Shown here: piece by piece, positions 1 through 32,000 of the stretch
How the letters are laid out: every line of letters starts with the position of its first letter
Numbering within the stretch: position 1 is the stretch's first letter
From: Candidatus Jordarchaeales archaeon
Lineage (GTDB): Archaea; Asgardarchaeota; Jordiarchaeia; Jordiarchaeales; Freyrarchaeaceae
Length of the DNA stretch: 32,000 nucleotides
Reading direction: 5' to 3'
Assembly: GCA_038889235.1 (NCBI GenBank)
Contig: JAWAHN010000002.1
Span: 314,356 to 346,355 of the forward strand
Translations under genes and position numbers: made by a program
The notes under the pieces: generated by a model
What the model was told of the DNA's origin: nothing
Database searches by the model: none
The model's input: only the letters and a program-made list of their open reading frames with translations

Positions 1-599
1 CCGCTCCTGCATATTCCTCCAGGGAATGGGAGTATAACGTTGTCCACCTTTCGTATGGCTTCCACAGCTGCCTCGGCTGCAGCCAGCCCCTTCTCCCAGT
101 TCTCCGCTAGTATCATGAAGTTTCCGCCCGCAACACCCTTCCTTATCCCTAAAGTTTCCTCTATTTTAAAAACTCCCTCCATGACTGGTATCTCGTGTAT
201 CGTCCTCCCTTTAAGTTCAGTTTTCGTTTGGAACCCGTCTCCGAAGTACCTCATTTTAGCCCCTGTGTCGAGTTTCTCCTCGGGCTCTGGCATAGCGTCA
301 AAAACAGCTGTTGTCGGACAGGTGAGTACACACTGTCCCAGTCTGTTCAAAAGCACGTGGTCGAGGTTCTTCTTGGGGGCGAAAAACATCACCACTACGC
401 CTGGTCTACCGTCAGGGGTTTCAGATGCCGGAACAGCTTTTTCTATTCCAGCTTCGGCGTCACACCCTATCATGGACGTCGCGTACCCTGCAGCCACGGA
501 CGCCGCAGTTCTAGCCCATTTCTCACTTGCAGCTGTTATGAGAACTCTGGCAGCCCAAAGGCTGAACGCCTCGGCAAAGGTATCTTCTATTACGACCAA
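1..599 (-). CDS. ftr: Formylmethanofuran--tetrahydromethanopterin N-formyltransferase (3' part runs off the window)
   Basis: Not in the ORF track. Manual translation of the minus strand from TTG at 599 (GGGAGGG RBS upstream; in-frame TGA at 650-648) gives MVVIEDTFAEAF...GCDAEAG...TPDGRPG...QCVLTCPTTAVF...YFGDGF...GVAGGNF...PFPGGICRS, all characteristic Ftr motifs. Confidence 0.95.
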   Translation of the reverse strand, partial: MVVIEDTFAEAFSLWAARVLITAASEKWARTAASVAAGYATSMIGCDAEAGIEKAVPASETPDGRPGVVVMFFAPKKNLDHVLLNRLGQCVLTCPTTAVFDAMPEPEEKLDTGAKMRYFGDGFQTKTELKGRTIHEIPVMEGVFKIEETLGIRKGVAGGNFMILAENWEKGLAAAEAAVEAIRKVDNVILPFPGGICRS

Positions 600-763
600 T
601 CTTAAAACCCTCCCTTCCGAGTTTAACCTAACTTTTTTAAATCTCTCTCATTTAATAGGTTTGCGCTTCTTATGGCCTCTTCCGGAGAAAATAGTGAAGA
701 AAAACTTTTTTAGTTCATTGCTTCCCTTTTTGAGAGAATTCGCCGCATCTCTAGGTGGTTGTT

Positions 764-1597
764 ATGAGCGTCGTTAAAGTATGTGTTTTAAAGGCTGGAA
801 ATATAGGTTCCGCCCCGCTACTGGAACTCCTGCTAGACGAAAGGGCTGACAGGAATGACATAGACGTGAGAGTTATCAGCTCTGGAGCTAAGCTTAACCC
901 TGAGCAAGCCGAAGAGATCGCTGAGAAAGTTTTCGAGTTTAAACCGGATCTTGTAATCGTCGTGAGTCCAAACGCTGCACTTCCAGGGCCAAGCAAGATA
1001 AGGGAAGTAATGGCTAAAGCTGGGGTGCCAACCATAGTCATAACGGATGCTCCAGGGAAGAGGGCTAAGGAGGATATAGAAGGAAAGAAGCAGGGATACA
1101 TCATAGTCAACGCGGACGCTATGATAGGCGCGAGGAGAGAGTTCCTCGACCCAGTTGAAATGGCTTTGTTCAACGCAGACGTCATAAAGGTCCTAGCGAT
1201 AACTGGCGCTCTCTCGGTAATATACCGGGAGATTGATAAGGTCATAGACTCGATAAAGAAGGGAGTAACACCCGAACTGCCAAGGATTATAGTCGACAAG
1301 GAAGTAGCTGTCGAGGCAGCGGGCTTCAGCAACCCCTACGCTAAAGCCAAAGCTATGGCTGCATACGAGGCGGCTTCTAAAGTGGCAGACCTCAACGTTG
1401 AAGGATGCTTTAAGGTGCAAGAGCCGGAAAGATACATACCAATAATTGCAGCCGCTCACGAGCTAATGAGGAAAGCAGCACTGCTTGCTGATGAGGCCAG
1501 AGAGCTCGAAAAGTCGGGTGACACCGTCTTCAGAATGCCGCACAAGAAATCGGGCGAGTTGGTCTCCAAGAGAAAGCTTCTAGAGAAACCAGCATAA
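764..1597 (+). CDS. mtd: F420-dependent methylenetetrahydromethanopterin dehydrogenase
   Basis: Motifs KAGNIG, LLLDERADR, SGAKLNP, ADAMIGARREFLDPVEMALFNAD and NPYAKAKAMAA are collinear with methanogen Mtd. ATG at 764 after AGGTGG is preferred over GTG at 755. Confidence 0.97.
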   Translation: MSVVKVCVLKAGNIGSAPLLELLLDERADRNDIDVRVISSGAKLNPEQAEEIAEKVFEFKPDLVIVVSPNAALPGPSKIREVMAKAGVPTIVITDAPGKRAKEDIEGKKQGYIIVNADAMIGARREFLDPVEMALFNADVIKVLAITGALSVIYREIDKVIDSIKKGVTPELPRIIVDKEVAVEAAGFSNPYAKAKAMAAYEAASKVADLNVEGCFKVQEPERYIPIIAAAHELMRKAALLADEARELEKSGDTVFRMPHKKSGELVSKRKLLEKPA

Positions 1598-1677
1598 AAA
1601 GCCTCTCCCTACCTTTTCCCTCCACAGTTAGTTTTCTAAGTTTACCTGCACGAGATGAATGAGAAAGGTGAGGGCTG

Positions 1678-1968
1678 TTGCTTTCGAAAATCCCTATCAA
1701 GTTAGATAAGGTTAACAAAGAAAATACTAACCGGGAAGTGTTGCGCGTCGCCATGATCGCTGAGTTGGATGCAATCAACCTATACGAGCAACTCGCAGCG
1801 ATGACAGAAGATGTAAACCTGAGGAAGCTTCTTCTAGACGTGGCTAAGGAAGAGAAGACGCATTTTGGTGAATTCCAAGCTTTGCTTTTGAGGCTCGATG
1901 GCGAGCAGGTTAAGGAGCTTGAGGAAGGACGCAAAGAAGTTGATGAGCTCATCGGGAAGAAGTCTTAG
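1678..1968 (+). CDS. Short ferritin-like protein of the encapsulin-associated (EncFtn/Flp) type
   Basis: 96 aa. LRVAMIAELDAINLYEQLA...LLDVAKEEKTHFGEF closely resembles the Flp domain of Pyrococcus/Thermococcus encapsulin and carries the ferroxidase E and EEXXH motifs. TTG start with GGTGAGG RBS. Confidence 0.85.
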   Translation: MLSKIPIKLDKVNKENTNREVLRVAMIAELDAINLYEQLAAMTEDVNLRKLLLDVAKEEKTHFGEFQALLLRLDGEQVKELEEGRKEVDELIGKKS

Positions 1969-2903
1969 GGCATCTCACTTAGCGCCACCTCTAAGATCTC
2001 TTCAACCCCTCTCTTAAGGATGCTGATGTGTACCCTATCTCCACTCTTTCTCTTATGTATCTCCCTAAGCAAGTCTTCAACGCTCTTGATTCTGGCGCCG
2101 TCAAGTCTAAGTATAATGTCCCCCGCCTCTATTCCAGCCCGGTATGCTGGCCCGCCCTCAATCACTCTCGTCACCAGCACGCCTTCAACCGGCGGTAAGT
2201 TGTACTGACGCGCCACGCCCTCGGTCAAACCTAACCCGACTATCCCTATCCATGGTCTCGAAAACACTCTTCCACTGATTATCTCATCAGCGCACTTCTT
2301 GGCTACATTTATTGGAATAGCGAACCCTATTCCTTGAGCGAAGGGAACTATCGCAGTACTTATCGCCACAACCTTACCCCTAACGTCGACAAGCGGCCCC
2401 CCGCTATTCCCGGGGTTTATGGCTGCATCTGTCTGAACCAAGTTCTCCAATAACAATCCACCCTCAGCCTCTATGGTTCTATTAAGCGCGCTTATCACAC
2501 CCGACGTGACAGTCGGCCCCCCGGCAAGCCCAAAAGGGTTCCCAATAGCGTAAACTCTTTGACCAACCCTTAGTTTATCCGAGTCGCCGAGCTCAGCTGC
2601 TGGAAGCCCATCCGAGTTAACCTTAACGACAGCTATGTCGTGCAAAAGGCATGAGCCAACAACTTCTCCCTCAAATACTTCACCGTTCCAGAGAGTTACA
2701 CTAATCCTCCTAGCACCCCTAACAACGTGGTTATTCGTTAAAATGTAACCCTTCGAATCTATTATCGTCCCTGAACCAACGCCTTTAACGGGAACAACTT
2801 GGTAAAACATGGCATGGACAAGCTTTACCGTGCTAATGTTAACTACACTTTTGCTGGCCTTCTCCAAGAGGTCAAGCACTTCCTCCTCACTTGGACTGGA
2901 CAA
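1965..2903 (-). CDS. htrA: HtrA/DegP-family trypsin-like serine protease with one C-terminal PDZ domain
   Basis: Catalytic triad motifs TNNHVV, DIAVV and TDAAINPGNSGGP, then a PDZ region (WIGIVG...GPAYRAGIEAGDII). TTG at 2903 after GGAGG is preferred over 2939. Confidence 0.92.
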   Translation of the reverse strand: MSSPSEEEVLDLLEKASKSVVNISTVKLVHAMFYQVVPVKGVGSGTIIDSKGYILTNNHVVRGARRISVTLWNGEVFEGEVVGSCLLHDIAVVKVNSDGLPAAELGDSDKLRVGQRVYAIGNPFGLAGGPTVTSGVISALNRTIEAEGGLLLENLVQTDAAINPGNSGGPLVDVRGKVVAISTAIVPFAQGIGFAIPINVAKKCADEIISGRVFSRPWIGIVGLGLTEGVARQYNLPPVEGVLVTRVIEGGPAYRAGIEAGDIILRLDGARIKSVEDLLREIHKRKSGDRVHISILKRGVEEILEVALSEMP

Positions 2904-3161
2904 CCCACAACCTCCTACGAGTGAAAAATATAGCCTCAACTTTATAATAATCTTCTCTCCACGATATCTCCTCTATATCTGCATCTCTATAAAACTCTTC
3001 TCTACAAAATAATTGTAAAAAGGATCTCTATTATTGAGGGTATTTTAAGTACTCCCTTATTTTATGTAGAAGTATAGCTCCGCCACCAGTACTCGGGGTC
3101 TATAAGCCATTTTAGGCCACTTTTTCTAGTTTTCTCCCGTTACTCGCGGCTTTAACGTGTT

Positions 3162-4450
3162 TCATGCAAACTTGCGCGGGTCTGTTATCTCTCCTGTGAC
3201 GGCCGAGGCGGCTACAGTTGCCGGCGACGCTAAGTATATCTTCGCATCCTTGCTCCCCATTCTGCCAACAAAGTTCCTGTTAGACGATGATATGCACACT
3301 TCACCGGGAGCCAGGAGGCCTAGATGCGCCCCTATGCACGGCCCACAGGTTGGGTTGCAGACCACGCAGCCTGCTTCGAGGAATATCTCTATCAGTCCCT
3401 CCTTCATAGCTTTCAAGTATACTTCCTTCGATGCCGGTATCACTATCGCTCTGACCATATCTGCAACCTTTCTTCCTTTGAGTATCTTCGCAGCAATCCT
3501 GAGGTCTTCGAGCCTTCCATTGGTGCATGAGCCTATGAACGCCTGGTCTATTTTTACACCCTCAACTTCCGAGACCGGGACGGAGTTTTCCGGGCTTGGA
3601 GGTTTAGCCACCTGCGGCTCAAGGTTAGTGACATCCACATCTATGACTTCCTCATATTCAGCGTCGGGGTCGTTGTAGACTGGTTTAAACGGCTGTCTGG
3701 CTCTCTCTTTGATCCATTGCAGGGTTTTTTCATCCGGCTCTATTATGCCCGTTTTCCCGCCCGCCTCTATCGCCATGTTACAGAGGGTGAAGCGAGCATC
3801 CATGCTGAGCTCCCTAATAGTGTTACCTGCAAACTCCATAGCTTTGTAGCTTGCCCCCTCAACACCTATCTCGCCTATTATGTGAAGGATTATGTCTTTA
3901 CCCATAACCATTGGTTGAAGCTTTCCCTCCACGTTAAACTTGACCGTTGAGGGAACCTTAAACCAGATTTCTCCTGTCGCCAGCACAATGGCCATGTCCG
4001 TTGCACCCATCCCAGTAGCAAAGGCGCCCAGCGCTCCGTAAGTCGTCGTATGCGAGTCACTCCCGACGACAAGATCCCCAGGCTTAACAAATCCCTTCTC
4101 AGGAAGGACGACGTGGCATATACCCTCGCGCATGTCAAGCCAGTTCTTGATCCCGTACTTTTTCACAAACCTCCTACACGTAGCGTGTACAACAGCTGCA
4201 TCGATGCTCGGCGCAGGGGTCCAGTGGTCTATAAGTGCAACCACCTTTTCAGGGTCCCAAATCCTATCTAGGCCCAGCTCCTCATATATGTCCGCTATCC
4301 GCAGTTCGGCGCAGCCCGCTAGTGGGCGGCGCTTCCGAGCATCTCGTGGACCATCACGAGGTCAACCTTTGCGTTAACAATTTCACCCGGCTCAACTCGC
4401 TCCTTGCCCGAATGGGATGCAAGTATCTTCTCCGAAATAGTCATCCCCAT
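3162..4450 (-). CDS. leuC: 3-isopropylmalate dehydratase / homoaconitase large subunit (LeuC/HacA family), split by a 29-nt putative intron; exons 4450-4333 and 4303-3162, 419 aa after splicing
   Basis: ATG at 4450 (GGAGG RBS) encodes [40 protein letters not shown] different frame continues [26 protein letters not shown]...GICH...DSHTTTYG...GSCTNGR...CGPCIG...NRNFVGRMG. Removing 4304-4332 joins them into 1260 nt (420 codons including the stop). Confidence 0.92.
4304..4332 (-). other. Putative 29-nt bulge-helix-bulge (BHB) mRNA intron, GCGCCGCCCACUAGCGGGCUGCGCCGAAC
   Basis: The pre-mRNA folds as exon helix UGC/GCG, central helix UCGG/CCGA (4 of 4 Watson-Crick), 3-nt bulges AAG and ACU on opposite strands, and intron stem CGC-C-GCCC/GGGC-U-GCG with a 6-nt loop. 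Cutting after the second nucleotide of each bulge restores the frame. Confidence 0.85.
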
Positions 4451-4693
4451 CTGCGCTAACCTCCAGAGGAACGCTCTCCACGGACATTAAACATCTCCGT
4501 TAAAAAACTTGATGGAACCCGAAACAAGAACCCGGAAAGCAGAAGCCCAACGGGGAAAGACTACACCACAGTTTTACCTGAAGAGACTGCCACAGAAAAA
4601 TGGGTTACATTTATTAGGATTTTTAGGGCTAGTCTATGGTGACTCTCCACTGTTTTTCACGTTTTCCTTATTAATTAACGGTGGTTGTATGCA

Positions 4694-7378
4694 ATGACAG
4701 AACCTTGGCACTCGCTTCCCATAGAAGAAGTCTTCAAGAAGCTCGGTTCCAGCAGAAACGGTTTAACCCAGTCGGAGGCCAAAGATCGACTCAAGATTTA
4801 CGGCTTTAACGAGATCAAGGAGGTTGCGAAACGCCACCCAATATTGCTCTTCTTAGACCAGTTTAAGAGCGTCTTGATACTAATCCTCATCGTCGCAGCC
4901 CTAATCTCTCTCGCCCTCGGAGACGTGGCTGACACGATAGTTATATCGTTCATCTTGTTTCTAAACGCTGTCCTGGGATTCTACCAGGAGTACAAGGCTG
5001 AACAAGCTGTCGAAGCTCTGAAAAAGATGGCTGCCCCTCAGGCTACGGTCATACGTGATGGTGAGAAGAAGCGGATATACGCGAGGGAGCTCGTAGTAGG
5101 CGATGTCGTCCTGCTGGAGGCTGGAGACAGAGTTCCCGCCGACGTTAGACTAGTTGAAGCGATGAACCTTAGAATCGATGAGTCCGCTTTGACCGGTGAA
5201 TCCGTCCCCGTAGCCAAAGACGCGTCCCTTATTATGAGTAAGGATACACTCCTTAGTAACCGGGCTAATATGGCTTACATGGGGACCGTTGTCGTAAGAG
5301 GTAGAGGGGTCGGAGTGGTTGTTGCCACGGGAATGAACACAGAGTTCGGTAAGATCGCCACACTTGTCCAGACAGTTGAGGAAGAAGAAACTCCTCTCCA
5401 GAAGAAAATGGGGGAGCTTGGCAGGAAGCTTGGCGCGGCGGCCGTGCTAGCTTGCGTCATAATTTTCTTCATTGGCCTCTTTAGGGGAACCGAGCTGCTG
5501 GAGCTCTTCCTTGCGTCCGTGAGCTTGGCTGTTGCGGTTGTTCCCGAGGGACTGCCGGCAATAGTTACGATAACGCTGGCTTTAGGAGTTCAGCGGATGG
5601 CGAAGAGGAACGCAATAATCAGGAGGCTGCCAGCTGTTGAAACTTTAGGGTGCGCGACAGTCATATGTAGCGACAAGACTGGAACTATAACGAAGAATGA
5701 GATGACGGTTAGAGAAGTCTATATCCCCCACCGCTCGCTCCAACTTACGAGTCAAGAAAACGCTGTGCTAGACGAGAAAGGCGACCAGCACTTGCGCTTC
5801 ATGTTCGAGGTCGCATCGCTTTGCAACGACGCCAATGTAAGGAAAGACAAAGACAAGTGGAAGATCGTAGGTGACCCAACAGAGGGAGCTATCCTTGTAG
5901 CCGCGGAGAAGCTCGGCATCAAAGTGGACGAGTTAAGAGAGAAGCATCGCAGGATATTTGAGATACCCTTTGAGTCCGAGCGCAAGAGGATGAACACAGT
6001 CAACCTGTGGGATGGTAAGGCGATAGTGTGTGTTAAGGGAGCGCCAGAAGTGATAACAGAGTTAACGTCAATGATTCTCACGAACGGAGTTGTAAGAGAG
6101 TTTAGCGAAGAAGCGAAGAAGAGGATTCTTGACGTGAACCGTAAGATGGCCGAAAAGGCGCTGAGGATTCTAGCTGTAGCGTACAAGGAAATAGAGGTCA
6201 AGAGCACCTACAAGGAAGAAGAGCTGGAAGACGGTCTCATTTTCCTCGGGTTAATCGGCATGATGGACCCCCCAAGGGAGGAGACTAAGGGTGCCGTCGA
6301 GAAGTGCAAGAGTGCAGGGATAAAGGTGATCATGATAACAGGTGACAACGAGCTAACGGCCAGAGCAATAGCCAGCGAGGTAGGAATCTTAGAAGAGGGC
6401 GGCTTATCTATGACGGGAGCCGAGCTGGAAAAGATAGACGTCAACGAGCTTGAAAAAGTCGTCGAAGACGTGAAAGTCTACGCCCGCGTCTCCCCAGAAC
6501 ATAAGCTCAAGATAGTCACCGCTCTCAAGAACAAGGGGCACGTAGTCGCGATGACAGGGGACGGCGTGAACGACGCCCCAGCCCTCAAGAAAGCCGATAT
6601 AGGAGTGGCCATGGGTGTAACGGGGACTGACGTAGCTAAGGGAACAGCGGACATGGTTCTAGCCGACGACAACTTCGCCACAATAGTTTCAGCGGTGGAA
6701 GAGGGGCGCACGATATACAGCAACATAAAGAAGGCAACATACTACTTGTTGGCGTCAAACATAGGAGAACTGCTAACGATTCTATTCGCTATGATAGCCG
6801 GTCTCCCCCTCCCGCTGACCGCAGCTCAAATATTGTGGATAAACCTCGTCACCGACAGCTTCCCAGCACTCGCCCTTTCAGTCGAGCCACCGGAGGCGGA
6901 CGTGATGAAGCGTCCTCCCAGAGACCCGAAAGCACCATTCATAGGACGTGCATCTATCCTAGAGTTGCTCGGCTGTGGTCTAGTTATGAGCTGCGTCACC
7001 CTCCTCTTATTCTCCGTGGAGCTTGGAGGGATATTCTCAGGAAATTACGAGAGAGCTAAAGTGGTTGCATTCATGACACTCGTACTCTTCCAGATATTTA
7101 ACGCGGTAAACTACAGGTCGGAGGAGAAATCCATTTTCACTATAAACCCGCTTTCGAACAAGTATCTACTTATAGGGCTCGCAATAGCCTTCGCCCTACA
7201 GCTCGTTGTAGTCTACGTTCCCCAACTCCAGCCCTTCTTCGAAACATGCTACCTGTCAGCACTAGACTGGTTGTACATAGCAGCGGCTTCAAGCACAATA
7301 ATAGTGTTCCACGAAGCGAGAAAAGCCTACCAGAGGAGAAAGACAAAGACAACGAGAATGCTTGTAAAGGCCGCGTAA
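4694..7378 (+). CDS. Type II (Ca2+-transporting-like) P-type ATPase
   Basis: Motifs DESALTGES, VPEGLP, CSDKTGT (phosphorylation site), KGAPE, DPPR, MITGDN and MTGDGVNDAPALKKADIG. M5 SNIGE and M6 WINLVTD are SERCA-like ion ligands; the M8 position has Q. ATG at 4694 is preferred over TTG at 4685. Confidence 0.95.
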   Translation: MTEPWHSLPIEEVFKKLGSSRNGLTQSEAKDRLKIYGFNEIKEVAKRHPILLFLDQFKSVLILILIVAALISLALGDVADTIVISFILFLNAVLGFYQEYKAEQAVEALKKMAAPQATVIRDGEKKRIYARELVVGDVVLLEAGDRVPADVRLVEAMNLRIDESALTGESVPVAKDASLIMSKDTLLSNRANMAYMGTVVVRGRGVGVVVATGMNTEFGKIATLVQTVEEEETPLQKKMGELGRKLGAAAVLACVIIFFIGLFRGTELLELFLASVSLAVAVVPEGLPAIVTITLALGVQRMAKRNAIIRRLPAVETLGCATVICSDKTGTITKNEMTVREVYIPHRSLQLTSQENAVLDEKGDQHLRFMFEVASLCNDANVRKDKDKWKIVGDPTEGAILVAAEKLGIKVDELREKHRRIFEIPFESERKRMNTVNLWDGKAIVCVKGAPEVITELTSMILTNGVVREFSEEAKKRILDVNRKMAEKALRILAVAYKEIEVKSTYKEEELEDGLIFLGLIGMMDPPREETKGAVEKCKSAGIKVIMITGDNELTARAIASEVGILEEGGLSMTGAELEKIDVNELEKVVEDVKVYARVSPEHKLKIVTALKNKGHVVAMTGDGVNDAPALKKADIGVAMGVTGTDVAKGTADMVLADDNFATIVSAVEEGRTIYSNIKKATYYLLASNIGELLTILFAMIAGLPLPLTAAQILWINLVTDSFPALALSVEPPEADVMKRPPRDPKAPFIGRASILELLGCGLVMSCVTLLLFSVELGGIFSGNYERAKVVAFMTLVLFQIFNAVNYRSEEKSIFTINPLSNKYLLIGLAIAFALQLVVVYVPQLQPFFETCYLSALDWLYIAAASSTIIVFHEARKAYQRRKTKTTRMLVKAA

Positions 7379-7902
7379 AATCGTCTGCAAACACGGCCAT
7401 TTACCTCACCTTTTTCTCCAAAAATAGCAAGATGAAGGCAGATTGTGTTGAAAAAGCGCATCACCTCCTCCACCCGTTTTCTCACGGAGTTTTCAAAAAA
7501 TTCCTTCTCTCAGTGCATTTGATCTTGAGAATCCCTTCTCATAACTTCAATTCTCGGGAAAGTTGGGGTGCTGTGCGTTTAATAACAATTCCTGCATGCT
7601 TTAACAGCCCGCTCTTTCCACGTTCCTGGAAACTATAAATCCACCTTCTGAATGTTTTACCACAGATATAGAGTCACAGATAAAGTCTCTCCAACCAAGA
7701 GGCATGACGAAAATTTTACTAACAAAATATATATTCACTTCACTCCTTTCTTTTCATCAAATTTTAGGTTGGAGACTTAGTACTAGCTCCCTTATTTGGA
7801 GGGGAATTACAATGTACCGCTACGGGTCGCCTTCCAGTATCGCTTACATTACATCTTTTTGAATGAATTCCACACCAGAAGAGATGTTGGGGGAAAAATA
7901 CT

Positions 7903-10005
7903 TTGAATAATCTTAGGGCATTGTTTAGGCCTTCAAGCATAGCAGTGGTCGGCGCGTCGAGAAGCAAGGGGAAGGTCGGCTACGAAATTCTAAGGAACAT
8001 AGTTGAAGGAGGATACCCTGGAAAGATTTTCCCCGTGAACCCTAACGCAGACCAGATCTTAGGACTACCCTGCTACCCAAGCGTGGAATCCATAGGTGAA
8101 GAGGTTGAACTGGCGGTCGTAGTTGTCCCAGCAAAGCTAGTCCCCGAGGTAGCTGAGGACTGCGGGAAGGCCGGTGTCAAGTGCCTAGTAGTAATAAGTG
8201 CCGGCTTCAAGGAGACTGGTTACGAAGGAGCCAAGCTTGAGAACCAGCTTGTATCCATAGTCAGAGAGTACGGCATGAGAATGCTTGGACCAAACGTCGT
8301 CGGAGTTGCCGACACTCACACTCCCTTAAACGCGACCTTTGCAGCCAAAGCCCCATTAAAGGGAAACATAGCTTTTGCCTCGCAGAGTGGCGCCATGCTA
8401 ACCTCAATACTAGACTGGTCCATGAACGAGGGCATAGGGTTCAGCAAGATCGTAAGTTTGGGCAACAAAGCCGACATAGACGAAACCGACATATTGGAGT
8501 TTCTAGCGGAGGACGAGGAAACAAGAGTCATTTTAATGTACTTGGAGGACGTGAAGAGGGGGGGCGAGTTCTTCAGAAAGGCGAAAAACGCTGTTAGAAA
8601 AAAACCTGTGATCATCCTAAAGTCTGGCAGGAGCGTCGCGGGTTCCAGGGCTGTCGCGTCCCACACGGGTGCGCTAGCTGGAAGCGACAGAGCCTACACA
8701 ACAGCCTTCGAACAGATAGGCGTGATAAGAGTAGATAAAGTTGAGGAACTCTTCGACCTCGCAGTGGCGTTATCCAAGCAGCCACTGCCCGACGTGGAAG
8801 AAGTGGTAGTAGTGACCAATGCAGGTGGGCCAGGAATAGTGACCGCCGACGCCTGCGAGGAAAGGAAAATCAAACTTGCCTCCCTAAAGGAGGAAACTAT
8901 AAGGAGACTTAGGGACGCGCTACCCCCGGCATCATCAATCTACAACCCGGTGGACGTGCTTGGTGACGCCGATGAGCAACGCTACAGGAAGGCCCTCGAA
9001 ATAGTGCTTGAGGACCAGGGAGTTGGAGGATGCATTGTGATCTTAACTCCACAAGCTATGACGAACTCCATGAACGTCGCAGCTACAATCGCCCAGATCA
9101 GCAAAAAGCACGCCAAACCTATCCTGGCGGTCTTCATGGGTGGAGAAAGTGTGCTTGAAGCCAACAGGTTCCTTTCACTTAACGGAATCCCATGCTACTT
9201 TTTCCCTGAAAGAGCTGTCAGCGCCCTGTCAGGCATGATAAAGTACTCGAAGGTGAAAAGACGGGACTACGGGGAAGAATACGTCTCATTCAACGTGAAC
9301 AAGGATAAAGTGAAAGATGTTTTAAGGGCAGCCCGCAACGATGGAAGAACAGTCCTGCTGGCACACGAAGCCTTTGCCGTGGTGTCAGCCTACGGTATAC
9401 CCGTTCCACAGGGTGACATAGCTAGGAGCGAGGACGAGGCTGTGGAAATAGCCGACAAAGTCGGCTACCCAGTGGCTATGAAAGTGGTCTCCCCACAGAT
9501 ACTCCACAAAACAGAAGTGGGTGGAGTGCTGTTAAACCTTCACAGACCAGAGGACGTAAGACGCGGCTACCTCTCAATTCTTTCAAACATACGCAAGTAT
9601 GCTCCTCACGCCAGAGTCTACGGCATCTATGTTCAGAGGATGGTTGAACAGGGGAAGGAGTTTATAGTTGGCATGAGCCGTGACCTCACGTGGGGGCCCA
9701 TGCTGGCTTTCGGCTTGGGAGGAATATATGTAAACTTGATCGAAGATGTATCGTTTAGAATAGCCCCTGTGACGAGGAGCGAAGCGATCCAAATGGTGAA
9801 AGAGACAAAAGCGTACAGGCTTATCCAGGGGTTTAGAGGGGGACAACCACTTGACCTAGAAGCTATACTGGACACGATACTCAAGGTTTCGCAGCTCTCC
9901 ACGGATTTCCCTGAGATAAACGAGATAGATATAAACCCACTTTTCGCTTACCCGAAAGGTTGTATTGCGCTTGACGTCAAAATAACGATAGAGAAGGAGG
10001 GTTAA
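7903..10005 (+). CDS. acd: ADP-forming acetate/acyl-CoA ligase, fused alpha-beta form
   Basis: CoA-binding N-terminus (SIAVVGAS...VNP), SQSGA, SLGNKAD, ASHTGALAG (phospho-His), TNAGGPG, YNPVDVLGDA, and a C-terminal ATP-grasp (GYPVAMKVVSPQILHKTEVGGV...EIDINPL). Confidence 0.92.
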   Translation: MNNLRALFRPSSIAVVGASRSKGKVGYEILRNIVEGGYPGKIFPVNPNADQILGLPCYPSVESIGEEVELAVVVVPAKLVPEVAEDCGKAGVKCLVVISAGFKETGYEGAKLENQLVSIVREYGMRMLGPNVVGVADTHTPLNATFAAKAPLKGNIAFASQSGAMLTSILDWSMNEGIGFSKIVSLGNKADIDETDILEFLAEDEETRVILMYLEDVKRGGEFFRKAKNAVRKKPVIILKSGRSVAGSRAVASHTGALAGSDRAYTTAFEQIGVIRVDKVEELFDLAVALSKQPLPDVEEVVVVTNAGGPGIVTADACEERKIKLASLKEETIRRLRDALPPASSIYNPVDVLGDADEQRYRKALEIVLEDQGVGGCIVILTPQAMTNSMNVAATIAQISKKHAKPILAVFMGGESVLEANRFLSLNGIPCYFFPERAVSALSGMIKYSKVKRRDYGEEYVSFNVNKDKVKDVLRAARNDGRTVLLAHEAFAVVSAYGIPVPQGDIARSEDEAVEIADKVGYPVAMKVVSPQILHKTEVGGVLLNLHRPEDVRRGYLSILSNIRKYAPHARVYGIYVQRMVEQGKEFIVGMSRDLTWGPMLAFGLGGIYVNLIEDVSFRIAPVTRSEAIQMVKETKAYRLIQGFRGGQPLDLEAILDTILKVSQLSTDFPEINEIDINPLFAYPKGCIALDVKITIEKEG

Positions 10006-10008
10006 AAA

Positions 10009-11079
10009 ATGGGAGACGTGAAAAAAGTGTTGGTTTCAGGTGTTAGGTATAGTGGGAAAACCGCAATGTGCCTGGCCCTAGCTTTACTGTTCAAGGATGA
10101 GGGGCTGAAGGTAAGCTACTTCAAGCCCGTTGGGTGGACTTCTAAGCCTGGCGGAGTAGACGAGGACGCCCTTCTCATAAAAGAAGCACTCGGCATGGAA
10201 CACCCCATCGAAGTAATTTCCCCTATAGTTCTCGACGCCTATTACCTCAACAGGCTTTACAAGGGGGAGCTGGCTGACGTAGAAAGGAAAATAGAGGACG
10301 CTTACCACAAGCTTAGCAAAAACGCAGACGTGATGCTTATCGAGGGGGGACATGCCCCAGTCGCTTTCTACAGCGGGAGAATATCATCCTTTCACATAGC
10401 GAGGATGCTCGGCGCCAGCGTCCTAATAGTGAACACCTTTAGAAGTGATCTGACGCTGGACGTCGTGCTAGCTCAAGCCGAAATGTTTCGGCTTACGGGC
10501 TCAAAGGTGATGGGTGCTATATTCAACAACGTCCCAATCGTAATACTAAAGAAAGTCAAGGGAATGGTCAGTGAAATCGCTGAGAAAAACGGGGTCCGCG
10601 TGTGGGGGGTGGTTGAGGAGGACAGACACTTAACATCCCCCACGGTCAGAGAGGTGTGTGAGGTTCTTGATGGGGAAATACTCGAAGAGGGAGACATGGA
10701 TAGAATAGTTGAGGACGTGCTCGTTGGTGCTATGAGCGTTGAAACCGCCCTTAACTACTTCAGGAGGGGGGTCAACAAGGTTGTTATAACAGGCGGAGAC
10801 AGGGCAGATGTTGCGCTTGCGGCTCTAGAAACAGACACCAGCATGCTCGTACTCACAGGAAACTTGTACCCTGACGTGCGTGTTCTAGCTAGGGCGCGTG
10901 AAGCCGGCGTGACGGTTGTGCTTGTCCCCTATGACACCTACACGGCGGTTCAAAGATTGAACGAGGTCGGAGGACGCATAAAACCTGGAGACAAAAAGAA
11001 GATTAATATAGCTGTGGAAAAGGTCAAACGCGAGACGGACTGGAAAGGGTTATTGAACGCCATAATGGGGGAAGAATGA
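10009..11079 (+). CDS. Phosphotransacetylase-family protein (BioD-like P-loop plus DRTGG domain; no Pta catalytic domain)
   Basis: SGKTAMCLAL...YFKPVG, IEGG, VLVGAM and ITGGDRADV...LVLTGNLYP. The 356 aa cover only the N-terminal part of E. coli-type Pta. Confidence 0.85.
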   Translation: MGDVKKVLVSGVRYSGKTAMCLALALLFKDEGLKVSYFKPVGWTSKPGGVDEDALLIKEALGMEHPIEVISPIVLDAYYLNRLYKGELADVERKIEDAYHKLSKNADVMLIEGGHAPVAFYSGRISSFHIARMLGASVLIVNTFRSDLTLDVVLAQAEMFRLTGSKVMGAIFNNVPIVILKKVKGMVSEIAEKNGVRVWGVVEEDRHLTSPTVREVCEVLDGEILEEGDMDRIVEDVLVGAMSVETALNYFRRGVNKVVITGGDRADVALAALETDTSMLVLTGNLYPDVRVLARAREAGVTVVLVPYDTYTAVQRLNEVGGRIKPGDKKKINIAVEKVKRETDWKGLLNAIMGEE

Positions 11080-11802
11080 GTGGAGTTCCTGCTGGAACGA
11101 ATGACATGGAAGGAGGTTGAAGAAGCCGTTAAGCGCGCGGCGGGCGTCATAGTCCCATTCGGAGCAACAGAAGAGCATGGCCTCCACCTCCCTATCTCCA
11201 CCGACAACATCATAACGTACGAGCTTGTTTGTAGGGCGGCGGAGAAGACGGGCTTCCTAGTGGCGCCAATTGTCAACTACGGTGTCTGTAGGGCAACGAG
11301 AGGGTTCCCGGGAACCATAGCGTTAAGGTTCGAGACTCTTAAGCAGCTTGTGTTGGACATAATATCCGACCTCGCCGCGTCCGGCTTCAAGAAAATAGTC
11401 CTCTTCAGTTTCCACGCAAGTAACGCCCACCTCACAGCTATAAAGGAAGCTGCACTCGACTTTTCTCTCAACAGCAGAGACGCTAAAGTCTACTTTGTGT
11501 CCAGCGCAGAATTAGCCTCGGAGGAAATGTCGAAAATGCTTGAAACACCACCATACCACGCTTGTGAAGCCGAAACATCACTAATGCTTCACCTGAAACC
11601 CGAACTAGTACGCGTCGACAAAATAGAAGACGAGAGACCTCAAACTCCACCCTTCCTCGTAGTCCCAACGTGGAAGCCGTGGATGAAAACCGGAGTCATA
11701 GGAGAGCCAACCCATGCAACCAGAGAGAAAGGAGAAAAAATGTTCAACGCATTAATCAAGAAACTCATAGAAGTGCTCGAAATAATAAAAAGCCAGCCGT
11801 GA
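11080..11802 (+). CDS. Creatininase-family amidohydrolase (possibly an ArfB-like deformylase)
   Basis: PFGATEEHGLHLPISTD, GFPGTI and HACEAETS metal-binding motifs. Starts immediately after the upstream stop codon. Confidence 0.85.
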   Translation: MEFLLERMTWKEVEEAVKRAAGVIVPFGATEEHGLHLPISTDNIITYELVCRAAEKTGFLVAPIVNYGVCRATRGFPGTIALRFETLKQLVLDIISDLAASGFKKIVLFSFHASNAHLTAIKEAALDFSLNSRDAKVYFVSSAELASEEMSKMLETPPYHACEAETSLMLHLKPELVRVDKIEDERPQTPPFLVVPTWKPWMKTGVIGEPTHATREKGEKMFNALIKKLIEVLEIIKSQP

Positions 11803-11813
11803 AAAGGGGGAAA

Positions 11814-12086
11814 TTACCACTTCTCCCCCTTCCGCACCAAGTACTTCACAGGAATATCCTGGTACGTCCCATCCGGAAGACGGCGCCTTATAGTTATCGG
11901 CAGGACGCCGCTTTCCAGCTCAATCCTAGCAACAGCAACAGGGTCCTTAACGTCCGGAGGCAAGTCTATCAGTATGGGGGCACCCAGCGAGATCTGCAAC
12001 ACGCGTGCACTGAGAACCCTCGACTTCTCGAACCGCGTTAACCACGGCGGCCCTATCTTGATAACGAAATCCCCCGTGGCAATAAT
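11814..12086 (-). CDS. rpoK: DNA-directed RNA polymerase subunit Rpo6/K; start codon uncertain (ATT proposed)
   Basis: The frame reads ...KIGPPWLTRFEKSRVLSARVLQISLGAP...DPVAVARIEL...PITIRRRLPDG, a TACK/RPB6-like Rpo6. Homology extends about 28 codons upstream of the GTG at 12002 called by the ORF track, to an in-frame TAA at 12092-12090. Confidence 0.9.
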   Translation of the reverse strand: MIATGDFVIKIGPPWLTRFEKSRVLSARVLQISLGAPILIDLPPDVKDPVAVARIELESGVLPITIRRRLPDGTYQDIPVKYLVRKGEKW

Positions 12087-12191
12087 ACTTTAGCCTCCGT
12101 TCAACTTATGGCGTCTAAAAAGAAAAAAACATACTTTTTAAAATTTTCCCAAAAAGAAGGTGGGTGGTCGGGCAAAAAGCGGAGGGAAAGT

Positions 12192-13847
12192 CTAGTCTAT
12201 GGAGCTGCTCTCCTTCTCCTCCTCTTCCTCAGACGTCTTCTCACCGCTCGGTCCAGTTTCACTCTTTGCCGCTGAAGCCGCTATCACGTCGTCGATTCTC
12301 AGTATTAACGCTGCAGCCTCAGTCGAAGACTTCAACGCCTGCTTCTTAACCAGCGCAGGCTCCCACACACTCATCTCAGCCATGTCCACAACTTTGCCGC
12401 TGAACACGTCAACACCGTAAGTCACCTTGCCCTTCTCGTGCGCCGCCCTCAGCTCAGCTAGAATGTCAATCGGGTCAAGCCCAGCATTCTCAGCGAGCGT
12501 CTTAGGTATAACCTCAATCGCCTCAGCGAACTGCTTCACGGCAAGCTGCTCTCTGCCACTCAGCGTCTCAGCATACTCTTTAAGTCTCTTAGCAATCTCA
12601 ATCTCTGGAGCCCCACCGCCAGCAACTACACGTCCATCCTCAACCACAGCTTTCACGACGCAAAGCGCATCGTGTATCGAGCGCTCGGCTTCTTCGACAA
12701 CCAGCTCCGTACCACCTCTGACCAAGATGCTCACAGCCCTCGGATTCTTGCATCCTTCTACAAACACCATCTCGTCGTCGCCAATCTTCTTTTCGTAGAC
12801 CACTGCTGCCTCACCGAGATCCTTCTCACTTAGGTCCTCAAGGTTTGTCACTATGTTTCCACCAGTAGCCTTCGCGAGCTTCTCCATGTCACTCTTCTTA
12901 ATCCTTCGCACCGCAAGAATCCCAGCCTTCGCCAAGAAGTGCTGAGCCAAGTCATCAATACCCTTCTGGCAGAGAACCACGTTAGCACCGGTCTTCACAA
13001 TCTTGTTCACCATCTCTTCAATCATCCTCTGCTCCTCATCAAGGAAACTCTTCATCTGCTCCGGTGAAGTAATGTTAATCTTAGCGTCAAACTCAGTCTT
13101 CTCAATCTCCAACGGACAGGCCAGCAAAGCAATCTTCGCATTCTCAACGCGCTTCGGCATCCCCGGGTGCACAACCTCCTTGTCAAGCACTATGCCCTCA
13201 ATGAACATCGTATCATCAAGACTCTCCCCTTCCTTCTTCTCCACCTTAATGTTGTCAAGGTCAACCTTCCACTCACTGTTAACCCTCTCCGCAACCTTCC
13301 TCACAGCCTTCACCGCAATCTCAGCCAGGTAATCCCTTGACCCCGAAACCATCTTACTGCACATCGCCGTCATAGCAACCTTCTTAAGCATCTCCTCGTC
13401 ATCCGGGTCAACCCTAACCGAAATACTGTCAATAACCTCCAAAGCCTTCTCCAAAGCCTTCCTGTAACCATCAACGATCACAGTCGGATGCACATCCTGG
13501 TCCAACAACACCTCAGCATTCTTGAGAAGCTCACCAGCTAACACAACCGCTGTCGTTGTACCATCACCCACCTCTTGATCTTGCGTCTTCGCAACGTTAA
13601 CCATCATCTTCGCCGCAGGATGCTGCACATCTATCTCTTTTAGTATAGTCGCTCCATCGTTCGTGATCACCACGTCCCCGAAGCTGTCGACGAGCATCTT
13701 GTCCATTCCGAGGGGGCCAAGTGATGTCCGAACTGCCTCCGCGATTACTCTGGCCGCCATGATGTTTGTCCTTTGTGCGTCTCTACCAGCAGCTCTTCTA
13801 GTTCCCTCCTTTAGTATGAGGACTGGGGTTCCACTTAGCATAGCCAT
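12192..13847 (-). CDS. ths: Thermosome (group II chaperonin) subunit
   Basis: [44 protein letters not shown] and [11 protein letters not shown] at 13847 after GGAGG. Confidence 0.97.
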
Positions 13848-13904
13848 AACGAATCCCTCCTTAAACACTCACAGAGAAGTCATAAATTGGTGAAAATGCA
13901 CTTC

Positions 13905-13912
13905 TATATAAA
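13905..13912 (-). promoter_or_regulatory. Probable TATA box of the thermosome gene
   Basis: Minus-strand TTTATATA about 58 nt upstream of the ATG. Positional inference only. Confidence 0.5.
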
Positions 13913-14720
13913 GTTAACGGATCACTCATTACGTCCTCATACTCGTTTATCCACTCGCTTTTCTATTGCTTGTCGAGATCGTTTTCCATCCAGTAGAACG
14001 AGGAGTCGTTTGTCTTCCAATGGTGAACACTTTGTTAGCCGGCATCTTGCACTTCTAACGTAGGTTGTTTATTTTTAACTTTAGACTGGAGGGCTTCAAA
14101 TCTCCCTTGTCGTGGAGCTAATTAAAAATAGTGTTATGTGCCGGTAGGGACTGTTGTGTGGCTTTGAAGGGTTTGATGAAGTCTTCAACTAAGGTGGTAG
14201 GGTTGTGGTAGGCTTCGGTCAAGGGCCTGTGGGAGTTCGAAGTTAAACGGGAAGATGGGAGGTCGGGTAGCAGTTATCGCGCAATAGACTTTACATGTCT
14301 TATTTCTAAACGAGACGGCTAATGAAAATGGGTTGAAAAACGTCTGGATGCGCTTAAGTGGTGAGCTAATGGTTATTAAATAGCACTCCCCGGAGAACAC
14401 CTGGCGTTTGTCGGTAACGTGTCCGCCCCTTGACGGGGGACTGTGTTCACTTGAAGGCTTCAACATGATAGTTATTGTAGCAGTTGTCCGCCGAGAAACC
14501 TAAAACCTAGTTGGCCCGGGGGGCTCCTAGAAGAACGCGGGGAGTAGAAAATGTAATGGTGAGGTTAAAATTATGCTGAGTGAGTGCTCATGAGGGTAAG
14601 CTTGATGGAAGGAAGTGTCTGGCTGATAAAAATCCAGACAGCCCCGACGAAGGGAAGTGGACTCTTGGGAGACTTATTTTGTTAATGTTTTGGCTGACAT
14701 GAAAAAGGTGGAGCGTGTGT

Positions 14721-15185
14721 TCACGTAGTTTTGCTCAAGAGGTTTGTTATCAGTTTGGCTAACTCCTCTGGGCTTAGCCCTGCCTCTCTGAGCTTCTTCA
14801 CTACAGTCTCAAGCTCGCTTTCAACCTTCTGGACTTCGGCTATTGAAACTTTTTTCTCCTCTACTGGCTTTTTCTCAGTCTCCCTGAACGACACGGTGAA
14901 GGTCTTCACGGGCTTCATTTCGTACACTTCTACGGTAGCTGAGACAGGATTAAACTCGCCGTGCGGTCCGGTTTCGTACTCTATCGTAAGTCTTGTAGGC
15001 TTGTCACTCACGCCTTCGGCGTTCATTCTCTCAACAAGCTTCGAAGCCATCTCGGTCCAAGCTTTTACGTTCCTAGCCTTAATGTCCTCTGAGGCATTCT
15101 TGGAAAAGACGGAGTAGAACCACCTCTTAGCCCTAAACACTGCACCTCTACCAGTTGGAGTAAGTCTAAACCTCTGGGCAGGCAT
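14721..15185 (-). CDS. Hypothetical protein, 154 aa, with a charged helical C-terminus
   Basis: ATG start preceded by GGGTGGG and an AT-rich promoter-like tract; protein-like composition. No family confidently recognised. Confidence 0.7.
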   Translation of the reverse strand: MPAQRFRLTPTGRGAVFRAKRWFYSVFSKNASEDIKARNVKAWTEMASKLVERMNAEGVSDKPTRLTIEYETGPHGEFNPVSATVEVYEMKPVKTFTVSFRETEKKPVEEKKVSIAEVQKVESELETVVKKLREAGLSPEELAKLITNLLSKTT

Positions 15186-15623
15186 ACTAAACCCACCCAG
15201 AATTTTTTGTCATATATATGTATTATATATGTACTCCTGAAAATAACTATAAAAAATGTAAAATTAAAACTTTTTCACATAGCGAAAGCCGCAATAAGCG
15301 CGCAAATGCTCTAATCAAGTATCGAACAAAATGTCTGGAAATAAAAGCTCTTCAAGTAGTTACAAGGATCTGCTTAAAGTAATACCTTGCTAGATGAGGG
15401 CATAACTCGTATCGAGAGTTTGGGTTTGCGTCATGAAAAGGAGAAATGTGAAGAGGGTAGTCAAAGTTGGGTGCTAACCTCCAAATGATTTCCTTTTTGG
15501 AATTCGTTCACACTTGAGACGGAACATCTTTAGAAGCTTTATGACTCGTATTGAAGGGTGCTTGGACCGAGCTAGGTTGGTTGTATGTCCCGGCTTCTAC
15601 CGTCCTGGGGAACCATTTGTTTT

Positions 15624-15878
15624 TCACATCTTCTTTTTTAATAAGTTCTTTTCGATTAAGTCTAAAACTAAGTTTTCAAGTTTGACATACTCGTCGTAGA
15701 AGAGCCGGCTTCTGAGCGAGCCTAGAAGAATTCCTATTTCGAGGGCTTCGATGACACCGCAATCTGTTCCCCCTTCCTCTATACAGTGCATTTTTTCAGC
15801 TAGACTTTTCAAGATGAGGGCATCCTCGTAGCAGATTCCACGCTCGATTACTTCTTTTATCAAGTCCTTCAAATTCAT
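15624..15878 (-). CDS. Hypothetical protein, 84 aa
   Basis: ATG start with GGGGA upstream and a helical, archaeal-like composition. No recognisable motif. Confidence 0.5.
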   Translation of the reverse strand: MNLKDLIKEVIERGICYEDALILKSLAEKMHCIEEGGTDCGVIEALEIGILLGSLRSRLFYDEYVKLENLVLDLIEKNLLKKKM

Positions 15879-16198
15879 GTTAAATCCCCGGAGGTTCTCA
15901 GTTTATTATAGCAGAACACCTCTCAGCTATTTAGGCTTCTCATGAAACCAAAGGGCAGGGTCTTTTAAACTTTTTCGTAAAATCATCCATGCAAATTGAA
16001 AGTTTTTAAATCACTTTGTTTAATTCACTTGTTTCAAACATGTTAATTGAAAATAATTTAACGAGAAATGGCGCCTTAAACCTATATTCCCAGAGCCTCC
16101 AAAAACCCCTTCTTTTTTCTCGTTTGTTTTCCCAAACATTTTTGTGAAGTTCTTTTTCGTATCTTGTTTCTCGGTGTGCTTGAAGGAGGTGCCTTTCT

Positions 16199-17182
16199 TT
16201 GGAAGTTTTGTTTGTTTGCTCCTCCAAGGTGAATGAAAGGTTCCCGCAAAGGGACTTTCATGTATGCCGCGAGCTTAGAAAGCTAGGATGTAAGGTTAGG
16301 ATCGTTAACGCTTATAACCCTTTAATAGGCGCGCTTGGCGTGCTAAAAAACAGGAAAGTTAAGTGCAAGATTTTTTGCGGCTTCAGAGCGGGGTTCATAG
16401 CCCTCCTTCTAAAGCCCCTTATAAAAGAGTACTTGTATGATCTTGTAGAGTGGAAGGCTGATTTGTGTAGAGATAACTGGAAGGGAGTGAAAAGGTTACT
16501 TGTTCCCTTGGTCGAGTTCGTTGACAAGATGATTATTAGGTGTGCTAGAATAGTTTTTAACGCCGACAGAAACTTCATTCACCCCTTTCTACGCGGTCTA
16601 AGCGAGAAGGTTGTTTTTGCTGAAAACGGGTACAACGACGAACTTTTCGACCCCAGCAAGTACGACAGGCTTTCAATTAGGGAGAAACATGGTGTTAATT
16701 TTCCATTAGCAATCTATGTTGGCAAGCTTACCGACATGTATGTGAAGTATCTTGTCCCAGTGATTAAGGCTATGGACATTGTGCGCAAGCACCTTCCAAG
16801 CGCGGAGTTCTGGATAATCGGGGACGGACCTGCTAGAGCCTTTTTAGAGGAGGCCGCTAGGGGTGTTAGCGGTGTCCGCATGCTAGGATACGTGCCTTAC
16901 GAGCGCGTACCCGAGTTTGTTGCGATGGCCGACGTCGGGGTGAACGCCTATAAAACAACGAGTCTAAAGCTTAGAGAGTGGGTTGCAATGGGTCTTCCGA
17001 CTATCGCTCCGCCGGAGGTTAAGTTTCCAGGTGTTACAAACTGTGAATGGACGGAGGAAAAAATCGCCCATAACATTGTGAAGCTTTCAAAAGAGGGGAC
17101 ACGTGTTAAAGTCAAATTGAACACGTGGAAAGACGTTGCATGGATCATGTTGTCCGTGTGCAAGAGGCTATACGGAGATTAA
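16199..17182 (+). CDS. Glycosyltransferase family 4 (GT-B)
   Basis: ENGYNDELF, IYVGKL, IIGDGP, LGYVPYERVPEFVAMADVGV and SLKLREWVAMGLP are typical of the GT4 C-terminal domain. Confidence 0.85.
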   Translation: MEVLFVCSSKVNERFPQRDFHVCRELRKLGCKVRIVNAYNPLIGALGVLKNRKVKCKIFCGFRAGFIALLLKPLIKEYLYDLVEWKADLCRDNWKGVKRLLVPLVEFVDKMIIRCARIVFNADRNFIHPFLRGLSEKVVFAENGYNDELFDPSKYDRLSIREKHGVNFPLAIYVGKLTDMYVKYLVPVIKAMDIVRKHLPSAEFWIIGDGPARAFLEEAARGVSGVRMLGYVPYERVPEFVAMADVGVNAYKTTSLKLREWVAMGLPTIAPPEVKFPGVTNCEWTEEKIAHNIVKLSKEGTRVKVKLNTWKDVAWIMLSVCKRLYGD

Positions 17183-17788
17183 AGCGGCTACCTCTTCGAG
17201 TCTCCTGACCCGTGGCCCCTCATATCCTTTTATCTTGTCCCCTAAGGCAATGAACTTGACACCAGCAGCAAAAGCTGCAGCAAGGTCATACGGGTGATCA
17301 CCAACGTAAACAGCTTCTTCAACTTTAACTCCTAGAAGCATTAAAGCGTGGATTATCGGTTCGGGGTTTGGCTTTGTTTTAAGTGTATCCTCTCTTCCGA
17401 TAGCTACATCGACATATCTTAATAGGCCGGCCTTTTCGAGCGACGCAATTACGCACTTTTTAGAGTTGCGGGAGACCACTCCTATCTTTAAGCCCATCTT
17501 CTTCAACTTCTCCAACAGCTGAAGGGTATCATGCTCCACTATAGGCTTCTCAGCGGCCTCCAGCTCGTACAACTCTACTAACTCGTAGCACATTCTCCTG
17601 AACTCTTCACCTAGCCTGCGTGAGGCCTCTTCTATCCCCTCTATTATTTGGCGAAAGTCGCACTCTACTCCCAGCCTAGACGCATACTCCCTCAGTTTCT
17701 TCCTTAACTCATCGTAGTTTATCGGGAGCTTAAGCAATGTTTCGTCCAAGTCGAAAAGAACCGCTTTTAAACCACTTTGGCCCTCCAC
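17168..17788 (-). CDS. HAD-superfamily hydrolase (phosphoglycolate-phosphatase-like)
   Basis: Motif I DLDETL, motif II VVSRN, motif III KPNPEP and motif IV YVGDHPYD. Confidence 0.88.
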   Translation of the reverse strand: MEGQSGLKAVLFDLDETLLKLPINYDELRKKLREYASRLGVECDFRQIIEGIEEASRRLGEEFRRMCYELVELYELEAAEKPIVEHDTLQLLEKLKKMGLKIGVVSRNSKKCVIASLEKAGLLRYVDVAIGREDTLKTKPNPEPIIHALMLLGVKVEEAVYVGDHPYDLAAAFAAGVKFIALGDKIKGYEGPRVRRLEEVAALISV

Positions 17789-18813
17789 TCTCCTTCCCTC
17801 ACGAGTATAGGACCAGAATCCATATGTCTAATCCAGTATAACCCTGAAGGAAGTGCATTATATTTCTTCAGCTTCGGTATCTCTTCATCATAAGCAAGCT
17901 TGACGTATATGTATGGCATGTTAAGGCCGGCTTGTGAGAAGAAAAGACTCGTGGTGAAAAACCTTCCAGCGTTTATCTCTGTTGGACACGGAACTCCATC
18001 CTTGTTCTCCTTGAGGTCAACGCAGAAAATGCCGTTGGGCTTGTCGTCGACAGCCAATATGCACTCTGTCGCTATCCTATTTACATCTTCCCTATCTATA
18101 GTTACCGCGACGCTCGGCGTTCCTGTAACTCCTGAGGGAGCAAGGGACGGGTAAATGTATTCCAGTCTCTCCCTCGCTTGGGATACCACAAGTTCACCAT
18201 CCTTCCAAACACTGTGAAATGCTATGTTCCTCCCAGGTAGGTATTCTTGGGCGATAAACTCCCACTTCTCCCCCCTGCTACGCCAATACCTTATCCACGC
18301 CTGCGCCATTTCAAGGTTGTAACAGGGCGTTGACCCTCTGCCACCAGCCCCTGACGTAGCCCTAAGCCAGAAAGGAAAGCCCAGCACTCTGGCCGCCTCC
18401 TTCAATGAATCTTCATCCTCGACTGGTACCGTTTTTGCTACAGGTATCCCCTCTCTCTCCCAGATTTCAGCTGTCGCCTTCTTGTCCTGGCATATCCTAA
18501 CAGTCTCTTTCCTAGGAAGGAACGTTTTCGCCCTCAACTTCTCTCTATTCTCCGATAGCACCCTCACCTCAACGTCCGGCTGAGGGTGGACAAATTCAAC
18601 TTCCTCCCTCTCTATTATCTTGTTTAGTTTGTCTATGTATTCTGGGTGATTGCAGGGGGGTACAAGGTATCTTGCGTCACAGTCAGGTAACTCCAAGTGA
18701 TACCTGTTCGCGTCAGAACCAACTATGAAAAACTTCTCTGGGGCAAGTCTCAAGCTCTTAATGAAGTTTACCCCCGCAGGGCCTCCTGCTCCCGTCACAA
18801 GTATTCGTTTCAA
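17767..18813 (-). CDS. ATP-grasp domain protein (carbamoyl-phosphate-synthase-like, glycan-locus type)
   Basis: ILVTGAGGPAG N-terminal domain, CQDK, SGAGGRG loop, QEYLPG and EINAGRF. Confidence 0.82.
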   Translation of the reverse strand: MKRILVTGAGGPAGVNFIKSLRLAPEKFFIVGSDANRYHLELPDCDARYLVPPCNHPEYIDKLNKIIEREEVEFVHPQPDVEVRVLSENREKLRAKTFLPRKETVRICQDKKATAEIWEREGIPVAKTVPVEDEDSLKEAARVLGFPFWLRATSGAGGRGSTPCYNLEMAQAWIRYWRSRGEKWEFIAQEYLPGRNIAFHSVWKDGELVVSQARERLEYIYPSLAPSGVTGTPSVAVTIDREDVNRIATECILAVDDKPNGIFCVDLKENKDGVPCPTEINAGRFFTTSLFFSQAGLNMPYIYVKLAYDEEIPKLKKYNALPSGLYWIRHMDSGPILVREGEWRAKVV

Positions 18814-18814
18814 C

Positions 18815-19813
18815 TCAAACCCTCTCCTTAACGTTCCATCTTTCTGGGTTAGCCTTCACCCACTCTATCTCGCGCTCCACACCCTCTCTTAGACTCGTCT
18901 TAGGTTTCCATCCCGTTTCCCTTGCCACCTTCGAAATGTCCAATTGAAGGTTTCTCAGCTCTTTAGGTATCCTCCACCTCCCCGTGATGGATGAATACCC
19001 TCCTTCTGGAGGATCTTCATATATTGGTTCTAAAGAGTTTCCTGACAATTCTATGACGAGCTTCGCGAGATCCCTTATAGACGTGGCTATGCCGCTCCCA
19101 ACATTGTAAGCTTCGAAATCGCCTCCGTAATCGTCCTCTAAAAGAATGTTATGAAGCTCAGCAACATCTCTAACATATACGAAATCCCTCGTCTGTCTCC
19201 CGTCGCCAAATATAACGGGTGGCTTATTTTCTAACACGGCGCGTTTTATGAACATAGTTAACACCCTACCAAACCACTCCCTTTCACCGTAAACTATCCC
19301 GTATCTGAGAGCGCAGGTTTTAATGCCGTAAAATTGCGAGTACTGTAAGCAGTAAAGCTCACCTGCATACTTGCTGACACCATACGGCCAAGATGGTCTC
19401 TTGGGGTGTTCCTCGTCCTGAGGAAGCTTCACCGCCTCTCCATATATAGCAGCCGAAGAAGCATAAATCACCTTTCTAACCTTCTTTCTCACAGCGGCTT
19501 CCAAAACATTTATCGTTCCCTCAATGTTGATTCTTGCATCCGAAATGGGATCCTTTATTGCAGAACCTATTTCAAGCTGAGCTGCGTGATGGGAAATGGC
19601 GTCACACCCTTCAACAACATTCATCAGTTTAGGGAAATCTAAGACGTCACCCTTCACTATTTTTATGTCCATGGATAGGTCCTTTATGTTCTCCATGCTG
19701 CCAGTTGAGAAGTTGTCGTAAATTATGACTTTGTGGCCCTTGCGTGCAAGTTGTTCTGCTATGTGGCTTCCTATGAAGCCGGCGCCTCCAGTCACCAGCA
19801 CCTTCATTCTCAT
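18815..19813 (-). CDS. NAD-dependent nucleotide-sugar epimerase/dehydratase (extended SDR)
   Basis: VTGGAGFIGSH, YASSAAIYG, YGVSK (YxxxK) and GDGRQTRDFVYVRD. Confidence 0.92.
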   Translation of the reverse strand: MRMKVLVTGGAGFIGSHIAEQLARKGHKVIIYDNFSTGSMENIKDLSMDIKIVKGDVLDFPKLMNVVEGCDAISHHAAQLEIGSAIKDPISDARINIEGTINVLEAAVRKKVRKVIYASSAAIYGEAVKLPQDEEHPKRPSWPYGVSKYAGELYCLQYSQFYGIKTCALRYGIVYGEREWFGRVLTMFIKRAVLENKPPVIFGDGRQTRDFVYVRDVAELHNILLEDDYGGDFEAYNVGSGIATSIRDLAKLVIELSGNSLEPIYEDPPEGGYSSITGRWRIPKELRNLQLDISKVARETGWKPKTSLREGVEREIEWVKANPERWNVKERV

Positions 19814-20821
19814 TCACACCCCGTAGAGTCGCAGGAACGCCAAAGTCGCTATTGATGCGATGCACAACTCGAACAGTATGATCCCAACCGTGACATCCTT
19901 TTCGTACACTTTACCTTTAAGTTTCTTTAATATGACTATGAAGAGGTGAGCTACATCGCATATTTTGTAGTATGGCTTATCTAGTGTTCCGTCCTCGTTG
20001 ACTTTTCCGAAAGCCTCTATTTTCATTCTCCCTCTAGACCCAAATATGAAGTCCATGTAGTATGGGATGAAAAGTATGAGGGCTAGTTTCTCCATGTTGC
20101 CGAGTATGGCCATGCACGCCATTATGGCTCCAATCATGTAAGTGAACGTGTTTCCCGGAAAAACCTTCGCAGGGTACCAGTTGAAGTAGAGGAACGCGAG
20201 GAGAGCGGCGATCGTCGTCACTCCTATCATGGCCACCCAGCTTTCCCCCATAGCGTAAGCATACAGGCTCATTGCTGAAAGTATTACCACGCCCATGCCC
20301 GCCTCTAACCCGTTATAGCCTGCAAGCATGTTAAAACCATTAGATGCTCCAACAATCCCTATCGGAACAATTATCAGCGAGTAAAGCAACCCAAGGTCTA
20401 TAGTCCCCACAAATGGAATTGATATCACCGGATTTCCTGCCCCAGCGACCATCATAGGAATAGCTGCTGGTATAGTTAGCAGAGGCTTATGCCACTGTTT
20501 GAGCCCAATCTTCCATCCGAGAGCATCGTCAATCATGCCGACTATGGTCGTCATGAGAATGGTAGATAAGGCAGCGAAAATAAAGAGGTTAAGCGCCCTC
20601 TGGTTCAAAACGAATGAGTTAAGGGCTATGTAGAACATTAATCCGGAAGCTATGCCTGCAAAGACCGGCACACCCCCCATTTCTGCTACTTCAGGTCTAC
20701 CTACCTTGTTCATATCCTTACCCACGATGCCCGCGCGGTGGGCAAGCGGAATCCACCTCTTCGTTAGGAAGAACGAAACAACAAACGATAAAACTGGTGA
20801 AACTAGCAACAACGGCTCCAT
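19814..20821 (-). CDS. aglH: UDP-GlcNAc:dolichyl-phosphate GlcNAc-1-phosphate transferase (MraY/GPT family)
   Basis: Multi-pass membrane protein with GKDMNK...EMGG, GMIDD, NGFNMLAGYNGLE and FNWYPAKVFPGN, characteristic of archaeal AglH and eukaryotic DPAGT1/Alg7. Confidence 0.88.
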   Translation of the reverse strand: MEPLLLVSPVLSFVVSFFLTKRWIPLAHRAGIVGKDMNKVGRPEVAEMGGVPVFAGIASGLMFYIALNSFVLNQRALNLFIFAALSTILMTTIVGMIDDALGWKIGLKQWHKPLLTIPAAIPMMVAGAGNPVISIPFVGTIDLGLLYSLIIVPIGIVGASNGFNMLAGYNGLEAGMGVVILSAMSLYAYAMGESWVAMIGVTTIAALLAFLYFNWYPAKVFPGNTFTYMIGAIMACMAILGNMEKLALILFIPYYMDFIFGSRGRMKIEAFGKVNEDGTLDKPYYKICDVAHLFIVILKKLKGKVYEKDVTVGIILFELCIASIATLAFLRLYGV

Positions 20822-20888
20822 GAGTGCTCCCTCTCACAAGACCCCTCATATGACACTACACTTTTTAGCTCTTTCCTTCTTTCCCTCG

Positions 20889-20969
20889 CCGGGGAACTAT
20901 CAGCTCCAAAGGTTTTGGAGCTGACGCCCTCACCGGAACCAGGTAGTTTCAGCCTGAAGCTCTCTGGTT
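20889..20969. ncRNA. Two adjacent stable hairpins in the aglH leader / divergent intergenic region; unclassified structured element
   Basis: Perfect 11-bp inverted repeat TCAGCTCCAAA-ggt-TTTGGAGCTGA (20900-20924) closed by CCGG/CCGG (20889-20892, 20933-20936). It is immediately followed by AACCAG..AGTTTCA-gcc-TGAAGCT..CTGGTT (20937-20969). Confidence 0.4.
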
Positions 20970-21036
20970 TTCCCATGTTTTACTGTATGAAACCTTAAAA
21001 TTTTTTTATATTTAGAAATTTGTACTTAATAATGGA

Positions 21037-21675
21037 ATGGGTGGGGATGAATTGTTCAGGGAATATTTTAGGGATGCCTTATCTTCTAGGACTGTTCGTC
21101 CAAGTTTTTGTGAAGGTGACGTTCTGGGAGCACTTCTTCTGCTTGCTGAGGGACCCACTGGGCGTTATGCACTAAAGGATTTTTTAGGGCTAGGCGACGC
21201 TGCGGCTAGAACCTTGCTTCGCAGACTCCACCGCTTAGGCCTAGTTAAGCCCGCTGGGAGGAAGGGCCACATACTGACTGAGAGAGGTCGTTCGATTGCT
21301 GAATCTCTCAAACGTTACTTGGCGGAGTTTAAGGAGCTTCCAAGGAGCTTTCTCAGCATAGACAAGTGCGACTACGGGTTCAGGCTTAGGGGACTCTCGC
21401 ATATAATCTCTAACGGGGTTAAAGAGAGGGATCTCGCTGTTAGCAGTGGAGGCAAGGGCGCCACGACGATTATAGTCAAAGATGGGAGGTTCATAGTGCC
21501 ATCAGTTATGGAGCTCACAGGCAAGGAGGAAGATTTCTTGAGGCGCTTTTTCGACCCAGAAGAGGGTGACGTCATCTTGATAGTCTCAGCGAAGGATCGC
21601 TCAACAGCACTGAGGGCTGGACTCAACGTTGTTGCGGAGCTCATAATGCAAGCTGAAGTAGAAGGAATAAGATGA
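21037..21675 (+). CDS. Putative transcriptional regulator, N-terminal winged HTH plus archaeal DUF4443-like domain
   Basis: GRYALKDFLGLGDAAARTLLRRLHRLGLV...GHILTERG (wHTH) and RDLAVSSGGKGATT, recalled from archaeal DUF4443/DUF2111-type proteins. Confidence 0.65.
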   Translation: MGGDELFREYFRDALSSRTVRPSFCEGDVLGALLLLAEGPTGRYALKDFLGLGDAAARTLLRRLHRLGLVKPAGRKGHILTERGRSIAESLKRYLAEFKELPRSFLSIDKCDYGFRLRGLSHIISNGVKERDLAVSSGGKGATTIIVKDGRFIVPSVMELTGKEEDFLRRFFDPEEGDVILIVSAKDRSTALRAGLNVVAELIMQAEVEGIR

Positions 21676-21728
21676 AAAAGGATTCATAGGGCGTGCTCGT
21701 GAAAACACATAAAATAAAGAAGTAGTAC

Positions 21729-22160
21729 TTATATGTAGAGACTGCTGCAGTCCGATTGGTTTCTCTTGCTCCAAGCGCTTTGCCACTTTTTGAAGAAGCT
21801 TGCAGTCTCCTCTATTATGTCGCATATCTCCTCCGCGCCACTTGCTAGTACCTCCTGCAAGTTCCGCTTAATTTCTTCCTCCTCTTTCTCCCTTAACTTC
21901 TCCGTTACAGCCTCCCTGAAGAGCTGGACGGCCTTAGCGTCCTTTATCAAGTTAAGCAAGTATTTATTTATGAGCTCGTCGAACTTGTCGTCAGCGCTCA
22001 CAGTTTGTATTGATTCGAGGAGAGCGAGAAAAGCCACGTCAAACTCGTCTATGTCCAGTTCAAGGTTAGCGTTCTCGAGCTCCTCGATCAACTCTTCATA
22101 GCTGGAAAAGTAGATCCAGAAGAGGTTTCGCAGCTCATTAATAAGGGGATCTGTTGCCAT
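21729..22160 (-). CDS. Hypothetical acidic alpha-helical protein
   Basis: Open frame 21729-22208; ATG at 22160 follows GAGGTGG. Very E/D/L-rich; no family recognised. Confidence 0.65.
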   Translation of the reverse strand: MATDPLINELRNLFWIYFSSYEELIEELENANLELDIDEFDVAFLALLESIQTVSADDKFDELINKYLLNLIKDAKAVQLFREAVTEKLREKEEEEIKRNLQEVLASGAEEICDIIEETASFFKKWQSAWSKRNQSDCSSLYI

Positions 22161-22257
22161 GTACGAAAGCCACCTCACACTTCTACTTCCTACTAAGTCT
22201 AAAAGCATTTAAAAAGGTAACACGTAAAGCTTATATTACACTTTGACCCGGTGCGCG

Positions 22258-23094
22258 TCATCTGAGTTCAACTAACCCATTCGATAGGACAACGTCCCCA
22301 CGCTGGTTTTTCGCCTGTAAAATGTACTTTTTACCTTCGCCGTCAACCTTCCACCCTTCTAATATTACCGTATCACCTGGGAACACTACGTTCGAAAAGC
22401 GGAACTCGAGGGATTTAACCCTGACCGGATCGTTGCCGCAAAGCTTACGCACAATGGATCTACAAGCGAAGCCGAAGGTGCAGAGCCCGTGAAGTATTGG
22501 CTTCTCGAACCCAGCTAGTCTGGCGAAGTCCGGGTCTATGTGAAGGGGGTTTAGGTCGCCTGAAAGCCTGTAAATCACATTTTGATCCTTCCACGTCGCA
22601 AGCTGGTCTACGAAGTCTGGCTCCCTTTGCGGCGGCTCGTTAACACTCTTCGGCCCACGTTCCCCCCCAAACCCTCCAGCCCCACGAATAAGGAAGCCGG
22701 CTGTGTTGTCGCACACACGCCTTCCGTCTTCAGTCCTAGTTTCAGCTTCGACAACCATCAGTGCGTGCTTCCCCTTGTCGTATATGTTTGCTATTTTCGC
22801 TGTGGTGAAAAGCTTCCCCTCCCTCGGTATCTCACCGTAAAGGACTATCTTGTGTTCGCCATGCACTAGGCGGGTGAAATCCACTTTGGCTTCGAAGAGG
22901 CTCCAGGCGAGAGCTGGCTGAGCGATTATTGTTGCGAATGACGGGTAAACCTTCAACCTTTTCTCGTAGACAAAATCCAGGTCATCGTTGCCTGCCCCTA
23001 TTCCAACAGCGTAGAGCACCACATCCTTCCAAGTGTAAGAGTACATGAGAGGCTGCGAGACTTTACCAACAGCGCTTAAATCGACCCCCGGCAA
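22258..23094 (-). CDS. MaoC-family (R)-specific enoyl-CoA hydratase, double hot-dog fold (MFE-2 hydratase-2-like)
   Basis: DVVLYAVGIGA, PSFA, LVHGEH, the hydratase-2 motif YRLSGDLNPLHIDP, and PILHGLCTFG. Confidence 0.9.
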   Translation of the reverse strand: MPGVDLSAVGKVSQPLMYSYTWKDVVLYAVGIGAGNDDLDFVYEKRLKVYPSFATIIAQPALAWSLFEAKVDFTRLVHGEHKIVLYGEIPREGKLFTTAKIANIYDKGKHALMVVEAETRTEDGRRVCDNTAGFLIRGAGGFGGERGPKSVNEPPQREPDFVDQLATWKDQNVIYRLSGDLNPLHIDPDFARLAGFEKPILHGLCTFGFACRSIVRKLCGNDPVRVKSLEFRFSNVVFPGDTVILEGWKVDGEGKKYILQAKNQRGDVVLSNGLVELR

Positions 23095-23150
23095 CGAAAA
23101 TCCCTCCGAGCGAAGTAATAAGTGATAATACCTCCTAAAAAGTTTCTCGT

Positions 23151-24587
23151 TCAGCTTCTAAAGAAGACTTTAACCATTCCTAAGTCAAGAACTAGCGTGG
23201 AAGGAGCCGGAGGGGCAAAAGCCGCCTCCACAATGTAGACGTCCGCCTCACTTAACGTAAACCACCAGGAGGCTGCAATCGTCCAGCAGCTCACAACCTC
23301 CCGCCACATACCCCCACACGTGGGAAGTCCGGTAAAAGCAGTTACAGCTGACGCGTGGCTTACATAAAGTCCAACATAGCACACAGGTTGGGGCCTAACT
23401 AAAGCTACCCAAACTGCTGCCGCGTAAACCGGAACCGTGGTTGGCGTCAACGGCCCCCTGAGGTAAGTGGGCCAAAGGATTAGTGCGAGAGGCGATGAAA
23501 GGGAGAAAATAAGGGGGCTTTGAAAGGACACGAGTTCGGGTGGTGGGGGCTGGCCGGGCTGAAGCGGGTCCAAAGACTGTACGCCTCTACTAATAGTTGG
23601 AGGCGCTATGAGAAGCAACGCTAGTATTGTTGCCAGGAGAATCTTCTTCACTCTCTTAGTGTTCCACCTGCCTCTCGCAAGAGTCCTCCCTGCGAAGAAC
23701 GAGGCGGGGAGCATGAGGTATGCGCACAAGCGCGAAGGATATCCTGCAAAAATAAAGAAAGAGAGAGCGAGAAATAAGTAGGCGAGGGATGTGTCCTCCT
23801 TGCGCTTCACCGCGGCAACTACTGATGGTAGTGCTAAAAGCCATTGTATAACGGGTATGAATGGGGCTCCCGAAGCCTGCGTGGAAGCAAACCATTCAAT
23901 GTGGTTGGTGACGTGAAGGATCCAGGGGAGATAAGTGAGAGCCGAAACCGAGACTACTTTAGCGAAGAATCTGGCATACCCTGCCCCCCTCATTAAGCTG
24001 AACGTGAAAAGCGAAAGTGCGGCTGTCAGCGGCATGGAAATATGAAGCCACAGCATTACAGAGAAGAGCACCACTGAAGTCAACGCCCTCCTCTCCATAA
24101 AGGAGAGGATGAGTAGGGGGGTTAAAGCCAGAACTAGGGTCGCCGGCATAATCATTACAGCGAGAGGAAGCAAAGGCGACGCAGACGCTAAAACCAGGGT
24201 GGAGTAAAAAGCTGTCTTCTCGTCCGCGAGCCTCCTGGTTGAAAACCAGAAGGAGGAGAGGAGTAGAGGGTAAGTGAGAGTCTTCAGGATTCTAGCCGTG
24301 AAAAATACGTCTCCCCCAGAAATTCTCAATAGGAGCGCCATCAGCGCGTGGAGGAGTGGAGGGTAAAGGTGGGGTCTGCCAAGCGGGAAGAACTCCCAGA
24401 AATCCCACGTTGGAACGAAGCTGAAGACGAATATTTGACGGGCAACGCTCAAGTGATAAAAGTCGTCAACCAAGAGTGGAGGGTTCACGTGCAGCAAGAG
24501 TGTGAAGGTAGAAGCCACCAGTAGCAGAGAGGCATAGTCGAAGAAGCTGAGGGAAGAGGTTAGGTGGCGTGCACTGATTCTTGGCAA
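23151..24587 (-). CDS. Polytopic membrane protein, GT-C-fold glycosyltransferase-like
   Basis: About ten hydrophobic segments. The first external loop reads VDDFYHLSVA...W...G..LYPPL, typical of lipid-linked-sugar-dependent (PMT/ArnT/STT3-like) transferases. Confidence 0.6.
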   Translation of the reverse strand: MPRISARHLTSSLSFFDYASLLLVASTFTLLLHVNPPLLVDDFYHLSVARQIFVFSFVPTWDFWEFFPLGRPHLYPPLLHALMALLLRISGGDVFFTARILKTLTYPLLLSSFWFSTRRLADEKTAFYSTLVLASASPLLPLAVMIMPATLVLALTPLLILSFMERRALTSVVLFSVMLWLHISMPLTAALSLFTFSLMRGAGYARFFAKVVSVSALTYLPWILHVTNHIEWFASTQASGAPFIPVIQWLLALPSVVAAVKRKEDTSLAYLFLALSFFIFAGYPSRLCAYLMLPASFFAGRTLARGRWNTKRVKKILLATILALLLIAPPTISRGVQSLDPLQPGQPPPPELVSFQSPLIFSLSSPLALILWPTYLRGPLTPTTVPVYAAAVWVALVRPQPVCYVGLYVSHASAVTAFTGLPTCGGMWREVVSCWTIAASWWFTLSEADVYIVEAAFAPPAPSTLVLDLGMVKVFFRS

Positions 24588-24614
24588 ACTACACCACTCT
24601 CTTTTAGTCAGCTC

Positions 24615-25571
24615 TTACTTGCGCTTTTCTTCCACGACCTTGCTGAGTAGGCTTGGCAGTATTTCCTGCACGTCGCCAACCACTCCATAGTGGGCTACGG
24701 CGAATATCGGCGCCTGCGGATCCTTGTTTACTGCTATTATTAATTCACTATCCTTCATGCCTACAACATGCTGAAATGCACCACTTATACCAAGAGCTAA
24801 GTACAGCTTCGGCTTGACGGTTTTCCCGGATATCCCAACCTGTCTGTCCTTTGGAAGTAGGCCGCTATCGATAACCGGTCTACTACCTGCAACAGCCCCT
24901 CCAAGCACGTTGGCAAGCTCCTTAGCTAACTGGATGCTCGAAACAGCACCCCTTCCAACAGCCACTATGACGTCCGATTTAGATATATCAACCTCCCCCG
25001 TCTCCGGAGCTACAACCCTCACAGTGCGTCTCCTGGGCGGCTTCGAGGGGGCCAAGCTCAGCTCTTTTAGCTCACCATTAGTACGGGCCCCCTCCTTGAA
25101 CACCCCCTGTCTCACCGTTAAAACACACGGGAGGCGTTTCACCCTTAGGTCCGCCATAAGCTTACCCTGATATATGTAGCGTGACACCACAAGCCCCTCT
25201 TGCGCCACGGTGACGCCTACGACATCCGTCACCACCGGGCAGTTGAGCTGAACCGCTAATAGTGGCGCGAGCTCACAACCCTGAGAGGTGCTCCCCAAGA
25301 GCACCACGTCAGGTGTCTCCCTTTTAAAGAACTGCACTAAGACGTCCGCGTAAGTTTCAGGGTTGTACTCTTCAAGCTGCCCCCCCTTCAAAACCCATAC
25401 CTTGTCGGCGCTCCTAGAAATGCTGTCTAGTAAAGGCCGGTCCGCTCCCCCAACCACTACAGCTTCGCTAGTCCCGCCCATCTTGATCATGTTGGCAAGG
25501 TTTAGAAGCTCGAAGCTCACCGGGTTAATACCCTCGGACACTCGCTCAACTACTGCGAAGACCCTCATCAA
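24615..25571 (-). CDS. etfA: Electron transfer flavoprotein subunit alpha
   Basis: DISKSDVIVAVGRG, GSRPVID, RQVGISGKTVKPKLYLALGISGAFQHVVGM and AVNKDPQAPIF. Confidence 0.95.
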   Translation of the reverse strand: MMRVFAVVERVSEGINPVSFELLNLANMIKMGGTSEAVVVGGADRPLLDSISRSADKVWVLKGGQLEEYNPETYADVLVQFFKRETPDVVLLGSTSQGCELAPLLAVQLNCPVVTDVVGVTVAQEGLVVSRYIYQGKLMADLRVKRLPCVLTVRQGVFKEGARTNGELKELSLAPSKPPRRRTVRVVAPETGEVDISKSDVIVAVGRGAVSSIQLAKELANVLGGAVAGSRPVIDSGLLPKDRQVGISGKTVKPKLYLALGISGAFQHVVGMKDSELIIAVNKDPQAPIFAVAHYGVVGDVQEILPSLLSKVVEEKRK

Positions 25572-26311
25572 ATCACTCCTTTAACTTTCATTAACTTCAC
25601 GAGCTTAGACGCAACCTCGGATGGAGCTCCTCCTAAGATCTCCGCTTTCCTAGTAGGTGGGAAGTAGATTCGCTCGACAACCACTGCGGGCTCCCTCAAT
25701 GCAACCACGCGCTCCCTTAACTCCTTTGATCTAGCAGCCTTAATACCCATTATCGAAACATACCTCGGCTCATTTATCCCACTCTGAACGCTGACTAGGC
25801 AGGGAAGTGGAAGTAAGACCTCCTCGCTGTATCCTCCTTCAAGCTCCCTAACCGCTAGGACTTCACCTTTTTCGACACTTAGCCTCGTAACCGCCGTAGC
25901 GAAGGGTATTCCGAGCATCGTCGCTACAAGCCCTCCGACGAGAGCATTATTCGCATCCTGACTCATGAACCCCGAGAGCACCATGTCGAACATTTCGCCT
26001 CTCAAGACGTCAACTATGGCTTCAGCCACCTGACAAGCGTCAAATCCGACTTCGACAGGAACCTTAATAGCCCCATCAACTCCCATAGCCAAACACTTCC
26101 TCAGCGTTGCGTCACAGTTAACACCAACACTCACAGCGATTACTTCACCTCCATACTTCTCCTTCAACCTTACAGCCTCCTCAACAGCATACCTATCCCA
26201 CTCGTTTATATCGTAAGTAAGGCAGACCGGGTCGACGCCCCTTCCGTCGGCACTCACACGGAGAGTCGACTCAAGCAGTGGGGCATGCTTAACCAGAACA
26301 AAGATTCTCAA
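25568..26311 (-). CDS. etfB: Electron transfer flavoprotein subunit beta
   Basis: INEWDRYAVEEAVRLKE, LAMGVD, RELEGG and INEPRY. Overlaps the etfA start by 4 nt. Confidence 0.93.
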   Translation of the reverse strand: MRIFVLVKHAPLLESTLRVSADGRGVDPVCLTYDINEWDRYAVEEAVRLKEKYGGEVIAVSVGVNCDATLRKCLAMGVDGAIKVPVEVGFDACQVAEAIVDVLRGEMFDMVLSGFMSQDANNALVGGLVATMLGIPFATAVTRLSVEKGEVLAVRELEGGYSEEVLLPLPCLVSVQSGINEPRYVSIMGIKAARSKELRERVVALREPAVVVERIYFPPTRKAEILGGAPSEVASKLVKLMKVKGVI

Positions 26312-26325
26312 GGTTTTTCAACCCC

Positions 26326-27540
26326 CTATTTCAAAGGATGCTTTCGCGTGGCTCCGAGAACCGATGGAACCAAGCCGAGGAGCGCCCTAGCTATCAGCTC
26401 AACCTCCACTTCCCTCGTCCCCTCGTATATTTCCAGTACACGCACATCCCTGTACATCCTCGAGACCGCTTGGTCCCCCATGAACCCGTAGCCACCGTGA
26501 ATCTGAAGCGCCTCATTAACAACACTCTGCGCGACACGCGCAGCAAAGTATTTAGCCATCGCGGTAAGGCCCGGGTCCGGTTTCCCCCTGTCCGCTGCCA
26601 TCCCGGCTTGGAGCGCTAGGAGTCTCGCAGCCTCAATCTTGGTCCTCATCACCGCCAGCTTCTCCCTGATAGCTTGAAACTCGACGAGCCTCCTTCCAAA
26701 AGCCTCCCTGTTCTTAGCGTACTCCACCGCTATGTCGAACGCTCCCTGAGCTATACCCACAGCCTGGAAAGCCGTGTGTACGCGTGTAAGGTTAAAAAAC
26801 TCCATCGCTTGGCGGAACCCCTCACCCTCCACTCCGACAAGATTGTCCCTTGAAACCCTCACATTGTTGAAGTACACCTCAGCAGTGTCACTTGCCCTTA
26901 TACCAAGCTTATTGGTTAATTTCTTCGCCTCCAGCCCGGGGGTTCCACGCTCAACAATAAAAACACTTAAACCCTGCTGCCTCCTAGAAGGATTAACCTC
27001 GGTTCTAGCTAGAACTATGTAGTAGTCCGCTATCGACCCATTCGTTATAAAAGTCTTCACCCCGTTAATAACGTAGTAATCTCCATCCCTCTCAGCCTGC
27101 GTTTTGATCCCAGCAATGTCGCTCCCAGCCTGCGGCTCGGTGAAACAGGCACAGCATATCTTCTCCCCTCTCGCTAAAGGCGGCAAGTACTTTCTTTTCT
27201 GCTCCTCGCTCCCGAACAAGAGGAGCATCTCAGAACCAAACGTCGTCGAGAGAATCATTCCGAGACCAGCGTCCACACGCCAAAACTCTTCGACGGCAAG
27301 GCAGTAGGCGAGGAAGCCCACCCCTTGGCCACCGTACTCCTCTGGAATGTGGAGCCCGATAAACCCTAGGCTTGCCGCCTTCCTAAACAAGTCAAACGGG
27401 AACTTCTCCTCCCTGTCGCACTCCTCAACATACTTAGGGAACTCCTTTTCAGCGAACTCACGTGCAGCATCCCTAACGGCCTTCTGCTCGTCGCTCAGCA
27501 TCATGTCTATCAACAAAACAATGCACCCCGCCAGCGTCAC
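26326..27540 (-). CDS. Acyl-CoA dehydrogenase
   Basis: IPEEYGGQG, FTEPQAGSD, INGVKTFITNG, KLGIRASDT, QIHGGYG, RMYRDVRVLEIYEGT (catalytic Glu motif). Confidence 0.95.
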   Translation of the reverse strand: MTLAGCIVLLIDMMLSDEQKAVRDAAREFAEKEFPKYVEECDREEKFPFDLFRKAASLGFIGLHIPEEYGGQGVGFLAYCLAVEEFWRVDAGLGMILSTTFGSEMLLLFGSEEQKRKYLPPLARGEKICCACFTEPQAGSDIAGIKTQAERDGDYYVINGVKTFITNGSIADYYIVLARTEVNPSRRQQGLSVFIVERGTPGLEAKKLTNKLGIRASDTAEVYFNNVRVSRDNLVGVEGEGFRQAMEFFNLTRVHTAFQAVGIAQGAFDIAVEYAKNREAFGRRLVEFQAIREKLAVMRTKIEAARLLALQAGMAADRGKPDPGLTAMAKYFAARVAQSVVNEALQIHGGYGFMGDQAVSRMYRDVRVLEIYEGTREVEVELIARALLGLVPSVLGATRKHPLK

Positions 27541-28835
27541 GGCTCCGTGTAACGTTTGGCGATCAAATCAGCATCGTAGTACTTTTTCTCGTAGCTTTCT
27601 ATGACATCCTCAGCAGCCTCGAGACTCAGAACTTCAACTGTCCCATCCTCTATCTGAAGTGCCCTAGCGTCCCTGAAAAGCTTCTCAATTATCATCTCCT
27701 TACTCAGCCCATATGCACCGAACACCTGAAGAGCTTCGTCCGCAACCTCGTATGCGATCCTTTTAGCATACACCTGTGCCATCCTAGCATGCCTCGGCGA
27801 AGCGTCAAATGACCTTTTTTCGAATATTCTGCGGTGCGTGTACTCCATGGCTTTCCTAACATAGTAGCGGGCAGACTCAACCTTCTCGAACATCCTGTAT
27901 AGGGCAAGCTTAATGTTCTTGTGCTTAACCAGCGGAACACCACCCTGAACCCTCTGCCTAGCATATCTCAATGCCTCCTCGAACGCCGCTCTCGCAAGCC
28001 CAACCGAGAAGGCGCCGACAGCACAACTAGTTAAGCAAAGTAACTGGTCTGCAAAAATACCATAAAACGGCCCCGGCGGGACAACCACGTAGTCTTCGGG
28101 TATTCTCACCTCGTTGAAGAAAAGCTCCCCTTGGGGGCAGTCCCTCATACCGAGCATGTCAACAGGCTTACCCTTTTCAACACCTTTGACGTTCAGAGGT
28201 ACTATGCAGAATATTCCGTCGGCGAGGCTTCTCCCATCGGCGAGCTGGGCGTGCAGCCCGCAGTGAGTCGCCACAGGCGCTGCGGAAACCCAAGCCGACT
28301 TTTGCCCACTTATAACCCATTCTTCCCCATCCTTTCTCGCCTTGACGTTGCCTTTACCATACTTCAAGTAGTCTTCATCTCTTATTATCATCAGGTAGTC
28401 GCTTCCATGCTCGGGCTCGGTAACCCCCCAGCACCCGTGAAATTTTCCTTCAGTGTCGTTCAGCCACTCCGAGACAAGCTCCATGAGCTTCTCCGACCCA
28501 GTCAGCGCGGCTGCAGAGAACGGTATGGAATCCACGCCTATCGCCGTTGCGAGACCCAAGCTCCCCCACCCAAGCTCCTCCATTATGATGTACCTCTGAA
28601 GCGGAGTTAGGTTTAAGCCGCCGAGCTCAGGGGGAACATGGAGCTTGTGATATCCAAGCTTCTTCATCTCCCTGATAACTTTAAAGTAAGGTGAAGAAGG
28701 CTTCACCCTCTCCTCAGGTGGCATCTTGTCGAGTGCCACCGAAGCCGGACGCACGACTTCTTCAACAAACCTGTGAACCTCACTTTTGAGAAGCTCGTCC
28801 TCCTCGCTTAACTCGTCAAGATCAAGATAAGCCAA
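27537..28835 (-). CDS. Acyl-CoA dehydrogenase (second, divergent paralog)
   Basis: VTEPEHGSD, ISGQKSAWVS, LGMRDCPQG, QVFGAYG and KLFRDARALQIEDGT. TTG at 28835 after GGAGGTGGAGG is preferred over 28889. Confidence 0.92.
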   Translation of the reverse strand: MAYLDLDELSEEDELLKSEVHRFVEEVVRPASVALDKMPPEERVKPSSPYFKVIREMKKLGYHKLHVPPELGGLNLTPLQRYIIMEELGWGSLGLATAIGVDSIPFSAAALTGSEKLMELVSEWLNDTEGKFHGCWGVTEPEHGSDYLMIIRDEDYLKYGKGNVKARKDGEEWVISGQKSAWVSAAPVATHCGLHAQLADGRSLADGIFCIVPLNVKGVEKGKPVDMLGMRDCPQGELFFNEVRIPEDYVVVPPGPFYGIFADQLLCLTSCAVGAFSVGLARAAFEEALRYARQRVQGGVPLVKHKNIKLALYRMFEKVESARYYVRKAMEYTHRRIFEKRSFDASPRHARMAQVYAKRIAYEVADEALQVFGAYGLSKEMIIEKLFRDARALQIEDGTVEVLSLEAAEDVIESYEKKYYDADLIAKRYTEP

Positions 28836-28994
28836 ACACCTCCACCTCCCTAGGAACACTACTCTGTAAAATAATTTGAAAGAGAACATCGTTTTAATGA
28901 ATTTTTTGCTAACGATCTAATCGAAAAAAGGAAGAGAAAGTGCTTAACTACTAAAAGGCGCTTTCACGTCTTGGATTTGGCACATCGGCGGGTG

Positions 28995-29801
28995 CTATAC
29001 TGAGAGGAAGCCTCCATCGACCGCTACAACTGCCCCCTGCATGTAACTTGCTAAGTCACTGGCAAGAACTAGAGCTATACGAGCTACCTCGTCCGGGTCC
29101 CCAAATCTTCCTAAAGGCAGCCTACTTATGAAGTACTGAGCCGACTTCGTGGGGTCTCTTCCCTTCTCGGCAAGCTCTCTGGCAGCCTTCTCCACGCCTG
29201 GGGTCAGTATACCTCCAGGAAGTATAACGTTAATTCTGAACCCTTTCTCGCCGTAGTCTCGAACCAGAGATCTTGAAAGCGCGATCACCCCTGCTTTCGC
29301 CATGGTGTAGTGTGCTGTCTCGTGCTCGAAAGCCAGCAGAGCTTCTATGCTGCCCACGTTTATGATAACTCCCCCCTTGTCCAGTCTCCTCCTAATCATG
29401 TGCTGGCACATCCAGAAAACAGCTTTAAGGTTGACGGCGAGAACCTTCTCCAGGAACTCCTCGTCGACCTCTAGGAAGTCTCTGAAAGGGTAAATTCCCG
29501 CATTGTTTATGAGTATGTCCGGCTCTCTGCCCTCAAGCTTGCTCCACAGCACGTCTATCTCCTTCTTCTTGGAAAGGTCGACCTTATGGACGTTGACTTC
29601 GACGTTGAACTTTGAAGCTTCATCCCTAACACTTTTCAAGCCCTCCAGATTGATGTCGACTAGTTCCAGGTTCGAGCCAGCCTCAGCAAACCTCAACGCC
29701 ATTGCTCTTCCTATGCCCGAAGCAGCTCCAGTGATAAGGCTCCTCTTTCCGCGTAGCGAAACCAAGTCTGAGAGGCTCCTAAAACTCTTGCTCAAAATCA
29801 T
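28995..29801 (-). CDS. Short-chain dehydrogenase/reductase (classical SDR, FabG-like)
   Basis: TGAASGIGRA, NNAGI, VGS, YTMAK (YxxxK) and RLPLGRFGDPDEVA...VDGG. Confidence 0.92.
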   Translation of the reverse strand: MILSKSFRSLSDLVSLRGKRSLITGAASGIGRAMALRFAEAGSNLELVDINLEGLKSVRDEASKFNVEVNVHKVDLSKKKEIDVLWSKLEGREPDILINNAGIYPFRDFLEVDEEFLEKVLAVNLKAVFWMCQHMIRRRLDKGGVIINVGSIEALLAFEHETAHYTMAKAGVIALSRSLVRDYGEKGFRINVILPGGILTPGVEKAARELAEKGRDPTKSAQYFISRLPLGRFGDPDEVARIALVLASDLASYMQGAVVAVDGGFLSV

Positions 29802-29897
29802 CCCCCTCCATTACAAACTCTATAGCCACCACTAACAACTAATAAAGGTAGAGGTAGCTGCAAGCAGCCCTATGCAGAGGCCACTTTCACCGGGCTT

Positions 29898-30170
29898 CTA
29901 CGATATTTCCATAGTCCTAGTGTTGCTTTCCATGTCGTGGAATATTTTCAGCGTGACCTCTCTGTTTGGTGTCACCGTTACCTTCCCCGGAGCAACCTCC
30001 ACTGTGCACCCGTCGATCTTCGCGCTCTTGACGGATTCTTCAGTTACCGTGGCCTCCTCCCGCTTTCCCTCCTTTGAAACCTCCAGTATTATTGTGACCT
30101 GCCACCCCTCTCGTTCAGGAGTCAGTTCAATCCTGTGAAAGCGGTCATATGTAATCGTCTTCTTAACCAC
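29898..30170 (-). CDS. Hypothetical small beta-rich protein, 90 aa
   Basis: GTG start with GGAGG upstream and alternating hydrophobic patterns. No family recognised. Confidence 0.65.
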   Translation of the reverse strand: MVKKTITYDRFHRIELTPEREGWQVTIILEVSKEGKREEATVTEESVKSAKIDGCTVEVAPGKVTVTPNREVTLKIFHDMESNTRTMEIS

Positions 30171-30296
30171 TTCAAATTGCCTCCTCTCACCGCCTAAGAC
30201 CGATTCATCCTTAGCTTCTTAACAATATAAAAAGTTTGGAGGAAAACGGTTTTTAACGCGTAACCGCTAATCTGATAGGGTGCGTAAACTCTCGTC

Positions 30297-31715
30297 GTGG
30301 GATTGAATTTGCTTGTTCTTGAAGGCGAAGACGGGAGGAAAGTAAAGGTCTTCGTCGTCGACTTCCACACACACGTGGGAAAGGAAAAGGTCCTAGACGC
30401 CGTAGGGGAGGCCTTCCGCTCCAATACACCAAAACAAACAATAGACTTCTACCATAGGCTCCAATTCGAGTTAAAGGCGTGCATGAACTCCTCCCCCTCA
30501 AGTTACCGCTACAAGCTCGTCGAGCCGCTCACAGAGCCCCCAAAAGCGTTGAAGTCTTTCTATGACTCTTTTGGTGGCATGTGGGGGTGGACGGTAGACC
30601 AGTTTGTTGCCTTCCCCTTCAACGACTACAGAGCCTACTCCACGAAGCCGGGCTTCATGATACCCAACGACATGGTCTTAAAGCGCTCGCTCACACTGCC
30701 ATTCTCCCCTCGGATGCTTGGCTTCGTCAGGGTGGATCCGCACGACGGCGAGGGAGCCGTAAGAGAAGTTGAGAGGTGCGCTGCCGCGGGGGCGAGGGGG
30801 CTAAAACTCCACCCGATATCACAAGGCTTCCTCGACGAGGTGAACTCTAAGGAGGTGCAGGATGTTGTCATCGCAGCTATCAACAACGGGATGCCCGTTA
30901 TCTTTGACTGCCGGTACTACGCGACAGCGGAGGACATTTATGAGCTCGTGCAGTCCATTCGAGGTGCAGTTAAAAGAGAGCGGTTTGCCGTAGTGCTTGC
31001 TCACTCGAGCATGGAGTACACGAAGAAAGGCCTCTACGATATACTAGGCGACCCGAACATATACGGTGATACGTCAGGTGTGAGGGGTGACGACGTGCAG
31101 GTCTTCCTCAAAATGCTTAGAAACAACTTGGGCGATGAGTGGTCTCGCAAAATTCTCTTTGGCACAGACTTCAACTACTTCACTATCCCGCAAGCGGTCG
31201 ACTTTCTCTCTTATCTTTTCACCTGGGACTTTTACGATGAGCTCGACGCAAAGCTGAAAGACGTCGAACGTATACTTGCGGGGAATGCTCTCTCGATGAT
31301 CAAGCCTCACATCGAGTCCCACGGGCACACTTGGGCGATGAAGTTTAGAGGGGAGGCCGGAGAGGCTTTCTCGAGGAACCTGCTCCATAGAGCAGGCTAT
31401 GCTGCGTCGAAGAAGACGGTTGAGACATTAACATATGACCCAGTAGTTCAAGGAAGTGGGGTGGTGGACGCAGAAAGCTTCGTGCTATCACTCCGCCGTG
31501 CCGGAGGCGGGGGTTCGTCGCTGATCGTTAGGAGGGGAGCTAAAAAAACTTTAGTAGCACTTCTAAGCGTTTGTGATGTGGACGCAAGCTTAAGAGTGAG
31601 AAAAACATCCGGAGACTACACAAAAGTAATCCGGGGTGTGGTGTGGGGTAGTGTAGAGGTGGACAACGTCGGCGAAGCTGAGGAGCTGGCGGACAAATTG
31701 ATTCGAGGTTTTTGA
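30297..31715 (+). CDS. Amidohydrolase-superfamily (TIM-barrel) protein with a C-terminal extension
   Basis: VDFHTHVG, GLKLHP, VLAH and ILFGTDF metal-binding motifs. Confidence 0.82.
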   Translation: MGLNLLVLEGEDGRKVKVFVVDFHTHVGKEKVLDAVGEAFRSNTPKQTIDFYHRLQFELKACMNSSPSSYRYKLVEPLTEPPKALKSFYDSFGGMWGWTVDQFVAFPFNDYRAYSTKPGFMIPNDMVLKRSLTLPFSPRMLGFVRVDPHDGEGAVREVERCAAAGARGLKLHPISQGFLDEVNSKEVQDVVIAAINNGMPVIFDCRYYATAEDIYELVQSIRGAVKRERFAVVLAHSSMEYTKKGLYDILGDPNIYGDTSGVRGDDVQVFLKMLRNNLGDEWSRKILFGTDFNYFTIPQAVDFLSYLFTWDFYDELDAKLKDVERILAGNALSMIKPHIESHGHTWAMKFRGEAGEAFSRNLLHRAGYAASKKTVETLTYDPVVQGSGVVDAESFVLSLRRAGGGGSSLIVRRGAKKTLVALLSVCDVDASLRVRKTSGDYTKVIRGVVWGSVEVDNVGEAEELADKLIRGF

Positions 31716-31813
31716 ATCTTGGAGAGTATAGCTGAATCATTTTTCCAGAATTTTTATACGGTGAAATCTCTCTTTAGAGAATCTCTGGAGAGGCGTGTTA
31801 ATAGGTGATTCAA

Positions 31814-32000
31814 TTGTCCTTGAAACTTGAGGTTGTTAATGCTGGCGCTGCTGATGGGCGCGCATTTATGAACCCGAGCGACATGAAGCAGCTTGGAATA
31901 GACGACTTTGACATAGTCGTTTTCATTAACGAGTACGAGGACTGGGGTGCTGTCCAAGTTATATCTAAGAGCGACTGCCCTGAAGGCTACATAATGATTG
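31814..32000 (+). CDS. 5' fragment of a protein with a Cdc48/VAT N-domain-like (double-psi beta-barrel) start
   Basis: Not in the ORF track. TTG at 31814 after GGTGA gives MSLKLEVVNAGAADGRAFMNPSDMKQLGIDDFDIVVFINEYEDWGAVQVISKSDCPEGYIMI, open to the window edge. The pattern resembles L.V..A...G.A.I.P..M..LG...GD.V of Cdc48 N-domains. Confidence 0.55.
   Translation, partial: MSLKLEVVNAGAADGRAFMNPSDMKQLGIDDFDIVVFINEYEDWGAVQVISKSDCPEGYIMI

What the first reader, a model, noticed from the sequence alone, without database searches (positions are those of the whole stretch)
4290..4351. Candidate 29-nt bulge-helix-bulge intron inside the protein-coding leuC/hacA gene
Seen in the sequence: the gene is out of frame between HEMLG and [10 protein letters not shown], and the first frame hits TAG after 43 codons. 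The minus-strand RNA reads GUCCACGAGAUGC-UCGG-AA^G-CGCCGCCC-ACUAGC-GGGCUGCG-CCGA-AC^U-GCGGAUAGCGGAC. This has a perfect 4-bp central helix (UCGG/CCGA), two 3-nt bulges on opposite strands, a GC-rich intron stem, and 13-nt exon flanks pairing in register at 9 of 13 positions. Established knowledge: archaeal EndA cuts after the second nucleotide of each BHB bulge and an RtcB-type ligase joins the exons. Applying that rule without adjustment removes exactly 29 nt (4332-4304) and yields ...[16 protein letters not shown]..., a full-length 419-aa protein with no extra or missing segment. The classical archaeal mRNA intron I know is in crenarchaeal cbf5. I do not know of one in an aconitase-family metabolic gene, but I could not search the literature.
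Basis: partly seen in the sequence, partly recalled or inferred. Interest (0 to 1): 0.95.

Follow-up and report, generated by a model that had tools for sequence, protein, structure and literature searches.

The report
tRNA-type intron inside Asgard leuC/hacA gene
A 29-base insert that breaks an amino-acid-biosynthesis gene (leuC/hacA family) of an uncultured hot-spring Asgard archaeon has the shape that the tRNA-splicing enzyme cuts. It is kept with compensating mutations in all related genomes examined, so it is very probably spliced out of the mRNA, which in print has been confirmed in archaea only for the cbf5 gene.

Summary
The minus-strand aconitase-family large-subunit gene (4450..3162) is broken after codon 39. 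Removing 4332..4304 (29 nt) by the canonical bulge-helix-bulge (BHB) rule gives a 419-aa protein. It is colinear, with no gap, with intact 420-aa homologs (HEMLG-M-RIAD versus HEVLG-I-RIAG).

- The genome is a Jordarchaeales (Asgard) MAG.
- All 13 distinct orthologs examined from that order carry an insert at the same codon, of 29, 30 or 33 nt. The in-frame versions contain stop codons.
- The 4-bp central helix pairs in 100% of cells. The inner stem has changes on both sides in 6 of 8 pairs.
- Exon 1 is under purifying selection in its own frame.
- Outgroup homologs (66% identity or less) have no insert.
- The genome encodes EndA alpha and beta subunits, RtcB and archease.

Four metatranscriptome runs gave no coverage of the junction, so excision itself is untested.

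I checked four more genes of this genome (leuD, cbf5, kae1, hypD) and found BHB-flanked inserts in each. This scan had already noted such mRNA introns in other genes of this genome and in other archaea, but not at this locus. I found no paper describing it.

Verdict: a new member of a known but rarely documented kind. Confidence about 0.87.

The parts
4333..4450 (-). Exon 1: ATG at 4450-4448, 39 codons (MGMT...VHEMLG) plus the first base (A, 4333) of the junction Met codon
   Evidence: It matches positions 1-36 of the NCBIfam large-subunit profiles. Across orthologs, variable sites by codon position are 10/7/32, and codon differences are 1232 synonymous against 459 nonsynonymous.
4304..4332 (-). 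29-nt BHB intron (RNA 5' end at 4332, 3' end at 4304). It contains the in-frame TAG (4321-4319) in its hairpin loop.
   Evidence: It lies at the same site in 13 distinct orthologs, as 29/30/33 nt. It is unique in the genome: no other copy with up to 6 substitutions.
3162..4303 (-). Exon 2: the last two bases (TG) of the junction Met codon, then [10 protein letters not shown]... to the stop at 3164-3162 (379 codons)
   Evidence: Pfam Aconitase 4.6e-111. NCBIfam hacA_fam 599.6 bits and IPMI_arch 552.6 bits, both above their cut-offs.
4335..4338 (-). Central helix, 5' strand (UCGG). These bases are exonic and form part of the Leu-Gly codons.
   Evidence: Pairs with 4306-4309. 100% of 52 cells are paired in 13 orthologs, with one double change (C-G to U-A). 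Predicted independently by RNAalifold.
4332..4334 (-). 5' bulge AAG. The predicted cut lies between 4333 and 4332.
   Evidence: The first two bulge bases (AA) are invariant in 13 orthologs.
4310..4331 (-). Inner hairpin: stem CGCCGCCC (4331-4324) with GGGCUGCG (4317-4310), and loop ACUAGC (4323-4318)
   Evidence: 91% of cells are paired. 6 of 8 pairs have changes on both sides.
4306..4309 (-). Central helix, 3' strand (CCGA), intronic
4303..4305 (-). 3' bulge ACU. The predicted cut lies between 4304 and 4303.
   Evidence: The third bulge base (U) is invariant.
4290..4302 (-). Outer helix, 3' strand (exon 2). It pairs with 4339-4351 in exon 1. Only the three pairs next to the bulge are conserved.
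   Evidence: helix 1: 62.7% of cells paired; C-G, G-C and U.G invariant. An alternative register appears.

Best explanation
The 29 nt at 4332..4304 (minus strand) are an archaeal bulge-helix-bulge intron inside the coding sequence of a LeuC/HacA-family (isopropylmalate/homoaconitate dehydratase) large-subunit gene of a Jordarchaeales (Asgard) archaeon.

Shown here:
- The gene is interrupted in the DNA.
- The insert and its exon flanks form a canonical helix, 3-nt bulge, 4-bp helix, 3-nt bulge, helix motif.
- This motif is conserved by compensatory change across the order.
- Cutting after the second base of each bulge rebuilds an ATG codon (A from exon 1, TG from exon 2) and a full-length, gap-free enzyme.
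- Both exons are under purifying selection.
- The genome encodes the cutting and joining enzymes.

Inferred:
- The heterotetramer-type splicing endonuclease (EndA alpha plus beta) cuts the pre-mRNA at both bulges.
- RtcB, helped by archease, joins the exons and probably circularises the intron.
- Only the spliced mRNA yields active enzyme. Unspliced mRNA would give a 43-aa peptide.
- The intron was gained once in the ancestor of the order. It has since drifted in sequence and length (29, 30, 33 nt) while keeping its fold.
For: Frame break and restoration.

Colinearity with intact homologs:
- P0044 and P0045 (420 aa) read HEVLG-I-R at the junction.
- tblastn shows exactly one codon between the exon matches in the insert-free homolog loci. 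Two of them (L036, L037) read LGMR, like the predicted spliced product.
- The family profiles are covered colinearly across the junction, within one residue: exon 1 matches positions 1-36 and exon 2 matches from position 42/45.

Conservation:
- Every hit at 71% identity or more is a truncated 334-390 aa gene call. Every hit at 66% or less is 415 aa or longer, except one 371-aa cluster.
- Nine genomes of two families of the order plus metagenome contigs carry the insert at the same site, as 29, 30 or 33 nt.

Covariation:
- Central helix 100% paired.
- Inner stem 91% paired, with 6 of 8 pairs changed on both sides.
- 0 of 500 shuffles reach the observed score.
- Slid controls give 24-40% paired against 77.8% observed.
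- RNAalifold finds the central helix, the 5' bulge and the inner stem unaided.

Chance level: a BHB of this quality at a fixed place and length has a frequency of about 1e-5.

Exon 1 selection.

Machinery:
- Two EndA paralogs. The alpha subunit is closest to chains 3p1z_B, 3ajv_B and 2zyz_B, which I recall as crenarchaeal heterotetramer endonucleases.
- RtcB and archease.

Lineage context:
- Four other genes of the same genome have BHB inserts whose canonical removal restores conserved motifs.
- tRNA genes of this group are heavily interrupted (PMC11291895; bioRxiv 10.64898/2026.10.13.758758). ARAGORN finds only 13 tRNA genes here, 9 of them with introns.
Against: - There is no RNA evidence. 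Three hot-spring metatranscriptomes laid no reads or a single read on the gene (only 3-5% of each run was read), and one RNA contig covers only 3294-3470.
- The single-sequence folding energy is unremarkable (z = -1.27), and the MFE register slips by one base.
- The outer exon-exon helix is weak. Three base pairs are conserved, no covariation is possible there, and RNAalifold prefers a register with a 5-nt 3' bulge.
- In the second family the intron's 3' stem contains GTG/TTG/ATG codons, which gene callers used as starts for a separate 382-386 aa protein. A two-polypeptide enzyme is therefore not formally excluded.
- No spliced-form (about 420 aa, at least 71% identical) protein appears in the 5.8-billion-protein collection.
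Confidence: 0.87

Rival explanations
1. A stably split gene without RNA splicing. A 43-51 aa N-terminal peptide and a roughly 380-aa protein are translated separately and assemble. The conserved hairpin serves something else, such as translational coupling or mRNA stability.
For: Gene callers annotate two ORFs in every ortholog. In the second family, GTG/TTG/ATG codons lie in the 3' arm of the hairpin. There are no RNA data to the contrary.
Against: - In the window's own family there is no ATG/GTG/TTG start between the break and GTG 4244. Starting there would drop the conserved [19 protein letters not shown] segment.
- This model does not explain why the motif has exact BHB geometry. It also does not explain why the bases that would rebuild the Met codon (A in bulge 1, U in bulge 2, then G) are invariant. 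Nor does it explain why synonymous sites of the last two exon-1 codons co-vary with the intronic strand (CTT GGA with CTAA in L006).
- Four other genes of the genome show the same geometry.
Confidence: 0.07
2. Recoding during translation: a programmed frameshift, a ribosomal hop over the insert, or stop-codon read-through.
For: The 29-nt versions need a net frame change, and a stable hairpin sits at the site. Early cbf5 cases were once mistaken for frameshifting (PMC2738675).
Against: - The 30- and 33-nt orthologous inserts are in frame and carry one or two stop codons. No single recoding rule fits all lineages, whereas one splicing rule does.
- Read-through would add 10-11 residues that no intact homolog has.
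- A GGA-to-GGA hop would land directly before TAG (read from the sequence).
Confidence: 0.03
3. A pseudogene or an assembly/sequencing artefact.
For: A broken frame in a metagenome-assembled genome. A second intact paralog (54% identity) exists at C2:144705-145817.
Against: - The insert is present in 13 distinct sequences from independent assemblies and samples, and the stretch is held by three DNA runs of two studies.
- Both exons show strong third-position-biased variation.
- The structure is maintained by compensatory changes.
Confidence: 0.01

Closest known systems
BHB intron in the cbf5 (pseudouridine synthase) pre-mRNA of Crenarchaeota (Desulfurococcales, Sulfolobales; Watanabe 2002, Yoshinari 2006, Yokobori 2009 = PMC2738675)
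   Same: A short intron inside a protein-coding sequence. Its borders lie between the second and third bases of the two bulges of a BHB motif. The hosts have a hetero-oligomeric (alpha/beta) splicing endonuclease. The intron is conserved across an order-level clade and absent from its relatives.
   Different: The host gene differs (a metabolic Fe-S dehydratase subunit, not an RNA-modification enzyme), and so does the phylum (Asgard, Jordarchaeales). The motif here is canonical, whereas most cbf5 motifs are described as unconventional (PMC2738675). cbf5 splicing was shown experimentally; this one was not.
Archaeal tRNA and rRNA BHB introns cut by EndA and joined by RtcB
   Same: The same RNA motif and the same cut rule, and presumably the same enzymes. 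This lineage is already known for exceptional numbers of tRNA introns, many at non-canonical positions (PMC11291895; bioRxiv 10.64898/2026.10.13.758758).
   Different: The substrate is an mRNA, and the exon arms are coding sequence. The outer helix is therefore constrained by codons and is weak. The product must keep a reading frame.
BHB-dependent processing in the 5' UTR of a Haloferax volcanii mRNA (PMC7714728; I saw only the abstract and know the 5' UTR detail from memory and an earlier scan note)
   Same: The splicing endonuclease acts on an mRNA.
   Different: That site is reported outside the coding sequence. Here the intron interrupts a codon.
HAC1/XBP1 unconventional mRNA splicing in eukaryotes (Ire1 cleavage, tRNA ligase/RtcB joining; from established knowledge and the abstract of PMC8718801)
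   Same: Spliceosome-independent removal of a short mRNA intron that changes the reading frame. The exons are joined by the tRNA-splicing ligase.
   Different: The endonuclease (Ire1) and the RNA motif are different, and that system is a regulated stress switch. No regulation is shown here.

Membership tests
Archaeal BHB (hBHBh') intron, EndA/RtcB-spliced | Two 3-nt bulges on opposite strands, separated by a 4-bp helix, with the helix strand preceding the bulge on each strand | tested here: met
   The central helix is paired in 100% of cells in 13 orthologs. RNAalifold recovers it.
Archaeal BHB (hBHBh') intron, EndA/RtcB-spliced | Flanking helices on both sides of the bulges | tested here: met
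   The inner helix has 8 positions and is 91% paired with covariation. The outer helix has only 3 conserved pairs in the canonical register, or 4 pairs in an alternative register with a 5-nt bulge. It is adequate for a relaxed or strict motif, but weak.
Archaeal BHB (hBHBh') intron, EndA/RtcB-spliced | Cuts after the second base of each bulge give a functional joined RNA | tested here: met
   In silico only. The product is a 419-aa frame, gap-free against intact homologs, and the Met codon is rebuilt as in L036/L037.
Archaeal BHB (hBHBh') intron, EndA/RtcB-spliced | The host encodes the splicing endonuclease and an RtcB-type ligase | tested here: met
   EndA alpha (Tyr, His and Lys present) and beta (aligned His absent). 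RtcB 599.9 bits. Archease.
Archaeal BHB (hBHBh') intron, EndA/RtcB-spliced | The intron is actually excised in RNA (junction reads, circular intron, in vitro cleavage) | not testable with these tools
   Four RNA runs were laid. There was no coverage of the junction.
LeuC/HacA-family aconitase-type dehydratase large subunit | Score above the curated family cut-offs, and colinear coverage of the profile by both exons | tested here: met
   Exon 2 alone scores hacA_fam 599.6 (cut-off 385.7), PRK00402 599.5 (385) and IPMI_arch 552.6 (410). Exon 1 covers profile positions 1-36.
LeuC (3-isopropylmalate dehydratase) versus HacA (homoaconitase), by substrate | Equivalog-level cut-off reached | tested here: inconclusive
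   LEU2 scores 542.5 against a cut-off of 610.65. HacA_Meth scores 509.3 against 550. The query lacked the first 40 residues. In the sister family the gene lies between Iso_dh and Aconitase_C genes.

The most novel reading that the evidence does not exclude
This intron is one instance of a lineage-wide habit. In Jordarchaeia, many protein-coding mRNAs must be repaired by the tRNA-splicing endonuclease and RtcB before they can be translated. I verified five such genes in this genome alone (leuC, leuD, cbf5, kae1, hypD), and earlier scan notes list more. If so, split protein genes and obligatory mRNA splicing are common in a close prokaryotic relative of eukaryotes, and splicing could act as a checkpoint on gene expression.
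Probability: 0.5. Interest if true: 0.9.

Novelty: new member of a known kind. Interest (0 to 1): 0.8.

Why it matters
In the literature I could search, splicing of an archaeal protein-coding mRNA by the tRNA machinery has been confirmed only for cbf5 of Crenarchaeota. Introns in other genes were 'predicted' but unconfirmed (PMC2738675).

This intron is clean, order-wide and supported by covariation. It sits in a core metabolic gene of an Asgard lineage that is already notable for intron-rich tRNA genes. Three consequences follow.
- Gene callers systematically mis-annotate such genes as a truncated protein plus a tiny ORF. All orthologs at 71% identity or more in the protein collection are truncated.
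- It gives a concrete substrate for testing whether the Asgard EndA/RtcB system acts on mRNAs.
- It bears on how split protein genes can exist where transcription and translation are coupled.

Tried and rejected
1. RNA evidence. Reads of three hot-spring metatranscriptomes and the contigs of a sediment metatranscriptome were laid on 3000-4700. The raw-read runs laid 0, 0 and 1 read, and one 180-nt contig lay at 3294-3470, far from the junction. This is no test of splicing.

2. Genome-wide count of mRNA introns. I scanned G000 for BHB motifs whose canonical excision joins two open frames and compared the result with a mirror-geometry control. The counts were equal (990 against 990 distinct sites in the relaxed scan, and 199 against 209 ORF-joining hits in the strict one). 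Chance motifs at ordinary gene junctions swamp the signal, so the method cannot count true cases without homology information. It did recover the target intron.

3. Spliced-junction DNA. The pattern CAYGARATGCTYGGAATGCGNATHGC was searched in 185,579 species genomes and gave 0 hits. No intron-less close allele was found there.

4. Copies of the intron elsewhere in the genome. None was found with up to 6 substitutions, so it is not a repeat or a mobile element.

5. Other searches. Rfam found nothing in the window and ARAGORN found no tRNA there. Look-alike stretches among the scan's earlier findings: none.

6. Rejected readings. Translational hop, frameshift, read-through, pseudogene and assembly artefact are treated under the rival explanations.

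Full report
**The thing itself.** On the minus strand an ORF starts at ATG 4450 and reads [10 protein letters not shown]...[11 protein letters not shown]. It then runs into SAAH and a TAG at 4321-4319. A second frame, offset from the first, reads [19 protein letters not shown]... and continues for 379 codons to the stop at 3164-3162. Exon 2 is an aconitase-family large subunit. It scores Pfam Aconitase 4.6e-111. It scores NCBIfam hacA_fam 599.6 bits, PRK00402 599.5 and IPMI_arch 552.6, all above their cut-offs. The equivalog models for LeuC and methanogen HacA are not reached, so I name it only at the LeuC/HacA family level. The 39-residue exon 1 matches positions 1-36 of the same profiles. 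Deleting 4304-4332 gives 1260 nt, which is 419 aa plus a stop.

**The motif.** Reading the RNA from 4351 to 4290, the parts are:
- outer-helix strand, 13 nt;
- UCGG;
- bulge AAG;
- stem CGCCGCCC, loop ACUAGC, stem GGGCUGCG;
- CCGA;
- bulge ACU;
- outer-helix strand, 13 nt.

On each strand the 4-bp helix precedes its bulge. That is the geometry of archaeal tRNA introns, not its mirror image. Cutting after the second bulge base removes exactly 29 nt. [quoted passage not shown] The cut joins A (4333) to UG (4303-4302), which makes a Met codon.

Three cautions apply. The single-sequence MFE fold slips one base and is not energetically unusual (z = -1.27). BHB-like motifs are frequent by chance, with about 31,700 relaxed hits in this 2.1-Mb genome against 31,400 for a mirror control. 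A motif of the observed quality at one fixed position and length has a frequency of only about 1e-5.

**The organism.** The nearest proteins are labelled Candidatus Jordarchaeales or Freyrarchaeum. The window lies on contig 2 of a 2.14-Mb assembly that is 95% complete. The DNA runs that hold the stretch are hot-spring metagenomes.

**Comparative test.** This is the decisive evidence.
- In the 5.8-billion-protein collection, every hit at 71% identity or more is a truncated 334-390 aa gene call. Every hit at 66% or less is 415 aa or longer, except one 371-aa cluster.
- The intact neighbours P0044 and P0045 read ...VAMVHEVLG-I-RIAGMLREAG... They are residue-for-residue colinear with the predicted spliced product.
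- tblastn with the two exon peptides shows exactly 3 nt between the exon matches in 14 insert-free homolog loci. Two of them (L036, L037) read LGMR with GGT ATG CGG, the very junction that splicing would create.
- Orthologs from the same order always carry an insert at the same place. These come from eight other species genomes in two families, plus metagenome and other contigs. The insert is 29 nt in the window's family, and 33, 30 or 29 nt in the sister family.
- The 33- and 30-nt versions are in frame but hold one or two stop codons. Neither a frameshift nor read-through can be the common solution. One splicing rule fits all.

**Covariation.** I aligned 13 distinct sequences (A1) and counted pairs for the BHB structure.
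- The central helix is paired in 100% of cells. It includes a C-G to U-A double change in L006, where the exonic codon CTC became CTT and the intronic strand became CTAA.
- The inner stem is 91% paired, with changes on both sides in 6 of 8 pairs. The two families share almost no stem sequence.
- No shuffle out of 500 reaches the observed covariation score. Sliding the partner by 1-3 columns drops pairing from 77.8% to 24-40%.
- RNAalifold, given no structure, recovers the 4-bp helix, the 3-nt 5' bulge and the inner stem.
- For the outer helix RNAalifold prefers a register with a 5-nt 3' bulge. The canonical register has three invariant pairs (C-G, G-C, U.G). The cut sites are counted from the central helix, so the predicted junction is the same in either register.
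- The bases that rebuild the Met codon are invariant.

**Both exons are translated.** Across 14 orthologs, exon 1 varies at 10, 7 and 32 sites at codon positions 1, 2 and 3. Its codon differences are 1232 synonymous against 459 nonsynonymous, like the start of exon 2. This excludes a decaying pseudogene. With the many independent assemblies, it also excludes an artefact.

**Machinery.** The genome has two EndA paralogs that are 33% identical.
- One keeps the Tyr, His and Lys expected of a catalytic subunit. It is closest to PDB chains 3p1z_B, 3ajv_B and 2zyz_B. From memory, these are heterotetrameric crenarchaeal endonucleases.
- The other lacks the aligned His and weakly hits beta-subunit models.
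- This points to an (alpha-beta)2 enzyme. That type is reported to have broad substrate specificity (abstract of PMC5829648) and to be the one that cuts cbf5 pre-mRNA (PMC2738675).
- RtcB and archease are present and intact.

**Context in the same genome.** I followed leads from earlier notes of this scan and checked four more genes myself.
- leuD, next to the paralogous large subunit, has a 29-nt insert at C2:145890-145918. It shows CUGG/CUGG, bulges AAU and AAA, and a perfect 8-bp stem. Removal gives ...DYIIPG-K-YKFK.
- cbf5 has a 29-nt insert at about C1:835887-835915. It shows CACU/GGUG and a 5-bp GC stem. [quoted passage not shown] That is the position reported for crenarchaeal cbf5 introns (PMC2738675).
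- kae1 has a 14-nt insert at C1:846098-846111 that joins Pfam TsaD positions 63 and 64.
- hypD has a 17-nt insert at C1:259820-259836.
- ARAGORN recognises only 13 tRNA genes in this 95%-complete genome, 9 of them with introns. This fits published reports that tRNA genes of this group are heavily interrupted (PMC11291895; bioRxiv 10.64898/2026.10.13.758758).

The leuC intron has no other copy in the genome, and the introns of the five genes are unrelated in sequence.

**What is not shown.** Excision itself was not observed. No spliced-form protein of this clade is in the protein collection. A stably split, two-polypeptide enzyme remains formally possible, especially in the sister family, where start-like codons lie in the 3' arm. 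That model does not explain the exact BHB geometry, the invariant codon-rebuilding bases, or the covariation between synonymous exon sites and the intron.

**Comparison with what is known.** The mechanism proposed is that of the crenarchaeal cbf5 pre-mRNA intron. According to PMC2738675, cbf5 is the only archaeal gene for which pre-mRNA splicing had been confirmed, and introns in other protein genes had merely been predicted. Five full-text searches found no paper describing BHB introns in Asgard protein-coding genes. The two papers on Freyr/Jordarchaeia introns deal with tRNA genes only. Subscription-only literature was not searchable.

This scan has already noted the same kind of intron in other genes of this genome and in other archaeal lineages. 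It has not noted this locus.

**Verdict.** This is a real, conserved BHB intron in a metabolic protein-coding gene of an Asgard archaeon, and a new member of a known but very sparsely documented kind. My confidence that it is spliced as proposed is about 0.87. Interest 0.8.

Noticed in passing
G000:C2:145890-145918 (outside the window, 168 kb upstream): The leuD-family small-subunit gene lies next to the paralogous large subunit. It is split by a 29-nt BHB insert with helix CUGG/CUGG, bulges AAU and AAA, and a perfect 8-bp stem. Removal gives ...DYIIPG-K-YKFK. So both subunit types of this enzyme family carry such introns, in different operons, and the intron sequences are unrelated.
   Followed up: partly
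G000:C1:about 835887-835915 (locus L063): cbf5 is split by a 29-nt insert (helix CACU/GGUG, 5-bp GC stem, weak outer helix). [quoted passage not shown] That is the position reported for the crenarchaeal cbf5 intron (PMC2738675). This may be shared ancestry or a recurrent insertion site, and it is worth a dedicated study.
   Followed up: partly
G000:C1:846098-846111 and G000:C1:259820-259836: kae1 has a 14-nt insert that joins Pfam TsaD positions 63 and 64 and has an 8-bp outer helix. hypD has a 17-nt insert that restores MHVCGT-HEQT. Both are flanked by canonical BHB geometry.
   Followed up: partly
G000, whole genome: ARAGORN calls only 13 tRNA genes in a 95%-complete genome, 9 of them with introns of 11-96 nt. 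Most tRNA genes are evidently too interrupted for a standard finder, in line with the 2024 and 2026 reports on this lineage.
   Followed up: no
L058, L060 (sister-family contigs): In the sister family the split gene lies between an isocitrate/isopropylmalate dehydrogenase-family gene and an Aconitase_C small-subunit gene. In the window's family it stands alone, between an HtrA-like protease (1965-2939) and a divergent P-type ATPase (4685-7378). A second, unlinked small-subunit gene lies at C1:290323-290508.
   Followed up: no
window 3294-3470: A 180-nt contig from a sediment metatranscriptome (coded X4) matches the gene with 3 differences in 177 nt. This hints that a close relative may be transcribed elsewhere, but the contig does not reach the junction.
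   Followed up: no
window 755-1597, 7903-10005, 12192-13868: The neighbouring genes look ordinary: methylene-tetrahydromethanopterin dehydrogenase (MTD), an ADP-forming acyl-CoA synthetase-type protein, and a thermosome subunit. No Rfam family and no tRNA were found in the window.
   Followed up: no

Follow-up and report, generated by a model that had tools for sequence, protein, structure and literature searches.

Within the 32,000-nt stretch of Jordarchaeales DNA analyzed here (the window), a hacA/leuC-family large-subunit gene on the minus strand is interrupted at 4304..4332 by a 29-nt insert, and ORF calling gives two ORFs for this one gene, one of 43 codons (4450..4319) and one of 360 codons (4244..3162). 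The question is whether the gene is broken or is mended in its RNA, and whether other genes of this genome share its condition. A sequence-only reading of the window had taken the insert for a BHB micro-intron and had predicted a wider set of such introns in the genome.

Observed in these sequences are BHB motifs at the breaks, exact restoration of frame and alignment by excision, same-site conservation with compensatory change, and genes for the splicing enzymes. They make it highly likely that the 29-nt element is a BHB intron of the hacA/leuC pre-mRNA, spliced by EndA and RtcB, and that the same mechanism acts at at least 17 further introns in 16 genes. Exon and intron bases of the pre-mRNA would fold into helix, 3-nt bulge, 4-bp helix, 3-nt bulge and helix; a two-subunit EndA would cut each bulge between bases 2 and 3, and RtcB would ligate the exons. 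Ligation would form an AUG codon over the junction and give a 419-codon frame.

The interrupted hacA/leuC gene and its orthologs

The gene and its motif have the following parts (window coordinates).

4333..4450, minus strand: exon 1 of hacA/leuC; begins with ATG at 4450 and comprises 39 codons and base 1 of the junction Met codon; NCBIfam profile positions 1-39
4304..4332, minus strand: predicted BHB intron, 29 nt; excision yields GGA/AUG/CGG = G-M-R, the same as in the intron-less homologs L117, L118 and L033
3162..4303, minus strand: exon 2 of hacA/leuC; begins with bases 2 and 3 of the junction Met codon, and its stop codon occupies 3162-3164; TIGR01343 / NF001614
4339..4341, minus strand: outer exon-exon helix h, 5' strand; 3 bp with 4300-4302, invariant
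4335..4338, minus strand: exon strand of the central helix H (4 bp with 4306-4309); all four pairs are kept in each of the 10 distinct orthologs
4332..4334, minus strand: 5' bulge, A A / G; predicted cut after 4333; AA/N kept in all orthologs
4310..4331, minus strand: inner helix h'; 4331-4324 with 4317-4310, 7 bp plus one C.U mismatch; 6-nt loop 4323-4318
4306..4309, minus strand: central helix H, intron strand; partner of 4335-4338
4303..4305, minus strand: 3' bulge, A C / U; predicted cut after 4304
4300..4302, minus strand: outer helix h, 3' strand; partner of 4339-4341

Against NCBIfam TIGR01343 and NF001614 (E about 2e-180), the first piece covers profile positions 1-39 and the second, from its residue 6, positions 44-415, and therefore removal of the insert leaves no indel. 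Splicing out 4332..4304 joins GGA A to UG CGG, which creates the junction Met within one uninterrupted frame. The claim that a 29-nt insert at 4304-4332 splits hacA/leuC is confirmed by this zero-indel fit. The exon 1 piece has 80-92% protein identity across the order.

A second, uninterrupted copy of hacA/leuC lies at G000:C2:144705-145817 (G000 being this genome), so the split copy alone need not be essential. The intron-less homologs closest to the split copy (L033, L117 and L118) include a bacterial MAG record (Candidatus Deferrimicrobium), and the best match among other Asgard families has only 57% identity. The presence of a bacterial-labelled record among the closest homologs may reflect transfer between domains.

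The hacA BHB was drawn by hand, with the cut placed between bulge bases 2 and 3 as in the archaeal cleavage rule for each 3-nt bulge (PMC2738675). It has the make-up of an archaeal BHB, with a fully paired central helix (4/4), bulges of 3 nt, and inner and outer helices of 7 and 3 bp. Six exon nucleotides take part, as had been claimed, four in the helix (4338-4335) and two in the bulge (4334-4333), and the intron side contributes the partner strand 4309-4306 and the bulge bases 4305-4304. Strict BHB motifs occur in this genome at about 7e-5 per position and length (70,046 candidates), and the presence of one at the sole frame-restoring place of hacA is not chance. The single-sequence MFE fold of the site does not show the BHB (z = -1.2, not significant alone), and thus the structural case for hacA rests on comparison. 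The outer-helix pairs never vary and therefore carry no covariation information.

Same-site inserts, which the sequence-only reading had proposed to look for in leuC/hacA orthologs of related MAGs, are present in every intron-bearing ortholog found, namely in nine Jordarchaeales genomes from two families and in three metagenome contigs. The insert measures 29 nt in four of the genomes, 33 nt in four and 30 nt in one, with identical exon ends throughout, and the three contigs contribute one further distinct variant. The 30- and 33-nt introns belong to the sister family, are in frame and carry stop codons. Among 40 relatives, orthologs from the same genus, family and sister family have frames that end just upstream of the query, and more distant homologs are contiguous and full length; the hacA intron is distributed order-wide. 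Intron-less homologs at 63-64% identity, the closest ones, have ..HEMLG-M-R.. at this place, which is the product of the canonical cut, junction Met included.

All 10 distinct ortholog sequences retain 4/4 central pairs, and their inner helix is kept through changes on both sides when the sequences are anchored at the splice sites. One central-helix pair in G004 has changed on both sides from C-G to U-A, the exon half of the change being synonymous, and the inner helices of the two families have entirely different sequences with the same pairing. Pairs were counted with this anchoring, as a MAFFT alignment across both families misaligned the inner helix; 97% of cells are paired, compared with 26-46% when the partners are slid. 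Unguided RNAalifold prediction from the five 29-nt sequences gives the central helix, a 3-nt bulge and the inner helix. For the sister family it prefers another outer pairing, although each member of that family can be drawn with the canonical motif. Among orthologs, the structure of the hacA intron is conserved and its sequence is not.

Further introns in the genome

Two scans of the whole genome used G011 as reference, a closed, intron-less 1.42-Mb genome of a relative from another family. The homology-first scan began with a tblastn of the G011 ORFs on this genome, added sensitive local searches, and selected adjacent same-strand alignment pieces with 14-59 surplus bases. It gave 12 genes, each with a canonical or relaxed BHB at the break whose cut restores the frame and a gap-free alignment. 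The BHB-first scan translated 104,445 relaxed candidates across the putative junction and accepted those with an alignment score of at least 40 on both sides against the reference and no gap near the junction; 14 loci were accepted, compared with 2 in a control with the 3' cut shifted by one base. When the alignment thresholds were loosened, real and shifted-cut counts converged (47 vs 36; 97 vs 92), and only the strict set was counted. Filters on ORF geometry, with or without a codon-usage model, passed thousands of BHB candidates, of which exactly one third were frame-restoring; this is the null expectation, and such filters were therefore not used as evidence.

The predicted wider set of BHB introns materialized as a total of 18 introns in 17 genes whose canonical excision repairs the gene; beyond hacA, these are at least 17 introns in 16 protein genes. 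Positions below are the last base of exon 1 (contig:position), followed by strand and intron length.

hypD, C1:259819, plus strand, 17 nt
aEF-2, C1:445964, minus strand, 29 nt
NuoD/[NiFe]-large-subunit-like, C1:549890, minus strand, 59 nt
gatE, C1:615265, plus strand, 31 nt
ppsA, C1:711448, plus strand, 18 nt
pimt, C1:804346, minus strand, 31 nt
aIF5B, C1:806572, plus strand, 29 nt
cbf5, C1:835886, plus strand, 29 nt
rpl44e, C1:836937, plus strand, 29 nt
aIF2-gamma intron 1, C1:849983, minus strand, 33 nt
aIF2-gamma intron 2, C1:849934, minus strand, 29 nt
radical-SAM activase-like, C1:964012, plus strand, 28 nt
dnaG, C1:972113, minus strand, 34 nt
small GTPase, C1:996246, plus strand, 30 nt
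TIGR00375 family, C2:133881, plus strand, 29 nt
leuD/hacB, C2:145889, plus strand, 29 nt
hacA (window 4333), C2:318688, minus strand, 29 nt
FAD oxidase, C3:304888, plus strand, 27 nt

Intron lengths range from 17 to 59 nt, and 29 nt is the commonest (8 of 18). Four of four central pairs are formed in 14 introns and three of four in the other four; many have a weak outer helix or none. The first bulge base is A almost everywhere, a feature biased by the BHB-first scan, which demanded it, and seen in 11/12 5' bulges and 12/12 3' bulges of the 12 introns found free of the motif filter. All three codon phases are represented. NCBIfam and Pfam profiles run on from one exon to the next, as in ppsA, where NCBIfam positions 3-131 are followed by 132-796. 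The label of frameshifted pseudogenes given to such genes beforehand suits the frame-breaking introns and is too narrow for those that are in frame and break the gene by a stop codon, as in ppsA, the small GTPase, aIF2-gamma intron 1 and the 30- and 33-nt hacA introns of the sister family. Single-copy genes with introns include aEF-2, aIF2-gamma, aIF5B, gatE, dnaG, rpl44e and cbf5.

At G000:C1:849905-849982 (minus strand; L153:1206-1283), the aIF2-gamma gene has a 33-nt and a 29-nt intron flanking a 16-nt micro-exon, which encodes the P-loop residues VDHGK. Both introns have 4/4 central pairs. Because of this micro-exon, the gene was missed by both scans, and its introns were resolved by hand. 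In aIF5B (L144:109-137) and aIF2-gamma (L153:1206-1234), which are paralogous translational GTPases, 29-nt introns lie one base apart at the end of the P-loop ..DHGK/T, and in both the exon bases ..UGGCAA give the helix strand and the bulge. These near-identical sites hint at a target-site preference.

The set is a lower bound, as short exons, in-frame introns free of stop codons and genes lacking a reference homolog are largely invisible to the scans. Ten strong BHB-first candidates had no homolog in the reference. Pfam confirmed one, a FAD_binding_4 domain split 1-80 / 93-139, and was ambiguous for two (HTH/HTH and Fer4/Fer4); at least four of the ten were rejected, the cdhC/cdhD, TYW2/GTPase and X/rubrerythrin candidates being neighboring genes by Pfam, not split genes. 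The ferredoxin-like locus C1:645412 (L50) was left out of the count. Within the window, all BHB candidates other than hacA were rejected, among them 26364 (acyl-CoA dehydrogenase adjoining ETF), 17794 (an ATP-grasp gene adjoining HAD) and 16746 (inside an uninterrupted 332-codon glycosyltransferase frame). The hairpin at C1:999589 is followed by a T run and looks like a terminator, and the RadA gene is not interrupted.

Six more genes are split relative to the reference with no convincing BHB at C1:884100 (plus strand, 1 surplus base), C2:361430 (plus, 16), C2:395000 (plus, 14), C2:461120 (minus, 14), C3:260890 (minus, 1) and C3:428600 (minus, 73); very relaxed introns, genuine frameshifts or artefacts of the alignment may account for them. 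Also left out was C1:894600-897300, where matches to reference ORFs resemble the spurious frames typical of a 23S rRNA gene. The pieces of this putative 23S region differ from the reference by 1, 8, 17 and 19 bases, which may represent rRNA insertions or introns.

Splicing enzymes, alternatives and age of the introns

Of the two PF01974 EndA paralogs encoded by the genome (G000:C1:1056 kb and C3:444 kb), one is 196 aa long and carries all three catalytic residues, Tyr, His and Lys, in their expected motifs; the other is 195 aa long and is missing the His. The subunit architecture of EndA, a check suggested together with the intron prediction, therefore shows the pattern of the two-subunit type, and the paralogs would presumably assemble as such. 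According to PMC5829648, cleavage of non-canonical motifs is limited to EndA of the two-subunit and epsilon types. A full-length, uninterrupted RtcB gene is also present, so that the host encodes both the EndA pair and the ligase that relaxed motifs call for. From motifs and enzyme genes together we infer that cleavage and ligation take place in the cell. Among Asgard archaea, it is this lineage that is most heavily loaded with tRNA introns (PMC11291895; bioRxiv 10.64898/2026.10.13.758758). ARAGORN found only 14 tRNA genes in the whole of G000, 10 of them with introns, mostly at non-canonical positions; tRNAs this few and this intron-rich fit the hidden-intron problem described for these families.

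Gene decay or errors of assembly or sequencing would make the affected genes pseudogenes and their hairpins incidental. ORF lists do give truncated or split genes, the assembly is of metagenome type (8 contigs, 95% complete, 3.3% contaminated), and a few other split genes lack a clear BHB. However, independent assemblies show an insert at the same hacA site, together with compensatory changes and exons that are conserved, single-copy essential genes are among those affected, and inserts always lie where the canonical cut restores the alignment (the 14 loci against 2 with the shifted cut), which leaves this account very little credence. Self-splicing introns of group I or group II are known to have a ribozyme core of hundreds of bases, and inserts of only 17-59 nt do not qualify. 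The RNA could also stay intact and the gap be skipped in translation, by programmed frameshifting or by ribosome hopping of the kind known from phage T4 gene 60. A GGA codon precedes the hacA insert, and some orthologs have GGA near its 3' end, from which translation would resume as G-L-R. Yet a GGA codon to land on is missing from 3 of the 10 distinct orthologs, the bases vary in a way that keeps pairing with the exon helix and not identity, and intron-less homologs read G-M-R, the spliced product, instead of G-L-R. The in-frame 30- and 33-nt versions carry stop codons that no +1 or -1 shift would solve. No slippery site and no matched take-off and landing codons are conserved among the hacA orthologs, and what the 18 sites have in common is BHB geometry, not slippery sequence, so that a translational skip is hardly credible.

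Splicing could be real in part, with EndA cutting mainly as a control or decay switch, most transcripts remaining unspliced or being destroyed, and the hacA paralog doing the work. The paralog is indeed uninterrupted, and processing of one 5' UTR by Haloferax EndA affects expression (PMC7714728). Against this, both exons of the split hacA are under protein-level conservation across two families, and single-copy aEF-2, aIF2-gamma and gatE obtain their protein only via productive ligation; we regard a mere switch as improbable. Productive splicing of these intron-bearing mRNAs is very probably required.

The age of the introns appears to differ between genes. Three genomes of the genus (G000, G001 and G003) carry the insert in aEF-2, which is single-copy in G000, with substitutions; it is precisely missing from G004, which belongs to the family's other genus, and from the sister family (L155-L157 vs L158, L159, L163). 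The gene is a clean presence/absence pair for dating gain or loss. A TAA flagged once inside aEF-2 of G026 and of G036 marks the natural end of the gene. For gatE, ppsA, pimt and hypD, frames in G001, G003, G004, G006 and G009, compared by length only, mostly end within a few codons of the exon-2 query, which fits order-wide introns in these genes. Poor fits to this pattern are hypD of G001, with a frame long enough to be uninterrupted, and gatE of G004, with a shortened match.

The cbf5 intron (L145:248-276) interrupts the codon of the catalytic Asp after its first letter, at the place reported for Crenarchaeota (PMC2738675). As in G000, a BHB-flanked insert of 26-41 nt occupies the same place in G004, G005, G006, G021, G028, G031, G033 and G038, so that same-place inserts span five Asgard families among the relatives searched (also L183, L185, L190-L194 and L196). 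Open frames of cbf5 in the rest of the Jordarchaeales genomes end at the same point, and the gene is uninterrupted in G016, G020 and G026. Either the shared site is ancient, older than the TACK-Asgard split, or it is a hot spot of strongly site-specific insertion.

As for the source of the introns, the sequence-only reading had suggested reverse ligation of excised tRNA or rRNA introns, and this idea finds no support. When introns with their flanks were compared by blastn-short with the whole genome, all tRNA and rRNA introns included, and with each other, no resemblance was seen; matches comprised 12-15 bases, rarely 16-17 with one mismatch, at E >= 0.1. Nothing in these comparisons supports recent copying from tRNA or rRNA introns, and an old event would be compatible with the data.

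Consequences and comparison with known systems

ORF-only gene finding splits such genes, as had been anticipated, and across the order hacA, leuD, ppsA, hypD, the NuoD/hydrogenase-like large subunit, gatE and several translation factors would be called truncated, split or pseudogenes. Pathway reconstructions of these Asgard archaea consequently under-call genes. As at least 17 genes including indispensable ones are affected, EndA and RtcB would be part of ordinary gene expression. It seems reasonably likely, going further, that Jordarchaeales cannot express core genes unless the tRNA-splicing machinery splices many of their mRNAs, with gain and loss ongoing (aEF-2), a cbf5 intron that is ancient or site-specific, and micro-exon split genes existing in archaeal relatives of eukaryotes independently of the spliceosome. 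The lineage is among the closest prokaryotic relatives of eukaryotes and offers datable gains and losses, a micro-exon and one position in common with Crenarchaeota, which makes the origin of split protein genes testable there.

A BHB intron in crenarchaeal cbf5 pre-mRNA was reportedly described by Watanabe in 2002. That system was treated by Yokobori in 2009 (PMC2738675), and cbf5 of Crenarchaeota is named as the only coding-sequence BHB case in both PMC2738675 (2009) and PMC7714728 (2020). Like the Jordarchaeales introns, the crenarchaeal cbf5 intron is short, lies in coding sequence, has a canonical or relaxed BHB cut between bulge bases 2 and 3, and is associated with a hetero-oligomeric endonuclease and with lineage-wise gain and loss. 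In contrast to that one gene, splicing of coding sequence by the tRNA endonuclease would here concern at least 17 genes of one genome, in an Asgard host, with 29 nt as the commonest length and one gene with two introns and a 16-nt micro-exon. In the literature searched, crenarchaeal cbf5 is the only case, and no protein-coding BHB introns are reported for Asgard archaea.

The non-canonical tRNA introns of Freyr-, Jord- and Atabeyarchaeia (PMC11291895; bioRxiv 10.64898/2026.10.13.758758) share the motif, the enzymes and the intron-rich lineages, and neither source mentions mRNA introns. Unlike in tRNA introns, the host RNA here is a messenger, and codons therefore have to spell out half of the motif. 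The BHB intron in the 5' UTR of Haloferax volcanii HVO_1309 (PMC7714728) likewise involves EndA acting on an mRNA, but it lies in an untranslated leader, whereas the hacA intron lies within the reading frame. Both are BHB introns.

Eukaryotic HAC1/XBP1 mRNA splicing depends on the nuclease IRE1 and is regulated by stress, and to our knowledge this type of splicing has one target gene per genome. It resembles the Jordarchaeales case in being non-spliceosomal, with a protein endonuclease and an RtcB-type ligase removing a frame-changing intron of a few tens of bases flanked by stem-loops, and differs in the use of IRE1 in place of EndA/TSEN, in stress regulation and in its single target. The mechanism, BHB and EndA, is known; the interest lies in the scale, the host lineage, the essential genes, the micro-exon and an intron position shared with Crenarchaeota.
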